Part shown: positions 1 to 64,000 of the stretch, piece by piece | Numbering within the stretch: the stretch's first letter is position 1 | Layout: each line of letters opens with the position of its first letter | DNA from: an uncultured Candidatus Saccharibacteria bacterium | Lineage (GTDB): Bacteria > Patescibacteriota > Saccharimonadia > Saccharimonadales > CAYVSP01 | Length of the DNA: 64,000 nt | Direction: 5' to 3' | NCBI GenBank assembly: GCA_964584265.1 | Contig: CAZOZI010000002.1 | Span: forward strand, 66,340-130,339 | Notes under the pieces: model-generated | The model's database searches: none | What the model saw: the letters and a program-made list of their open reading frames with translations, nothing else | Told to the model about the DNA's origin: nothing | Program-made: the position numbers and the translations under genes

Positions 1-1155
1 TTTTTCAAGTACATCTATAACAATTTTTTCGTCCTTGGCAATCTCAGGAAAAGGCTCACGGTACATATCAATCACTATTGGTGCTATGTTTCGGAACAAG
101 CCCTGTTCGATCCCAAGCTCATGTCCTTGGCGAATTGCGCGGCGTAGTAACCGACGCAGAATGTAACCCTGTGTCTTATTGCTCGGCGTGACGCCATCAG
201 CTGCCATAAATACAGCACTGCGCATATGATCGGCAATTATGCGCTTGGCCTGCACGTGGTCTTCATACTTTTTGCTGGATAATTCTTGTAACTTTTCAAT
301 AATTGGCCATAGCAAATCAATCTTAAACATGTCTGAACCGCCAATGCTAGCCGAGGCAATTCGCTCTAATCCACCACCAAAATCCACATTCTTATTTGGA
401 AGCTCGTCAAAACCACCGTCTTTATTCTTAATGTACTGCATGAAAACAGAGTTGCCGACTTCTATCCAGCGACCGCAATCACAATTAGGATGACAATGCT
501 CACCAAAACTCGTGTCATGTTCACTATCAGTATCAAAAAATACTTCGCTATCTGGTCCACCGGGTTCTCCGACCGGCATATTAGATGGTTCGCCAACACG
601 ACTCCACCAGTTCTTGTCTTGATAGTAAAAGATGCGCTCGCCAGGCTTCATGCCAATCTTATACCCGTCGGCCTCCGTATGCATCTCAGCCTCTTTAGCA
701 TCAATACTTTTAGCTTTAAAAAGCTTTTTCCAGATTTCTGCTGCTTCGGTATCTTTTGGTATTCCAATTTTATCGTCGCCGCTATAGCAAGTAACATAAA
801 GTTTTTGTGGGTCCAGTTTTACAACTTCGGTGAGAAATTCCCAGAACCATGGTAATTGTTGCTGTTTGAAGTAATCGCCAAGACTCCAGTTACCAAGCAT
901 TTCAAAGAACGTGGTATGACGATTATCTCCAACCTCATCTATGTCTTCGGCTCGAAAACAGGTTTGTGAATCGGTTAACCGTTTGCCGGCAGGGTGTTTT
1001 TCGCCTAATAGATATGGCATTAGTGGCTGCATACCACTGCCCGTAAAAAGCGTGGTAGGATCATTATCTGGCACAATCCTGGCACGAGGAATAATCTTGT
1101 GCCCCTTTTTAGCAAAAAAATCTAAATAAGCCTGTCTTATCTCTTGCGCCGTCAT
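1..1155 (-). CDS. alaS: Alanine--tRNA ligase, N-terminal part (gene runs off the left edge of the window)
   Basis: Absent from the ORF track because it is open at the window edge. Manual minus-strand translation from ATG at 1155-1153 gives MTAQEIRQAYLDFFAKKGHKIIPRARIVPDNDPTTLFTGSGMQPLMPYLLGEKHPAGKR, a typical AlaRS N-terminus. The plus-strand ORFs 239-1129 are antisense shadows. Confidence 0.8.
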   Translation of the reverse strand, partial: MTAQEIRQAYLDFFAKKGHKIIPRARIVPDNDPTTLFTGSGMQPLMPYLLGEKHPAGKRLTDSQTCFRAEDIDEVGDNRHTTFFEMLGNWSLGDYFKQQQLPWFWEFLTEVVKLDPQKLYVTCYSGDDKIGIPKDTEAAEIWKKLFKAKSIDAKEAEMHTEADGYKIGMKPGERIFYYQDKNWWSRVGEPSNMPVGEPGGPDSEVFFDTDSEHDTSFGEHCHPNCDCGRWIEVGNSVFMQYIKNKDGGFDELPNKNVDFGGGLERIASASIGGSDMFKIDLLWPIIEKLQELSSKKYEDHVQAKRIIADHMRSAVFMAADGVTPSNKTQGYILRRLLRRAIRQGHELGIEQGLFRNIAPIVIDMYREPFPEIAKDEKIVIDVLEK

Positions 1156-1223
1156 TTACGCATTATTGTATCACTTGAGGTATACTTTAAATAACCAGTG
1201 AAAAAACATAAATTATAAACAAT

Positions 1224-1874
1224 ATGAAACCACGACTACGCTATATTGGCCTACTGTTTCGACCTTCCACCCTAAGTCTCACGATTACGCTTATCATTAC
1301 TGAAGTATTTGCTGGGTTGTGTTTTTGGGCTAATGGGCTACGTACAGGCGCGTGGTACAACTATTGGTTTGGCTCGGGTGGTGCATTGACAGCTCTTCAA
1401 GAGCAGAACAATCTTATTGGTACGCTCAAGCATACAATCTTTAGCAACCCTACCTTCAATAAAGTTCTGTATTACGTAATGTGGCTAGTACTTGGGCTGC
1501 TTGTGTATGAAATTGTTATGGCAATTCGATCCATGGTTGGTTCGACAACTCAAGCTGTTGAAGAAGAGCACTATGTACACGCAAGTCCGCAAACGGTTTG
1601 GCGAAAATTCGGCTCACGTATTGTAATTCGTTTGGTTATCTTAGGTTGCTGGTTACTTTATAGTGTATTTTTTTTGAAGCTACTTCTGCCCTTTTCTCTA
1701 TTGTCGTTTAAAATCTGGGTAGGTCAGCTCGGTATGTGGACAGCATGGCTATATGCTATTTTGGGCACTGTTGTCTTATTCTTAAGCTTACATCTTCATA
1801 CAGTTTTTTTACGCCTTTTTATGCTTAGAGTACGTATATCAGACACTGCTAATGAAGCCTTGCTAGACCTCTGA
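1224..1874 (+). CDS. Hypothetical multi-pass membrane protein
   Basis: 216-aa ORF with an ATG start and several long hydrophobic segments. No recognisable motif. Confidence 0.5.
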   Translation: MKPRLRYIGLLFRPSTLSLTITLIITEVFAGLCFWANGLRTGAWYNYWFGSGGALTALQEQNNLIGTLKHTIFSNPTFNKVLYYVMWLVLGLLVYEIVMAIRSMVGSTTQAVEEEHYVHASPQTVWRKFGSRIVIRLVILGCWLLYSVFFLKLLLPFSLLSFKIWVGQLGMWTAWLYAILGTVVLFLSLHLHTVFLRLFMLRVRISDTANEALLDL

Positions 1875-2912
1875 AATAATACCGCCTCCCAGACAATAGT
1901 CGCCATTATATATAACGACAGATTGGCCTGGCGTTGCTGCACGAGTTGAGTCTGTTAATTTAAGGTTTAAGCCTGCTTTGGTTCTGGTAAGCTTAGCTTC
2001 AATAAGAGGTGCTCGATAACGAGTTTGCACTTTATAGGTCTTTGCTAAATCCGGCTCGAAATCTATCCAATGAACACTGCTAAGTGTAAGATTGTTATGC
2101 CAAAGTTTATTATCGTCTAGATTGGTCGTGACAAATACAATATTTTTTTTCATATCTTTAAACGTTACATAGTAAGGTAAGCCACCGCCAATATGTAATC
2201 CATGCCTCTGGCCAATTGTGTAGAAAATGGCACCATCGTGCTCGCCTATAACAACGCCGTTTTGGTCAAGAATACTACCTGGTCTGGTCTTAACAAACTG
2301 TTGCAAAAACTCTTTAATTCCAACGCTGCCGACAAAGCAAATACCTTGACTATCTTTCTTATCAGCAGTGGCTAAACCAAGTTTTTTAGCGAGAGCGCGG
2401 ACTTCGGCCTTTGTTTTAAACTCGCCAATGGGAAATAGAGTTTTTGCCAGTGCTTGCTTTGTAACTCGGTACAAGAAATAGGTTTGGTCTTTGTCTCTAT
2501 TTCTGGCACTTAGCAATTGGCCGTTTTTTATCCGCGCGTAATGTCCGGTCGCGATCATGTCAGCACCATCTTGTAACGCGGTGTGTAAAAATAGTTTGAA
2601 TTTAACCTCTTGATTGCACATAACGTCTGGATTAGGTGTACGCCCTTTTTTGTATTCATCCAGCATATAGTCCACCACCAGGGAGCGGTATTGTTTTTCA
2701 AAATCATACATTTTGAAATCAATGCCAAGTTGCACAGCAACGCGTTTTGCATCTTGATAATCTTCTTTCCATGGGCAATGATGGCCTGGCAAGTCTTGAC
2801 TCCAGTTTTTCATGTACACACCAATAACCCGGTAGCCTTGCTCTTTCAGCAAAGCAGCCGTAACAGAGGAGTCAACGCCCCCGCTCATCCCAACAAACAC
2901 TGTCTTAGACAT
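1863..2912 (-). CDS. mnmA: tRNA-specific 2-thiouridylase (tRNA 2-thiouridine34 synthase)
   Basis: 349 aa with an N-terminal PP-loop (GMSGGVDSS). MnmA-like length and layout, and AAGGAG upstream of the ATG. Confidence 0.9.
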   Translation of the reverse strand: MSKTVFVGMSGGVDSSVTAALLKEQGYRVIGVYMKNWSQDLPGHHCPWKEDYQDAKRVAVQLGIDFKMYDFEKQYRSLVVDYMLDEYKKGRTPNPDVMCNQEVKFKLFLHTALQDGADMIATGHYARIKNGQLLSARNRDKDQTYFLYRVTKQALAKTLFPIGEFKTKAEVRALAKKLGLATADKKDSQGICFVGSVGIKEFLQQFVKTRPGSILDQNGVVIGEHDGAIFYTIGQRHGLHIGGGLPYYVTFKDMKKNIVFVTTNLDDNKLWHNNLTLSSVHWIDFEPDLAKTYKVQTRYRAPLIEAKLTRTKAGLNLKLTDSTRAATPGQSVVIYNGDYCLGGGIISEV

Positions 2913-2961
2913 AGCTCCTTATTGTATCAGATTAGCCAATCTGTTATATAAAGCTATTAGA

Positions 2962-3243
2962 TTACACGTCCAAAAAAACTATGACCTTGTCCTTCTTAAC
3001 GTGCATGATGCCTTGGGAAATGCGAATTTTTTGCTCACCACGACTGCTACGAACAATAATATCGCCACTGCCCAGCAGCGTCATAAAATTATGATGGCGA
3101 GGCAAAATGTCGAACGGACCCGTGGCATTTATAGCCGAAACACTAAACGCATCATTGTCGTAATAGAGCTTAAAGGGTGAATAAACCTTTACGTGCATAC
3201 TAGGCTGGGGTTTTGCGATTGATTGGGTCTTCGCTTGTGGCAT
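2962..3243 (-). CDS. atpC: ATP synthase F1 epsilon subunit (short form, beta-sandwich only)
   Basis: 93 aa, starting 2 nt after the atpD stop. The position and size fit an epsilon subunit lacking the C-terminal helices. Confidence 0.7.
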   Translation of the reverse strand: MPQAKTQSIAKPQPSMHVKVYSPFKLYYDNDAFSVSAINATGPFDILPRHHNFMTLLGSGDIIVRSSRGEQKIRISQGIMHVKKDKVIVFLDV

Positions 3244-3245
3244 AA

Positions 3246-5400
<2,155 letters not shown>

Positions 5401-5404
<4 letters not shown>

Positions 5405-6831
5405 TTTTTGAGCTCCAGTGTACTGCCCGCTTTGAGCATATCCCGCACCTTGTCATAGTCTTGTTCGTTTGTCACCTTAGTAGCAAACGAGTTAGCCTGA
5501 GCTTTTAAGTTATGAAGATCCAACAAACTAGAATCTTCACTGTTCATGACAATATCAAGCATAAGCTGTTGTGCCATGAGAGAATAAGTATCATTTGGTG
5601 CCTGGCTCAGTAGCTCGAGAAGCCGCTTACCTGTATTAAGCGCTTGCTTAGATTCCATTGCTAGCTCAGAACCGAAGTGTGAAAATTCTTCAGCCTGACG
5701 ATAGTCAGCCAGAAGTTTTAACGATTGCGCAGCAAGCTGCTTTTGGCGTTTGTTATGCCCAATCCCGCCGACACGAGTAACGCTTTTACCTATACTTAAA
5801 GCCGGGCGTACACCACTACGAAAGATATCCAAATCCAAAATCCATTGCCCATCAGTGATAGACATTATATTAGTGGGCAAGTAGGCAGTAACATCTCCAC
5901 CGACTGTTAATACCACAGGAATATTAGTAAGGCATTTGCCGTTTTTCTTCAGCCGCCCAGCTCTCTCCAGTAACGAAGAGTGGGCATAGAACATATCTCC
6001 TGGGTAAGAATCACGGCCCGGGTTAACACCAGCTAGTAATGATACTTCTCGATATACCTGAGCATGACTGGTCATATCATCATAAATAATAATGGTGTCC
6101 TGGTTCATAACTTGCCACAGATACTCTGCAATAGCACAGCCCACGTAAGGCGCCAGATAGCTCATAATGAGAGATTCAAACATCGTCGAAACCACCACAA
6201 CAGCTTTCTCCATGGCACCACTAGCCTCAAGACGACTTAGCAACATATCAATATCATCACGACGTTTTGAAATTAGTACATACACTACGATTTGATCAGA
6301 GTTTTTTTGGTTCAATGCTAACTGGGTAACAAGGGCTGTTTTGCCAACTTTGCTATCACCCAGAAGCGCTAGGCGTTGCCCGCGCACAATCGGGAATATG
6401 GAGTCAATAACGGTAACACCACTTTCTAATTGTGTTTCGAGCGCTTGACGCGAATAGATCGGTGGTGCCACATTAAAGACCGGCCAAGAGGCATCAGCTG
6501 CAATTGGACCCTTTCCGTCGAGTGCTTCGCCAGTAACCGAAATAACCCTACCCACAAAGTCCTTGCCTACCTTGCAGACTAGTTCCTGATACTGCACCAC
6601 CACTACCATACCTGCAGCCAAATTGCTGTTACCTAAGTGCAGCACCACTACGTGATTATCAAAAATTTGATGGACAAAGCCTTTACTGCCATCTTCAAAA
6701 ACTACCAGAGCATGTAGGCTAACTGGTTGCAAGCCATGAACCTTGACCATGAAACGATCTACGGCAATAACTTCACCAACTGGATGACCAGCTGCAACAA
6801 GACGATCAACGTGACGGTTACCCGTACTCAT
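5401..6831 (-). CDS. atpA: ATP synthase F1 alpha subunit
   Basis: 476 aa with P-loop GDSKVGKT, in the alpha position of the operon. Confidence 0.95.
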
Positions 6832-7322
6832 GTTTTGTCTCCTATAATCTTGGCAACGAGCAATTCTCGCTGTGAATCAAAATGTTTACGTAAGCTGAAG
6901 TCAAAACTGCGGTTAGTAGTGCGCAAAATGCACCCCGCACCCAGGGCTGGCTCAAGCCCAATTTGCAGAAGTATCTCGGGATGAATCTCTCGTCTCAGCC
7001 ACGTCATGAGGCTGGTAATAAAGCGCGAAGACGGATCGGCGCTAAAACTAACATGTATTAAGGGAGCGTCTGAACGCAAATGTTCTAAAAACGTTTGTAG
7101 CTTTTCTCGTTTCGGTTGCTGCAATAAATTCAATTTATTGTAGGCTGCCAGCTCATCAAGCAAACGCGAAGTCGGTAATATTTTATCAACATTACCCCGT
7201 ACGTTGTTCTGCTGGACAGCTTCATCTAGGGCTTGCAGCTCGCGGACAAGTCTACCAACATCTGCCCTTGTTACAATCGAATAGGGTAATTGTATATCAA
7301 GTGCCACGTTTAATGTCCTCAA
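6828..7322 (-). CDS. atpH: ATP synthase F1 delta subunit (OSCP)
   Basis: 164 aa between atpF and atpA. The track start at 7322 is a TTG overlapping the atpF end, so the true start is uncertain (GTG at 7307 is also possible). Confidence 0.65.
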
Positions 7323-7914
7323 CTATCGCCTCTTTGTTTTCTTCAAGCTCATTTAAAATAAAATCAAGTTGATCACTCAAGTCGATCTGATTGCCAACGG
7401 CGGCTAATACATAGTGGTTCACAATGTCGGCCATATTTTGTTCAAAACGACTAATAAGGCGCGCTTTCTCTTCATGTATTTCTTTTTGTAACTGCTCGTT
7501 GAGAATTTGCCGTTGCTGCTCAATGGCAGCTTGTGTTTTCTGAATCGAGTCAACCGCTAATTGTTTAGCATCAGTTATTGATTTTTCGTATTTGGCAAAT
7601 TCTTCTTGGAGTGTCCGAGTAATTTCAGCCTTCATGTACTCATTTAGCTGTGAAGTAGTTAATCGCAAATCCTGCTGCAAGAACATGGCATTTTCACCGA
7701 TGATTTTCTCAAAATGGAGGCGCCCACGATTGCGCAGCTCTTCTCGAAATTCATCATTAAAAATGTGCTCAATGTCGTGCGTCGCTGCATCACCGTAGGC
7801 TTCTTGTTTTGTCTTGTCTTTGGATGATCCTGAAAGACTAAGTGCAACCCATATAAAAGCGAGCGTGGTTGCTATAAGCAACCCCAGTACTGCAACGAGA
7901 GCCCATGGATCCAT
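7297..7914 (-). CDS. atpF: ATP synthase Fo subunit b
   Basis: 205 aa with one N-terminal TM helix followed by a long charged coiled-coil region. Located upstream of atpH. Confidence 0.65.
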   Translation of the reverse strand: MDPWALVAVLGLLIATTLAFIWVALSLSGSSKDKTKQEAYGDAATHDIEHIFNDEFREELRNRGRLHFEKIIGENAMFLQQDLRLTTSQLNEYMKAEITRTLQEEFAKYEKSITDAKQLAVDSIQKTQAAIEQQRQILNEQLQKEIHEEKARLISRFEQNMADIVNHYVLAAVGNQIDLSDQLDFILNELEENKEAIVEDIKRGT

Positions 7915-7941
7915 TCTTACCCACCTTCTTTATGCATATGC

Positions 7942-8784
7942 TTATAACTTCAGTAGTAAATATACCGCAAAAACGCCACCGGTGAAAATAGTCAGACTTA
8001 TGAAGGTCACTTGAGCCAGACCAAATATGATAGAACGTTTGGACAATGGGTTTCGGCCAATCGCTGTAATACTGCTACGAACACCACCGTAAAGTAAGCT
8101 ACCACTTATGATGGCACATATTACCAATATTGCGCATGACAGATAGACTCTGGTAGGACTTACACTCTTACCAGCAATAGCAACACTCACTCTTTGTAGG
8201 AAGTTCGGCAGATTGTTCTTAGTGATCGCCTGTGGATTACGGATAATATTTATGTCTACGCTCACCATGCCAATAGCTACTGTCTTTTTTACGTCATCCA
8301 CGGTGGCTGATTCACTCCTAATTACATTAGTCTTACCGTCAAATGACGAAACTGCTCTACCAAAGACGAGTGGTTGACCGATCTGGGAGTGCATACCAAC
8401 ACCTGCAAGTGAAGAAATACTAATATAGTCATTTACGTGCACAGGGCCATTCTGGTCACTTATAAGCACGTTAAAGCGTCCAGTCGTAGCTACGTAAACT
8501 TGTTCGTTAGGTGCTGCCAAAGTAATAGATGTTTTCTGAGGATCAGTCACTACACCAAACATGTGATTTATGGTGTCAGCGCTGACCGGTTCAACTTTCG
8601 TATTACTGCCGCTCGCTAGAGCCACCATAGTACCCTTCTCAAGCACTTTGTCAGCATTGTAGCCTTTCACAACGGCCTGGGCCAGTGCCTGTCCCGCAAA
8701 ACCTTGACTTATAACCCCAATGAGCACAAATATAGCTAGCCAGCGACGCCAAGAAGGTTGCACATAATTTTTTATCTTAAGCAT
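7942..8784 (-). CDS. Signal-peptide protein with an extracytoplasmic domain and a C-terminal two-helix hairpin resembling an ATP synthase c subunit, but without the ion-binding carboxylate
   Basis: 280 aa with an N-terminal signal/TM segment (WLAIFVLIGVISQGFAGQALA). The C-terminal 73 aa form helix, loop ITAIGRNPLSKR, helix. The loop compares with GIARQPE in c subunits. The hairpin sits 27 nt upstream of atpF, exactly where atpE would be. Confidence 0.5.
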   Translation of the reverse strand: MLKIKNYVQPSWRRWLAIFVLIGVISQGFAGQALAQAVVKGYNADKVLEKGTMVALASGSNTKVEPVSADTINHMFGVVTDPQKTSITLAAPNEQVYVATTGRFNVLISDQNGPVHVNDYISISSLAGVGMHSQIGQPLVFGRAVSSFDGKTNVIRSESATVDDVKKTVAIGMVSVDINIIRNPQAITKNNLPNFLQRVSVAIAGKSVSPTRVYLSCAILVICAIISGSLLYGGVRSSITAIGRNPLSKRSIIFGLAQVTFISLTIFTGGVFAVYLLLKL

Positions 8785-8820
8785 AATAAACTATCCCTAG
8801 TATAACTCGACCAGCACCAA

Positions 8821-9963
8821 TCACTCAATGACGCCCAAAAGAGCATTGACAATGGTTGGGATGTCCTTTGCAGTCGTAGCCTGGCCCATGCTTAAACGTA
8901 AACTAGCCCGAGCTTTAGTTTCGGACAATCCAATGGCAGCCAGGACATGCGATGGTGTTTCGTTGCTGGCGCTACAGGCTGAGCCGGCAGCAGCCAATAC
9001 ACCCTTCATTTCCAGTGCAACAAGAAGTCGTTCGTTATCTTGGCCAGGAAGCGTGATATGTATATTATTCGGCAGACGATGCTTTAGGGAGCCATTGATA
9101 ATAGCTTGGGGAATCTGCTGCTGCAAAAGATTATAAAAATCGCGTTGCAGGCTTTGCAGTCGCTTAGCTTCCACATGACGTTTGGTTTGAACCAGCTCCA
9201 AGGCTTTAGCAAAGCCAATTGCTGCCGCTACATTCTCTGTGCCACTTCGCAGTCCATTCTCTTGCCCGCCCCCGAAAATAAGTGGTACAAGCTCCACACC
9301 GGCACGAATATAGAGCGCGCCAGATTGTTTGGGGCCATAAATCTTGCCGCCATTCAATGTCATCAAATCAACTCCCAAGCGGCTAACATGCAGGTCGAGA
9401 TAGTTAGTTGCCTGGCAGGCATCAGTATGAATATACAGCGGCAGGGATTGTTTCTTGTCTTGACGTTCACGCCGAACTTCTTGGACCAGTCGAGCAACTT
9501 CTTTAATTGGCTCAATGGTACCAATTTCATTGTTGGCATACATGATGCTTACAAGTACCGTTTGTGGCGTGATCATTTTTTTTAGTTTTGAGATATCAAT
9601 AAGACCATCGGGTTTTACTGGTGCCACGTGTCGTTTATGTTGTTCGGCTGGTTTTAGTACCGATTCGTGTTCAATTGCACTAACTATCATCTCGGCCTGC
9701 GGGAAGAGACGCATGACACCGGCAATAGCCAAGTTGTTGGCTTCAGTACCGCCAGCGGTAAAAATAATCTCTGCAGGTTTTGCTCCAAGAAGACGAGCTA
9801 CTCGCGAGCGTGCCGCAGCGAGATCATTGGCAATTTGCTGCGCCGGCAGATACGTAGCGGATGGGTTATAAAACTGCTCACTAAAATATGGCCGCATAGC
9901 CTTTAGTACCGCTTGGTCGATAGGTGTAGCTGCCGCATAATCCAAATAGATCATATTTTTCAT
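8821..9963 (-). CDS. Cysteine desulfurase (class V aminotransferase, NifS/IscS-like)
   Basis: 380 aa with LDYAAATP near the N-terminus and a GSACSA catalytic-cysteine loop near the C-terminus. Confidence 0.85.
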   Translation of the reverse strand: MKNMIYLDYAAATPIDQAVLKAMRPYFSEQFYNPSATYLPAQQIANDLAAARSRVARLLGAKPAEIIFTAGGTEANNLAIAGVMRLFPQAEMIVSAIEHESVLKPAEQHKRHVAPVKPDGLIDISKLKKMITPQTVLVSIMYANNEIGTIEPIKEVARLVQEVRRERQDKKQSLPLYIHTDACQATNYLDLHVSRLGVDLMTLNGGKIYGPKQSGALYIRAGVELVPLIFGGGQENGLRSGTENVAAAIGFAKALELVQTKRHVEAKRLQSLQRDFYNLLQQQIPQAIINGSLKHRLPNNIHITLPGQDNERLLVALEMKGVLAAAGSACSASNETPSHVLAAIGLSETKARASLRLSMGQATTAKDIPTIVNALLGVIE

Positions 9964-9988
9964 ACTAGCAGATAGGGTTGGCCTGACT

Positions 9989-10357
9989 TTATATGAAGTT
10001 GTAAACTTCGGTGCGAATTCGCTGTAGATACAATTGAGCAGCTTGGTAGATTCGGTAAGCTTCTTCTTTTGAAGTAACTTGGTATGGCTGATTGTCCTGG
10101 GCCTTTAAAATCGCATTAGGGCGTACATCGTAGCGAGTTGTTCTAACATGCCGCTCTCCATTTTTATCAAGCCATTCCTCATGCCAAATCCAAGTGTGCT
10201 TATCTAAGCAGAAAAATTCACGGCGTCCGCCTTCTTTTACGGGACCAAAGAGTTGGCCGCCAATTTTAGCTTCATGCCTGATTAAATTGCGATACAGTTC
10301 CGCACGGCGTTGTTCGCGGGCTTTGGCTGTTACATTCTCAAATAATTTGCGTATCAT
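9989..10357 (-). CDS. Hypothetical basic protein
   Basis: 122-aa ORF whose start overlaps the stop of the upstream ORF by 1 nt (TAATG). No motif recognised. Confidence 0.5.
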   Translation of the reverse strand: MIRKLFENVTAKAREQRRAELYRNLIRHEAKIGGQLFGPVKEGGRREFFCLDKHTWIWHEEWLDKNGERHVRTTRYDVRPNAILKAQDNQPYQVTSKEEAYRIYQAAQLYLQRIRTEVYNFI

Positions 10358-10632
10358 TAGGCTGCCTCTATATAGCGACGAATTACGTCAATATCAGGGT
10401 CCGGCGGCATCATAGTTATAATTTCAGCACCATCAGAGACTGCAGTTTTACTGGCATCTGCCTCAGGTGAATCAACGGATTGCAATTCAGTAAGCATTTC
10501 TCGCACCTGGGCGCTTTGCTCCAGATTTTGGACAGCTCCAACAACATCATCAAATAGACGTTGACTAGCAACTTCTTGGGCTTCGTCGGGTGTCCCAAGA
10601 TTATTAAACTGCTCTTCCCTGAATCCTAACAC
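10357..10632 (-). CDS. Hypothetical acidic protein
   Basis: 91-aa ORF with a GTG start preceded by GGAGAC. Coupled to the 122-aa ORF. Confidence 0.4.
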   Translation of the reverse strand: MLGFREEQFNNLGTPDEAQEVASQRLFDDVVGAVQNLEQSAQVREMLTELQSVDSPEADASKTAVSDGAEIITMMPPDPDIDVIRRYIEAA

Positions 10633-10642
10633 CTATGGTCTC

Positions 10643-11410
10643 CTATAGGTTAAATAACATTTTGGCGTTTTGCGTAGTGGTTGCAGCTAGTTCGTCAAAG
10701 TTTTCGCCACGCAATTTTGCCAGAAACTCCGCCGTAACACCCACATGTTTAGGCTCGCAGATTTTACCACGAAACGGTACAGGGGTCAAGTACGGCGCGT
10801 CAGTTTCTAAAACCAGTCGGTCAAGCGGTATCCTGCGGGCTGCTTCTAGTTGTCCTTCATCTTTAGTAAACGTCATAATGCCATTCAGACCAACATACAA
10901 CCCACGTGACAAAGCTTGGGTAAGTTGAGATGTATGAGCCGAAAAGCTATGTACCACTCCTTTCAATCCAGAAAAGTTGTCAAACAAAGGCCAAAAATCA
11001 TCAAACGCATCTCGAACGTGCAATATGACCGGCAAGTTGTAACGTTGTGCTAAATCTAGCTGAAACTCGAGCAGCTGCTTTTGCTTAGCCCTGGGAGAGT
11101 GATCGTAAAAATAGTCCAGTCCTGTTTCGCCGATTGCTACCACTTCAGGACTTTTGACTAAGTTCTCAAGGGTCGCTAGGGCAGCTCGGTTCTCGGCATA
11201 AACTATTCCTTCATGGGGGTGCAGTCCAATACTAGCCCAAGTGTTAGAATGAGTTTTTGCAAAACGAATAGCGGCTTCGCTATCTTCGAGCGTGCAGCCA
11301 ACCAAGAGAAACCGTGTTATGTGCTCAGCTATAGCTGCCTCAAAGACGTCATCGGCATCTAGTGGATAATCAGCAAAATGAATGTGGCAATGCGTATCAA
11401 ATAGTTCCAT
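10643..11410 (-). CDS. tatD: TatD-family metal-dependent hydrolase/DNase
   Basis: 255 aa with the N-terminal DTHCHI motif. Typical TatD length. Confidence 0.85.
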   Translation of the reverse strand: MELFDTHCHIHFADYPLDADDVFEAAIAEHITRFLLVGCTLEDSEAAIRFAKTHSNTWASIGLHPHEGIVYAENRAALATLENLVKSPEVVAIGETGLDYFYDHSPRAKQKQLLEFQLDLAQRYNLPVILHVRDAFDDFWPLFDNFSGLKGVVHSFSAHTSQLTQALSRGLYVGLNGIMTFTKDEGQLEAARRIPLDRLVLETDAPYLTPVPFRGKICEPKHVGVTAEFLAKLRGENFDELAATTTQNAKMLFNL

Positions 11411-11417
11411 ATGGGGT

Positions 11418-12869
11418 CTATTTTTTTACTGGCGTGTTTTCTTTGCGTGGAAACAACGTTCCTTCAACAGGGCGAACCACGCCCTCGTTAAAGGTCTGAC
11501 GGATTTTTACGGCAGTTTGGGGCAAAAATGGCTCCAGCAAGTCAGCTATCTCCAGCAAGCAACTTGCCTGGTATGCCAACACTTCACGCAGATGATCTGT
11601 ATCCTTTTGCTTGTGCAACTCCCATGGTTTTTCCTCGTCAATATATTGATTAAGCCCACGGACTTGTTCCCAGACTTCGTCAAGTGCACGATCAAACCGG
11701 CAATCTTCCAGTGCTTTGTTGTATTGTGCCATGTCGTGTTCGGAAGGAGGGATATTACCAATCAGCCCATTTTGATATTGCTTAATCATTGCCGTAGTGC
11801 GCTGGACAGCGTTGCCTAGTTCGTTAGCCAGCTCATTATTGTAAGCATCATGCAGCAGGGCCAAGCTAAACTCACCATCGTCGTAGCTTGGAATATGGCG
11901 CAGTAGATAGTAGCGGAAGGCTTCATTGCCATATTGTTTGACAACGTCTTGTGGCGCAACCGTGTTACCAAGGCTCTTACTCATTTTGGTGCCACCTTCA
12001 GCATTTATGAATCCATGCACATATAAAGTTTGAGGCAAAGGCAATTTAAGCCCAAGTAGTATACCGGGCCAGATAGCAGCATGGAAGCGTAAAATATCCT
12101 TACCTATAACTTGAATGTTGGCTGGCCAGAACTTTTTAAAATCACTATGTTCAGGGTAGCCGAGCACTGTAATATAGTTCATCAGAGCCTCGAACCATAC
12201 GTACATCACCTGTGTAGTATCGCCCGGTACTGGAATGCCCCATGCAATTTTTTCCTTTGGGCGGCTGACACTAATATCCTCAAGGCCAGCATTTATGACA
12301 GATAAAATCTCACGTTTGCGAGTGGCTGGGATAATGCGAAATGCGCCACTATCTATAGCTTGTTTAATCTGCGGCGTGTACTGGCTAAGTTTAAAGAAAT
12401 AGTTTTCTTCTTCGACTTTTTCATATGGTCGATTGTGGTTTGGGCAAACGCCCTTATTTTCTTTAACTGTCGCTTCTGTGAAGAAGGCCTCATCACCGGT
12501 ACAATACCAGCCGGAGTATTTTCCTTTGTAGATATCTTTAGCTAATGCTTCCCAGATAAGCTGGGCGCGCTGTTCATGTCCCTGATCAGTTGTGCGAATA
12601 AAGCGGTCATTACTAATATTGAGCAGTTTGCACAGGTCACGGAAGTGCTGACTCACTTGATCGCTAAAGGCTTTAGGTGTAAGTTTTTGCTCGGCCGCTT
12701 TTTCAGCAATTTTACCGCCATGCTCATCTGTACCCGTACTGAAAAGAACCGGTTTACCTTCAGCGCGTGCGTACCGTGCCAGAACGTCCGCAATAACAAA
12801 TTCAAAGGCATGCCCAAGATGAGGCTCACCATTTACATAGGGAATAGACGTGGTTACATAATAATTCAT
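11418..12869 (-). CDS. metG: Methionine--tRNA ligase (short form)
   Basis: 483 aa with a HIGH-type motif (PHLGHAFE) and KMSKS. Confidence 0.95.
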   Translation of the reverse strand: MNYYVTTSIPYVNGEPHLGHAFEFVIADVLARYARAEGKPVLFSTGTDEHGGKIAEKAAEQKLTPKAFSDQVSQHFRDLCKLLNISNDRFIRTTDQGHEQRAQLIWEALAKDIYKGKYSGWYCTGDEAFFTEATVKENKGVCPNHNRPYEKVEEENYFFKLSQYTPQIKQAIDSGAFRIIPATRKREILSVINAGLEDISVSRPKEKIAWGIPVPGDTTQVMYVWFEALMNYITVLGYPEHSDFKKFWPANIQVIGKDILRFHAAIWPGILLGLKLPLPQTLYVHGFINAEGGTKMSKSLGNTVAPQDVVKQYGNEAFRYYLLRHIPSYDDGEFSLALLHDAYNNELANELGNAVQRTTAMIKQYQNGLIGNIPPSEHDMAQYNKALEDCRFDRALDEVWEQVRGLNQYIDEEKPWELHKQKDTDHLREVLAYQASCLLEIADLLEPFLPQTAVKIRQTFNEGVVRPVEGTLFPRKENTPVKK

Positions 12870-12874
12870 CTCGC

Positions 12875-13034
12875 TCCTTCATATCACACCGGCCTGTTTC
12901 TAGCAGAGCCAGAACTCTGCCGGTGTTCTTGGCACTCTGCTATGTCAGAGACTGCGGTACTCATTCACCGTACCTATTTGTACGATTCATTCTGTTCCTC
13001 GCCTCTTCCTTGCATTGTGCACAAGTATGAAGAA
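12875..13034 (-). repeat. Family A structured intergenic element, copy 1 (sense on the minus strand), directly upstream of metG
   Basis: 160 nt. P1 TTCTTCATA/TATGAAGGA, P2 AGAGGC/GTCTCT, P3 CGTAC/GTACG, P4 ACACCGGC/GCCGGTGT. Shares junction blocks with the five other copies. Confidence 0.75.
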
Positions 13035-13060
13035 CCGATGTACTGGTCTATTGTATCAGT

Positions 13061-13582
13061 TTATAGCAGTGATACTTGCTGGTTGTCTGACTTTTCTGGC
13101 GTTGAATTAACGCCCGAATTAGGTATAGAAATGTTAAGCTTATCAGCTAGCCTGTCAATAAATACCATTTGTGCCTTCAATAGTTTTGTTTTGGCAGTGG
13201 CCAAATCAAACCATTCAGCTCGATCGTTTTCTAAAAACTCCTGTGTTTTGCCAGACCGAGGTGGCCACTCCATGGTAAAAGTTGATTCAAACTTAAGATG
13301 TTCTAAATGTACATCGCCTTGAACCGCCCAAATGTAATTGGTTTTACTACTACTTTTGGCTGTACCCAGATTAAGAAGTTTACCTGTAGGTGGTCTTATG
13401 CCTAATTCTTCTTCAAATTCTCGCTTAGCTGCAGCTAGATGGTCTTCGTCATTATTATGCTCGCCTTTTGGGATGGACCATACATCTTTTTTTTCCCAAA
13501 ATGGTCCAGCTAGATGGACCAGCAAAACCTCAATGCTGTTACCTCTTTTTCTATAAACCAATATCCCGGCGCTTTGTTTCAT
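13061..13582 (-). CDS. Nudix hydrolase
   Basis: 173 aa with Nudix box GEHNNDEDHLAAAKREFEEELGI. Confidence 0.85.
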   Translation of the reverse strand: MKQSAGILVYRKRGNSIEVLLVHLAGPFWEKKDVWSIPKGEHNNDEDHLAAAKREFEEELGIRPPTGKLLNLGTAKSSSKTNYIWAVQGDVHLEHLKFESTFTMEWPPRSGKTQEFLENDRAEWFDLATAKTKLLKAQMVFIDRLADKLNISIPNSGVNSTPEKSDNQQVSLL

Positions 13583-13610
13583 AAGATTTAAGCTATCCCT
13601 TTTACAATAA

Positions 13611-13687
13611 TGGTGGGCTCTACAGGGCTCGAACCTGTGACCTCAGCAATGTGAATGCTGCGCTCTAGCCAACTGAGCTAAGAACCC
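13611..13687 (-). tRNA. tRNA-Val (anticodon CAC), CCA encoded
   Basis: Hand-folded cloverleaf from GGGTTCTTAGCTCAGTTGGCTAGAGCGCAGCATTCACATTGCTGAGGTCACAGGTTCGAGCCCTGTAGAGCCCACCA. The anticodon loop is TTCACAT and the T-loop is TTCGAGC. Confidence 0.93.
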
Positions 13688-13781
13688 AATGTAGCTCGAT
13701 TATACCTCAAGCACAGCCTGGACTTGACGCTAAAGTTGGTTGCTGTCAAGATAAACATAAGCAATTAAGAAAGGTCAAATA

Positions 13782-14024
13782 ATGCCTCCACAAAATCAGA
13801 CGTTAAATCCTCAGCCACCAAACTCGCCGACACCGGCTGACAACCAGCCAATGACACCAGGTCCAACGCAGACACCTCAACAGCCTAACGTACCTACGCC
13901 GCCGACTGGTCCAGTCGTTCCTGAACAAGGCGGTAAGAAAAGTAAACGACTTTTGCTATGGATTGCAACGATAGTTATCGTGCTCGCAGGAGCAGCAGCT
14001 TATTGGTTTTTGGTAAAGTCTTAA
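13782..14024 (+). CDS. Hypothetical proline-rich protein with a C-terminal TM anchor
   Basis: 80-aa ORF with an ATG start, a P/Q/T-rich N-terminus and a hydrophobic C-terminal helix. Confidence 0.45.
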   Translation: MPPQNQTLNPQPPNSPTPADNQPMTPGPTQTPQQPNVPTPPTGPVVPEQGGKKSKRLLLWIATIVIVLAGAAAYWFLVKS

Positions 14025-14088
14025 ATCTCAAACAAATCCTCGACGCGAACGCCAGTTAGTCAATAAATTCGGCGAATCATATTGATAA

Positions 14089-14242
14089 CTGATCTGCTTG
14101 AGTGCAGTGCAAGGAGAATTTGAGGAGCAAAGTGAGCTGTATTGAAATACAGTGAGCGCGCGCCGGAAAATTCGACACAGCAATGTGCCAAGAGCCGGCA
14201 GAGTTGCCAGCTCTGCCGGCAATCAGGACGGCGACAGATTAG
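14089..14242 (+). repeat. Family A structured intergenic element, copy 2
   Basis: 154 nt. P1 CTGATCTG/CAGATTAG, P2 GAATTT/AAATTC, P3 CTGTAT/ATACAG, P4 GCCGGC(AGAG)/(CTCT)GCCGGC. Lies between the convergent 80-aa ORF and the trehalase gene. Confidence 0.75.
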
Positions 14243-15496
14243 CTAATCAATAAATTCTTTGCAGAATCGCTCAAAAACAGCATTCGTCCAGCCAAAGCCG
14301 GTCTGCGAAGGATAAAGCCCTTTAGCCGGCGGATCTAGCGGATTCACCACATTGTATTTTTCCAAAAAAACACCGTGGACTTTAAACCAATCCAGGTTGG
14401 TGTGGAGCCACTTTTCGGCAATACGCTTTGCGTCATGATTGTAGCCATAGCGCTGTAGTCCCTTAACTACCAAAAAATGCAGCGGCGCCCAGCCATTTGG
14501 GTAGGCCCACTGGGTCGGCACGGCGCCGGGTACAAATTTACTGAACACTGGCGTATCGGTCGTAGCCAGACCACCTTTGTTTTCAAAGCGTTTCAGCATT
14601 TTGACCATCTGGGCGGCTTGATTACTGTCTACCATACCGGCCCACATTGGATAAAACCCGGCTAGAGAGTTCACGCTGCCGCGTTTACGCTTTGCAAAAT
14701 TATAATCATAGTACCAACTGCGCACACTGCTCCACATAAGGTCTTGCATAACCATTTTGCGATGTTCTGCTGCTTCCTTCCATTTCTGGACAGAAGCTTC
14801 ATCTTTAACATGCTCATAGTAGCGGACAAAGTCCGTCTCGTATTTATAAAGTAAGGCATTTAGATCAACTGCTACATAGTCTAAACACTTGCGGTTAAAG
14901 CGTGAGGTCATATCCCAACCGCTTTCCGTTTCGGCCAAATCATGAATATAGTTAAAGTCATAGAAGCGTGACAAGCCCTGGTAAACTTGCCTGGCGTTAG
15001 GTTTATTAACCCCCATCCAAACCGTCTGATATTCGGCTTCTGCTACGCTTATAGCTTCACTAAGCCATTTGTCGTCGAGTTTATAGGCATCGAATACATC
15101 CCATATGAAACTAGTTAGGAATGGTGGCTGTGAATGCCCCGTTAAATAAGTACGCGAAGCATTGGGAATAGTTTTAAAACGCCTAAAAAGCACCAGAAGA
15201 TTTTCAATAATACCTATTATCAACTCCTTGTGTTCCTCGTCGAACATACCCTGGACCATAAAATAGCTATCCCAGTAATAGAGCTCGTTAAAATCAAATT
15301 CATGACCTTCTTCATAAGCGGGTACTAGATAAGGCTTTGGCAAGCCAACTAGCGTTTCATCATCTTTAGGGTGATAACGAATTAATTTTTCCCAATAGCC
15401 ATGAATGTAATCGCGCGCCGGTTGAACATCCCTAGCAGTCAGCTCACCATGCGAACGAAACAGCCCTTTTACAAGTTGAAAGGTTTTATTTAGCAT
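14243..15496 (-). CDS. Trehalase (glycoside hydrolase family 37-like), no signal peptide
   Basis: 417 aa with YYWDSYF and PTQWAYPNGWAP motifs characteristic of GH37 trehalases. Confidence 0.8.
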   Translation of the reverse strand: MLNKTFQLVKGLFRSHGELTARDVQPARDYIHGYWEKLIRYHPKDDETLVGLPKPYLVPAYEEGHEFDFNELYYWDSYFMVQGMFDEEHKELIIGIIENLLVLFRRFKTIPNASRTYLTGHSQPPFLTSFIWDVFDAYKLDDKWLSEAISVAEAEYQTVWMGVNKPNARQVYQGLSRFYDFNYIHDLAETESGWDMTSRFNRKCLDYVAVDLNALLYKYETDFVRYYEHVKDEASVQKWKEAAEHRKMVMQDLMWSSVRSWYYDYNFAKRKRGSVNSLAGFYPMWAGMVDSNQAAQMVKMLKRFENKGGLATTDTPVFSKFVPGAVPTQWAYPNGWAPLHFLVVKGLQRYGYNHDAKRIAEKWLHTNLDWFKVHGVFLEKYNVVNPLDPPAKGLYPSQTGFGWTNAVFERFCKEFID

Positions 15497-15578
15497 CTCT
15501 TCTCAGCCTAGGTCATCATAAGCTAGCGGTCAACCCACAAAGATTTGAAGCTGAATATACTATTATTCCTGGACTTAA

Positions 15579-15911
15579 CTACAGGCTAGGTGGTTGATCT
15601 TCTAAAACCGGGGCGCCGGCATAAAGTGCTCGATAACTTGCTTCAGCATCTGGGCTTAGCCTGTGAAAAACTAAATCACTTATGTTTTTTACATGATTGG
15701 GGGGTACTGGTAATTCACCGAGTTTCATATCACCCGTAACATCAGAGACTAGCCTAGCCCCCCGTTGTTCTAAAACTGGACGCCAACTACTGTTCGTAGC
15801 CGCAATTGGATCTCTGACCTGGTCTCCACTGCTCGACCCCGCTTCGATCGGGGGGGCAAATCTACCAACAATCTCGCCAAATGTAGCCATTTTTTTATCC
15901 TTCACGACCAT
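15579..15911 (-). CDS. Hypothetical protein
   Basis: 110-aa ORF with no motif. An alternative start exists at M8. Confidence 0.4.
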   Translation of the reverse strand: MVVKDKKMATFGEIVGRFAPPIEAGSSSGDQVRDPIAATNSSWRPVLEQRGARLVSDVTGDMKLGELPVPPNHVKNISDLVFHRLSPDAEASYRALYAGAPVLEDQPPSL

Positions 15912-15980
15912 TTTCCACCCACATCACACAAATTACAATTATTTATGCACATTTACAACAAAATATATCGTCTATAGTAT

Positions 15981-16406
15981 TTACTGCACTACTATTGTGC
16001 CAGTATCGCTCGGGTTGAGATGGTTGTGGTAACCAAATGTACCGGTTTTGGTCACTGTAAATGTAACAGTTTGGCCAGAGCTAACAGTTCCGACATTCAG
16101 GTCTAGGTCACTGGTATGTGCCGGGTGTGGATCAGAATCAAGTTGCATTGTACTTGATGAATCGTTTTTAATCGCAACCGTATCGCCAGATTTTACAGTT
16201 ACAGTACTGGGGCTAAAGCCATTATTGGTATACGTAATCGTGGCTGCTGCTGTCTGGTTACTATTTGTGTTGGGAGTTGAGTTTGAAGTTGCAGATGGTG
16301 TGCTTGTTGAAGATTTATTATCGGACTTGTTTGAAAGCATGATTGCACCACCAATACCCAAAACAGCTAAAACGATAACTATAATAATCACTACTGTCTT
16401 ATTCAC
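15981..16406 (-). CDS. Secreted or anchored cupredoxin-like domain protein
   Basis: 141 aa with a GTG start 7 nt after AAGGAG. It has an N-terminal TM/signal, an S/T-rich linker and a C-terminal beta domain (TVTVKSGDTVAIKN...GTFGYHNHLNP). Confidence 0.55.
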   Translation of the reverse strand: MNKTVVIIIVIVLAVLGIGGAIMLSNKSDNKSSTSTPSATSNSTPNTNSNQTAAATITYTNNGFSPSTVTVKSGDTVAIKNDSSSTMQLDSDPHPAHTSDLDLNVGTVSSGQTVTFTVTKTGTFGYHNHLNPSDTGTIVVQ

Positions 16407-16443
16407 GTCTTTGCTCCTTAATTACTTTACAATTCTACACTGA

Positions 16444-16558
16444 ATCAAGACCAAACAAAAAAGACCTTACCCTCATATTTGAGGGAATAAGAAGATGAAG
16501 ATATTTACTTTGGGATGATTACTTAGAGTTCAACAGGGAGAAAGAACGGCGAGTAAAG
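16444..16558 (-). repeat. Family B intergenic module, copy a (short form), containing the typA terminator
   Basis: Aligns with 22113-22290 and 24703-24880. Starts immediately after the typA stop. Confidence 0.65.
16457..16491 (-). terminator. Intrinsic terminator downstream of typA
   Basis: Minus-strand stem CTTA(TT)CCCTCA / TGAGGGTAAG followed by GTCTTTTTTG. Confidence 0.6.
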
Positions 16559-18385
16559 TTATTTATTGTGGTGTTTGCGTTTTACCGGGTTAAGTTCTTG
16601 CTTGCGCAGCCTTAATGATTTAGGCGTAACTTCCAATAATTCATCGTCCTCGATAAAGTCTATGCACTCTTCTAGACTGAAGATAGTTGGTGGTGTTAAT
16701 TGGACTACGCCGTCGCTGGATGAGCTGCGCATATTGGTCAAATGCTTGGCTTTGCAAACATTCATTTCCATGTCATCCTGACGTTTGTTGATGCCAACGA
16801 TTTGGCCAGCGTAAACATTCTCGCCGGGGCCAATCAGAGTTTCACCTCGCTCTTCAACCATTTGCAGAGCGTAAGGCGTCGTCACACCGGTTTCAAAAGC
16901 TATGATGACCCCATTGCGAAGCTGTTGGAGCACAGCACCAAGCGGTTCGTAACCCATCATCAGTGAGTTCATGATAACGGTGCCTTTAGTGTTGGTCATT
17001 AAGATGTTGCGCAAACCAAGTAAAGCCCTGGTTGGCATTTTATAAACTAGTTTTGTCATTCCTTTAGAATTGGCAAATTGCTCTTTTAAAACGGCCCGCC
17101 GGGTGCCGAGCTCCATCTGGATTGCACCGACATGTTCGGCAGGCACTTCTATCATAAGTTCCTCAATGGGTTCTAATTTCTGGCCTTTTTCTTCTTTCAA
17201 AACGACCTGGGGACGTCCGACTTCAAACTCATAACCTTCGCGGCGCATAGTTTCGATTAACACGCTCAGATGCAGTTCGCCCCGACCAGACACCACAAAG
17301 CCAATGTCATTATTTTCGACGCGCAAACCGACATTGGATTCCAATTCCTTATGCAAGCGTTCTCCAATTTGGCGGCTGGTAGTGAATTCGCCCTCTTTGC
17401 CTTTGAAAGGAGAAGTATTGGGGCCAAGATAAATCTTAAGGGTAGGTGCCTCGACCTCTAGCACTGGTAATGCTTCTGGGTTGTTGGCGTCAGCAATGGT
17501 CTCGCCGATCTGGGCATCACTAACGCCCGTCAACTGAATAATGTCACCAGCTACACCCTCTGCTACTTCAAACTTGGAGGTTCCCTGGCTCATGAATATG
17601 CTGTCAATCTTAGTGTTTGCACGGCTGCCGTCTTTTTTGCATAGAACGGCAGTATCGCCTGGTTTAACATGGCCGCGGGAAACCCTGCCAACCGCATATT
17701 TACCCTTGAAACTATCCCAAGCCAAAGCCGTTACCAACATCTGGAAGGGCTTGTCGCGCTGCACTTTAGGCGCTGGAATGTGGTCTTTAATAGCCTCAAA
17801 TATTACGCTCAAATCAGCAACGTCTGTCTCTGGATTAGACGGTACGGCCTGCCAGGCTTTGCCGGCGCGGCCAATCGAGTAATAAGTTGGGTAATGCAGT
17901 TGGTCTTCATGTACGGCTAGTTCTAGAAACAGGTCAGCAATTTCGTCTTCAACTTCATTAATCCTAGAGGCCGGTTTGTCAATTTTGTTGATTATAACAA
18001 TCGGTTTAAGCTCATAGGCCAAGGCTTTGCTCAGCACAAACTTGGTTTGGGGCATCGGGCCTTCCTGGGCGTCAACTATCAAAATACAGCCATCGGCCAT
18101 GTTCAAAGTCCGTTCGACTTCACCTGAGAAGTCGGCGTGACCCGGAGTATCAATAATGTTGATGCGAAAATCGCCGTACTGGGCAGCTGTAACTTTGGCG
18201 GTGATAGTAATGCCGCGCTCGCGCTCCTGGGCACCACTGTCCATAATCAGTTCCTGGCTCATTTCGGCCTGGTTGTCGCGAAAAGTTTTAGACTGCTTTA
18301 ATAGCCCGTCAACCAAGGTTGTCTTACCATGATCGACGTGGGCGATTATGGCGATATTTCTAATCTTGTTAGGGTCTTGTTTCAT
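16559..18385 (-). CDS. typA: Translational GTPase TypA/BipA
   Basis: 608 aa with G1 motif AHVDHGKTT and an EF-G-like domain order. Confidence 0.95.
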   Translation of the reverse strand: MKQDPNKIRNIAIIAHVDHGKTTLVDGLLKQSKTFRDNQAEMSQELIMDSGAQERERGITITAKVTAAQYGDFRINIIDTPGHADFSGEVERTLNMADGCILIVDAQEGPMPQTKFVLSKALAYELKPIVIINKIDKPASRINEVEDEIADLFLELAVHEDQLHYPTYYSIGRAGKAWQAVPSNPETDVADLSVIFEAIKDHIPAPKVQRDKPFQMLVTALAWDSFKGKYAVGRVSRGHVKPGDTAVLCKKDGSRANTKIDSIFMSQGTSKFEVAEGVAGDIIQLTGVSDAQIGETIADANNPEALPVLEVEAPTLKIYLGPNTSPFKGKEGEFTTSRQIGERLHKELESNVGLRVENNDIGFVVSGRGELHLSVLIETMRREGYEFEVGRPQVVLKEEKGQKLEPIEELMIEVPAEHVGAIQMELGTRRAVLKEQFANSKGMTKLVYKMPTRALLGLRNILMTNTKGTVIMNSLMMGYEPLGAVLQQLRNGVIIAFETGVTTPYALQMVEERGETLIGPGENVYAGQIVGINKRQDDMEMNVCKAKHLTNMRSSSSDGVVQLTPPTIFSLEECIDFIEDDELLEVTPKSLRLRKQELNPVKRKHHNK

Positions 18386-18388
18386 TGG

Positions 18389-19579
18389 TTATGAAGCTAC
18401 AAAAGTTAGGGCATATCCGATCTGGCCGGCTCTGCCAGCTCGACCGATGCGGTGCACGTAATCTTCATAGGTTTGGGGCAATGAGTAGTTAATAATATGC
18501 GTAATATCAGCTATATCAATCCCTCGTGCGGCTACGTCAGTCGCCACTAAAATGCTGACTTCATCATTTTTAAAACTGTTGAGTGCTCTTTGGCGCTGGC
18601 CTTGGCTTTTACCGCCATGTATGGCACTGGCCTTAAAGCCGCGCGCCTGTAGTTCCTTACTCAAGCGCTCCACGCTGCGTCTTGTTTCTTCAAAGACTAA
18701 AACTTTCTCAACCTCACCTTTTATAAGAATGTCGTGCAACTTATCTATTTTTTGGCCGGTAGAACTGTAGGCTACCACGTCTTGGTGGACACTTTCGCTT
18801 GTCTCGCCGCTTTTGATAGAAATGGTTACAGGATCGCTCGAAAAAGTTTGAATAAGATCACTGACTCGCCTATCCAAAGTGGCTGAAAAAAAATATGACT
18901 GGCGCGGCTCGCTCAGTTTGCTAAGAATAACCCGGACATCATGGACAAATCCCATATCCAGCATGCGGTCGACCTCATCAAGCACAACAACGTTAAATGA
19001 CGCCAGCTGCAGGCTACGGCGTTCAATATGGTCCTTTATTCTGCCTGGGGTTCCAACCACGATGCGCGGATTTATGCGCAGGTCACGCAGCTGCGGGTTC
19101 ATCGGACTGCCGCCAATCAGGGTAGCAGTGTTTATTCCGCTGCGGGCAGCCATCCAACGGAATTCTTCCTGGATTTGCTGGGCAAGCTCCCGAGTTGGCG
19201 CAATAATCAGAGCTTTGGCACTTCTTTGTTCCATAAGCTGGTTAATAATCGGTATGGCAAAAGCAGCTGTTTTGCCAGTTCCGGTATCTGCAATGCCAAT
19301 AATGTCTTTGCCGTTTAGAGCCAGCGCTATGGTCTGGTCCTGTATAGGCGTAGGAGTTCTATAGCCTTTATTGCTTAGGTTTTGCTTCAGCAGTTGGGCA
19401 ATCCGGAAATTGCTGAACATATTAGTTGGGTTGTAGCTGTCAGCTTCCTTAGGACTGGCAGCCCGCACAAAACGAGCCGGGTCAATATACTGGCCGCGGC
19501 GACGCCCGCTGTTATTTCGGGTTTGATTATTGGTTCGAGCGCGATACTTAATAGAAGATGAGCGATACGAATAAGACAT
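18389..19579 (-). CDS. DEAD-box ATP-dependent RNA helicase
   Basis: Motifs ADTGTGKT, DEVD (DEAD variant), SAT and HRIGRAGRAG. Confidence 0.9.
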   Translation of the reverse strand: MSYSYRSSSIKYRARTNNQTRNNSGRRRGQYIDPARFVRAASPKEADSYNPTNMFSNFRIAQLLKQNLSNKGYRTPTPIQDQTIALALNGKDIIGIADTGTGKTAAFAIPIINQLMEQRSAKALIIAPTRELAQQIQEEFRWMAARSGINTATLIGGSPMNPQLRDLRINPRIVVGTPGRIKDHIERRSLQLASFNVVVLDEVDRMLDMGFVHDVRVILSKLSEPRQSYFFSATLDRRVSDLIQTFSSDPVTISIKSGETSESVHQDVVAYSSTGQKIDKLHDILIKGEVEKVLVFEETRRSVERLSKELQARGFKASAIHGGKSQGQRQRALNSFKNDEVSILVATDVAARGIDIADITHIINYSLPQTYEDYVHRIGRAGRAGQIGYALTFVAS

Positions 19580-19749
19580 TAAAAAAAGAATCCTTTTGGT
19601 TTAAATAGTTACTACTTGTCGGTAATGAAATCGAGTAAGTAAACTATAAAACCCGGATTCATTGAAACAATCCATATACATTAGCATGTTACTAATTATA
19701 TGTCAACGATGTAGAACAGATATTTCTTTGTGTCTTGTTAGAAGAAAAT

Positions 19750-20553
19750 TTAGCGGCAGGCGGGCCAACTCCTAATATTTGATGGGCCTAAACCCCAGGA
19801 TGATCCGTCAAATACATCTGTGTGTATTACTGCAAGATCTCCATAGTCTGTCCGAATGTCAAGCCCAGTAAGAGTCAAGCTGCCAATTGTGCCATATAGG
19901 TAACCATTACCGCTAATACTCGGCCCTACAACATGAGCACCTAAACTAACTCGTTGAATTTCAGCTTGATAACGAGGTCCCATAATTGCACCTTTTGGTT
20001 TTTGAAATAAAAATCTGACATTTTCATATATGCCTTGTATTGTATTATGACAAGCCCATACTTTAGTCTTATTATTGCCTTGCCCAAGGTAAGCGTAGTT
20101 ACTATATGTATCGTTTGTAAATGTAGCATTCATCTCCGCTGCAAACGTATACCATGTTTGAGTCCCAATAATGCCATCAACAGCTATATTATTAGCTTTT
20201 TGCCATTCTATAGTGGCGTTTTTAGTGCCTGAATCAAAGTAACCATTTTGAGAAACAAACTGACCGGCTTTATGCATCAAGAAATATTGGGCTACCTTCA
20301 CGCAACCAGTATTATTTGGCTTACTATCACTTATAGTAGCCGGAATACCACCAAAACCATAACAGGCATTGGCAGTAAGCAAATATTCCCATGGTGAAGT
20401 GGCAAAGCTGCGGTACAGGAAGATTCCTCCGCCAACGGCTCCAAATATAAGCACAAAGGCTACTAGTTGTTTAAGTTTAGTGTTAGGAATTAATGCCTTA
20501 GTAATACGCTTCAGTTTACTTTGCTTTTTACTATTTTTCCTTTTTGCTGGCAT
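19750..20553 (-). CDS. N-terminally anchored peptidoglycan-binding-domain protein, paralog 1 of 3
   Basis: 267 aa. It has a basic N-terminus plus TM (MPAKRKNSKKQSKLKR...LVAFVLIFGAVGGG), a PG_binding_1-like segment (IEWQKANNIAVDGIIGTQTW), four conserved Cys and a C-terminal Cys-Arg. Confidence 0.6.
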   Translation of the reverse strand: MPAKRKNSKKQSKLKRITKALIPNTKLKQLVAFVLIFGAVGGGIFLYRSFATSPWEYLLTANACYGFGGIPATISDSKPNNTGCVKVAQYFLMHKAGQFVSQNGYFDSGTKNATIEWQKANNIAVDGIIGTQTWYTFAAEMNATFTNDTYSNYAYLGQGNNKTKVWACHNTIQGIYENVRFLFQKPKGAIMGPRYQAEIQRVSLGAHVVGPSISGNGYLYGTIGSLTLTGLDIRTDYGDLAVIHTDVFDGSSWGLGPSNIRSWPACR

Positions 20554-20649
20554 TTTCTGATCTTTTTGATTTTAGTTCTTCTTATGGTTCAAACAACTGG
20601 ATAGATAGAACAAATTATCTAGCCTGGGAGATATATACAAAGTAATTGT

Positions 20650-21459
20650 TTAACGGCAGGTAGTCCAGTATCTTACTTCATTTGTAGCAAAATTAATTTT
20701 TTCTCTACCATCAGCACCTTTGAAATTCGAACCATAACCCTCAACAGTAATCCAATCGCCTTGTAGAATCGAAAGGCTCCCCTCCAAGCTACCCGCTGTG
20801 CCATAGTAATATGTGTTGCTAGACTTATTATCCTTTTGAGTGCGGTTATTTTCTATCCAGTATCCATAACGTGGCCCAAGCGATGCACCGGCGGCTTTGA
20901 TGAATTGCAACTTGAAATTATATACACCGCCGAAAGCTGATGTATAGTTTTGGCAGCCCCACATCCTAACTTGATTCTCGAACTGGCCAAGATAGCTATA
21001 GCCAGGAGGAACATAGTAGTTAGTTGGGGCATTCACCGCTGCCGCCATAGTAAGCCAGGTCATTGGTCCTACAACGCCATCAGCAGTAAGGTTAGCCCCC
21101 CTCTGCCAAGCTCGTATGTTTTGATCTAGCGAAATATTGTAATCTTGGTGTTCGGCCCAATATAAACCAGCATACTTACCTAAAAACTTGTCCACAGCTT
21201 TGGTGCAACTACTCCAGTTATTATATGCTGTCCCGGCTGGGGGCGCAGAAAGCTTAGCAGGTTGTCCACCGTAGTTTGGGCAGGATGAGGCTTGTAAGAA
21301 GTACTCCCAGGGTGTTAAGGCAAAACTTCTATATAGGAAGTAGCCGCCTCCTACAGCCCCAAAGACTAGGATAAAGGTTACTAGTTGTTTGAGTTTGGTA
21401 TTAGGAACTAAGGCTTTAGCGAAACGTTTTAGTTTGCTTTGTTTCTTACGGGCTGGCAT
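20650..21459 (-). CDS. N-terminally anchored peptidoglycan-binding-domain protein, paralog 2 of 3
   Basis: 269 aa with the same architecture (IRAWQRGANLTADGVVGPMTW) and the same ...TCR ending. Confidence 0.6.
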   Translation of the reverse strand: MPARKKQSKLKRFAKALVPNTKLKQLVTFILVFGAVGGGYFLYRSFALTPWEYFLQASSCPNYGGQPAKLSAPPAGTAYNNWSSCTKAVDKFLGKYAGLYWAEHQDYNISLDQNIRAWQRGANLTADGVVGPMTWLTMAAAVNAPTNYYVPPGYSYLGQFENQVRMWGCQNYTSAFGGVYNFKLQFIKAAGASLGPRYGYWIENNRTQKDNKSSNTYYYGTAGSLEGSLSILQGDWITVEGYGSNFKGADGREKINFATNEVRYWTTCR

Positions 21460-21566
21460 TTTTGTTTATCCTTTGTGGTAACTATTAAGGATAAGTGTAG
21501 GTGCAGTTAGTTAAAAATACAAATTAGTTATCCACAGTCAAACTAACGCAAGTGTTAGCCGCCCTC

Positions 21567-22055
21567 TTAGCTGCCGAAGATTTTGTGCCAGAGCCTAACT
21601 AATAATTTTCCGTTTCTCTTCGCCTCTGCTTGGTTTCTCTGCGCCCTTGCAAGCCTAATTTCACCGAGTTGAATTTCACGTTCTCTACTTATCTCAGAAT
21701 ACCATACTTGGTAGTCTTCATAGGCTTGCTTCGGAAATAACGCAACAGAAACTGCATTTGGATTCCCACTGCATCTTACAGTTTTATCATCTGCCACCTC
21801 AACTATGCAACCGTCAGCAAAATAGATATACCATTCCTCACCAAATTTTTCAGATAATTGCCTTGGTAATTCCGCTGGAGAACCAAATGTTACACCAAAA
21901 GACCCTAGATAATATCCATCCCCTAAATCCATATCCCTTTCAGGATTATTTACTATCGGACAAGACGCTACATCGAAGTCATCCCTAAGTACTCGATGGA
22001 TATTATGCCAATCTTTATTTACCTCTATTATTCCTGCACCTTCCACATATTCCAT
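21567..22055 (-). CDS. Hypothetical cytoplasmic protein
   Basis: 162-aa ORF with an ATG start and no motif. Sits between PG-binding paralogs 2 and 3. Confidence 0.45.
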   Translation of the reverse strand: MEYVEGAGIIEVNKDWHNIHRVLRDDFDVASCPIVNNPERDMDLGDGYYLGSFGVTFGSPAELPRQLSEKFGEEWYIYFADGCIVEVADDKTVRCSGNPNAVSVALFPKQAYEDYQVWYSEISREREIQLGEIRLARAQRNQAEAKRNGKLLVRLWHKIFGS

Positions 22056-22112
22056 GATAATAGTGTAAATTTATTAACCATACTTGCAAGCATGAGCATT
22101 TACAGATTAGGA

Positions 22113-22290
22113 ACAAACAAAAAAGCACTATCTAAATTAGATAATGCTCATTTGGTGGAGCACCTCGAAAAAAGTTCACCCCTCATTATTGAGGAAATAC
22201 GTAGATGTAGGTATTTACTCTGAGATTATTATATAGAACACAAACGAAAGAAAGAACGGCGGCAAAAGATAGCTGTCCCCTAAGGGTATA
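22113..22290 (-). repeat. Family B intergenic module, copy b (long form)
   Basis: Aligns with copies a and c. Contains hairpins CCTCA-ATAA-TGAGG and AGCATTATCTAA-TT-TAGATAGTGCT followed by a T-run on the minus strand. Confidence 0.65.
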
Positions 22291-22310
22291 ATTTACAGTA
22301 ACGGATTAAA

Positions 22311-23105
22311 CTAGCGGCATTGTGCCAGGTTAGATACGTTCCAGTATTCAATCGTATGACCTCCGCTTGCATTGGCAGAATCAGGAAAGATGCTATCTCC
22401 ATTAGGCATGTTCAAACTACCACTCCAAGCTGCCGTAGTGCCACCAAAATAGGTATTAAACCAGCCAGAGTTGTATATTTCACTGCCCCCACCACCAATG
22501 CTTTTTCTATATATTTTTACAAACAAAGGTGGACCTAACGTTGCACCTTGTGGCTTCATAAAGCGCAAGTTAACATTATATGTTCCTCCGTAAGCGGTGG
22601 TATACGTCTGGCAGCCCCATTCCACTACTCCATTTCCAAACGTGCTTAGATACGAATAGTTTCCAGCAGGAGCGCTTGAGCCAACGCTTTGAGCATTTAG
22701 TGCGACCTGAAGTGTATACCATGTTTGCGGACCCACCGCACCATCAGGAGTTATGTTATTGGCTTTTTGCCATTGGACGACAGCGGCTCTTGTGTATGGG
22801 CCAAAGCCCACTTCGTTGCTTGTCCCTAGTCCTGCTCGTTCCCATAACACGACATGCAGGGTGACCATACAACCATCTGGTCCATGACCTTGGGTATATA
22901 GGCCTGGTACGCCATTGATATTTGGGCAATTATACGCTCTCAACGTATACTCCCACGGTGAATAAGCAAAGCTTCTGTAGAGGAAGTAACCGCCCCCAAC
23001 AGCTCCGAAGACGAGGATAAAGGCTAGGAGTTGTTTGAGTTTGGTGTTTGGAACAAGGGCTCTTCCAAAACGCTTCAGTTTGCTTTGTTTCTTTTTGACT
23101 GGCAT
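22311..23105 (-). CDS. N-terminally anchored peptidoglycan-binding-domain protein, paralog 3 of 3
   Basis: 264 aa with the same architecture (VVQWQKANNITPDGAVGPQTW) and the same ...QCR ending. Confidence 0.6.
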   Translation of the reverse strand: MPVKKKQSKLKRFGRALVPNTKLKQLLAFILVFGAVGGGYFLYRSFAYSPWEYTLRAYNCPNINGVPGLYTQGHGPDGCMVTLHVVLWERAGLGTSNEVGFGPYTRAAVVQWQKANNITPDGAVGPQTWYTLQVALNAQSVGSSAPAGNYSYLSTFGNGVVEWGCQTYTTAYGGTYNVNLRFMKPQGATLGPPLFVKIYRKSIGGGGSEIYNSGWFNTYFGGTTAAWSGSLNMPNGDSIFPDSANASGGHTIEYWNVSNLAQCR

Positions 23106-23223
23106 GTTAATAAACCTTGTTTGATTTTAGTTGTTCTTATGGTTCAGTATAGGAAGTTTTTTATAAGATATCAAATAGTTATCCACAGCTAAGTTATTTG
23201 GGTTATTGCTTTAATATCTTAAG

Positions 23224-24123
23224 TCAAACGTCAGGTGTGTAATCACGGCTCTCACGTTTACCATTTTCGTCGACATAGGTTGCTTTTAGATCTTTTAGAT
23301 CTGGGTATTCGTGAGGGTAATCAAGATACCAGTAGGGTCGATTCCTCTGGTCACGGTACTCGGCTTGGCCGTAAGCGACCATATAGTTGGTATATACACG
23401 GGGTGCGCCTATTACGTCTAATACTTTCTGGTATGGCTCAACTACTTGATCCTCTACTCGCCACTGCAAAGTGTCAAGATTATAAATAAGATAAAACAGC
23501 GAATCAATCGCAAACATAAACACCGAAATTATAATAATTGAGATTAGCCCTCCGGTATTAAGTAGGAGTAACGACAAAATCACCACTGTGCCAAGTGTTC
23601 CAGAAATAAACCATTCCAATCCGGATAGTCTACTGCCAATTAAACCAACTTGGGTGCTACGGGCATTGATAAGGCCGGATAAGCCAAACAGCATATTGCT
23701 GTAGGCGGCTGCGCCCTCTGGACTTTTCTTGTCGCAGTCATTAATTGCTTTTACTAGATTTTCAAAAGCGTAATTTGTCTTGTAGTAATACGCAACATGG
23801 TGGATTTGAGTTGCTTGTATATATGACTCGATTGCATTGTTCATGTGCTTGACATACTTTTTGTCTTCGAGCGGAAGAGTGAGGTAGTAGAAGTTCAATA
23901 ATGCTGAGCGTTCATTATTCGCCTGTGATCGAATATTTACCATCCGTGTTTGCCTGTGAGCTAAAACATACGCATTGAAAGTTCCGAAGAGGAATGTAGA
24001 CATGCCTATTAATGCAATTGCCGATGAGTTCTTAGCGTGAAAATTTATTAAGCCAAACAGCGTAACAATAAAAATGATTGCTGCATAACGCAGTGGCCGA
24101 TTGTGAATATAACGGCTGTTCAT
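23224..24123 (-). CDS. Hypothetical membrane protein (two N-terminal and two C-proximal TM helices)
   Basis: 299-aa ORF. Only the hydrophobicity pattern supports the call. Confidence 0.5.
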   Translation of the reverse strand: MNSRYIHNRPLRYAAIIFIVTLFGLINFHAKNSSAIALIGMSTFLFGTFNAYVLAHRQTRMVNIRSQANNERSALLNFYYLTLPLEDKKYVKHMNNAIESYIQATQIHHVAYYYKTNYAFENLVKAINDCDKKSPEGAAAYSNMLFGLSGLINARSTQVGLIGSRLSGLEWFISGTLGTVVILSLLLLNTGGLISIIIISVFMFAIDSLFYLIYNLDTLQWRVEDQVVEPYQKVLDVIGAPRVYTNYMVAYGQAEYRDQRNRPYWYLDYPHEYPDLKDLKATYVDENGKRESRDYTPDV

Positions 24124-24150
24124 TAACGATATTTTAGCATAAGCTGAACG

Positions 24151-24690
24151 CTATAATTTTTGTTGTATGTCATCAATCCTTTTGTTTATAAAGGGCGAGA
24201 AATACCCCTCGTAAACTTTTTGTAAATTAACCGACAACCAATCTATGCCTGTTATCCGCCGCCGACAGTTTTCAGAACCACAATTACATGCCCATTTTGA
24301 TACCCATTGATTGTCATTTTCCCACATGCAATAATCTGGATTAATTTCTTCGCCAGGATAAATATTTCTTCTGGCCACAAAAGTAACTTCATCACTCATC
24401 CATATATTGGGCTCACAAGAATGGTTAGTGTATATAGCTACATCCCTAGGGGTGTTAATCTTGGTAGCAATATACAGATCTTCATCTATAGGCACAGCGC
24501 TATCTTTAATAGTTCGCCCGGCAATAATATCTTTTCGTTTGAAAACGTTCCCGCCCCATATGAGTAGAGTTTCGTCACACTTAATTAATTCAGTTGCAAA
24601 CATACCCATACCGCTTATAGATGATGGTTTAATCTCTATCCTGGGATCTATCCAGGATCTTGGTATGTAGCCAAGACATTGTTTATTCAT
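24151..24690 (-). CDS. SET-domain protein (putative lysine methyltransferase) with a post-SET Cys cluster
   Basis: NHSCEPN motif plus C-terminal CNCGSENCRRR. The track start at 24711 is a TTG inside a T-run, so I prefer ATG at 24690 (MNKQCLGY...). Confidence 0.75.
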   Translation of the reverse strand: MNKQCLGYIPRSWIDPRIEIKPSSISGMGMFATELIKCDETLLIWGGNVFKRKDIIAGRTIKDSAVPIDEDLYIATKINTPRDVAIYTNHSCEPNIWMSDEVTFVARRNIYPGEEINPDYCMWENDNQWVSKWACNCGSENCRRRITGIDWLSVNLQKVYEGYFSPFINKRIDDIQQKL

Positions 24691-24702
24691 ACGATTGATA
24701 TT

Positions 24703-24880
24703 AACAAACAAAAAAGCACTAGAAAATGATTCTAATGCTCATTTGCCAAGCGCACCTCGAAAAAAGTTCACCCCTCATAATTGAAGAAATAAGAAGATGG
24801 CGGTATTTACTCTGGGATGATTACATTGAATTCAAAAGAGAGTAAGAACGGCGAAAGAAGTTAGTAGTCCCCCTAGCGGT
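24703..24880 (-). repeat. Family B intergenic module, copy c (long form)
   Basis: Aligns with copies a and b. The hairpin AGCATTAGAA-TCATT-TTCTAGTGCT followed by a T-run ends 13 nt before the SET gene ATG. Confidence 0.65.
24735..24845 (+). CDS. Possible 36-aa small ORF inside Family B copy c (MLICQAHLEKSSPLIIEEIRRWRYLLWDDYIEFKRE)
   Basis: This is the only uninterrupted version of a plus-strand reading frame that shows synonymous-type differences among the three Family B copies. No Shine-Dalgarno is visible. Confidence 0.25.
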   Translation: MLICQAHLEKSSPLIIEEIRRWRYLLWDDYIEFKRE

Positions 24881-24934
24881 ATGCACCCTGAATTGATTGC
24901 ATAAATAGATAAAAGATGTTACTATAAATATACA

Positions 24935-25210
24935 ATGGGTTTGTTCGAGGAACTAAGCAATATCACGCGCAATGAAGCCAAAGCTGGTGTAGCTCAATTT
25001 ATTAATAAAACTGAACAAGAAGATGGTGTAGACGGAACACTGCGAGCACAGGAAATACCAGGCTTACGCTTTCTTGTTGAAGAAGGTCTAACACAGTTAA
25101 ATAATATGGAACAACTTTCAGAACGTGACATATATGTAATTGATGCTACGATGGCAATGTTTGTTGGACCTTTGACCGAAGTTGCCATAATTCGTAAGTT
25201 TAAAGAATAG
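24935..25210 (+). CDS. Hypothetical protein
   Basis: 91-aa ORF with an ATG start and no motif. Confidence 0.4.
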   Translation: MGLFEELSNITRNEAKAGVAQFINKTEQEDGVDGTLRAQEIPGLRFLVEEGLTQLNNMEQLSERDIYVIDATMAMFVGPLTEVAIIRKFKE

Positions 25211-25216
25211 AACCAA

Positions 25217-25247
25217 ACAAAAAAGACCTTTCAAATACTGAAAAGTC
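25217..25247 (-). terminator. Intrinsic terminator downstream of ssrA
   Basis: Minus-strand hairpin AGACTTTTCA-GTATT-TGAAAGGTCT followed by TTTTTTG. Confidence 0.6.
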
Positions 25248-25251
25248 TCTT

Positions 25252-25662
25252 ATGGTGGAGCTGCCGGGTACTACCCCCGGGTCCGCTAGTTTATCTGGTT
25301 AGTCTTCTACAGGCATAGGTCATTTGATTACTGCAAGACATAGAAATGACCAAAAAGTCTTACAGGTTGATTCAATTGTCTTAACCAAATGTCGAATCAA
25401 ACATTTGATGCATCCAGATTATATGACACGCACTGGCAATATCTGGCGTCAGGCTAGGCGCGGTTAAAGCTAATTAAGCCTTAACAAAAGATGGAGCTAG
25501 CGGAGAGATAGAAGCAACAAAGTTGTCTACCTTACCTTGAATGCTAGCTACAAATTCGCGAATTCGTGATTTTGCACTTATTCGTGGTTGCCATATGACG
25601 CTTAGCAAGCGACCTGCTGATCTAACCGATAAAGTCCAACGTCAAGCTTAAAATTCAGCCCC
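25252..25662 (-). ncRNA. ssrA: tmRNA (ssrA)
   Basis: The 5' end is GGGGCTGAATTTTAAGCTTGACG and the 3' end is GGACCCGGGGGTAGTACCCGGCAGCTCCACCA. The acceptor stem GGGGCTG/CAGCTCC includes the G3-U70 alanine identity pair. An internal tag-like frame runs from GCA after AATAAGT to TAA. Confidence 0.85.
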
Positions 25663-25697
25663 GTAACAGATATTATACACTTTTAATATGCTTATGT

Positions 25698-27017
25698 CTA
25701 GTGTCCGCTTGCGGGTGCCTCTTGAGAGCCCCAATCTTGGTGTAGTAAATGTTTTGGTGGACGATAAATCGTCAGGAATAGAATACCCCCAAACAACACC
25801 GTGATACCGCCAGCTAGAACCGGTACGCCCACTCCTATCTCTGCTAGATAACCACTTAGAGCCGCGGGAATAAATTGTGCCAAGGACTGAACGGACGCGT
25901 TGATGCCAAGAACTTCACCCTGTATATGTTGGTCTGCCGAGATGCTGACTAGCGCTGTAAGGTTGGCAATTGAGTTACCTAGGAAAAATGCAAATATTGG
26001 TGTAATCCACAACAAGTCAGTCGTGTTTGAAGCCATTAAGAACATAAAGAGTGTTAAGCCAGAACCGATCAGACTAAATCGTACCACCTGATATGGCTTA
26101 AGCCGCTTGGCTAATAGTGGTGTAAAAATGGCTTGCGTAATAGCGATCCAAATACCAATGTACGCAAAGAAGTCACCGATATTGTTCTGAGTAAAGTGCA
26201 GTTTTTGTATAAGTAGCACCTGGAAAAAAGTTTGGAAAAATGCAAAACCGCCCCAAAATAAGAAAACAGATGGGAAAACTACCCTAAGACCCGGATACGA
26301 CATGGCAGTTACAATGTTATGAAGTGATTTTGTAAGTTTGACTTTGACATGTCTTAGCATTTTATGTGTCTCTGGCAACAAGAAAAGTACTAGCAGCAAG
26401 TTAACGGTACTTAGCGCAGCCGTAAACCAAAACGGTGTAGCCGGATTAAACCAGTATGGAGTATGCACTAATCCAAAAAAACTTATGCCGGGGCTGCCTA
26501 ATTTAGCACCTAAATAAGGACCTAGAACAAAGCCAAAGCCAAAAGCCGCCCCAATAAGGGCAAAGCGTTTAGCTCGATCTCTGACCGGTGTTACATCAGC
26601 TATTACCGCTTGAGCAACACTAAGATTGCCGCCAGTAATACCGTCCAGACCACGGCTAAAAAACAATAGCGGTAGGCTGCGCGTAATGATTCCAATAGCA
26701 AATAAGACATAGCCGACAGCAGTACCGAAGATACTAAAACCAAGTACCGGTTTGCGCCCATAGCGGTCTGATAATTGCCCCAAAATAGGAGTAGCTAGAA
26801 ATTGCATAAACGGATAGATAGCCAACAGCCAGCCAAGCAAGATAAGGCCACCCTTAAATGTCCAACCAGCCGGAAGCAGATAATAGGCTGAATGTGGATT
26901 AGCCAGTAATTGTGGAATAATCGGAATAAGAATACCGACGCCGAGCACGTCTAGAAATATGGTCAGTAAAACAATTGGCAGCGCTTTATGTTCAAACCTT
27001 GAAGAAGCTTTTGTCAT
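25698..27017 (-). CDS. MFS transporter (drug:H+ antiporter-like)
   Basis: 439 aa with roughly 12 hydrophobic helices and an MFS motif-A-like GQLSDRYGRKP. Confidence 0.8.
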   Translation of the reverse strand: MTKASSRFEHKALPIVLLTIFLDVLGVGILIPIIPQLLANPHSAYYLLPAGWTFKGGLILLGWLLAIYPFMQFLATPILGQLSDRYGRKPVLGFSIFGTAVGYVLFAIGIITRSLPLLFFSRGLDGITGGNLSVAQAVIADVTPVRDRAKRFALIGAAFGFGFVLGPYLGAKLGSPGISFFGLVHTPYWFNPATPFWFTAALSTVNLLLVLFLLPETHKMLRHVKVKLTKSLHNIVTAMSYPGLRVVFPSVFLFWGGFAFFQTFFQVLLIQKLHFTQNNIGDFFAYIGIWIAITQAIFTPLLAKRLKPYQVVRFSLIGSGLTLFMFLMASNTTDLLWITPIFAFFLGNSIANLTALVSISADQHIQGEVLGINASVQSLAQFIPAALSGYLAEIGVGVPVLAGGITVLFGGILFLTIYRPPKHLLHQDWGSQEAPASGH

Positions 27018-27033
27018 TCAGCTGATTCCCTTA

Positions 27034-27498
27034 TTAGACATTAAATGGGTGGTCGCACGCACCGGGTCTATCGGGTCTACAGACTTCTTGATGCATGAGA
27101 CTAAGCACTTCGAGCAACTGCTGTTGCTGCTTATCGCTTAGTTTAGCAAACATCGGCGCGTGGTAGCTATTGAGTACCTGCAAGGCTTCATCGGTCATGC
27201 GCTCGCCCTTGGCGGTCGGCACCGTAATGTGTTCCCGGCGATTACGTTCACTGATACGGGTTGTCAGCATGCCTTGATCGTGAAGCAACTTAATTTGCCG
27301 GCTAATGCTCGCCTCGGTTTGGCCAAGCGCTTCAGCTATGTGCCGCTGCTGAACGCTTGGGTTATTATGCAACACCATTAATATTTTAAACTGAGAAAAG
27401 CCTATGCCGAGCTGTTCCTGCAGCGCTTGATCAGATTGTTTGGCTAATACGCCAGACAAATGTTGAAGCAGGTAGCCGATGTTGTTTGTTGGTCCCAT
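27034..27498 (-). CDS. MarR-family transcriptional regulator
   Basis: 154 aa with a winged-HTH region. Located upstream of the MFS gene in the same operon. Confidence 0.8.
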   Translation of the reverse strand: MGPTNNIGYLLQHLSGVLAKQSDQALQEQLGIGFSQFKILMVLHNNPSVQQRHIAEALGQTEASISRQIKLLHDQGMLTTRISERNRREHITVPTAKGERMTDEALQVLNSYHAPMFAKLSDKQQQQLLEVLSLMHQEVCRPDRPGACDHPFNV

Positions 27499-27532
27499 GA
27501 GCTTAAAGCCTTGAAAATATATTAACTAACTG

Positions 27533-27562
27533 ATTGTAGCGTATGCATACTTAACACGTCAA
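27533..27562 (-). promoter_or_regulatory. Putative marR-MFS promoter with an operator palindrome in the spacer
   Basis: On the minus strand: TTGACG, an 18-nt spacer, then TACAAT. The perfect palindrome GTATGCATAC (27541-27550) lies in the spacer. Confidence 0.4.
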
Positions 27563-27587
27563 GTATTGTTTGTACGGAGCAGGGAAG

Positions 27588-28382
27588 TTATAAAATTTTG
27601 GCTTTGACACTGGCTACATAAAGTCTGTTCCAGTCCCTTAAAGACAATGCTTGGGGACGCAACTCAGAAGCAATTTGAGCCTCGTCCAGAACCACTTGTA
27701 TCTGAGCCTTTTCCATTCTTAGACCGCCTGCTAAAGAGTTAATCAGCGTTTTGCGCCGGGCGGCAAAGCCAGCTTTTACTAGCTTAAAGAAGGCTTTTGT
27801 CCCAGTATCCGACAGTAGTAGTTCTGATCGGCTCTTGAGAATCAAAATCTGTGAATCAACTTTTGGTGGCGGCGTAAAAAACTTGGCTGGTACCACAGCT
27901 CCCAAGCTTACATGCCAGTAAAACTGAGCACTTACACTCAGTAAAGACATGCCGCCGGGACGCGCTGCAACCCGCTCGGCGACTTCTTTTTGGACCAATA
28001 AAACAATCCGACTGGCTGGATTTGATGAGTCCGATAGCATTCTGAGTAGATTACCAGTCAAGTAATACGGAATATTGGCTACGACTTTGTAATCAGGCGG
28101 TAACGATGTAAGGTCAAAGCGCAAAATATCACTCTCAATTACTTGCAAATTGGGAATTTTTTGGCTAGCAAGCTTGCGAGCAAAAGAGTTATCTAGCTCA
28201 ACCGCAATTACACAGCCAGCTACCGCACACAACTTATGAGTAAGACTGCCGGTACCTGGGCCAATCTCAAGTACTGTGTCATCTTGCGTTAAATCAGCCG
28301 CCTCGATAATACCGTCCAGCGCCGCTTCGTCAGTCAGCCAATGTTGGCCAAGGGACTTTTTTGCGGGCGGCAAACTGTTCAT
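27588..28382 (-). CDS. rsmA: 16S rRNA (adenine1518/1519-N6)-dimethyltransferase
   Basis: 264 aa with SAM-binding VLEIGPGTGSLT. KsgA-like length. Confidence 0.9.
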   Translation of the reverse strand: MNSLPPAKKSLGQHWLTDEAALDGIIEAADLTQDDTVLEIGPGTGSLTHKLCAVAGCVIAVELDNSFARKLASQKIPNLQVIESDILRFDLTSLPPDYKVVANIPYYLTGNLLRMLSDSSNPASRIVLLVQKEVAERVAARPGGMSLLSVSAQFYWHVSLGAVVPAKFFTPPPKVDSQILILKSRSELLLSDTGTKAFFKLVKAGFAARRKTLINSLAGGLRMEKAQIQVVLDEAQIASELRPQALSLRDWNRLYVASVKAKIL

Positions 28383-28801
28383 AAATCCAAGAGCTTTAGG
28401 CCAGTTTGATCATCATAGGAGCGTGATAGACCATCTTTGTACCAACGATGCAGTAACACCTCACAGGTAGCCGCAACTTCCAGTTCTTTCAGATGGCCAC
28501 CAAAAGCTTGCATATCAGCTTTAGAAAAAGTGCCATGTATATGAAGAATTGGCTCGTCGTTTTCCCATGCTACATTTCCCTGCAAGCTTAAAATCTCCAA
28601 TGGCCCTTCTAATTTTTCCCAAATGTATTGTTTTTTGTCTAGTTCATAAAAGCCTGTTTCTGCCCACATAGCTGCCCCAATAGAATTAAGCCATGCGCTT
28701 GTTACCTGCTGCTGCTTAACAAATTCGGTGAGTTGTTCTATGAGCAGCTCGCCTTTTTCAAGCCTTACCAACCAGTTGTAGCCATCAAATTTAAAAGTCA
28801 T
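28379..28801 (-). CDS. PPC (DUF296) domain protein
   Basis: 140 aa with a beta-rich pattern ending ...HIHGTFS...GGHL, typical of PPC/DUF296 proteins. Confidence 0.6.
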   Translation of the reverse strand: MTFKFDGYNWLVRLEKGELLIEQLTEFVKQQQVTSAWLNSIGAAMWAETGFYELDKKQYIWEKLEGPLEILSLQGNVAWENDEPILHIHGTFSKADMQAFGGHLKELEVAATCEVLLHRWYKDGLSRSYDDQTGLKLLDL

Positions 28802-28810
28802 ACTCTGATT

Positions 28811-30034
28811 TTACCAATACCCATGGGATTGCCAATAGGCATATGCTCCGCCCCAGCCGCCAAATTTGCTAGCATAGCCGCTAAAATGTCTCAGTTGGCA
28901 AACCGGATCAACATCCCAATTAGGACAGGCGTTTATGAGAACACTGCCGGGGCAGCGTTGTCCCAGACCCAAACAACCACTGCCATTGCGCGCACCTGCG
29001 TGCCAGTTGGACTCACGACTAATAATATAGTTAACGTAACTGTAATCGCCTTGAGATATCCCAGCGGCCGCCATAATACCAGTTTTGTCGTTTGGTATGT
29101 CTACAAATGAACCTTCAGCAACAATTTGTGTGACCGCTTCCTGAACGGTAACTTCTTGGATGATTTGACGTTGTCCGTCTGGATTATTAATGAAAGTAAC
29201 GAGCTTCTTGCCCGGCGACCCGGCTTGGCGTACGACCCTCGTTCCGTAAGACAACGAGTTATCTTTAATAGTTTTAACAGGTGTTGGAATAGCTTGTTCC
29301 TCCGTTAAAAGCTGTGTGCCCTTTCGCAAAATAAAGACCTGTTGGTTAGCTGTAATAGTTGACGCAACAGCCGGCTGCACCGTATCCCCGCCCTCCAGCT
29401 TAATGTTCTTTTCCTTTAATAGATCGCCAACCGTGCCGGTTTGTGTCCGAACCTGGGCAGGCGTTCCGTATATATTAAGAGTAAGTGGAGTGGCCCGTCT
29501 TATGGAAACCTTAGCCGTAATACCGTCTTTAATAAAATCATCAGCCGGTGCCACACTAACTCTATCCTCTGGATATAGCGTAACGCCAGCTTGCTCAGCG
29601 ATAGTACGTGGCGTGGTGGCCGCTGTTAATGAAAACATTTGATGTTTGCCTTCAACAATAGTGATCGGCCTGGCTCGGTAGACATTGATCTTAAAGTTGT
29701 CCTCGGGAATAATCGTACTGGCTGAAGGTTCAACAACGTCGCCTTCATTCACCACAATGCCAAGCCGCTGTAAAAGCTCGCCGACTGTCTTTGCCCTAGT
29801 GGGAATAGTTTCTGTTTTCTTGTCGTGCGACAGAATTACAATATGAGCATCACTGGGTTCAACGGTGTGCCCGTTAAAAGCCACAAAAGCAAAAGCCGTC
29901 AAAAAAAATAAGCAAAGGAAAGTTATAACAGGAACAACAAAAGGATGCTTTCTTAACTGCAACCAGCGATGATGCCTGGCCCTTAACTTGGCCAGACGTT
30001 TAGTTTTATGAATAAACCTAATGCGCTTAGGCAC
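28811..30034 (-). CDS. Cell-wall protein with DUF348-like repeats, a G5-like domain and a C-terminal Cys-rich transglycosylase-like domain (RpfB/YabE-type architecture)
   Basis: 407 aa with a GTG start and an N-terminal TM. It has repeated V..GTVGDLL-type modules and a C-terminal IISRESNWHAGARNGSGCLGLGQ. Confidence 0.6.
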   Translation of the reverse strand: MPKRIRFIHKTKRLAKLRARHHRWLQLRKHPFVVPVITFLCLFFLTAFAFVAFNGHTVEPSDAHIVILSHDKKTETIPTRAKTVGELLQRLGIVVNEGDVVEPSASTIIPEDNFKINVYRARPITIVEGKHQMFSLTAATTPRTIAEQAGVTLYPEDRVSVAPADDFIKDGITAKVSIRRATPLTLNIYGTPAQVRTQTGTVGDLLKEKNIKLEGGDTVQPAVASTITANQQVFILRKGTQLLTEEQAIPTPVKTIKDNSLSYGTRVVRQAGSPGKKLVTFINNPDGQRQIIQEVTVQEAVTQIVAEGSFVDIPNDKTGIMAAAGISQGDYSYVNYIISRESNWHAGARNGSGCLGLGQRCPGSVLINACPNWDVDPVCQLRHFSGYASKFGGWGGAYAYWQSHGYW

Positions 30035-30138
30035 GCTCCTCTACCTTTCCCTCAAGCTGAACCCTCTAAAAAATATCAACATTCGCAACTTAAAAACCAG
30101 CGTCCAGTGTAACAAATTTCAGGGGTAAAAGCTATTAA

Positions 30139-32265
30139 CTATAGCTTTTCTAGTGGTGCAAATGCAGCATTGAGCTTTTTAGTGCCCTTGCCCTTGAAAT
30201 AGATAGTTATATTCTCACCTTCAACTTCTACAACCCGACCAGCCCCAAATAGTTTGTGGCGAACTTGATCGCCTTCGCTTAGCTCAGGCGTGTAAGCTGG
30301 TTCTTGATTTGCTTCATCATAGTGGTATATATCAGTTTCAAAAGCCATGCTTTGACTAGTAGGTTCAATTTCACTAAGAAACCTCGAGGGTGGGTTGTGT
30401 TGCGAGCTGCCATACAGCATGCGCAGATTGGCTTGAATAAGATAAAGCTCCTCTCTAGCCCGAGTCATGCCGACATAACACAGCCGTCGCTCTTCTTCCA
30501 TTTCGCCTTCGTCATATAGCGCTCTGGAATGCGGGAATATAGTTTCTTCCATGCCAGTCATAAATACTACCGGAAATTCCAAGCCTTTAGCCGCGTGCAA
30601 GGTCATAAGCGTCACGGCATTATTGCCAAAACTAGCTTCATCAATATCGCTAATCAATGAAACTTCCTCCAAAAAACCCGCCAGTCCAATGTCTTCATAT
30701 GATCTGGCTACACTTAACAGTTCACGGACGTTCTCTTGCCTGGCCTCGCCTTGGGGCGTGCCATCAGACAGATAGTCAAGATAGCCAAGTCGCCGGATCA
30801 AGCTGTCCAATAGACCAGTCAAGCTAGCTTCTTCAATAAGCTCATGAAACTTGGTTATAAGCTCGCCAAGTTCAAACAATGCTTTTTGGGCTTTAGGGGT
30901 TAACTCAGCACACTGCTCGGCCGATAAAAGCGCTGCATGTAAACCTTGATTTGTGTCTGTTTGAAAGCGCGAGAATACCTCTAGTGACTTTGGCCCAAGA
31001 CCACGAGTTGGCACATTAACAATACGTTGAAAACTAGCGCCATCTTCTGGTTGGTAAATCAAGCGCAGGTAGGCTACCAGATCTTTAATTTCTTTGCGCT
31101 CATAAAAACGCACGCTCCCAACAATACGATATGGTACTCCGTAGCGGATAAAACTCTCTTCTATAGAGCGGCTCTGGGCGTTTGTGCGATATAACACCGC
31201 AAAATCTTCATAGGTTCGCACTTTTATATCAGTGGTATTACGAATCCGCTGCACAATTGCCTCTGCTTCAGCTCGCTCACTATGCACTTGCATTATTTGG
31301 ACCGGCAAGCCATGGTCGGCTTCAGTCCACAACTTTTTATCTGAGCGCTGTAAGTTTTTGGTAATCACAGCGTGAGCAGCATCCAAAATATGCTTGGTGC
31401 TGCGATAGTTCTGCTCCAATTTAATTATGGTAGCCTTGGGATAATCTTTCTCAAAATTAAGAATATTGCGAAAGTCAGCACCTCGCCAACTGTAGATTGA
31501 TTGCCAATCATCACCAACTACTGCGATATTGTGCGCGGGATTGGTCAGCAATTTAATCAGTTTATACTGGGCTGCATTAGTATCTTGATATTCATCTATC
31601 AAAATGTAGCGAAACTGCGTTTGCCACTTGCTGCAGATTTGTTTCTGGGAGTCTAGCAAGTGGACTGTGCGGCCAATTAGATCATCAAAATCAAGTGCAT
31701 TGGAGGCACGCAGGATTTTTTCGTACTCAGGATAAACAAGTGCTGCAGCTCGTTCGGCTGGACTACTTTGCAGGCTGGCGTACTGAGTTGGTGTAACAAG
31801 TTCATTTTTGGCACTGCTAATAAGGGTGGCTAGCAAGCGCGGTGGGAAGCTCTTTTCATCAATATGTAATTGTTTGACGGCTTGTTTAACAGCGGCAAGG
31901 CGATCAGCTTCGTCAAAAATAACAAAGTTACGTGGGACACCAATATGTTCGCCGTCTTGCCTTAAAAGTCGTACACAAATGGAGTGAAAGGTTCCCATGA
32001 AAGGCATAAAACTACGGTTGTCGGCTCGCTCACTTAAAAGAGTGGCAACGCGTTCACGCATTTCACGAGCTGCCTTGTTGGTGAATGTGACAGCCAGAAT
32101 ATTGAATGATGTGGCTTTTTGGCTGGCAATTAGATAGGCAATCCGGTGTGTAAGTGTTTTAGTTTTACCACTACCAGCGCCAGCTAAAATAAGCAGTGGC
32201 CCTCCAGTCGATTCAACCGCGCGGCGTTGTTCGGGATTCAAACCAACCAAAACGTCTTTTAACAC
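30139..32265 (-). CDS. pcrA: ATP-dependent DNA helicase PcrA/UvrD
   Basis: 708 aa with Walker A AGAGSGKT and UvrD-family motifs. GTG start. Confidence 0.9.
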   Translation of the reverse strand: MLKDVLVGLNPEQRRAVESTGGPLLILAGAGSGKTKTLTHRIAYLIASQKATSFNILAVTFTNKAAREMRERVATLLSERADNRSFMPFMGTFHSICVRLLRQDGEHIGVPRNFVIFDEADRLAAVKQAVKQLHIDEKSFPPRLLATLISSAKNELVTPTQYASLQSSPAERAAALVYPEYEKILRASNALDFDDLIGRTVHLLDSQKQICSKWQTQFRYILIDEYQDTNAAQYKLIKLLTNPAHNIAVVGDDWQSIYSWRGADFRNILNFEKDYPKATIIKLEQNYRSTKHILDAAHAVITKNLQRSDKKLWTEADHGLPVQIMQVHSERAEAEAIVQRIRNTTDIKVRTYEDFAVLYRTNAQSRSIEESFIRYGVPYRIVGSVRFYERKEIKDLVAYLRLIYQPEDGASFQRIVNVPTRGLGPKSLEVFSRFQTDTNQGLHAALLSAEQCAELTPKAQKALFELGELITKFHELIEEASLTGLLDSLIRRLGYLDYLSDGTPQGEARQENVRELLSVARSYEDIGLAGFLEEVSLISDIDEASFGNNAVTLMTLHAAKGLEFPVVFMTGMEETIFPHSRALYDEGEMEEERRLCYVGMTRAREELYLIQANLRMLYGSSQHNPPSRFLSEIEPTSQSMAFETDIYHYDEANQEPAYTPELSEGDQVRHKLFGAGRVVEVEGENITIYFKGKGTKKLNAAFAPLEKL

Positions 32266-32303
32266 TTAGCTATTTTAGCAATAATAGTGCGTTTCTTAGT
32301 TAC

Positions 32304-32909
32304 TTAGCTACTCATCAAGAGCCAGATTGTAATAACAGCAATGAGCCCTGCGCCACCTAAACCAATAAGTATCAGTCGAACATTACGGCGCTGCTTAACT
32401 TCGCCAATATGCACTACATAAGCTTTGCTTTCAATGAGTTTCTGAGTAGCTGCCTGTCGCGCTTTTTCCTCTTGGCTCATTTGTTCCAGCTTGTCGGCTG
32501 CATTAGTCTTGTCGGTTTTTTTCGAAGATTCAACAGCGTCTGGTACAGTTTCGTCAGGAACTGGTTTATCTTTGTCAGTTTCTGTATTCTCTGGGGTTTT
32601 TGCGTCTGGCGTTGCACTGTCTTTTTGTGGGGTAGATGATCCACTATGTTCTGTTGTCTCAGAAGAAATCGGTACGACACTTTTGCCTTCATGAGGCGCA
32701 AGGCTCTGTTCTTCAGGTGGTTTGCCTAACAAGGTGCCGCTTTGCTCACCGTTTTTTTTGCTATCCAATGTAGCTGAGGCTGATGGTGTAACCATAGGGT
32801 CATCTATCATTTTTTTGTGGCCGACAATAACTGGGCGTGATGTCGAGGATGGCTCACTTTTGCCCGGTTTGGCGACATCAAATACCCGCTCATCATCATT
32901 TTTTGCCAT
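32304..32909 (-). CDS. Hypothetical low-complexity protein with a C-terminal TM anchor
   Basis: 201-aa ORF that overlaps the tpiA stop by 14 nt. Confidence 0.5.
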   Translation of the reverse strand: MAKNDDERVFDVAKPGKSEPSSTSRPVIVGHKKMIDDPMVTPSASATLDSKKNGEQSGTLLGKPPEEQSLAPHEGKSVVPISSETTEHSGSSTPQKDSATPDAKTPENTETDKDKPVPDETVPDAVESSKKTDKTNAADKLEQMSQEEKARQAATQKLIESKAYVVHIGEVKQRRNVRLILIGLGGAGLIAVITIWLLMSS

Positions 32910-33708
32910 GGCTCACCTCTTTTACCCGGTTTAAAGTACGTTCAGCTGCCGCAACAATGCCACTAAATTCGTGATAATTGAGGCTGGCACCGCCAGGTAG
33001 CAAGCCATCCACTCCCGCTACATTCAAATATCCAGCAGCGTTGTCAGCATCACTGCTGCCACCATAGAGTACACGCACACGCCTCGCTGCTTTCTCACCA
33101 TAAAGCTCACTAATATGATGACGGATGAGACTCGTGACCTTTTCGACTTCATCGGGTTTAGCTATCGCATGATGCGCATAATCTGTACCGCTGCTGATAG
33201 CCCATACCGGCTCATACGCTACAACTAAATCTTCAATTTCTTGAGATGTTAGATTGCTCACGGCCGTGGTGAGTTGATCATGGATAACCCGGCTGGTCTC
33301 GCCCATCATTTTTTCGCTTTTGGTTTCACCTATGCAGAGAATTGGCGTGATGTCATTGCGAAATGCGGCTGCCACTTTTTCACTAATCGTACGTAAACTT
33401 TCACCAAAAACATGCCGGCGCTCAGAGTGTCCGACAAGTGCGTAATGAGCAATCTCCCGGAGCATATTGAATGACACTTCGCCCGTATAGGCACCCTCAT
33501 CCTTAAAATAAGCGTTTTGGGCACATAGGCGAAACTTGTGGCGATCAATCTGCACACTTAGCGGCTGTAGAGCCAGCATGCTTGGCGCCAACACAACCTC
33601 AATCTGCCGATGGGTTTTAATGTGTTGGTCAAGCCGGTGTGCCAGCAAACTGGACTGAGCCACGCTCAAGTGCATTTTCCAGTTACCCACAATTAATATC
33701 TTACGCAT
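32896..33708 (-). CDS. tpiA: Triosephosphate isomerase
   Basis: N-terminal VGNWKMH, catalytic-region GHSERR, 270 aa. Confidence 0.92.
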   Translation of the reverse strand: MRKILIVGNWKMHLSVAQSSLLAHRLDQHIKTHRQIEVVLAPSMLALQPLSVQIDRHKFRLCAQNAYFKDEGAYTGEVSFNMLREIAHYALVGHSERRHVFGESLRTISEKVAAAFRNDITPILCIGETKSEKMMGETSRVIHDQLTTAVSNLTSQEIEDLVVAYEPVWAISSGTDYAHHAIAKPDEVEKVTSLIRHHISELYGEKAARRVRVLYGGSSDADNAAGYLNVAGVDGLLPGGASLNYHEFSGIVAAAERTLNRVKEVSHGKK

Positions 33709-33736
33709 AATTCTTACGGTTATTGTAATACCTTTG

Positions 33737-35035
33737 CTACCGTTTATCCATGAGCGCTTCCACGCCCGGTAATTTTTTACCAGCCATTAATTCCAAACTG
33801 GCGCCACCGCCTGTTGAGACATGATTAAAACAATCAGTCATACGACGCTGTTCAATGTAAGCCACTGTGTCACCACCTCCAATCAGACTAAATGGACGGT
33901 GGCCATATTGACCAAATAAAGCGTCCATAACCAGCTCTGTACCATGAGCAAACGGACCAACTGGACCATGCAACGAGTCCACTTCCGTAACACCCATAGT
34001 GCCATTCCATATAACCGTGTTGCAGAGCTGCATAGCACCGGCAATAAAAGCCCCACTAAAGGGTCCGGTGTCTAGAATCATCTCATCTGAGGCGATAGTG
34101 GCGCTGGAACGTGGTGGACGTTTGGGATAATTCTCTACATCTGCAATAACGTGAGCGTCCCAGTCTACTATACGGGTCTTGGTATGTTCGGCTGCACGCG
34201 AGGCCACCACGCCGTCTTGCGGTAAGTAGAAAATAAAATGTTGTTTCTTGGCTTTGGCCCGGGCTTTATCCAAAATGTCTTTGGCCAAAGGTAGGTCGGT
34301 CTTATCTGCCTTGCTTGCACCAATGGCAATATGCTCGGCCAATAAGAACGTGTTAGCCATGGCGCCACCAATAGCTACTACGTCAGCCAGTTCAATAAAA
34401 CGCCTTAATAGAGCAAGCTTATCAGCAATTTTCGCGCCGCCAATAATTGCCATGAGCGGACGTTTAGGGTTCTCCATAACTTCAGTAATGGTGTCTACTT
34501 CTTGTTCTAGCAATAGTCCAGCCACACTAGGCATGTAGGACGTCATGCCCACAATTGAAGCATGGGAACGATGTGCCACACCAAAACAATCCTGCACAAA
34601 GACAGCCGCGTGGCTATCCGTTGCCAACCTTTTTGCAAATTCTTTATCGTTGACTTCTTCTTCGGGATGAAAGCGCACATTTTCAAGCATGGCAATCTGC
34701 CCCGGTTTTAGTTTTGCAGTCTGCTTGTTCACTTCAGGTCCAACGCAGTTGGCAATAAAGTCAACCGGCCGCTTCAATAATTGGCTCAAATGTTTGGCAA
34801 CCGGACGAAGACTATAGGCTTGGTCTATTTTGCCTTCAGGCCTGCCTAGGTGTGAAGTAATTACAATGCTGCATTTTTTATCGAGCAAATACTCAATGGT
34901 GGGCAAAGATTTTTGCATCCGGTAATCGTCAGCAATCTTGCCATCTTCATCTAACGGCACGTTATAGTCAGCTCGCAAAAGTACTTGTTTGCCTTTGAGT
35001 TCTATGTCTCGAATTGTCTTTTTATGAAACGCCAC
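33737..35035 (-). CDS. pgk: Phosphoglycerate kinase
   Basis: 432 aa with VLLRADYNVP near the N-terminus. GTG start. Confidence 0.92.
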   Translation of the reverse strand: MAFHKKTIRDIELKGKQVLLRADYNVPLDEDGKIADDYRMQKSLPTIEYLLDKKCSIVITSHLGRPEGKIDQAYSLRPVAKHLSQLLKRPVDFIANCVGPEVNKQTAKLKPGQIAMLENVRFHPEEEVNDKEFAKRLATDSHAAVFVQDCFGVAHRSHASIVGMTSYMPSVAGLLLEQEVDTITEVMENPKRPLMAIIGGAKIADKLALLRRFIELADVVAIGGAMANTFLLAEHIAIGASKADKTDLPLAKDILDKARAKAKKQHFIFYLPQDGVVASRAAEHTKTRIVDWDAHVIADVENYPKRPPRSSATIASDEMILDTGPFSGAFIAGAMQLCNTVIWNGTMGVTEVDSLHGPVGPFAHGTELVMDALFGQYGHRPFSLIGGGDTVAYIEQRRMTDCFNHVSTGGGASLELMAGKKLPGVEALMDKR

Positions 35036-35045
35036 CCTATTATAC

Positions 35046-36476
35046 CTATAATACTCTTACCTTTATTGTATCAGTTGTGCCGACCACGCCAGGATATTTT
35101 CCAGAGGCCGTTACAATAATGTCACCTTTAGCGAGCACCTTGTTCTTCTGCAGCCAATTGGTGAGTTTAGTGGCCGCTAATCTATCAGCCGGCCGTACAT
35201 AGCTTTTAGTGCCATATGCAAGGGCCAGCTGTTGCGCAGTCCGTGCATCAGTCGTGACCGCAATTATAGAAATGACTGGGCGATGCGCGGCAATTTGCCG
35301 AGCGGTCGCTCCCGATTTTGTCTCAGCTACAATCGCTTTCGCACCTATGCTCTCTGCCAAAGTAATGGTAGCAGCCGAAATTGCTCTGGAGTAGTTTGAC
35401 TGCGCATCATCCAAAAAGTCTATTTCGACCACATGATTAGACTCTATGTAGTTAATAACACGCTTCATGACTTCGACGGTTTGGATAGCATGTTGGCCAT
35501 TAGCGGTTTCATCGCTCAACATCAAACAGTCAGTGCCTAAAATAACGGCGGTGGCTATATCTGACACCTCAGCTCTGGTGGGTTCAGATTCATGTATCAT
35601 GCTGGCCAGCATCTGCGTAGCAACGATAGTGGGTTTAGCTAATCTCAAGCCCAAAGCGATCACCTTACGTTGCACAACTGGGACGGATTCAGGTGAAGTT
35701 TCGGTCGCTAGATCACCCCGGGCTACCATAAGCACATCAGCTTCATCCGCAATCTCATCAAGCTGTTCAACCGCTGCCTTAGTTTCAATTTTAGCGATAA
35801 TTTTAGCGTGGCTGCCAAGATTGTGTAGTTTTTCGCGCAGTTTACGAACATCGCTCGGCGTTTGTACAAAGCTCATTGCCACATAATCAATATCATGCGA
35901 TGAACCAAATGACAGATCTTTTAGGTCTTTATCCGTCAAAATATCACCTTTAAGATCAGTGTCAGGTAGATTGATGCCTTTACGCTTCACTAGCACGCCG
36001 TCATTGTCCGCTGTCGCGTGGACCAATCCATCTTTAACACTGGTAATAGCGGTGCGTACTTTGCCATCAAATATGTACAAACGCTCGCCACGCTTCACTT
36101 TTTTACTTAAGTCATACTGTGTTGGTACAACCCCACTGCTCTCGTAGTCAGCTTCAAAGCCAAAGCGCAAAGTTTGACCTTTTTGCACTGGAATAACGCC
36201 ATCAAAATCTCCAAGGCGAATTTTTGGGCCTTGTAGATCCTGCACAATTGCAACAGGTTTGCCATACTCACGACTAGCCTTTCGAATCCATTTTATTTGT
36301 TGGGTGCGCACCTCATAAGTATCATGGCTAAAATTAAGGCGCAGGCCGTTTGCGCCGGCTTTAATCAACCCCAAAATAGCTTCATAACTATTGGTGGCCG
36401 GTCCAATGGTAGCCAGAATTTTAGTTCTTTTAAACTGAGCAACAGGAACATTGGGTATACGATCAGTCACATCCAT
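35046..36476 (-). CDS. pyk: Pyruvate kinase
   Basis: 476 aa with the TKILATIGPA N-terminus and the MVARGDL motif. Confidence 0.92.
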   Translation of the reverse strand: MDVTDRIPNVPVAQFKRTKILATIGPATNSYEAILGLIKAGANGLRLNFSHDTYEVRTQQIKWIRKASREYGKPVAIVQDLQGPKIRLGDFDGVIPVQKGQTLRFGFEADYESSGVVPTQYDLSKKVKRGERLYIFDGKVRTAITSVKDGLVHATADNDGVLVKRKGINLPDTDLKGDILTDKDLKDLSFGSSHDIDYVAMSFVQTPSDVRKLREKLHNLGSHAKIIAKIETKAAVEQLDEIADEADVLMVARGDLATETSPESVPVVQRKVIALGLRLAKPTIVATQMLASMIHESEPTRAEVSDIATAVILGTDCLMLSDETANGQHAIQTVEVMKRVINYIESNHVVEIDFLDDAQSNYSRAISAATITLAESIGAKAIVAETKSGATARQIAAHRPVISIIAVTTDARTAQQLALAYGTKSYVRPADRLAATKLTNWLQKNKVLAKGDIIVTASGKYPGVVGTTDTIKVRVL

Positions 36477-36539
36477 ACTTCTTATAAGTGTACTTGCTTA
36501 TGCTTACAAGAGGCAAGTTTTATACAGATTAAGAAGTAC

Positions 36540-36614
36540 TGGTGACCTCAAGGGGAATCGAACCCCTATTGCCAGGATGAAAACCTGGTGTCCTAACCGT
36601 TAGACGATGAGGCC
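36540..36614 (-). tRNA. tRNA-Glu (anticodon UUC), CCA encoded
   Basis: Hand-folded from GGCCTCATCGTCTAACGGTTAGGACACCAGGTTTTCATCCTGGCAATAGGGGTTCGATTCCCCTTGAGGTCACCA. Confidence 0.9.
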
Positions 36615-36875
36615 AGAATGACCGCGCTAGTGTACCATAACAGAGGTGAAAAAGAAATCCCCGCTACGTTTTTGCGGGGATTTATTAGGGGGCCCCACGA
36701 CGAGAGGATTCGTCGTGGGGTAAAGCGAAAGAATTGTTGGAGGCTGAATGTAAAACGACTTCCGTCGTTTAACGGAAGCCGAAATACAATTTTGAGCTGC
36801 GGTCAGTCTTTGCTCTTTTGAACTAGATTTATACTAGCACAATTTTGTTTTTTTGGCTAGTTAGTTTTCCACAAG

Positions 36876-37505
36876 TTAACGCATTCGACGCAACACAACT
36901 GTACGATAGCCAAGCGCACCTGCCACGGTGACAATGGCAAATAGTCCAGCTATATTACCAGATCCAGTATTGACTAGAGTGGTAGGTGTTGTTGATGTGG
37001 CTGTAGGGGTTATAGGAGGCGCACATTGCAGGCCATCACCACCCAAAGTAGCATTTAACATGGAACCAGGTTCGTCTAGTGGTAGGTGACCATTTTTACC
37101 AGTTGGCTTTGCTCCCAAGCTCAGATCCACTTGGTAAAAACACTTTGGCACATTGACCGTCATATTGTACGTGCCGGGCGTAATTTCTCTTAATCTAGTA
37201 AAGTCAAATAGTACTTGGTCTTCGACTGGGAATGGGTTGCCGGCTGGATGAGGAACTATGAACGAAGCAAACACAATATCTTTAATACACTTGTCGTCAC
37301 CCTCTATTTTGAATCCAATGCTAACTGTGTCACCTTTGTCATTAGTACCTTTTACGAAACCTTCTCCACGCTTGCCCGCTAGTATGACCTTACAGTTTGG
37401 TGTGTCACCATTTGCAGCCGATACATGTGCTGAGGCGCCAACACCTACTGCTAAGACCACTCCTAAAGCGAGACCTAAAATTATGTTACGTACTTTCATA
37501 AACAT
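36876..37505 (-). CDS. Sortase-anchored surface protein (LVNTG sorting signal), paralog family S
   Basis: 209 aa with a signal peptide and a conserved domain (GDTPNCKV...NVPKCFYQVDLSLG...NGHLP). The C-terminus is LVNTG, a hydrophobic helix, then RRMR. Confidence 0.7.
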   Translation of the reverse strand: MFMKVRNIILGLALGVVLAVGVGASAHVSAANGDTPNCKVILAGKRGEGFVKGTNDKGDTVSIGFKIEGDDKCIKDIVFASFIVPHPAGNPFPVEDQVLFDFTRLREITPGTYNMTVNVPKCFYQVDLSLGAKPTGKNGHLPLDEPGSMLNATLGGDGLQCAPPITPTATSTTPTTLVNTGSGNIAGLFAIVTVAGALGYRTVVLRRMR

Positions 37506-37565
37506 TTAACCTTTCCTATCCCACCGTACACAACCTACTCCAACGGAGTTTATATAATATAAGCT

Positions 37566-37593
37566 ATTTTATCATATTAATCATCAGAGTCAA
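37566..37593 (-). promoter_or_regulatory. Putative sigma70-type promoter of 36876-37505
   Basis: On the minus strand: TTGACT, a 16-nt spacer, then TGATAAAAT (extended -10). The upstream block GCTTGTGCTTTAATA is shared with 38852-38892. Confidence 0.45.
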
Positions 37594-37794
37594 TACTTTT
37601 TATAACATTTTCTATTAAAGCACAAGCGTTTTATAGATACCATTAATTACACTTATTCCATTAATTACGTGAAGTTGTTTATTGAGAACGCTCGTGGCCA
37701 ATGGATTGTCAAGCGGTCTGTAAACTAATTTACCTTGGCATATTTCTGTGATTCGCTATCAGTTAGAATTGACTAAATTAGCTGTTTGCCCGCA

Positions 37795-38763
37795 CTAGCG
37801 CTTGGCAAATTTGCGAAGGAAATAGAATTTGTGCCACAGAGCACCACCAATAGCCGCGGCCGTAAAGATGCCCGCGATATCTTCGGCCCCCGTATCAGTT
37901 AGGGTTGTTGTGCTACTGGCTGTAGTAGTCACTGGAGTGGAAGTGGGTGGAGGTGTTGTAATAGTCTTGGTTTTGAAGTTGACAACTCTTACACACTTAT
38001 TCTTGTCAGACACCCATTTAGTATCACCATTGGCAAATTTGATATGTACGCTGCCAACGACGGTGAATGGACCATTACTGCTGTATTTGTGAGTATCGCT
38101 CTGCTTGAAGCTTACTTCGTTATTCTCATCCCAAGCAATTTTGTAGCCAATGATTTGGGCGTTATGGACTTCACCATTCACTTTGGCACTTACAGTGCGC
38201 TCTTCTTTGTTAACAAAAGCTACATCTAGGCTGCTACAAACACCGGTTGAAGGCGGAGGTGGTGGTGGATTGGGTGCACAATCTAGACCGTTACCACCTA
38301 CGTAAGCGTTTAACAAACGTCCTGGTTCGTAGGGCAGGTGGCCATTAGGACCAGTTGGGTTTAACCCCAAGGCAAGGTCAACCTGGTAAAAACACTTCGG
38401 CACGTTAACAGTCATTTTGTATGTGCCAGGGCTGGCATTCTCAAGCTTAGATGCACCAAATAACATCTGATCCTCAAGTGGATATGGGTTGCCGTCTTGA
38501 TGTGGGATAGTAAAGGCAGCAAGCACAAAATTCTTATGGCAGTTGCTATCACCTCGTACTATAAAATCTATGCTGATCGTATCGCCTTTAGAATTAGTTC
38601 CCTTAACGAACCCTTGACCAAGACCTTGCTCGATAAATTGGCAGGTTGGTGTGTCGCCAGGTGAAGCAGCAACATGTGACTTGACCGCAAAACCAACCAC
38701 CAAAGCTAAGCCTAAAACCAAACCTAAAACTAAGTTATGTGTTCTTCCTAAACCTTTGGCCAT
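37795..38763 (-). CDS. Sortase-anchored surface protein (LTDTG sorting signal), paralog family S with an extra domain
   Basis: 322 aa with the same N-terminal domain as 36876-37505 and 50276-50917. It also has a poly-Pro linker, an extra beta domain, and LTDTG followed by a TM helix and a basic tail. Confidence 0.7.
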   Translation of the reverse strand: MAKGLGRTHNLVLGLVLGLALVVGFAVKSHVAASPGDTPTCQFIEQGLGQGFVKGTNSKGDTISIDFIVRGDSNCHKNFVLAAFTIPHQDGNPYPLEDQMLFGASKLENASPGTYKMTVNVPKCFYQVDLALGLNPTGPNGHLPYEPGRLLNAYVGGNGLDCAPNPPPPPPSTGVCSSLDVAFVNKEERTVSAKVNGEVHNAQIIGYKIAWDENNEVSFKQSDTHKYSSNGPFTVVGSVHIKFANGDTKWVSDKNKCVRVVNFKTKTITTPPPTSTPVTTTASSTTTLTDTGAEDIAGIFTAAAIGGALWHKFYFLRKFAKR

Positions 38764-38828
38764 ATGTGCTCCCTCCTTAAATCTTCCCCTAAGTCCACTC
38801 CAAAATAGAGGAATTAGCTATGACTTTA

Positions 38829-38857
38829 ATTCTGCAATCATAGATTATAAAAGTCAA
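38829..38857 (-). promoter_or_regulatory. Putative promoter of 37795-38763
   Basis: On the minus strand: TTGACT, a 17-nt spacer, then CAGAAT. It shares the conserved upstream block with 37588-37630. Confidence 0.35.
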
Positions 38858-38967
38858 TACTTTTCATAATATTTTTATTAAAGCACAAGCGTAATAGAAT
38901 CGCAGCGATATTTCCGGCACATTATTCATAATGTGAAGGAAATTTACTCATAGATTAGCTTTGCTAT

Positions 38968-40422
38968 CTAACTGATAACAAGATCTTTTTGAGGAGCTTT
39001 GGTAACTGTTTTGGCTGGAGCCTTGAGCTTGGACTTTACAAAGCTAAAGCCAAAGGTACTGCCCTTACCTTCTTGGCTTTTGAAGATAATGGCGCCACCC
39101 TGGGCGACAATAACCTTTTTTGCCATAAACAGACCAAGTCCTGTGCCATCCGGTCGGGCTTTTTTGGCATTGTCAGCCCGATAAAACTTAGTAAACAGAT
39201 GGTGCTGTTCCTCGCGCGGCACACCTAGGCCGTCGTCATTTACCGTAAATTCAACTGTGCTGGGCGTATTGTTAACCGAGATTGTAATGTGCCCCCCGCT
39301 CGGTGTGTAGTAAATAGCATTATCTATAAAGTTCATTATGACCTGACGTATTTTGTTTTCGTCGAGCATGAGGCTTGGAAATGCCTTAGGTTGATGGTAA
39401 ACCATCTCAAGCCCCCGGCCTTTGGCAGTTTCAACTAATTGCGCCACTTCGCCCTTGACCACCTCAGCTAGGTTAGTAGGCGTTGCTTCAATCACAAATT
39501 TGCCGGTTTTGAGGCGCGAGACATTCAAGAGGTCAGCAATTAAATAGACCATGCGCTGAGAACTGGTAAAGGCTTGCTCGAGCAATTTACTCTGTGTTTT
39601 ACTGACTTTACCGGCATCGCCTTCTAGCACCATGCTCATATAGCCTTTGACACTAGTTAACGGCGTACGTAACTGGTGTGAAGCCATGCTAATAAAGTCG
39701 TCCTTAGCTTCATCAAGCTCGCGCAATTTCTCGTTGGTTTTTTGTAGTTTTTTGAGCACCAATTGATTTTCCTCAAACAATAATCGGTTATCTAGCGCCA
39801 CGCCTACGGCTTCGCTTAGGCGCTCAAACAAGTTTGCATCGCTTCTATGCAGCTCGTGAACCTGGGAATTAAAACCAATGACAATGATTCCAACCAAGTG
39901 CTTGCGAGCCATTAACTTAGTTATATAAATAGTCTGGAGCGGCAAAGCTTCGCGCAAAGTTGAAATATGGTTAGTTTCTGTACCCAACAAGCTAGCTAGT
40001 TTTCTATCTGTTACGTGGGCTAGCTGTACTAGTCGAGAGCGTTCTTCTTTTTCAAACCACTCAGAAGTTGTGACAATGCGAAGGTTACGCAATGTCTCAT
40101 CGTCGTCAGGACGTAGTTTGCTTGCCGTACTCCACCCAAACGACTGTAAGTATGGATGATTGGGCGTCTTGCCAGCTATTGCTACAAAGGCGTAGTTAGA
40201 GTTTGTCAGAATAGCCTGCGAGATTTGGTTTCCCACTGTTTCTAGTGACTCGTGCGATTCGAGCACAAGCGTGTCAATCGTACGCAGCAAGGAGAGCGTA
40301 CGGTTTGTTTCAGCCAGCTCCAGGTTGCGGCGATACATTTCCTCAGTTACATGCTCAAGGTCTTGCTCAAGCTGTTTACGCCTTGTAAAAGGTCGCTTTA
40401 TGCGTGTTTGTTCAACCGCCAT
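38968..40422 (-). CDS. Cytoplasmic sensor histidine kinase (GAF-like sensor + HisKA + HATPase_c)
   Basis: 484 aa with H-box MASHQLRTPLTS and C-terminal N/G boxes (DNAIYYTP, DDGLGVP, GTGLGL). No TM segments. Confidence 0.85.
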   Translation of the reverse strand: MAVEQTRIKRPFTRRKQLEQDLEHVTEEMYRRNLELAETNRTLSLLRTIDTLVLESHESLETVGNQISQAILTNSNYAFVAIAGKTPNHPYLQSFGWSTASKLRPDDDETLRNLRIVTTSEWFEKEERSRLVQLAHVTDRKLASLLGTETNHISTLREALPLQTIYITKLMARKHLVGIIVIGFNSQVHELHRSDANLFERLSEAVGVALDNRLLFEENQLVLKKLQKTNEKLRELDEAKDDFISMASHQLRTPLTSVKGYMSMVLEGDAGKVSKTQSKLLEQAFTSSQRMVYLIADLLNVSRLKTGKFVIEATPTNLAEVVKGEVAQLVETAKGRGLEMVYHQPKAFPSLMLDENKIRQVIMNFIDNAIYYTPSGGHITISVNNTPSTVEFTVNDDGLGVPREEQHHLFTKFYRADNAKKARPDGTGLGLFMAKKVIVAQGGAIIFKSQEGKGSTFGFSFVKSKLKAPAKTVTKAPQKDLVIS

Positions 40423-40447
40423 GTCCTAATTGTAACCGCTTATGGCT

Positions 40448-40611
40448 GAATCCATTGCATATCTTACGTTCGTTAAGCGAAGGCTTGGTTGATGAGTGCA
40501 AGGTGCTCGTTATTGTGAGGAAGCGTATCCGTAAGATACGTTGACGAGCAAAACGAGTGCATTGTGCCATCGAGCAAGATTGAGGCTGAACGGAAGGTAT
40601 ACGATGGGTTC
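40448..40611 (+). repeat. Family A structured intergenic element, copy 3 (antisense to the flanking minus-strand genes)
   Basis: 164 nt. P1 GAATCCATTGCATATC/GGTATACGATGGGTTC (one mismatch, three G-U), P2 TGCTCGT/ACGAGCA, P3 CGTATC/GATACG, P4 CCATCG/CGATGG. Confidence 0.65.
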
Positions 40612-40613
40612 AC

Positions 40614-40895
40614 TTATCTTAAGCTTTGGGGTAATTCGCCAGGCTGCATCTGAGCTGTAATTTTGGCAGACGCCTCTTTACAGACCTCAACAGAAATCTG
40701 CCCAAATAGTTCTTTATACTTTTCGACTAGCTTATCTATAACACTCGGTTCATTGCCGGTAACGGTAACAACATGTTGTTTGCCCCACTCCAGTTTGATA
40801 CCGGTAACTTGTTTGGCTTGTTCAATAGCTACAGGTCCAATTATATTCTCTTGTTCTTCGATGATTTTTTGGGCGATCTGTGCGTAGTTATCCAT
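40614..40895 (-). CDS. Hypothetical small protein
   Basis: I prefer ATG at 40895 (MDNYAQIAQKIIEEQ...), which overlaps the upstream stop by 8 nt. The track start at 40967 would lie inside the upstream gene. Confidence 0.5.
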   Translation of the reverse strand: MDNYAQIAQKIIEEQENIIGPVAIEQAKQVTGIKLEWGKQHVVTVTGNEPSVIDKLVEKYKELFGQISVEVCKEASAKITAQMQPGELPQSLR

Positions 40896-41742
40896 TGGAG
40901 TTGCTCTCCATCTCCACAGTTTCAGTACTGACAGGTGCAGCGACAATTTTTCGTCGCACCCTATCAATCATTAAAATAGCAAAAGCCATAAGTCCGTAAG
41001 CAAAAACATAAAACAAGTCGTTTGAAGCAGCAGGTTGCCAGGTATCTTTGTAGGACTGGTATAGGAAGTTAAAGTCAGCGGCATATTGAACAACTAAAGC
41101 TAGTAAAACAATCGAGACTGATTTAAGCATTTTCCCGCCCGCCATCCTGCGTGCTTGCATGATAGCTATTAGACCAAGCAAAAAGTAAAACGCCTGAATA
41201 ATGGGATACGCTGCGTTGGTGAGAGAATAGATTGTACCACGATCATCATGCACTGCCAGGTGAAGGAATGCGACCCACATTAGCCACGCTAATCCTACTG
41301 TAAGTGCAATGCTAATAACCAATACCGTGCGCGGTTTGAATATACTCCCCTTATATACGATTACTCTTAACAAATTGACAATTGCGAGAATGTAGAAAAT
41401 ACCAGTTAAAAGAAAGGGTATATCGCCTACAGATGGAAAGGCTAATTCGACATTCCCTAATCTAAAGTAAAGGGCATAAATTAATTGACCTAGAAACTGC
41501 ATAAAAAGCCCGATTGCAAAAAAGCCGAGCGCTCGTCCAAAACTACTTTTGAATAATCCCCATTTTTTCGCAACTACTACGCCGGAGATTGCTCCTGTTG
41601 CGGCAATTAACCCATAAGAGTCTGTAAAATTATCGCGTGAGGGTGCATTAAAATGATTAATGCCAATCCACCAACCGATGTAGACGAGGAAAATTACAAT
41701 AGGCAAGTAAAGAGCTAGATTTTGCGAACGGCTATTTCTCAT
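40888..41742 (-). CDS. Hypothetical multi-pass membrane protein
   Basis: 284 aa with about 8 hydrophobic helices. Confidence 0.55.
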   Translation of the reverse strand: MRNSRSQNLALYLPIVIFLVYIGWWIGINHFNAPSRDNFTDSYGLIAATGAISGVVVAKKWGLFKSSFGRALGFFAIGLFMQFLGQLIYALYFRLGNVELAFPSVGDIPFLLTGIFYILAIVNLLRVIVYKGSIFKPRTVLVISIALTVGLAWLMWVAFLHLAVHDDRGTIYSLTNAAYPIIQAFYFLLGLIAIMQARRMAGGKMLKSVSIVLLALVVQYAADFNFLYQSYKDTWQPAASNDLFYVFAYGLMAFAILMIDRVRRKIVAAPVSTETVEMESNSNG

Positions 41743-41802
41743 TTGTTATAATCTCTAGTACCCTTTTAGGTATAGAATACTCTTTTTTAAAGCTTTATCA
41801 AT

Positions 41803-42723
41803 ATGACACAATGGCGAACAATTAAACGAGATGACCTGGAAACTCTAAGACAACATTATTTGCGGTTTGAACCCTATTGCCATTTAAATATCGTTGATAT
41901 GTGGAGCTACAGAGGCGGACCAAACCATTGGTTTAAAACCGGTGACACAGTAGTATACCAATTAAATGATTACATGGACAATTCGTACTATTTCACTCTT
42001 CTTGGCAAGGAATCTGCCAAACATGCAATTGTAGAATTATGTGAAAAAAACAAGCGTAAGAAAACATTAATTCTGAAATGTTTGCCTGAAGAGACCCTAA
42101 AAGCACTTGATGGATGGGATGCGCTTTTAGAATTCAAAGAAGATATTGATAATCACGATTATATTTTCAGTGTTGAATCTCTTGTTAAATTCAGCTCAAA
42201 GGAGTTAAAAAACAAACAGAAAATTTATAGACGTTTAGTGAAAATGCATCCCAACTTAAAAGTAAGGTTGTTAAATATTCAGGAGACTTCAGAACGACAA
42301 TTAATTTATAGAGTATATAAAAGATGGGTATTGCAAACTCACCCACCCGATTGGCATAAAGAGTATTTAGCTATAAAGCGAGCTCTGACCTTAAAAGGGG
42401 TCAATCTAATTTGTCTGGGCGTTTTTGATGGCCAAAAAATGGTTGGTTTCACCATTAATGAAGCCGAAAGCAATGGTTACTATCAGGCTTTCTTTGGTAA
42501 AGCAGATAGGTCTCATCATGGCCTGGGTTTGCTCTTGGAGCATGAAACTGCTAAGTATATGCAAAAGCATTATGGCTCACGCTTCATGAATCTTCAGTGT
42601 GATTCGGGCATTGAGGGTTTGCGTAATTATAAGACTTCTCTAGGCCCGCTTAGACACTTGAAAAAATACATCGTAACAATTGATAGCTCAAAGGCTAGAA
42701 GTTCCACCAAGCAGATCATATAA
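41803..42723 (+). CDS. DUF2156 / lysyl-PG-synthase C-terminal-like (GNAT-fold) protein
   Basis: 306 aa. The N-terminal pattern (LETLRQHYLRFEPYCHLNIVDMWSYRG) and length resemble stand-alone DUF2156 proteins. This assignment is from memory only. Confidence 0.4.
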   Translation: MTQWRTIKRDDLETLRQHYLRFEPYCHLNIVDMWSYRGGPNHWFKTGDTVVYQLNDYMDNSYYFTLLGKESAKHAIVELCEKNKRKKTLILKCLPEETLKALDGWDALLEFKEDIDNHDYIFSVESLVKFSSKELKNKQKIYRRLVKMHPNLKVRLLNIQETSERQLIYRVYKRWVLQTHPPDWHKEYLAIKRALTLKGVNLICLGVFDGQKMVGFTINEAESNGYYQAFFGKADRSHHGLGLLLEHETAKYMQKHYGSRFMNLQCDSGIEGLRNYKTSLGPLRHLKKYIVTIDSSKARSSTKQII

Positions 42724-42725
42724 AT

Positions 42726-43067
42726 TTAGAATCGACGGGACTCAATTTCGCTTGCCTGAAAATACTTTTTTGTAAAATCTATGGCCAACTCATCTTCAAA
42801 TTTTTTGCAAGTATAAATATCAACACTGAAGAATAATACTGGTTCGTCCCACGCATAAAAATGGGCGCCTGATGACTCCCAGTGAATCCATCCAGCCCAG
42901 CCAAACTTATCTGACTTATGGGTGACAGGTGGTAGTAAAGTTGTCATCCCTAAAACTCCCGAGAGTTCAGATAGATAGTCCTTTATGTGTTCATCATTTA
43001 TAGGATTCGCTGGTATTCCTTCTATAACCAATCGCTGTCTATAAATTGATGGTGCTAAATCTCTCAT
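42726..43067 (-). CDS. S-adenosylmethionine decarboxylase-like (SpeH/SpeD-type pyruvoyl enzyme fold) protein
   Basis: 113 aa. IHWESSGAHFYAWDEP...SVDIYTCKKF matches the AdoMetDC pattern (ES processing site ... D.F.C). Confidence 0.5.
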   Translation of the reverse strand: MRDLAPSIYRQRLVIEGIPANPINDEHIKDYLSELSGVLGMTTLLPPVTHKSDKFGWAGWIHWESSGAHFYAWDEPVLFFSVDIYTCKKFEDELAIDFTKKYFQASEIESRRF

Positions 43068-43129
43068 GTTTTTATTTTAGTACATTTGTTGGTAATGTCT
43101 CCTTCATAGTACCTGCTAATGTCTGGAAG

Positions 43130-44053
43130 TCAACTGTTAGTAGCAACTATAATCGTTCCAATAATCATTATTGCTACAGCCAGGATCTTTTGAGTTAAGT
43201 GCTTTTTATTTACATCTTCGTGTATGTATTTCGGAAGTAATCTAGAAAGTAGCAAACCAAGCAAAATTAAGTATATAGATTGTACACTCATAACTGCCTG
43301 TACCACAGCAATGGGTGCAAGAAACATGGCATAACGCATAGAGATTATGCCACCTAAATTTAGTACTTCATTAAAGGTGCTTGCGCCTATAGCAGTTCTC
43401 TTAAACTTTTTAGCCATAGCTATAAAAGCGTTGCGAGCCTTACTATGAAAGACCAATAGAAAGATACCAGCAATAACGCCCGCTGAATATTCATAGAATT
43501 GCGTGGGTAAGTAGGCGGTCTCCTTAGCAATCTTTTTGAACACTACGTCACTAACGGCTATTAAAAAACAAGCGATTAGCATTTTAACAAAAATATCTTT
43601 GTTAAATTTAAGGCTTCTGTTCTCGCTTTCAACGGTTAGGATAATTGAACCGCCAATGATCAGGCCCATAGCTGCAAGTTGTAAAACACTAAGATGTTCG
43701 CCCAAAAAGATAAGTGCCAAAACGTAGTTAAATACAACTATCATCTGGAATAGAATAGCCACAAGCGACGCGTCTGCAATTACTAAAGCCTTATAGTAAA
43801 AATAATAACCCCATAACACCAGTAAACCAGCGCTAATCGCTCCCAATGCATTTGCAATACCAAAACTCGTGATATCGTTACGCGCAATAAACCCTACAAA
43901 TATTAAGAAAGGTACACCCGCCAGCCCTGCTAATATTGTAATAACATAAGCCGGACTATCCTCAGTTACTTTTTCAATTAAATATTTGTCAACAAAATTG
44001 CAACCAGCAAAAAGCAACGGTGCCAAGAGTGCAAGTGGTATCCATGCTTCCAT
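43130..44053 (-). CDS. EamA/DMT-family transporter
   Basis: 307 aa with about 10 TM helices in two similar halves. Confidence 0.7.
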   Translation of the reverse strand: MEAWIPLALLAPLLFAGCNFVDKYLIEKVTEDSPAYVITILAGLAGVPFLIFVGFIARNDITSFGIANALGAISAGLLVLWGYYFYYKALVIADASLVAILFQMIVVFNYVLALIFLGEHLSVLQLAAMGLIIGGSIILTVESENRSLKFNKDIFVKMLIACFLIAVSDVVFKKIAKETAYLPTQFYEYSAGVIAGIFLLVFHSKARNAFIAMAKKFKRTAIGASTFNEVLNLGGIISMRYAMFLAPIAVVQAVMSVQSIYLILLGLLLSRLLPKYIHEDVNKKHLTQKILAVAIMIIGTIIVATNS

Positions 44054-44154
44054 TTACCTCAAGTATGTCATTGGCAACTTATTTTGCAAATGTTCAAAGC
44101 GAAACAAGAACTTTTATATACTTTGGCGTCCGATATATACTACCCGTAGAGATT

Positions 44155-44523
44155 ATGACGAAAATTGCAATTATTGAAGATGACCTGGCTATCAGCCAGA
44201 TGTACCGCATCAAGTTTGAGGCGGAGGGCTTTGAAGTTGAGACTGCCGAGAATGGCAAACTAGGCTTAGCACTATGTGAAAAGCTAAAACCAGATATTAT
44301 CCTACTCGATCTAATGATGCCCGAAATGCGTGGTGATGAAATGCTGGCTGCCCTCCGAAAGACTGACTGGGGCAAGCATATTAAGGTGGTCATTCTAACC
44401 AATATGGGCGAGCAAGAAGTACCTGAGGATGTTAAGAAGCTTGGAGTAGCCGCTGTTATTCTTAAGGCTGATATGACCCCGCGCCAAGTGGCTGAACTCG
44501 TTAAGACTACGCTTAAATCTTAA
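44155..44523 (+). CDS. Single-domain response regulator (CheY-like receiver)
   Basis: I prefer ATG at 44155 (MTKIAIIEDD...). It has the acidic pocket DD, the phospho-acceptor context ILLDLMMP, and a conserved K (ILKAD). The track start at 44020 overlaps the divergent transporter gene. Confidence 0.85.
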   Translation: MTKIAIIEDDLAISQMYRIKFEAEGFEVETAENGKLGLALCEKLKPDIILLDLMMPEMRGDEMLAALRKTDWGKHIKVVILTNMGEQEVPEDVKKLGVAAVILKADMTPRQVAELVKTTLKS

Positions 44524-44548
44524 GCTTGCTACAATATAATTAATGGCA

Positions 44549-44713
44549 AAAACTCCGCATTTGAGTGCAATGCAAGGAAGCGTCGAGAAACGTAGTGAGG
44601 TGTACATAAGGTACATTGAACAAGTATCGGAGACGCTGACACCGCAATACACCAAAAGCCTCAGTAGAGTGGCTAGCTTTGCTAGACAGCAGGCTGAGGC
44701 GGTGCGAGGTTTT
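44549..44713 (+). repeat. Family A structured intergenic element, copy 4, directly upstream of the murD-like gene
   Basis: 165 nt. P1 AAAACTCCGCA/TGCGAGGTTTT, P2 AGCGTC/GACGCT, P3 GTGTAC/GTACAT, P4 GCCTCAG/CTGAGGC. Confidence 0.75.
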
Positions 44714-44715
44714 GC

Positions 44716-46029
44716 ATGAGGATTGCAATTCTTGGTTATGGTGCTCAAGGTAAAGCCGCTTATGAATATTGGAATAAACTTGGTAGCGAACTAACTATCT
44801 GTGACAGCAATGCAGCACTCGCTACACCAAACGGGGTTCAAACCAAGCTCGGCCAAGATTATCTAAAAGACCTGGCGAAATTTGATCTGCTAGTCCGCAC
44901 GCCTGCCCTACATCCCCGTGACATAGTTGCAGCAAATCCTGACCAACCAAACATTCTTGATAAAGTCACAACTGTAACTAATGAATTTTTCAAGGTTTGC
45001 CCAACCAAAAATATCATTGGCGTTACTGGCACCAAGGGCAAAGGCACCACCAGCACGCTGATTGCCAAAATGCTAGAAGCCAGTGGTAAAAAGGTGCATT
45101 TGGGCGGCAATATAGGCACCCCACCACTAGATATGCTCAAAGCAGGAATCCAGCCAAATGATTGGTTAGTATTGGAGCTAGCCAACTTCCAGTTGATTGA
45201 CCTCAAAGCTTCCCCAGCTATAGCTGTCTGCCTTATGGTAGTACCGGAACATATGGATTGGCACAGTGATATGAACGACTATATCGCTGCTAAGCAACAG
45301 CTTTTTGCTCACCAATCATCAAGCAATGCAGCAATTTATTATGGACTCAATCCAACTTCGCAACATATTGCCAGTGTAAGCCCCGGCCAAAAAATCCCTT
45401 ACATGAAACATCCTGGAGCTGATGTAATAGAAAATGCCGTGGTTATCGACGGCCAAACCATCTGCAAAGTTGATAAGCTTAAATTGCTCGGCAAGCACAA
45501 CTGGCAAAATGTCTGTGCTGCCGTTACTACTGTCTGGCAGATAGATAAAAACGTTGAGGCTATACGTTCAGTCATCACCACATTCACGGGTCTTGAACAC
45601 CGCTTAGAATTAGTTCGTGAACTCAATGGTGTAACTTATTACAATGACTCATTCGCTTCTGTCCCAGATGCCACAATAGCCGCCATTAAAGCCATAGATC
45701 AACCAAAGGTGGTGATTGTCGGGGGATTTGAAAGAGGCTTAGATTTAACTGAACTCACCCAGGCTTTTGTGGCAAATCAAAGCACCATAAGTAAAGTTCT
45801 TTGTATCGGCGTAACCGGTTCTAAAGTTGCTGAATCTCTTAAGAAAGCTGGTTTCACCAACTATGAAGTCGTTGCAGAAAAAAGTATGAATAACATCGTC
45901 AAAAAGACACAGTCTACGGCTCAGTCTGGGGATGCGGTGCTTCTTTCACCTGGCTTTGCCAGTTTTGATATGTTCAAAAATTTTGAGGAACGTGGCCTGC
46001 AATTTAAAGAGGCGGTCAATGCACTATGA
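44716..46029 (+). CDS. murD: Mur ligase, MurD-like (UDP-MurNAc-L-Ala--glutamate ligase; possibly the L-Glu-adding MurD2 type)
   Basis: 437 aa with P-loop GVTGTKGKGTT and N-terminal ILGYGAQGKAAYEYW. It is 4-nt ATGA-coupled to the next gene. Confidence 0.75.
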   Translation: MRIAILGYGAQGKAAYEYWNKLGSELTICDSNAALATPNGVQTKLGQDYLKDLAKFDLLVRTPALHPRDIVAANPDQPNILDKVTTVTNEFFKVCPTKNIIGVTGTKGKGTTSTLIAKMLEASGKKVHLGGNIGTPPLDMLKAGIQPNDWLVLELANFQLIDLKASPAIAVCLMVVPEHMDWHSDMNDYIAAKQQLFAHQSSSNAAIYYGLNPTSQHIASVSPGQKIPYMKHPGADVIENAVVIDGQTICKVDKLKLLGKHNWQNVCAAVTTVWQIDKNVEAIRSVITTFTGLEHRLELVRELNGVTYYNDSFASVPDATIAAIKAIDQPKVVIVGGFERGLDLTELTQAFVANQSTISKVLCIGVTGSKVAESLKKAGFTNYEVVAEKSMNNIVKKTQSTAQSGDAVLLSPGFASFDMFKNFEERGLQFKEAVNAL

Positions 46030-47318
46030 GTAAATACAACACTTTTATGTTTAAAGATTATCAATTTGACATAGCCGCTAAAACCCTGCAACTACACTAC
46101 AGTTTTGACGAGCAACTCAACTTTAATGAGATATATAAATTTGATTTTGATTTCGTAGATTACAGCGAACATCAACTCGATATTGCTTTGCAAAGTTTGT
46201 TCTTAATGGCTGGCGTTTCGTATTATAAAACCTATTTGCCTCAGAAAATCGAATTCCAAATGCCCATCAGTCTTGATCAAGCTAGTCTCAACTTCTTTGC
46301 CAAAACCTACCAAAAAGGTCTGGGAGAATTCTTTTATACAAATCACCTTAATCCAAATACGCCTGTTCAGTTTCCGCCAAGTTCTGCTCACGCACAGCCT
46401 ATTGAAGCAGATGATAATAATGGATTATTGATTGGCATTGGGGGAGGTAAAGACTCTTTGTTAAGTGTAGAGCTTCTACGCGACCAGCCCAAAATAGCCA
46501 CCTGGAGCGTGGGACATCGCACACAACTCACACCACTAGTCGAAAAAATAGGTTTGCCACACTACTGGGTAGACCGCACGATTGACCCGAAGTTGCTGGA
46601 GCTGAAAAATAACCCAGATGCCTATAACGGCCATATCCCGATCTCTGCAATTCTGGCTTGCGTAGGTGTAATAGTGACAATCCTGACTGGCTATCGTGAC
46701 GTAGTGGTTTCCAATGAGAGCTCTGCCAGCGAACCAAATCTTATATATCAAGGCATACCGATTAACCACCAGTACTCTAAATCTCTCGAATTTGAGAAGG
46801 ACTTCCAGCAATTCCTAAAGTGTTATTATGGAGAAAGTCTACGTTATTATTCTTTCTTGCGACCATTGAGTGAACTACATATTGCCAAATTATTTGCACG
46901 AGTTGGGTTTGAAAAGTACAAAAGTGTGTTTAGCTCATGTAATCGAGCCTTTACTCAACACAGTGATCATATGTTTTGGTGTGGTGAGTGTCCCAAATGT
47001 GCATTTACTTTCTTAGCCCTAACGCCATTTATTGATCGAGAAAAACTAGAAGCCCTATTTGAGGGCAAAAATCTGCTATTGGATCAAAAGCTAGAGGCAA
47101 CCTATCGCCAGTTATTGGGCATTGAAGGCGACAAACCTTTAGATTGTGTCGGTGAGGTCAAAGAGTCACGTGCCGCGATGAGGCTAGCTCAGAAAATATA
47201 CCCAGAACTATCAAAATATCAATTCGAGATACCCAAAGAATATGACTATCTTGCTCTCTCGTCGCACAGTATGCCTGCAGAGCTTTTTGTAGTTTTTCAA
47301 GCAGCAATCAACTTCTAA
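46026..47318 (+). CDS. PP-loop ATPase-like protein with a CGECPKC motif, coupled to murD (candidate MurL-type epimerase)
   Basis: 430 aa with a GIGGGKDS PP-loop-like motif and FWCGECPKCAF. Start overlaps the murD stop. Confidence 0.4.
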   Translation: MSKYNTFMFKDYQFDIAAKTLQLHYSFDEQLNFNEIYKFDFDFVDYSEHQLDIALQSLFLMAGVSYYKTYLPQKIEFQMPISLDQASLNFFAKTYQKGLGEFFYTNHLNPNTPVQFPPSSAHAQPIEADDNNGLLIGIGGGKDSLLSVELLRDQPKIATWSVGHRTQLTPLVEKIGLPHYWVDRTIDPKLLELKNNPDAYNGHIPISAILACVGVIVTILTGYRDVVVSNESSASEPNLIYQGIPINHQYSKSLEFEKDFQQFLKCYYGESLRYYSFLRPLSELHIAKLFARVGFEKYKSVFSSCNRAFTQHSDHMFWCGECPKCAFTFLALTPFIDREKLEALFEGKNLLLDQKLEATYRQLLGIEGDKPLDCVGEVKESRAAMRLAQKIYPELSKYQFEIPKEYDYLALSSHSMPAELFVVFQAAINF

Positions 47319-47337
47319 GATTGCAAATTTTTATCAA

Positions 47338-48594
47338 TTATTCATTTAACAGCACGGCACGCCTATAAAGTTCATGTTCTGGTGTTATCCGATTAGAAAG
47401 CGGTACTTTAACAATTGACTTTTCAGGTATCGGTAACTCAATAGTTTCACCTGGTAAACCACGATCCGCTATGCTAACTGCTACTCTGGCTTTATCTAAA
47501 ATAGAAGTAATTTGTAGAACACCATTTACTGAGGTGCGTCTATTAGAGACATCCTCCACAATGATGAGCCCGTTGGATGCCTCAACCAATTTTTGATCTT
47601 CTTCACTTCTATACTTGAACGTCTTTACGCCAGGTCCTACTTTTTCTTTTTGTAGATAAACAACGTCCAAACCCATATGCACCCCCAGCAGTAATCCAAG
47701 CTGATTTGCCCCATCTGCTACAGGTACGATTAGATCGGCTTTAAACGGTGCTGCCATCCGCTCAAGTGAGTTTAAGATCAGTTTTAGTACTTTAGGGTGT
47801 CTATAAGCTTCTTCGAAATCCATTTTATTATTAGAAGTCTGGCCTCCCGCAAATGTCCATTCCCCACTACGTTTTATCTTAAAGAAACCGATGTCGAGAA
47901 GGGCCTCAAGTACTCGCTCGGATTCTGCAGGTCTTATGCGATCAAAATCACCAGGTACATTATCGCTTACCCAAAGTTGCCCAGTATCTTCGTCCATTTG
48001 ATAGAGTGAATGGTATTGAATTCCAATTCGTCCGAGGTTAGCTGCGGCTCGACCCTGGCTTCTATCAACTAAGGCAAATGCATCTTTTACTTCTCCGCCA
48101 TTTTGACGCAGCATGTCAGCCATAGCCGCAAAACGCATACCCGAAAAGACGCTCCCAGCCACAACTAAGACATCCTGCCCGTCTACGCTTGGACCATGCA
48201 GCCCATATCCATTTTTAATATCTCTTGGGACTGAAGGATCGTCTTTGTCGAGAACAACCATTGTGTAGGTAGCGCCCTCGAAAGGACTGCCGCGCATAGC
48301 ACCTGCCAATGTCATGGATAACATGGCACCAGCAACGGTGCTAGCAGCAATTCTACTATAGCCCGTCTTGTTGCCTTCACTGAGCCCGTATATAAAAGCC
48401 AGTCTGCCAGCTTCTAGGGCAATGCCTCCCTCGCATATCGCTCTAGATGAATCAAAATTCCAGTTTGAGTACTCGCCTGGTCCATAACTTAAAGGCGTGT
48501 CAAAATGCTCAACTGCTGTATCTTGCAAAGTTTGGCCAAACGCAATTAAAGGATGTATCTCAGAAGCTGAAGGTGTTATAAGGGTTTTTGGCAT
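47338..48594 (-). CDS. Tandem phosphoribosyltransferase-like (OPRT-type) domain protein
   Basis: 418 aa with two PRTase-like loops (VLVVAGSVFSGMR and LIIVEDVSNRRTS). Confidence 0.45.
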   Translation of the reverse strand: MPKTLITPSASEIHPLIAFGQTLQDTAVEHFDTPLSYGPGEYSNWNFDSSRAICEGGIALEAGRLAFIYGLSEGNKTGYSRIAASTVAGAMLSMTLAGAMRGSPFEGATYTMVVLDKDDPSVPRDIKNGYGLHGPSVDGQDVLVVAGSVFSGMRFAAMADMLRQNGGEVKDAFALVDRSQGRAAANLGRIGIQYHSLYQMDEDTGQLWVSDNVPGDFDRIRPAESERVLEALLDIGFFKIKRSGEWTFAGGQTSNNKMDFEEAYRHPKVLKLILNSLERMAAPFKADLIVPVADGANQLGLLLGVHMGLDVVYLQKEKVGPGVKTFKYRSEEDQKLVEASNGLIIVEDVSNRRTSVNGVLQITSILDKARVAVSIADRGLPGETIELPIPEKSIVKVPLSNRITPEHELYRRAVLLNE

Positions 48595-48607
48595 GCGCTC
48601 ACTTCGA

Positions 48608-49420
48608 TTAGCTGTTTTCCACTCCCCTCTTCGCGGCTCTTATAACATTATCAAATAAAGCGCAGACTGTCAGTGGGCCGACACCTCCCCTAGTGGGTGT
48701 TATCGTCAAATCTTCGCGCTCATACACATCTGGCGCTAAATCGCCTACTGTTATGCCTGATTCACTCGCCACCCCAGCATCGACTACTACAGCACCTTGC
48801 GTGATCATATCTGAGTATAAAATAGCAGGGCTGCCTGTGGCAGTGATAATGATATCCGCCTGTTTTGTGTGTACCGACAGATCAGGTATACCTCTTTCTA
48901 CAACCTCAACATTAATACCAGAACTCTTTAGCATACGCTCTAAGGGCGCGCCAACTAGCTTACCACGGCCAATTAGTAGCACTTTTTTCCCAGTTAAATC
49001 AACGTTATATCCAGACAGGAGCCACAGTATAGCCATCGGTGTAGCGGGATCAAACTTAGCGTTTTTGCCCAGAGCATCTACATCTTTTTCAGGTGCAACC
49101 ATGTTAACAATTTCTTCGGTCTGGCTAGTATCTGTTATAGGTAATTGAACAATGATGCCATGGATTTTTTTATCTTGATTAAGTTTTTGCAAAAGTTTTG
49201 CAATTTCCTCTTGTGAAACAAAATGTACATCAACATCAACTAGAATGTCAGCACCATACGCTTTTTTCAGTTTTACATAAGTATTTATAACCGGATCATC
49301 TTTGCATTGAACAATAGCTAGCTTCGGTTCAATATCGTGGGCTTGCCTTAAACCACGGACAGTTTTGGACTGCCGCTCTTTGATAAAATCCGCTAGTTCT
49401 TTACCGTTTAGTAGTCTCAT
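48608..49420 (-). CDS. folD: Bifunctional methylene-THF dehydrogenase / methenyl-THF cyclohydrolase
   Basis: I prefer ATG at 49420 (MRLLNGKELADFIKER...). The track start at 49606 adds 62 non-FolD residues that overlap Family A copy 5. Confidence 0.88.
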   Translation of the reverse strand: MRLLNGKELADFIKERQSKTVRGLRQAHDIEPKLAIVQCKDDPVINTYVKLKKAYGADILVDVDVHFVSQEEIAKLLQKLNQDKKIHGIIVQLPITDTSQTEEIVNMVAPEKDVDALGKNAKFDPATPMAILWLLSGYNVDLTGKKVLLIGRGKLVGAPLERMLKSSGINVEVVERGIPDLSVHTKQADIIITATGSPAILYSDMITQGAVVVDAGVASESGITVGDLAPDVYEREDLTITPTRGGVGPLTVCALFDNVIRAAKRGVENS

Positions 49421-49490
49421 CTGTGCTATTGTAACCCAATATTGCAAAAACAGGGGTAATTTGCTAAAGTTCCCGTAGTTTGACCAAATC

Positions 49491-49656
49491 AGCTTGCTTG
49501 GCTTTAGGCTAGTGCTAGGAAAGCCGCTGTTTGTGAGGTCAGTTGTATATAAATACTGCTGGCCGATCAAATCAGCGAGATTAACACCGCAATAGTCAAA
49601 GAGCACAAACAGAGTTTTGACTCTGTCAAAAGCAGGTTTGTGCGGCCAAGCAAGTT
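49491..49656 (+). repeat. Family A structured intergenic element, copy 5, ending 2 nt before tRNA-Lys
   Basis: 166 nt. P1 AGCTTGCTTGGC/GCCAAGCAAGTT, P2 CGCTG/CAGCG, P3 GTAT/ATAC, P4 GCACAAAC/GTTTGTGC. Confidence 0.7.
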
Positions 49657-49658
49657 GA

Positions 49659-49735
49659 GGGCCAGTAGCTCAGCTGGTTAGAGCACCTGCCTCTTAAGCA
49701 GGGTGTCGAGGGTTCGAGTCCCTCCTGGCCCTCCA
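49659..49735 (+). tRNA. tRNA-Lys (anticodon CUU), CCA encoded
   Basis: Hand-folded from GGGCCAGTAGCTCAGCTGGTTAGAGCACCTGCCTCTTAAGCAGGGTGTCGAGGGTTCGAGTCCCTCCTGGCCCTCCA. Confidence 0.92.
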
Positions 49736-49759
49736 AACCCGCCCATGCTTGCAAAATGA

Positions 49760-50140
49760 ATGACTCAGTATCAAGATAATCGTATGAGTGACGCAGAAAG
49801 TATATTAGAAGGTGACCCAACTGTCGGTCATGATCCGAGTGAACCAGCTGAAGACGCCGTGTTGGCAGCACAGTTACTGAGTGATTTGGCAGCAGTAGGA
49901 ATTAATTTTAGTACAGGCTTCATACCTTACGGTGGTGGCTTTGCCCAGGGATGGGATCGAGTACATAGTCTAAGAGGTCGAGACGGGAATACCTACAATG
50001 TTGAATGGTTTATTCAACAGCTGAGTGCTTCCCATGAACCGAACGGCCGACCAGATTATGTAAAAGTAAGCAGTGTCATCGGAATATGGTCTACGCAGCA
50101 TGCGGTAAGCCAACCCATTCATCCTTCACAAAGTGCTTAG
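49760..50140 (+). CDS. Hypothetical protein
   Basis: 126-aa ORF with an ATG start, followed by a terminator hairpin. Confidence 0.45.
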   Translation: MTQYQDNRMSDAESILEGDPTVGHDPSEPAEDAVLAAQLLSDLAAVGINFSTGFIPYGGGFAQGWDRVHSLRGRDGNTYNVEWFIQQLSASHEPNGRPDYVKVSSVIGIWSTQHAVSQPIHPSQSA

Positions 50141-50209
50141 CTTAGTTCGATTAGCGTTACTGTGGCCGTCCACCACACTTTAATAACAAACTTCATTCGC
50201 CATATTAAA

Positions 50210-50255
50210 AGGCAGCCCGTGTAAGTGTGTCCCAGTCAGGCTGCCTCTTTTAGTT
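50210..50255. terminator. Bidirectional terminator hairpin between convergent genes
   Basis: AGGCAGCC ... GGCTGCCT stem flanked by AAAA on the left and CTTTTAGTTTT on the right. Confidence 0.55.
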
Positions 50256-50275
50256 TTATTTAAATAGTGTGTTAT

Positions 50276-50917
50276 TTATTTACTAAGTTGGCGTCGGCGG
50301 CTGAACAGGTAGTGTCCGATAGCTGACAAACCAGATACCGATAGTGCTGCTGCAGCTACACCTGATGGGCCAGTACTTGTCAATTCAGCAGGGTGAGTGG
50401 TAGAAGCTGGTGTTGCAGTAGGAGTAGTTTTTGGTGTTTTAACTTCGCACTTAAGACCATGCCCACCTACGTAAGCGTTTAACAAACGACCTGGTTCAAA
50501 TGGCAAGTGCCCGTTAGGACCGGTTGGGTTCAAGCCCAAAGCCAGGTCAACTTGGTAGAAACACTTTGGTACATTAACGGTCATTGTGTGCGTACCAGGC
50601 TTAGCATTTTTCAGTTTGGCGTCCGCAAACAACTTCTGATCTTCAAGGGGGTATGGGTTACCATCTTTGTGTGGAATGGTGAAGGCACTAAGCACAAAGT
50701 CCTTACGACAGTTAGAATCGCCAGATACCTTGAAATCTATACTTATAGTATCGCCTTGGGCATTAGTGCCTTTAACGAAACCTTTGCCAAGACCTTCTTC
50801 TGTAAACTTACAAGTTGGCGTATCGCCAGGGTTAGCGAATACCTTCGCTGAAGCGGTCATGCCGGTAGCCAAAGCTACACCTAAAGCGAGACCTATAACT
50901 AAATTACGTATTTTCAT
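50276..50917 (-). CDS. Sortase-anchored surface protein (LTSTG sorting signal), paralog family S
   Basis: 213 aa, highly similar to the N-terminal domain of 37795-38763. The C-terminus is LTSTG, a TM helix, then RRRQLSK. Confidence 0.7.
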   Translation of the reverse strand: MKIRNLVIGLALGVALATGMTASAKVFANPGDTPTCKFTEEGLGKGFVKGTNAQGDTISIDFKVSGDSNCRKDFVLSAFTIPHKDGNPYPLEDQKLFADAKLKNAKPGTHTMTVNVPKCFYQVDLALGLNPTGPNGHLPFEPGRLLNAYVGGHGLKCEVKTPKTTPTATPASTTHPAELTSTGPSGVAAAALSVSGLSAIGHYLFSRRRQLSK

Positions 50918-50961
50918 AAACTTCCTCTCCTTAATGCGCCAGTCCTCACTAGCTTATGAAC

Positions 50962-50990
50962 ATTGTAGAACATAGTTCTAGGATTGTCAA
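50962..50990 (-). promoter_or_regulatory. Near-consensus sigma70-type promoter of 50276-50917
   Basis: On the minus strand: TTGACA, a 17-nt spacer, then TACAAT. Confidence 0.55.
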
Positions 50991-51015
50991 GTATATAATA
51001 TAAAATGCTTGTTTT

Positions 51016-51045
51016 AAAAAGAAAACCCCTTAAATAGGAGTTTTC
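51016..51045 (-). terminator. Intrinsic terminator downstream of 51082-51930
   Basis: Minus-strand stem GAAAACTCC/GGGGTTTTC followed by TTTTT. Confidence 0.55.
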
Positions 51046-51081
51046 TTCGTCTATAGAAAGACTAGTTATTGTTATTATTGC

Positions 51082-51930
51082 TCATGAGCCTATGATTCCT
51101 CCTTTCTCCATGGCATTAATTAGCCGCGTTAACCCTATACCGCCACCTGAGCGGGGGAAGAAGTTAAGCTCCAAAAACTCATGTAATTCTTTTTCAACCC
51201 GTTTTTTACCGAACAGGTCAAACAATTTTTGGGCATACTTACCCTTACTAATGGAGTAAAACCCTTTTGTCATTTCTACCGCGTCGTTACTTCTTTCGGC
51301 ACTCCCAATAGTCTCATGACCGTGCATAATGACGTCTATCTTGTGGGCGTGGCTTTTACCTTTCTTTTTCATGTTCCAAAAAGGCGATGTGTAGACAGGG
51401 AAGTCTTGGCAAAATACGATTGGACCAAAGTCAGCCTGCATACGGCCTTCGTGGGTGTGTGTAAGTTCGCGAGTTTTATAATGACGAGCTAGCACGTCAT
51501 ATTGCTTATAGTGGAAGTCCTTACGGCTACCAAAGCCAAGGTGTTCTAATAGCTCGGTCTCGAACTTTTGTAAGTCCTTAATACTGCCCTTGATCTCGAA
51601 CTCGAACATAGGGAAGATGAGCTTATGGCGGCCAGGTACAGGGTTCTGTTCATTACGGTAGCTAGTACTCACACAGAAAACACCCGGCAACTGTGGACGT
51701 GTAAGCAGTTCATACTCCAACCACATCTGACCGGTTTGCGGTAAAGGCCATAAGTTACCAGCGTAGTTATAGGTAGCTACAGTATCTGGGTCCTCGCAAG
51801 CAGCTAATATGCTTAAGCGATCCTGAGTACTTACCTCTACGAAACCCTTGCTTAAACAAAAGCTACGCAACTTATTGACTACCTTGCTAAAGGCAAGGCT
51901 ATCATCTACTCCTCTATAATTGTTTACCAT
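51082..51930 (-). CDS. Class II aaRS catalytic-core paralog without an anticodon-binding domain (asparagine synthetase A / AsnRS-paralog type)
   Basis: 282 aa with a motif-2-like STSYRNEQNPVPGRH and a motif-3-like GGGIGLTRL. Confidence 0.55.
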   Translation of the reverse strand: MVNNYRGVDDSLAFSKVVNKLRSFCLSKGFVEVSTQDRLSILAACEDPDTVATYNYAGNLWPLPQTGQMWLEYELLTRPQLPGVFCVSTSYRNEQNPVPGRHKLIFPMFEFEIKGSIKDLQKFETELLEHLGFGSRKDFHYKQYDVLARHYKTRELTHTHEGRMQADFGPIVFCQDFPVYTSPFWNMKKKGKSHAHKIDVIMHGHETIGSAERSNDAVEMTKGFYSISKGKYAQKLFDLFGKKRVEKELHEFLELNFFPRSGGGIGLTRLINAMEKGGIIGS

Positions 51931-52172
51931 TTATACCCTCCTTATGTTGATTTACTTGAGCACCCCCGCACGTTGACAGCCCTTTGCCGGTGCGGGGATG
52001 CGCCGAATGCATAAAAAAACAGCCCCGTAGGGCTGTTTTGCTGCAAAGATATGGCCGCGTTTTCATGCTCGGCGATATCTAATTTTATGCATTAGGATAC
52101 AACATAGCATAAGCATATCCAGCCTGCCAAATAGATTTGTAAAAGATTGTTAATTTATATCATAGTTAGCAT

Positions 52173-52209
52173 AAACGGAGACCTCTCATTAGTTTAAAGG
52201 TCTCCGTTT
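52173..52209 (-). terminator. Strong hairpin downstream of the KGG small ORF
   Basis: AAACGGAGACC ... GGTCTCCGTTT, an 11-bp perfect stem. Confidence 0.45.
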
Positions 52210-52243
52210 ATTGTAAGTAGTGTGGCTACTTGGCTATGGATCT

Positions 52244-52348
52244 CTAGGAGTTTCGGCGGCGCGCTCGGCCGCTTGCCCTGCCCCCCATACTCGAAATTTC
52301 GCGTTGACGAGCTTTATCCATTGCCGCAAATCCGCGTTTTTTTGCCAT
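52244..52348 (-). CDS. Small KGG-repeat / general-stress-type protein (34 aa), below the ORF-track size cutoff
   Basis: Manual translation gives MAKKRGFAAMDKARQREISSMGGRASGRARRRNS. GGGAGGG lies 5 nt upstream of the ATG. The GFA.MD...REI...GG pattern is typical of KGG stress-induced proteins. Confidence 0.6.
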   Translation of the reverse strand: MAKKRGFAAMDKARQREISSMGGRASGRARRRNS

Positions 52349-52423
52349 AAAAACCCTCCCTTACATTAGTTAGCCTACCTAGCATAGTTGCTTAATACAC
52401 GGTTCACTATTAGATATTTAACT

Positions 52424-52588
52424 ACAAGTTCGCATCGCATGGGCCTGCTGCCCAGCTGAACTGGCCACTCTGCGCATGCTTTTAGCGTGGTGCGATGTCA
52501 GAAACTCCGCTACTCGTTCACCGTATAATCATACGACTCACTCTGTTGCTCGTTTCTTCCTAGCACCGCATCCAAATGCGAAACTTGT
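52424..52588 (-). repeat. Family A structured intergenic element, copy 6 (sense on the minus strand), between the DHFR-like gene and the KGG ORF
   Basis: 165 nt. P1 ACAAGTTTCGCAT/ATGCGAACTTGT (one bulge), P2 AGAAAC/GTTTCT, P3 CGTAT/ATACG, P4 GCATG/CATGC. Confidence 0.75.
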
Positions 52589-52593
52589 ATGAA

Positions 52594-53082
52594 TTAAGCT
52601 TGATTTCGTCGCCAAACTTCAAAATGATAGGTTATAGCATTCTCGGTAATGGGTTCGCTCTTGGAAACAAGCTTAAAATCACGTTCAAACTCAGGAAAGA
52701 ACTTGGTGCAATTAAAGTCACCAGTTAGTCGTGTTAAGTGCAGCTCCTCCGCTAAATCCATTGTGCTTTTAAATAACAGAGCACCGCCCGTATTCCATAC
52801 ATCGGTTTTACAGGTTTTTAGGAATTCACGCCCGTCTGACACTGCTACAAAACCCTCTCGCAGTTTTTCGTGCACCCCACGCATGGCAACATAATTAATC
52901 TTATGTTCGTTCTCATATGGCCGCGAAAGTTCAACGTACAAACCAAAGCCCATGAGTATGTAACCCTTCTTGATTTTGTTGCGGTAGTAGTGCACATCAG
53001 TTGGCACTTTACCTTGCCATGGGAGGCCATGCTCATCTGCAATGCCCCGCTTGCTGTCAATCGCAGCAATAAAACGAATCAT
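52594..53082 (-). CDS. folA: Dihydrofolate reductase-like protein
   Basis: 162 aa. The N-terminal IAAIDSKRGIADEHGLPW aligns to the DHFR IAA...IG....PW motif. Adjacent to folC. Confidence 0.7.
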   Translation of the reverse strand: MIRFIAAIDSKRGIADEHGLPWQGKVPTDVHYYRNKIKKGYILMGFGLYVELSRPYENEHKINYVAMRGVHEKLREGFVAVSDGREFLKTCKTDVWNTGGALLFKSTMDLAEELHLTRLTGDFNCTKFFPEFERDFKLVSKSEPITENAITYHFEVWRRNQA

Positions 53083-53097
53083 AACTTTATTATAGCT

Positions 53098-54381
53098 TTA
53101 TTTTTTGCTCTTAAGAATAATGGGTCTGATATGGTTCATTAGATAGAACGACCCTGTTACAACTAGAATTGGCTCAGATCGCTTCAGAAGAGTTTGATAG
53201 GCTTCAGCCGGTTTGTTAACAATTTCTATGCTTTCAAACCCCAGGCTTTTACAACCTTCTACAATTTTGTATGGATTAATTGATTGTCTGGTAAAATCTT
53301 GCTGGCTCGTAAACGATGTAACAATAAGATGGTCTGAAAAACTGGTTAAGGCTTTGAGGCTAGTTTTTAATCTTAGATTGGAACTCTGAACAAGGCTAAA
53401 TAATACCGCGATTTCTTGATCGCCAAACATGTGCTGCAAGCTCTCACCGAGCGCTTCCAGCTTCTGGCCATTATGTGCGCCATCAAGAATAATAGTTTTA
53501 CCCTCGCGCTGAATTATCTCCATACGTGCTGGAATATAGGTTTTAGCGGTCTCATGCAGCTTTTCAGAACTTAATTGAGTAAGATCATCTCGCTTAGCTA
53601 CAGCTTTATATACCTCTCTAGCAAGCTGCCAGTTACGTCGCTGATATAAAGGCAAACCTTTAGTAATAATATGGCTTTCTAAAGCCGATTCTATCTCTTG
53701 TAGTATTGCATGCTTCTTTGCGCAAACCTCACGGACAACTTGCATGATGGCATCGCCTTGTTGATACATAAATACTAGATTGCTAGTTTGGATAATGCCT
53801 GCCTTCTGTGTAGCAATTTCTGGTAATGTTTTACCAAGAACATCGGTATGATCTAAACCAATGTCGGTAATAATACAGACTTTGTCTGAACGCCTTACAA
53901 CATTGGTTCCGTCAAGCAGGCCACCCATACCAACTTCCATTACCGCATAATCAACTTTTTCTTTGGCGAAATACCAATAAGCAAAAGCCACTAGTAATTC
54001 AAAATAAGTCGGTTTGATATCACTACTTTCAATAATCGCGATCAACTCACTCAAAACCTTGCAATATTGTGCTTCGGGAAATGGCATAAGATTTATCTGT
54101 AACCGTTCATTTACTTCGTCAATATGAGGCGAAATAGATAAACCAGTCTTTTTACCGGCAGCAGTTAATAAAGCAGCAATGTAGTAGCTGGTTGAGCTTT
54201 TACCGGATGTACCAGCAACATGAATAACTTTGAGCTTATCCTGTGGATTATCAAGCACTGCCATGAGCTTCCACATACGCTCAAGTGTGTAGGGCGCGCT
54301 CATAGAGCGTGATTTTGGCACATAACTTGCTAAAGCTTGGTGTACATCGGCGAAATTCTTCAATCTATCCATGCTTGCCAT
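53098..54381 (-). CDS. folC: Folylpolyglutamate synthase / dihydrofolate synthase
   Basis: 427 aa with a Mur-ligase-type P-loop (HVAGTSGKSST). Confidence 0.88.
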   Translation of the reverse strand: MASMDRLKNFADVHQALASYVPKSRSMSAPYTLERMWKLMAVLDNPQDKLKVIHVAGTSGKSSTSYYIAALLTAAGKKTGLSISPHIDEVNERLQINLMPFPEAQYCKVLSELIAIIESSDIKPTYFELLVAFAYWYFAKEKVDYAVMEVGMGGLLDGTNVVRRSDKVCIITDIGLDHTDVLGKTLPEIATQKAGIIQTSNLVFMYQQGDAIMQVVREVCAKKHAILQEIESALESHIITKGLPLYQRRNWQLAREVYKAVAKRDDLTQLSSEKLHETAKTYIPARMEIIQREGKTIILDGAHNGQKLEALGESLQHMFGDQEIAVLFSLVQSSNLRLKTSLKALTSFSDHLIVTSFTSQQDFTRQSINPYKIVEGCKSLGFESIEIVNKPAEAYQTLLKRSEPILVVTGSFYLMNHIRPIILKSKK

Positions 54382-54467
54382 ATTGTACTATTTCTTAATA
54401 ACAGCAGGTGCCTACTAACAAACTCGCGGAGAACCTCAGTAGTTGCGGCTTGTGTCTTTTTAGTGAC

Positions 54468-57341
54468 TTAGGGTTTGCCGGCGGTTTGCTTGCTGTTTCT
54501 GGCAGCAACAGTCAGAGCCCCAACCATTCCTAGAATGGTTAAGCCGGCCAGCATTTCCAGAAGTGCAGTCTGTCCGGTATTAACAAGAGGTGGAGTTGTT
54601 GCGGCCAAAACTTGTGGAACAGTCAGACTGTGTTGATCCTGATCGCATACTACTGTTTGGTTGTTATTAGTAAGAGAATTGATAAGACTACTAATATCTA
54701 ATTCGTTGTCTTCGATCTGTCGGATTGTGAGTGTACCACAGGCTGTGACAGTGTTGTTTACACCAGTAGTCTGATTAGCTGGAATAGTATATTGTGCGGT
54801 GTAAATCCATGTCTCGTCAGTTTCTAGGATGTCATTATTGTTATCATCGCCTGATTGATAGGTACCAGCACCAGCAATGTTATCGTTAACGGTAACTCCG
54901 CTAAGCGGGGTGTTACCAGTATTGGTTACGGTAAAGGTGTAAGTAATAGTACTGCCAGCTACCGCGGACGACGGACCCGATTTCACCACATGGATAGATG
55001 GGTTTAGTACAACAAGTGTGTGTTCATCGGTGTCGGTAACTGTCTCCTGCAACGTATCAGTTCCACTGGCGGTTACATGGTTTGTAACGTCAGCTGTCTG
55101 CGAGGTAGGTATTGTGTAGGTAGCGGTGCAGGTAGTCGATTCGCTAACAGCTAAAACATTCGCCAAGCAGGTTTCGCCAGTCGCAATATCGTCGTCTATG
55201 CCAACATTTGTGAGCTCCACATCACCCGTATTGGTTACCAAGAAATCATATGTAACAGTGCTACCTGCCAATGCAGTAGCAGGACCCGATTTGATAACTT
55301 GAATTGAGGGGTGCAAGACATCAAGCGTATGGTCATCGGTATCACATACTTTTGTATCAATGTAGTGTCCGCAAGCTGTAACGGTGTTGACAACATCATC
55401 GGTTTGGTTAGCTGGAATGACAAAATCTTTTGTATATATCCACGTTTCAGTGGTCTGTAAAATACCGTCGTGATTAGTGTCGCCAGACTGGTAATTACCA
55501 TCGCCAGCAACATTATCTTTAACGGTCAATGCGCTAAGTGCCGTGTCGCCTGTGTTGGTTACTGTAAAGTTATAAGTTACAGTATCGCCTTCATGAGCCT
55601 GGGTAGCTCCACTCTTAACAACATGAATGCTTGGATGGGCAATATCGTCATTGGTAACTATGCAGGTCTTAGTTTCACCAATAGCAATGGTGCCGCTACA
55701 ATCGGCGCCAAGGTTTTTAGTGTAGCCAGCATCAGGTAGTTCATCAACTGAGTAGTTGCCTTCATTCAAATTAATGGTGGTGCCTGCTTCATCGCCGGCA
55801 AAATTAGGAACAACAACTGAGTTACCACTGACTGTCATGGTAAAGTCATCAGCGCTTTCGGTACCGCTGTTATTGTTTATAACGTGCTTCTTAACAATCA
55901 GTTTTGGCTGAATAGCGGTATTAGTAAGAGTACAGCTCTTGGTTGTGCCAATATCGAGCATAATACTTATAACCGAGTTGGACACATTACAATCACCGCT
56001 AACGTCGCTCAACATATAACCTGTTTGTTGTGTTTCGCTAACAGTATGGTTACCAGCGTTAAATTGTGTGTTGGTTGCGCCATTAGTAACTTGGGTACTA
56101 TCAACAAATAGCGGGAATAAATTAGCGTCTTTTGGCGTACCATATGGATTGCTCACCAGTTTGTTGACGGTAATCTTAGGAGCTATATCATCGTTTGTAA
56201 TGGTGCAGACTGCTTGTTGCCCAGCAGCCAGTGTTATGCTGCCGTCCTTGGCACAGTCTCCACCCCAGTCACTGGCGCTGTAAGAAGGAAGCGTAGTTTC
56301 ACTAGCAGTGTGTGCGCCAGCAGTAACTGGAACGACTGTAGACCACGCCACGTTATTACCATCTATCTTAGCTTGGAAGTCGTTAGCGGTTTTATTACCG
56401 CCATTATTATTAGTTACTGTCTTAACAAGTTTAAGGGTCGGTGCAATATCATTATTTGTAATTGTACAAATCTTAGTTTCACCAGCTGCAATTGTTCCCG
56501 AACAACCTGCACTCAACGACTTGGCGTACCCCGCATCGGCAGTTTCATCAACGCTGTAAGATCCGGTGCCAACTTGTACGGTTGTACCTGACTCACTACC
56601 CGCAAAAGAGCTTTGTGACGGACTGTTGGCTGTTACATTCATAGTAAAGTCACCGGCACTTTTTTGGCCGCCACTATCGTTAATAACATGTTTAACCACT
56701 ACCAAGTTTTGGATGTTGGCTGAGAAACATCCGTTACCAAGCGGAGTCTTGCCATTTTTTTCTACCGAATTATCGTCATTATGGTTTGCTCCACCAGCGA
56801 CTAAAAAGCCGGCATCAGGCCCATTAGCCAGGCTACCATGAATATCGTAAGTCACGACACAAGCATCAAAAGTTGTAGTGCCTGCGGGGTAAGTATGCGA
56901 GATTGGACCCCAATTACCAGAATTATAGTCCACGTTTGGGTCATAGACACCGCAGTAAGGTGGGCTAGCAGCATAATGAACGGCATTGTCTGATGGAGTC
57001 CCGACGTGCGCAACAATAGGATTATTATTTGCATCTTTGCCGGTAATCAAATTTCCGGGTGCAGAAGCATCATGCCAATCAACCGCCCAGCCAACGCCGA
57101 AACGATCAAGGTTACAGTTTGAGTGGTGAGTAGTCCATTGCCACTGTCCTTGGACTGTTAGTGTGATTGAGCCATCGCCATTGACAACATAGTTGCCGGT
57201 AGTTGCAGGCGGTATTGGGTCGGCTGCGTCAGCAAAGACTCGTGCTGCAGGAGCTACAAGAGCTGCCAAGAAAAGAAAGGCCATAAATAGAGCCAAAGAA
57301 GATTTGATAAAACCACCCAGTTTGCTGCGTAATGAAGCCAT
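54468..57341 (-). CDS. Large sortase-anchored surface protein with repeated prealbumin/DUF11-type Ig-like domains (LVNTG sorting signal)
   Basis: About 957 aa. I prefer ATG at 57341, preceded by AGGTGA. It has a signal peptide and repeated modules (VVKHVINDSGG..SAGDF; HPSI.VVKSG...TVTY.F.VTNTG). The C-terminus is LVNTG, a TM helix, then a basic tail. Confidence 0.8.
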   Translation of the reverse strand: MASLRSKLGGFIKSSLALFMAFLFLAALVAPAARVFADAADPIPPATTGNYVVNGDGSITLTVQGQWQWTTHHSNCNLDRFGVGWAVDWHDASAPGNLITGKDANNNPIVAHVGTPSDNAVHYAASPPYCGVYDPNVDYNSGNWGPISHTYPAGTTTFDACVVTYDIHGSLANGPDAGFLVAGGANHNDDNSVEKNGKTPLGNGCFSANIQNLVVVKHVINDSGGQKSAGDFTMNVTANSPSQSSFAGSESGTTVQVGTGSYSVDETADAGYAKSLSAGCSGTIAAGETKICTITNNDIAPTLKLVKTVTNNNGGNKTANDFQAKIDGNNVAWSTVVPVTAGAHTASETTLPSYSASDWGGDCAKDGSITLAAGQQAVCTITNDDIAPKITVNKLVSNPYGTPKDANLFPLFVDSTQVTNGATNTQFNAGNHTVSETQQTGYMLSDVSGDCNVSNSVISIMLDIGTTKSCTLTNTAIQPKLIVKKHVINNNSGTESADDFTMTVSGNSVVVPNFAGDEAGTTINLNEGNYSVDELPDAGYTKNLGADCSGTIAIGETKTCIVTNDDIAHPSIHVVKSGATQAHEGDTVTYNFTVTNTGDTALSALTVKDNVAGDGNYQSGDTNHDGILQTTETWIYTKDFVIPANQTDDVVNTVTACGHYIDTKVCDTDDHTLDVLHPSIQVIKSGPATALAGSTVTYDFLVTNTGDVELTNVGIDDDIATGETCLANVLAVSESTTCTATYTIPTSQTADVTNHVTASGTDTLQETVTDTDEHTLVVLNPSIHVVKSGPSSAVAGSTITYTFTVTNTGNTPLSGVTVNDNIAGAGTYQSGDDNNNDILETDETWIYTAQYTIPANQTTGVNNTVTACGTLTIRQIEDNELDISSLINSLTNNNQTVVCDQDQHSLTVPQVLAATTPPLVNTGQTALLEMLAGLTILGMVGALTVAARNSKQTAGKP

Positions 57342-57447
57342 AATCACCTGCCCTTTATATTAGCGTTGTTGCTTTGGGAGGTTATTTGTTTGGTTTGCAT
57401 TATAAACTAACTTAAACAGTAACGCAACTGGTTATAATTAAGCCAGT

Positions 57448-58065
57448 ATGAAACAAACTACTGACCAACCGCTTCATAGCCTTAACAATGTATTGACAGT
57501 TATTGCCCTAACTTTGGGCATATACATTATTGCAGTGCCCTTTTTGCCAGAGTTTAGATGGCGGGTAAAACAAGTGTTTAACAAGCCGGAAGCCTCCAAA
57601 GTGCAAATTACCAGCAACGACAGTAGTGCGAGCAACAATTCATCAACCCAGCCGATATCAAGCGATACATGGTTGGATGTTCCGCGACTCAGTCTTCATA
57701 CGCCAATTTATACTAGCCCGTCAATGTCAGAGCTCAATAAAGGTGTTTGGCATATCCCCGGTACCAGCACCCCCGATAAAGATGGTAATACTGTAGTGGC
57801 GGGACACCGTTTTACCTACACTAATCCGCAAGGTGTCTTTTATTTTCTTGATAAGCTACAGATAAATGACCGCGTAACCGTTGATTGGCGAGGCACAGAA
57901 TATACATATAAAGTGACCAAAGTTTTTGTTGTTCCCCCCTCGGATACATCAGCAAGCGCACCTACCAAAGTTAATACATTCACCATGTATACCTGCACTC
58001 CGCTTTTAACTGCCAAGAACCGGTTAATTGTGCAAGCTGAACTAGTTTCTAAGAGGACATCATGA
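57448..58065 (+). CDS. Sortase (cysteine transpeptidase)
   Basis: 205 aa with an N-terminal TM. Catalytic His is in VVAGHR, Cys in TMYTCTP, and Arg in KNRLIV. Confidence 0.85.
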   Translation: MKQTTDQPLHSLNNVLTVIALTLGIYIIAVPFLPEFRWRVKQVFNKPEASKVQITSNDSSASNNSSTQPISSDTWLDVPRLSLHTPIYTSPSMSELNKGVWHIPGTSTPDKDGNTVVAGHRFTYTNPQGVFYFLDKLQINDRVTVDWRGTEYTYKVTKVFVVPPSDTSASAPTKVNTFTMYTCTPLLTAKNRLIVQAELVSKRTS

Positions 58066-58160
58066 AAGAATGGCACCGCACCGTCATATTAGTTACGATA
58101 ATTCTACTTGGAATTGCGGTTATTGTCTTTTTGCAGCACCTTCATACAGCAAATTTTTGA
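58062..58160 (+). CDS. Possible 32-aa single-TM peptide translationally coupled to the sortase gene
   Basis: ATGA overlap with the sortase stop. The peptide is MKEWHRTVILVTIILLGIAVIVFLQHLHTANF. It is below the ORF-track cutoff. Confidence 0.35.
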   Translation: MKEWHRTVILVTIILLGIAVIVFLQHLHTANF

Positions 58161-58243
58161 AACATTATCAAAAATCTCTTAGAAGAACAGCAAGCTGAAC
58201 GCAGTTAGAGCCCTTCTTTTTGCTGCGTGATACTATTACAGCG

Positions 58244-58801
58244 ATGAAAGTTCTGATATTTGAGGGTATAGCTACAAGCGGCAAGTCTACCGTCATTTCC
58301 GGTTTGCAAAAAGCTTTACCTAACCGAGTAGTTGTAGTTGCTGGGGAGACCGAAACACATATACCAATTATGCAAGAAACTAATGGCAAGCATATTGAGT
58401 TCTTCAAAAAACTTATCCAAAAGTATCTTGCAAAGAGGCCCGACATATTAATTTTTGATAGGCTCTACTTAACTCAAGCATTTCGCGCAAAATGTAGCAT
58501 TGATAATTATGCAGAAATTGAAAAACTACTCTCCAAATATTCTTCATTGACTATTTTTCTCAAGGTAGATGATGATGTGATTGAGGATAGAATAACTAAG
58601 GCATCTGGGCACAGAGGATTGGATTATTTCAGATCGCGTGGCGAGACATTAGAAGAAAGAAGGCAATACTATGTTGACCAACAGAATTACCAACTTGAAT
58701 TATTAAAACACTCAACTCTTCCCTATAGGATCTTTAATACCACTACGCATAATTACGAAAAGATAACTCAAGAAATCGCTGCCTCAATCGATAAAGAATG
58801 A
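58244..58801 (+). CDS. P-loop NTPase / small-molecule kinase-like protein (dNK/TMPK-like fold)
   Basis: I prefer ATG at 58244 (MKVLIFEGIATSGKST...). The track start at 58220 is a TTG. Confidence 0.5.
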   Translation: MKVLIFEGIATSGKSTVISGLQKALPNRVVVVAGETETHIPIMQETNGKHIEFFKKLIQKYLAKRPDILIFDRLYLTQAFRAKCSIDNYAEIEKLLSKYSSLTIFLKVDDDVIEDRITKASGHRGLDYFRSRGETLEERRQYYVDQQNYQLELLKHSTLPYRIFNTTTHNYEKITQEIAASIDKE

Positions 58802-58858
58802 CCTAAAATTTGGCCCCAATACTAATGCTTTGGTACAGCATGATATACGAAGTTAGAA

Positions 58859-59209
58859 CTACTCTGATTGCTCAGCACTAGGTTCAGTAGTAGGTATACT
58901 TCCTATCTCTGCCATATAAGTTCTAAGCCTATCATCAATATGGTACGTACCTGTACCAATATCACTATCTGGTACAAAACCATCTTGCATAAATTCTGAG
59001 TGGCGCTGATGAAATGTGTGAATTACGGCTTCAATCGCTTTAGCAGTATCTTCATCGTGTGCCCACTCTAATAAATCTTGTCTGAATCCAAAGAGAGCCA
59101 TTATGAATCTAGCTTGATATTCTGGATTTCCACTATAGATTCGTCTAAAACCGCGGGCTTCTGGCCATTGGGCAGGGTCAACAGGTACTGGTGCTTTGTC
59201 ATAATTCAT
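58859..59209 (-). CDS. Hypothetical protein
   Basis: 116-aa ORF with an ATG start and no motif. Confidence 0.45.
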   Translation of the reverse strand: MNYDKAPVPVDPAQWPEARGFRRIYSGNPEYQARFIMALFGFRQDLLEWAHDEDTAKAIEAVIHTFHQRHSEFMQDGFVPDSDIGTGTYHIDDRLRTYMAEIGSIPTTEPSAEQSE

Positions 59210-59256
59210 AACTTTAAACTAGGCTTAGTGGTCGTCATAAGCAAGCATAAGCGAAA

Positions 59257-59275
59257 TGGTACCCGCGGCAGGATT
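59257..59275 (-). repeat. 19-nt exact duplicate of the 3' end of tRNA-Arg (att-like direct repeat)
   Basis: TGGTACCCGCGGCAGGATT occurs at 59257-59275 and again at 59438-59456, inside tRNA-Arg. Confidence 0.7.
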
Positions 59276-59390
59276 ATCGCGAAGCTCTTCTGCTCAAACA
59301 TGCTCGATGCAAGCATCTGCGCATGTTTTCGCTGCACGAACCAGCGACTATCGCCAGCAGGCTGTCGAGTCGCAGAACCAAATCTGTCAA

Positions 59391-59435
59391 CAAATAAAAA
59401 CGGCACCACGACGACCTAAAGGTCATCATGTTGCC
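59391..59435 (-). terminator. Intrinsic terminator downstream of tRNA-Arg
   Basis: A 15-bp minus-strand stem GGCAACATGATGACC/GGTCGTCGTGGTGCC (one mismatch) followed by GTTTTTATTTG. Confidence 0.6.
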
Positions 59436-59437
59436 GC

Positions 59438-59514
59438 TGGTACCCGCGGCAGGATTTGAACCTGCGACCCCTTGGTTCGAAGCCAAGTACTCTAATCCAC
59501 TGAGCTACGCGGGC
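59438..59514 (-). tRNA. tRNA-Arg (anticodon UCG), CCA encoded
   Basis: Hand-folded from GCCCGCGTAGCTCAGTGGATTAGAGTACTTGGCTTCGAACCAAGGGGTCGCAGGTTCAAATCCTGCCGCGGGTACCA. Confidence 0.9.
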
Positions 59515-59539
59515 ATGCTAACAGATTAACATGAATAAT

Positions 59540-59614
59540 GCCCCTCGCAGGAATTGAAACTGCAAACCTCTGGCACTGGAACCCAACGCTCACCCAAGCT
59601 GAGCTACAGGCGCC
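59540..59614 (-). pseudogene. Degenerate tRNA-like sequence (Trp-CCA-like anticodon arm), probably non-functional
   Basis: The sequence is GGCGCCTGTAGCTCAGCTTGGGTGAGCGTTGGGTTCCAGTGCCAGAGGTTTGCAGTTTCAATTCCTGCGAGGGGC. The D arm and T loop are recognisable. However, the acceptor stem pairs at only 3-5 of 7 positions, G53-C61 is broken, and no CCA is encoded. Confidence 0.35.
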
Positions 59615-59638
59615 TACTAAAAACGACGGTAGATTATA

Positions 59639-60211
59639 TCAGTTTGTATCTGTTTTGTCCGACTTTGTATTGGGAGAAGGCAATGCTTTTTGCTGGGATG
59701 TATCTTTTTGATTTAAGGTAGCTTGTAATACCTTAAGCACACTTTGAGCGTGTTCTTTGCTCATACCAATTCTGGCAACAGTAAGAGGCTGTTTAGAGCC
59801 AGAGGACTGCATAAAATTCATAACCACACCGTAGTTATTAACCATTACGTGTAATTTATCGGTATAAGTAATACGTGGGTCCAAGGGCATAATTGCCACC
59901 ATAGGCTGCACTTGGCCATCGTCGTCATTCATCATGTGCGAGGCAGGTATTGATTGCTGGTTATACCCAGCCAATTCCCACAATTTGGTGGCGTGATCTT
60001 CTTTGATAGCAAAGTGACTAATTAGTAGTAGTAGTACGTCTTCGCTAGGGCGACGATTGCCACTTTCAAACTCAGTTAATAAATCAACGTCAATCTCAAC
60101 CGCGCCGGAGACTTCAGCCAGACTCTCGCGTCGTTTTTCACGTGTCTGTTTTAGGGCTAGTCCAAGGTATTGAAAAGGACGATCTGTTCTCTTCTTCTCG
60201 CTCATGCACAT
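59639..60211 (-). CDS. XRE-family helix-turn-helix protein with a C-terminal extension
   Basis: 190 aa with an N-terminal HTH region (LGLALKQTREKRRESLAEVSGAVEIDVDLLTEFESG). The start may be ATG at 60211 or 60205. Confidence 0.65.
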   Translation of the reverse strand: MCMSEKKRTDRPFQYLGLALKQTREKRRESLAEVSGAVEIDVDLLTEFESGNRRPSEDVLLLLISHFAIKEDHATKLWELAGYNQQSIPASHMMNDDDGQVQPMVAIMPLDPRITYTDKLHVMVNNYGVVMNFMQSSGSKQPLTVARIGMSKEHAQSVLKVLQATLNQKDTSQQKALPSPNTKSDKTDTN

Positions 60212-60272
60212 AGTATGGTACGCCTTTTATATGTTGGCCGCAACCCCCGAATAACCGTTATAATGGTCAGTA

Positions 60273-61304
60273 ATGTATGTGCTGCAAAACGTTCCTTTAA
60301 GTTCCTACTCGACAATGCGGCTGGGCGGTCCAGCAGCATATTTAACAGATATTAACAGCCGGCAAGAAATTACCGAGGCATTAGCTTGGGCTGAGAGTCG
60401 ACAGTTGCCAACCATAATGATTGGTAGCGGTAGTAACATTGTCTGGACTGATGCCGGATTTCCAGGACTAGTCATGGTTAATAAAATCAGCCGGTTCGAA
60501 GACTTTGCCGAAGATGAGCAAAACCACTATATTACTTCGGGTGGCGGCGATAACTGGGATGTACTGGTTGCTAAAACCGTTGGTATGGGGCTTAGCGGCA
60601 TTGAATTTTTATCACTGATTCCGGGTACGGTTGGGGCGACTCCTGTCCAGAACGTCGGTGCTTACGGCCAAGAATTATCAAACGTTTTGGTAAGTGTCGA
60701 AGCGTATGACAAACAAACCAAAAGTTTTGTGACAATTTCCAATAGTGACTGTGCGTTTGCCTACCGTACAAGCCGATTTAAAACTACTGACCATGGACGC
60801 TTTTTTATCATTAGTATTACGCTTCACCTTATGAAAACTAACCCTGCCCCACCCTTTTACGACAGCCTAGAGGCCTATCTGCAAGCTGACGGTATCCGTG
60901 AATACACACCACAAATAATCCGCGACGCCGTTATTGCAATTCGCAACAGTAAACTACCTGATCCGGCTAAAGTGGCAAATAATGGCTCCTTCTTTGCCAA
61001 TCCAATCATTGATGAGGATACGTTTATGCAATTGCAATCGAGCAGTCCAAACATTATGTCGTGGGAGGTGGATGACGGCCGTAGAAAGATCTCGGCGGCG
61101 TGGTTGGTTGAGCAGGCCGGCTTTAAGGACGTGCATGATGCTGAGACTGGAATGGGGACGTGGCCTAAACAAGCTCTTGTGTTAGTTAACGAACATGCTG
61201 AACATACGTCTGACTTATTAAAGTTCAAGCAAAAAATTATAGATGCAGTTCAGACAAAATTTGGCATTACCTTGCAACAAGAGCCGGAGTTGCTTGGAGC
61301 ATAG
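60273..61304 (+). CDS. murB: UDP-N-acetylenolpyruvoylglucosamine reductase
   Basis: 343 aa with an N-terminal FAD-binding pattern (YSTMRLGGPA...GSGSN). Confidence 0.88.
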   Translation: MYVLQNVPLSSYSTMRLGGPAAYLTDINSRQEITEALAWAESRQLPTIMIGSGSNIVWTDAGFPGLVMVNKISRFEDFAEDEQNHYITSGGGDNWDVLVAKTVGMGLSGIEFLSLIPGTVGATPVQNVGAYGQELSNVLVSVEAYDKQTKSFVTISNSDCAFAYRTSRFKTTDHGRFFIISITLHLMKTNPAPPFYDSLEAYLQADGIREYTPQIIRDAVIAIRNSKLPDPAKVANNGSFFANPIIDEDTFMQLQSSSPNIMSWEVDDGRRKISAAWLVEQAGFKDVHDAETGMGTWPKQALVLVNEHAEHTSDLLKFKQKIIDAVQTKFGITLQQEPELLGA

Positions 61305-61335
61305 GATTTAGGGGTATTCTAAAAATACTGGTTGT

Positions 61336-62661
61336 TTAACGCGTTGACTTGTCAAACAGTGGGAATTTTTTAGCTAGTGTTGTTACTTCTTGTCTGATAG
61401 TTAGAAGTATCTCGTCTTGATCAGCTTGTTTTTTAAACTTAGCGATAAAGGCGGGGCGCTCTTCCTTGGCCTTAGGTAATTTGGCTGTTTTAACATGCTC
61501 AACTACCCGCGTGATCCACTCCCCAATTTGCTCCATTTCAGCTTCCTTCATCCCACGCGTTGTTACTAGTGGTGTGCCAAGACGTAATCCTGAGGGATAG
61601 AATGGTGAACAGGGTTCATAAGGGATGGTATTACGATTGGCATACATACCGGCTACGTCCATGGCATAGGCCGCTTGAGTGCCTAGTCCATCACTAAACT
61701 CCGTTAAATCAATGAGCATTAAGTGGTTTTGCGTACCGCCACCGACTAGTTTTAAGCCGTTATCCATGAGTGACTTTGCTAGGGCATCAGCATTTTTCCT
61801 GATCTGCCTAATGTAGCGCTTATACCCCGGGGTGGTGGCCTCGGCAGCTGCTATAGCAATACCTGCTGTTGTGGCATTATGAGGGCCACCTTGCAGGCCT
61901 GGTATAACTGCCGAGTCCATCTTACTGCCGAGCTCCGGATCCCGCTTCAATCCCCTTTCGGTGACCAATATCATAGCCCCACGCGGACCTCGGAAAGTCT
62001 TATGGGTAGTCGTCATAATAACGTCAACATCTGGCACTGGCGAGGAATGCTCGCCTCCCAAGATTAGTCCTGTTATATGTGATACATCTGCAACTAACCA
62101 TGCCCCGACTTCATCGGCAACTTCACGAAATTTTTTAAAGTCCAGCAGAAAAGGGTACGCAGTAATGCCAGCAACAATAACCTTTGGCTTATGTTGCTTA
62201 GCCAGTTGTTTCATCTCGTCAAAGTCAATATGAAGGTCATGCCCAACGCCATACTGCACAGAGTTGAAATATTTACCCGAAAATGTAACTTTAGGATGTC
62301 CGTGGGTTAAGTGCCCGCCCATGGCAAGTTTAAGACCCATTAACGTATCGCCAGGCTCCATAAGCGCAAAATATATAGCGCTGTTAGCTGGCGATCCAGA
62401 ATACGGCTGTACGTTTACGTACGGCACGCCAAATAACTTTTTGACACGATCACGCGCTAAGTCTTCAATCTTATCGATATTCTGATTGCCTTCATAATAG
62501 CGGCGACCCGGATAACCTTCGGAATATTTACTGTTTAGTGCTGTGCCCAGCGCAGCATGAACATCATCAGAGCAGTGGTTCTCTGATGGTATGAGACCGA
62601 TCATTTCAACTTGCCGCTTGGCCTCGGCTTTAATTAGTTTCTCAATAGCTTTATCTTTCAT
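61336..62661 (-). CDS. glyA: Serine hydroxymethyltransferase
   Basis: 441 aa with the PLP-lysine context TTTHKTFRGPRG. Confidence 0.93.
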   Translation of the reverse strand: MKDKAIEKLIKAEAKRQVEMIGLIPSENHCSDDVHAALGTALNSKYSEGYPGRRYYEGNQNIDKIEDLARDRVKKLFGVPYVNVQPYSGSPANSAIYFALMEPGDTLMGLKLAMGGHLTHGHPKVTFSGKYFNSVQYGVGHDLHIDFDEMKQLAKQHKPKVIVAGITAYPFLLDFKKFREVADEVGAWLVADVSHITGLILGGEHSSPVPDVDVIMTTTHKTFRGPRGAMILVTERGLKRDPELGSKMDSAVIPGLQGGPHNATTAGIAIAAAEATTPGYKRYIRQIRKNADALAKSLMDNGLKLVGGGTQNHLMLIDLTEFSDGLGTQAAYAMDVAGMYANRNTIPYEPCSPFYPSGLRLGTPLVTTRGMKEAEMEQIGEWITRVVEHVKTAKLPKAKEERPAFIAKFKKQADQDEILLTIRQEVTTLAKKFPLFDKSTR

Positions 62662-62773
62662 CTTCCAATTCCTCCATTACGCTTATAAATCAATGGGCCA
62701 AATTAAAGCGTAGCTAGATCATGTTTCTATTCTACAGCACAGCTTGCCAGGTTATAAATCTCTTAAATATTTA

Positions 62774-64000
62774 CTAAGAGGTAACTGTTTGTCTTTGCAA
62801 AACTTCACGAACGTTATGGATAGCTTCATCTACTAAGTCTTGTTCTTGAGCTTCTACCCACAAGCGTATAACCGGCTCTGTGCCTGAAGGTCTGACAACT
62901 AGGCGGCCAATACCTTTTAGTTTTTCTTCTTCTTGGGCAATTGTATCTGAAATAAGCGGATCACTCAGCCTTGCTTCGGCTTCGCCGTTTTGAACACGAA
63001 GGTTTACCATTTTTTCCGGCCAGAGTTCAAGCTCATCTCTTAGATCTGCTAGAGTTTTTCCTTCTTGAACTAGTTGTGCAGCCAACCATGCACCCATATA
63101 TAAACCATCTCCGCTTGGTAAGTGAGTAAGGTCTATCATATGACCAGTAAATTCCCCGCCACGCGTAAAGCCTGGACCAAGTTTTTTGGTCAGATCTTGT
63201 AGCTTTGCCGTAACCTCACTATCGCCGTTATTGCATTGGTCAAAAATCACCCCAGACTCTTCCACTGCACGCCGTAACGCAGAATTAGTATAAATCGTAC
63301 CTACAATTCCTTTCTGACCAATTGCCAGACGTTTTAACCAATAGTTACCGTCCAGTTTACGGCTACGATTATCAATTGCTAGTACTCGGTCGGCGTCACC
63401 ATCGTTACTAAATACCCCCAAAAAATCGTCCGTGTTACCTGTTAATAACCAATACTCATCCAGAAATTTCTTTACACCCTCTTGATCAGCGGCCCCGCAT
63501 GCTTGATTGATTCGTGTACCATCATCAGTACAAGCAAATCTAATGACATGTGCTCCTAAGGCTTCATATAAACGTGGTCCTAGTTCGTAGGCGGCCCCAT
63601 TGGCAGCATCTACAATCACCCTTTTGCCAGCGAGTACTTCTTCCGCGCCAAGCGCTTCGATTGTTGTATGGAGATATTGCTCTGACAGCTCTGGACGCCT
63701 AGTATATTTACCGCTGCTGTTGTTAGCTCTATGGACCGGCCTATGGTACCTATCCTCAAGTTCACGTAAAGTATCAATGTTCGGTTTCACACCACCCTTT
63801 TCGAATAATTTCATGCCGTTATTGCTTGCTCGATTATGACTGGCTGTGATAGCAATGGCATTTGTGCCATATTCTTGAGCTACCCAGGCAATAACTGGAG
63901 TTGGTGCAACACCAAGGTCCCAAACCTCTGCACCGGCCATGCCTAAACCACCACATGCAGCTGCACGTAACGACTCACTTGAAGTTCTTGTGTCACTACC
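62774..64000 (-). CDS. glmM: Phosphohexomutase (GlmM/phosphoglucosamine mutase-like); N-terminus lies beyond the right edge of the window
   Basis: The frame stays open upstream of the track Met (…GSDTRTSSESLRAAACGGLGMAGAEV…). The active-site loop is TASHNRASNNGMK. Confidence 0.75.
   Translation of the reverse strand, partial: GSDTRTSSESLRAAACGGLGMAGAEVWDLGVAPTPVIAWVAQEYGTNAIAITASHNRASNNGMKLFEKGGVKPNIDTLRELEDRYHRPVHRANNSSGKYTRRPELSEQYLHTTIEALGAEEVLAGKRVIVDAANGAAYELGPRLYEALGAHVIRFACTDDGTRINQACGAADQEGVKKFLDEYWLLTGNTDDFLGVFSNDGDADRVLAIDNRSRKLDGNYWLKRLAIGQKGIVGTIYTNSALRRAVEESGVIFDQCNNGDSEVTAKLQDLTKKLGPGFTRGGEFTGHMIDLTHLPSGDGLYMGAWLAAQLVQEGKTLADLRDELELWPEKMVNLRVQNGEAEARLSDPLISDTIAQEEEKLKGIGRLVVRPSGTEPVIRLWVEAQEQDLVDEAIHNVREVLQRQTVTS

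Follow-up and report, generated by a model that had tools for sequence, protein, structure and literature searches.

The murD leader and its paired arms

The murD-type gene studied here lies in a 64-kb stretch of Saccharibacteria DNA (64,000 nucleotides, hereafter the window). Its ATG at 44716 opens a protein of 437 amino acids with Mur_ligase_M and Mur_ligase_C domains. The closest homologues are named UDP-MurNAc-L-Ala--D-Glu ligase and start with MKIAILGYG, compared to MRIAILGYG in the murD product here. The leader of the gene holds a copy (c44) of Family A. This family is best read as a structured insertion element, about 160-170 bp long and present in multiple copies in Saccharibacteria, and not as a dedicated leader RNA. 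The element is laid out as a terminal inverted repeat (P1) around a three-way junction from which two hairpin domains branch. In this copy, bases 44700-44718 comprise the P1 3' arm and, after it, the murD start codon. The features of the locus are as follows.

44527..44535, + strand: promoter-like extended -10 box, TGCTACAAT, conserved in the orthologue L037; putative promoter
44543..44719, + strand: 58-codon open reading frame (ORF) crossing the whole element; its TGA stop overlaps the murD ATG (ATGA)
44546..44559, + strand: P1 5' arm (GCAAA-AA-CTCCGCA), with the Shine-Dalgarno (SD) pairing core at 44549-44559
44560..44656, + strand: domain 1, a long hairpin of irregular shape; its conserved internal loops are AGGA, GAG-A, UGAG/UGAA, CGGA and GACA-GCA
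44658..44700, + strand: domain 2, a hairpin interrupted by a 4x4 internal loop (AGAG / GCAG), variable or absent in some relatives
44703..44715, + strand: P1 3' arm, TGCGAGGTTTTGC, holding the murD SD GAGG at 44706-44709
44716..46029, + strand: murD-type Mur ligase gene, its SD within the element arm

Reading of the sequence placed AAAACTCCGCA at 44549-44559 and TGCGAGGTTTT at 44703-44713. The two strands pair antiparallel at 10 of 11 positions, with nine Watson-Crick pairs, one G-U pair (T44554/G44708) and one C/A mismatch (C44555/A44707). The GAGG at 44706-44709 is separated from ATG 44716 by a spacer of 6 nt, TTTTGC. The first-pass annotation had described both this position of the GAGG in the P1 3' strand and its pairing, and both descriptions were confirmed. 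Another GAGG is present at 44696-99. It is not usable as an SD because it lies 16 nt 5' of the murD ATG and inside the domain-2 stem. Pairing at 10 of 11 positions exceeds chance, as its frequency among random 11-mer pairs from the window was 5e-4. The minimum free energy (MFE) of the 181-nt region was -63.7 kcal/mol (z = -4.9), with the fold closed by the 44549-59/44703-13 stem. The cost of forcing the SD-to-start region single-stranded was 11.3 kcal/mol at murD and 13.0 kcal/mol at metG, and 2.5-6.7 kcal/mol at five other gene starts of the window.

Fold and distribution of the Family A element

Domain 1 is the best-conserved portion of Family A. Its helices 1-5 are 90-100% paired and most of the pairs covary. 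In the alignment of 29 sequences, 38 of the 45 pairs change on both sides and 94.7% of the cells are paired; none of 500 shuffles reached the observed value, and slid controls were 26-43% paired. The internal loops are kept across genomes of 40-63% GC. The length of P1 varies from 11 to 18 bp across copies, and the helix is often perfect. Its inner 7 bp are semi-conserved (5' YTTYGCA / 3' TGCRAAR), while the outer 4-11 bp are copy-specific yet complementary. Among 22 copies, the duplexes of own arms had a mean of -18.8 kcal/mol; when arms were exchanged among copies, the mean was -7.4 +/- 3.3. The P1 sequences of murD and metG, earlier taken to be unrelated, are both variants of this family-wide inner arm, and that part of the annotation was wrong.

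No match to Rfam 15 was found at the gathering threshold anywhere in the window. Relaxing the threshold to E <= 10 for the element itself gave a single match, to the R2 RNA element, at chance level (12 bits, with the gathering score at 38). At E <= 1, six further Family A loci gave only weak matches to miRNA models, located outside the element. T-box, SRP, 6S, 5S and known ribozymes were rejected as the identity of Family A because no Rfam family matched. Literature searches found no such element reported for Saccharibacteria or Patescibacteria.

The covariance model found five copies in the window. Besides the murD copy these are:

12878..13037, - strand: c13, between a NUDIX gene and metG, with the SD GGAG inside a 12-bp P1
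14085..14242, + strand: c14, convergent with and antisense to the 3' end of a trehalase gene
49490..49649, + strand: c49, a divergent copy in the leader of the tRNA at 49659-49732, downstream of a conserved promoter-like box
52423..52592, - strand: c52, directly after the DHFR stop codon (163 bits), absent at the orthologous site of L037

c14 has neither a co-oriented downstream gene nor an SD in its arm. Further copies were present at unrelated loci in at least 30 contigs. Overall, copies lie in frame in coding sequences, directly 5' of tRNAs, antisense to neighbours and alone before a terminator. A strict pattern scan matched 7 reference genomes, each of them only once, and viral contigs gave no Family A match. 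Twelve metagenome pattern matches (e.g. L009-L013), without a covariance-model match, were treated as chance.

All the coding-sequence copies from the nucleotide search are in frame and free of stops. They lie inside RarA/MgsA, TsaD, a Y-family polymerase and, twice, MurD itself (P0020, P0022). A profile search with the element peptide matched 243 protein clusters, including FolD, malic enzyme, pseudouridine synthase, PrmC (three clusters), DNA methylase, UmuC, PilM, NrdR and MsrA. In total, at least 12 unrelated protein families host the fold in frame. The open frame in coding sequences is the single one that avoids the three conserved UGAs of the element. These copies still keep the fold (102-141 bits), with reduced third-position divergence. 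The AlphaFold model of P0020 gives pLDDT values over 90 for the MurD fold and of 27-45 for the insert (residues 149-203). The inserts of FolD and PrmC sit between Pfam domains. The interruption of conserved genes, with paired flanks that bring two junctions together, could also be read as an intron-like element which is removed from RNA and whose position is without consequence for translation. This hypothesis was rejected as highly improbable because the coding-sequence copies are all in frame and open, which would be needless if they were spliced out; group I or group II features and any Rfam match are also missing.

The insertion site in MurD is filled in L039 and L040 and empty in the close relative P0015/L041, which gave no covariance-model match there. 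Similarly, the DHFR-KGG spacer contains c52 in the window but lacks the element in L037, and the alignment has a sharp right boundary. No clear direct repeat that could represent a target-site duplication was seen in two filled/empty pairs; the flanks show only weak resemblances (AGCTTAAT / AGTTAAAT, and GTACCAGC adjoining GGTATCCAGC). No transposase or autonomous partner was found either, and we infer the mobility of Family A only from these filled and empty sites and from its scattered locations. The A-run, stem and U-run look of P1 in c44 suggested insertion into a pre-existing terminator hairpin. This was rejected because both arms are missing from empty sites.

Copies of the family adjoin tRNA 5' ends at three loci, and an intrinsic-terminator hairpin lies downstream of one stand-alone copy (L018/L020/L006). 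Such settings would suit a multi-copy stable-RNA gene acting in trans or with a protein partner, in which the SD overlap is incidental. The long P1, which resembles processing stalks, and the retention of the fold with reduced third-position divergence in coding sequences point in the same direction. The RNA would then be excised by RNase III in P1, or by RNase P where a tRNA follows. However, the mRNAs of essential genes carrying copies would be cut by such processing, the element is missing from close relatives at given sites, and the strict scan found a single match in each reference genome matched. Both the stable-RNA gene and its excision are considered quite unlikely.

Shine-Dalgarno motifs, constraint and putative coupling at murD

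Apart from murD and metG, an SD within P1 was found at ftsZ, obg, rpmA, a Bac_transf gene and an unnamed gene starting MVIEQLFGSKTR. The first-pass annotation had proposed that this geometry recurs independently at two loci. The recurrence was seen, at seven genes, but it is not independent, as each such arm belongs to a copy of the repeated element. For the same reason, the murD SD is sequestered by inheritance and not by a stem evolved for each gene. The arm carried an SD-like motif in 7 of 8 contexts with a start codon within 20 nt, compared with 1 of 15 other contexts (Fisher p = 2.5e-4). Among intergenic copies, 14 of 16 are in sense orientation (p = 0.002).

The arm consensus TGCGAAG is one A-to-G transition away from TGCGAGG, and this change is tolerated as a G-U pair. 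The predicted G-U state was observed in the arms of L037 (CTTCGCA / TGCGAGG); in L044, TGCGGAGGATAC pairs with GTATTTTTCGCA through three G-U pairs. A plausible course is that the element inserted into leaders, intergenic spacers and, through its one permissive frame, protein-coding genes. In copies that landed before start codons, A-to-G transitions would have turned the purine-rich arm into an SD (GAGG at murD), and the pyrimidine-rich 5' arm would have kept its pairing with the mutated arm through G-U pairs.

The murD copy differs from its orthologue in L037 at 12.4% of positions, compared to 61% at 4-fold sites of murD and 28% over the whole gene. The stem substitutions between the two are mostly pairing-preserving. 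Identity is 85-90% over about 44520-44756, from the box ahead of the element to the opening codons of murD, and drops to 58-68% deeper in murD; it is 65-82% in the upstream gene. A recombination tract behind the conservation of the locus is unlikely given this identity profile. Selection on the encoded peptide was rejected because 16 of the 22 substitutions in the 58-codon ORF between c44 and L037 are non-synonymous, leaving the peptide not conserved, and because many intergenic copies are frameshifted with the same nucleotides retained. A protein word-index search with the c44 peptide matched the query alone. The comparison of these sequences indicates that the murD copy is old, fixed and under purifying selection at the nucleotide level, and it is very probably now a part of murD expression. 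The loops, the covariation and the conservation of the murD locus exceed what is expected for a decaying selfish repeat, leaving room for a function at the RNA level.

Because of the association between SD and start, the sense bias and the conservation of the murD copy, some copies have very probably been integrated into the expression of the downstream gene. To this extent the cis role earlier suggested for at least some copies stands. It does not extend to the family, for which a general cis-regulatory role is not supported because the fold also occurs in coding sequences, before tRNAs, in antisense and alone before a terminator. A dedicated cis-regulatory RNA, i.e. a riboswitch or protein-binding leader whose core senses a signal while P1 hides the SD, would agree with the conserved internal loops and heavy covariation, with the significant enrichment of an SD in P1 at seven unrelated genes, and with the sense bias and the strong purifying selection at murD. 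A version with domain 1 only, conserved ahead of rpmA in three genomes, also fits it. As in translational riboswitches which sequester the SD, the 3' strand of the closing helix in the murD and metG leaders holds the SD, at an opening cost of 11-13 kcal/mol. Unlike in those riboswitches, the genes downstream of copies (murD, metG, ftsZ, obg, rpmA, rnhB and a sugar transferase) share no common pathway and form no coherent regulon, and the MFE and centroid folds contain no competing anti-sequestering helix. P1, with 11-18 bp, is much longer and too stable for a typical switch. The location in 5'-UTRs is inconsistent. The same fold lies in frame in at least 12 unrelated proteins, ahead of tRNAs and antisense to operons, settings that offer nothing to regulate, and also by itself in front of a terminator. 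Together with the presence/absence polymorphism at orthologous sites, these features make a dedicated regulator unlikely.

The TGCTACAAT box lies just past the stop codon of a response-regulator gene and 7 nt ahead of ATG 44543. A TGnTACAAT box also precedes c13, L036, L008, L042, L044 and other genes of the window, and a -10 box 7-10 nt ahead of the ATG is the arrangement at many ordinary window genes. The two-hexamer scan gave no sigma-70-type promoter at 44527-35, and the promoter/terminator scan of the locus was negative. The 58-codon ORF uses the only frame which places the three conserved UGA triplets of the element out of frame, and it is also open in L037. An element-crossing ORF whose stop overlaps the downstream start was found at three unrelated genes (c44/L037; L036/L008/L042; L044), of which the L042 and L044 examples came from the protein search and are open by ascertainment.

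Translational coupling, in which translation of an upstream ORF unwinds a sequestered ribosome-binding site, is known from the MS2 coat-replicase pair and from many overlapping ATGA operon junctions. The murD locus is similar in that the 58-codon ORF ends at ATGA on the murD start and the murD SD is buried in a helix. It differs from known cases as the putative upstream ORF is formed by a repeat element that happens to be open in this frame, and its predicted peptide is not conserved. A cis effect on murD translation is plausible, and coupling through the 58-codon ORF would be its most likely route. Transcription would start just downstream of the TGCTACAAT box, and ribosomes would initiate at the near-5'-terminal AUG 44543, translate the ORF and unwind P1. 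After termination at the UGA within AUGA, they would re-initiate on murD, using the GAGG now released from the stem. In this scheme P1 would make translation of murD conditional on that of the ORF before it; alternatively, it may simply lower murD translation. Coupling cannot be a general route for freeing the SD because the ORF is kept open in only about a quarter of the intergenic copies and the metG copy has in-frame stops. As a whole, a repeated insertion element whose arm was turned into the murD SD, with putative coupling through the ORF, is the best explanation, to which we give a probability of about 0.62.

Relation to known elements and significance

Among known systems the closest analogue of Family A is the Rickettsia palindromic elements (RPE), also called "protein-coding palindromes". 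RPE are multi-copy stable stem-loop repeats of about 100-170 bp, present in intergenic regions and in frame in housekeeping genes, where they add a conserved peptide without destroying the host protein; they have no transposase of their own and no known insertion mechanism (in part after PMC10969869, in part reportedly from Ogata et al. 2000). Like RPE, Family A is a short repeat at many unrelated loci whose ends pair into a stable stem-loop, and it lies in frame and free of stops in unrelated genes with a recognisable peptide and with filled and empty orthologous sites. The comparison is one of properties. Family A occurs in a different phylum (Saccharibacteria/Patescibacteria) and is regarded as an analogue and not as a member of an RPE family. 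Unlike RPE, it folds into a three-way junction whose internal loops are conserved and whose pairs covary very strongly, its outer terminal stem varies by copy while staying complementary, and many copies lie in 5' leaders where they supply the SD. Purifying selection on one of these leader copies is strong. Correia (NEMIS) and ERIC elements are MITEs which are co-transcribed with their neighbours and whose RNA hairpins alter adjacent expression, for example through RNase III cleavage (PMC10969869). Family A resembles them as a short inverted-repeat element in transcribed intergenic regions. The terminal repeats of Correia and ERIC are, in contrast, sequence-conserved, the target duplications of Correia are defined, and frequent in-frame insertion in coding sequences is not described for either.

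A rather unlikely but more far-reaching reading is that Family A represents a new class of element, in which an RNA (or single-strand DNA) fold, and not a transposase-binding end, is selected in every context. It may be an RNA-mediated mobile module, or a module recognised by a host factor and domesticated as a portable "leader cassette", by which leaderless genes may become SD-dependent and coupled to an upstream ORF. The basis of this reading is that the loops are conserved, the stems covary between and within loci, third positions in coding sequences are constrained and the murD leader copy evolves about five times slower than 4-fold sites.

Saccharibacteria have tiny genomes which are thought to be streamlined. 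A proliferating folded repeat of 170 bp in such genomes would be notable, as in-frame copies sit inside essential enzymes (MurD, TsaD, FolD, RarA and PrmC) and other copies now supply the ribosome-binding sites of genes for the cell wall, cell division and translation. For annotation, gene callers derive from the element hundreds of spurious proteins of 55-70 amino acids together with N-terminal extensions (243 clusters), and orthology and structure pipelines will be confused by insert-bearing enzymes. The element is also a ready marker for strain typing. With a repeated insertion element as the preferred reading, the finding would extend the "protein-coding palindrome" phenomenon from Rickettsia to the candidate phyla radiation. 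It would offer a natural experiment on the conversion of an inverted-repeat arm into a paired SD by single transitions, and perhaps also on the way in which leaderless genes come to be coupled to an ORF ahead of them.

The stem before murD and the Family A fold

In the window sequence, the arms of the P1 stem which closes the Family A copy at murD, 5' AAAACTCCGCA (44549-59) and 3' TGCGAGGTTTT (44703-13), pair at 10 of 11 positions, with nine Watson-Crick pairs, one G-U pair and one C/A mismatch. GAGG (44706-09) is situated 6 nt 5' of ATG 44716, confirming the SD-bearing pairing claimed in the first-pass annotation. A Mur ligase of 437 aa begins at this ATG; proteins homologous to it carry the annotation MurD and have the N-terminus MKIAILGYG in common. 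Random 11-mer pairs reached equal complementarity at a frequency of 5e-4. The structure of ~170 nt closed by this stem has an MFE of -63.7 kcal/mol (z = -4.9). Opening the SD-to-start region costs 11.3 kcal/mol at murD and 13.0 at metG, compared with 2.5-6.7 at five other window starts.

Five copies in the 64 kb were identified with a covariance model trained on four of the window copies.

Family A copies in the window (covariance model)
44548-44708, plus strand: c44, before murD
52588-52429, minus strand: c52
13037-12878, minus strand: c13, before metG
14085-14242, plus strand: c14
49490-49649, plus strand: c49, divergent

The fold is composed of P1, a long irregular hairpin with conserved internal loops (domain 1) and a second hairpin (domain 2). 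In the consensus of 29 sequences, 94.7% of cells are paired and both sides change in 38 of 45 pairs; none of 500 shuffles equalled it, and slid controls were 26-43% paired. Rfam searches of the window, the element and six further loci found no family matching Family A. Scanning reference genomes and metagenomes with a pattern demanding conserved domain 1 retrieved more copies outside the window. Metagenome loci carry no taxonomy. Six of seven reference-genome matches are labelled Saccharibacteria or Saccharimonadales. The remaining one (L003, DATLEQ010000023.1), a contig of 10.8 kb from a MAG with the label Limnocylindrales, has the element before obg at the contig end and is possibly mis-binned.

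Other features of the window
46026-47318, plus strand: gene overlapping the murD stop, no match in the window Pfam search
52244-52348, minus strand: 34-aa ORF (MAKKRGFAAMDKARQREISSMGG...) with strong SD, downstream of c52
51950-52070, minus strand: hairpin rich in G+C, then a T-run (CAGCCCTACGGGGCTGTTTTTTT)
19750-23105, minus strand: three tandem paralogous genes of ~265 aa, with 161-nt stretches 71-80% identical
38251-38550 and 50420-50719: 300-nt direct repeat, 75% identity, joining two distant genes
25253-25662, minus strand: tmRNA gene (Rfam RF00023, 64.9 bits)

The window also contains five tRNA genes. The tandem paralogues and the 300-nt repeat are unrelated to Family A. In L037, the orthologous locus of the closest available relative (GCA_964453655.1; MurD 77% identical), the counterpart of the gene overlapping murD encodes 430 aa and is recorded with MurL_N and MurL_epimerase_C, so the ligase may be the MurD2 partner in a MurL epimerase pathway; in the relatives L039-L041, a glutamate racemase gene adjoins murD instead. 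The 34-aa ORF matches the KGG-repeat small protein gene adjoining DHFR in L037. The hairpin, within the long spacer before a tRNA-synt_2-like gene (51082-51930), is probably the terminator of this KGG gene.

Shine-Dalgarno motifs in the P1 arms

P1 of murD and P1 of metG had been considered unrelated, which is wrong, as the inner 7 bp follow one family consensus (5' YTTYGCA, 3' TGCRAAR) across copies. The outer 4-11 bp are specific to each copy, yet complementary. The mean duplex energy was -18.8 kcal/mol for own arms against -7.4 for swapped arms, and -7.6 against -2.6 for the outer parts alone. The murD arm TGCGAGG is a single transition away from the consensus TGCGAAG. L037 has CTTCGCA as partner arm, the new G forming a G-U pair, and in the external locus L044 TGCGGAGGATAC is paired to GTATTTTTCGCA with three G-U pairs; SDs therefore arise inside the arm with P1 unbroken. 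An SD-like motif within the arm's first 12 nt was observed in 7/8 independent contexts within 20 nt of a start codon, some starts being assigned via homologue N-termini, and in 1/15 others (Fisher p = 2.5e-4, on a small number of contexts). The arm SDs are thus more than a by-product of purine richness. The copies in L026 and L028 are start-proximal too, with the SD just outside P1.

Genomic contexts and insertion sites

Contexts of Family A copies
Directly 5' of start codons: murD, metG, ftsZ, obg, rpmA, rnhB, a Bac_transf gene and an unnamed gene (start MVIEQLFGSKTR)
Directly 5' of tRNAs: c49, L037b, L019b
Antisense: c14; L001/L005, between grx and trxB
Alone, then a terminator hairpin: L018/L020/L006
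Within CDS: RarA/MgsA (between ...AKDN and ...VLFVDEIHRFNK), TsaD (between FPKARSII and GLGKYDFSFSGIKT), a Y-family polymerase (close to the N-terminus) and MurD itself

A dedicated leader RNA is ruled out by such varied contexts. Fourteen of 16 intergenic copies are in sense orientation (p = 0.002). All CDS copies are in frame and stop-free, and are read in the single frame which puts three conserved UGA triplets out of frame. An element-peptide profile searched against 1.84 billion representative proteins gave 243 clusters, the majority being ORFs of 55-70 aa called on intergenic copies. About 25 were inserts within larger proteins, including FolD, malic enzyme, pseudouridine synthase, PrmC (three times), DNA methylase, UmuC, PilM, NrdR and MsrA. 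A short version with domain 1 only, carrying AAAGGA in the closing stem, is kept directly 5' of rpmA (L27) in three genomes (L002 3002-3124, L014 3996-4136, L016 2853-2991). In two others (L001 5616-5764, L005 5893-6045) it lies in antisense orientation between grx and trxB. Domain 1 alone may be a functional module.

Filled and empty sites could be compared. MurD P0020 (517 aa) contains a 57-aa insert, while its close relative P0015 (460 aa, 89% identical) has none; at the DNA level the covariance model found the site filled in L039 (102 bits) and L040 (128 bits) and empty in L041. In the AlphaFold model of the insert-bearing MurD, the confident fold is kept and low confidence is confined to the insert. 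In the window c52 directly follows the DHFR stop codon, and it is absent from the DHFR-KGG spacer of L037, with a sharp right boundary. The inserted DNA includes both P1 arms, and no clear target duplication was found at these sites (MurD, c52). In CDS copies, part of the outer P1 pairing involves host codons; in the rarA copy (L031), ACAG-G-GTGCG pairs with CGCACTGT, coding R-T-V. The 3' arm of the L040 murD copy runs on into host sequence GTATCCAG, and the 3' end of the L039 copy, GTACCAGC, is similar to the adjacent host sequence GGTATCCAGC. These overlaps may hint at how the element inserts. The insertion behaviour matches that of Rickettsia palindromic elements (RPE), as summarised in PMC10969869; literature searches found no published account of a comparable Saccharibacteria element.

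P1 did not evolve independently as an expression platform: it belongs, as inverted-repeat end, to a structured insertion element of RPE-like kind and has been co-opted at some loci. The recurrence of SDs in P1 is statistically supported, but the independent origin proposed for it is not.

Constraint, translation and placement of the element

The L037 copy orthologous to c44 differs at 22 of 177 positions (12.4%); murD divergence between the two is 28% overall and 61% at 4-fold sites. Over the element, the adjoining upstream box and the opening codons of murD, identity reaches its maximum of 85-90%; deeper within murD it drops to 58-68%. As 16 of the 22 changes are non-synonymous in the element-crossing ORF and stem pairing is mostly preserved (one change is fully compensatory), the constraint acts on nucleotides and structure rather than on the peptide. 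In the MurD insert, third-codon divergence is 0.39 against 0.56-0.60 in the flanks, which hints at structure-level constraint even inside CDS. Unlike the strongly conserved murD copy, the tRNA-leader copies c49 (region 49440-49740) and L037b (region 13455-13760 of L037) are nearly fully diverged. They share one slot before the same tRNA, with an identical 24-nt promoter-like stretch (…GGGGTAATTTGCTAAAGT) at left and a nearly identical tRNA at right, but their bodies have almost completely diverged and their P1 arms, 13-18 bp each, are entirely different (CAGCTTGCTTGGC/GCCAAGCAAGTTG versus GTGACACACGCAC/GTGCGTGTGTCAC). This reflects either turnover by independent insertion at a hot spot or very rapid compensatory change.

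Many window genes have a TATAAT-like or TGnTACAAT -10 box 7-9 nt before ATG (for example 57448; 60273; 52594-53082, minus strand; 1224), suggesting that leaderless transcripts make up a large share of the total in this genome; about 19 of 58 genes (~a third) have an SD-like motif. In c44, the box TGCTACAAT, conserved in L037, lies 7 nt 5' of ATG 44543. From this ATG a 58-codon ORF crosses the whole element and ends at the TGA within ATGA of the murD start, an arrangement matched in L037. Element-crossing ORFs that stop 1-11 nt beyond the downstream start were found at two more unrelated genes (L036/L008/L042 and L044). Termination-reinitiation coupling is the simplest model at murD: P1 would prevent independent initiation, and ribosomes on the 58-codon ORF would open it and pass to murD via the freed GAGG. 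Such coupling cannot apply to every copy, as stops interrupt the corresponding frame at metG. There the SD would have to be freed through breathing or RNase III cutting of the long stem, known for Correia elements (PMC10969869), or may be simply attenuated.

We would place Family A with in-frame palindromic repeats and MITE-like elements. It is distinguished from them by its conserved three-way-junction fold, its copy-specific outer arms and the strong selection on leader copies, features which leave room for an RNA-centred reading.
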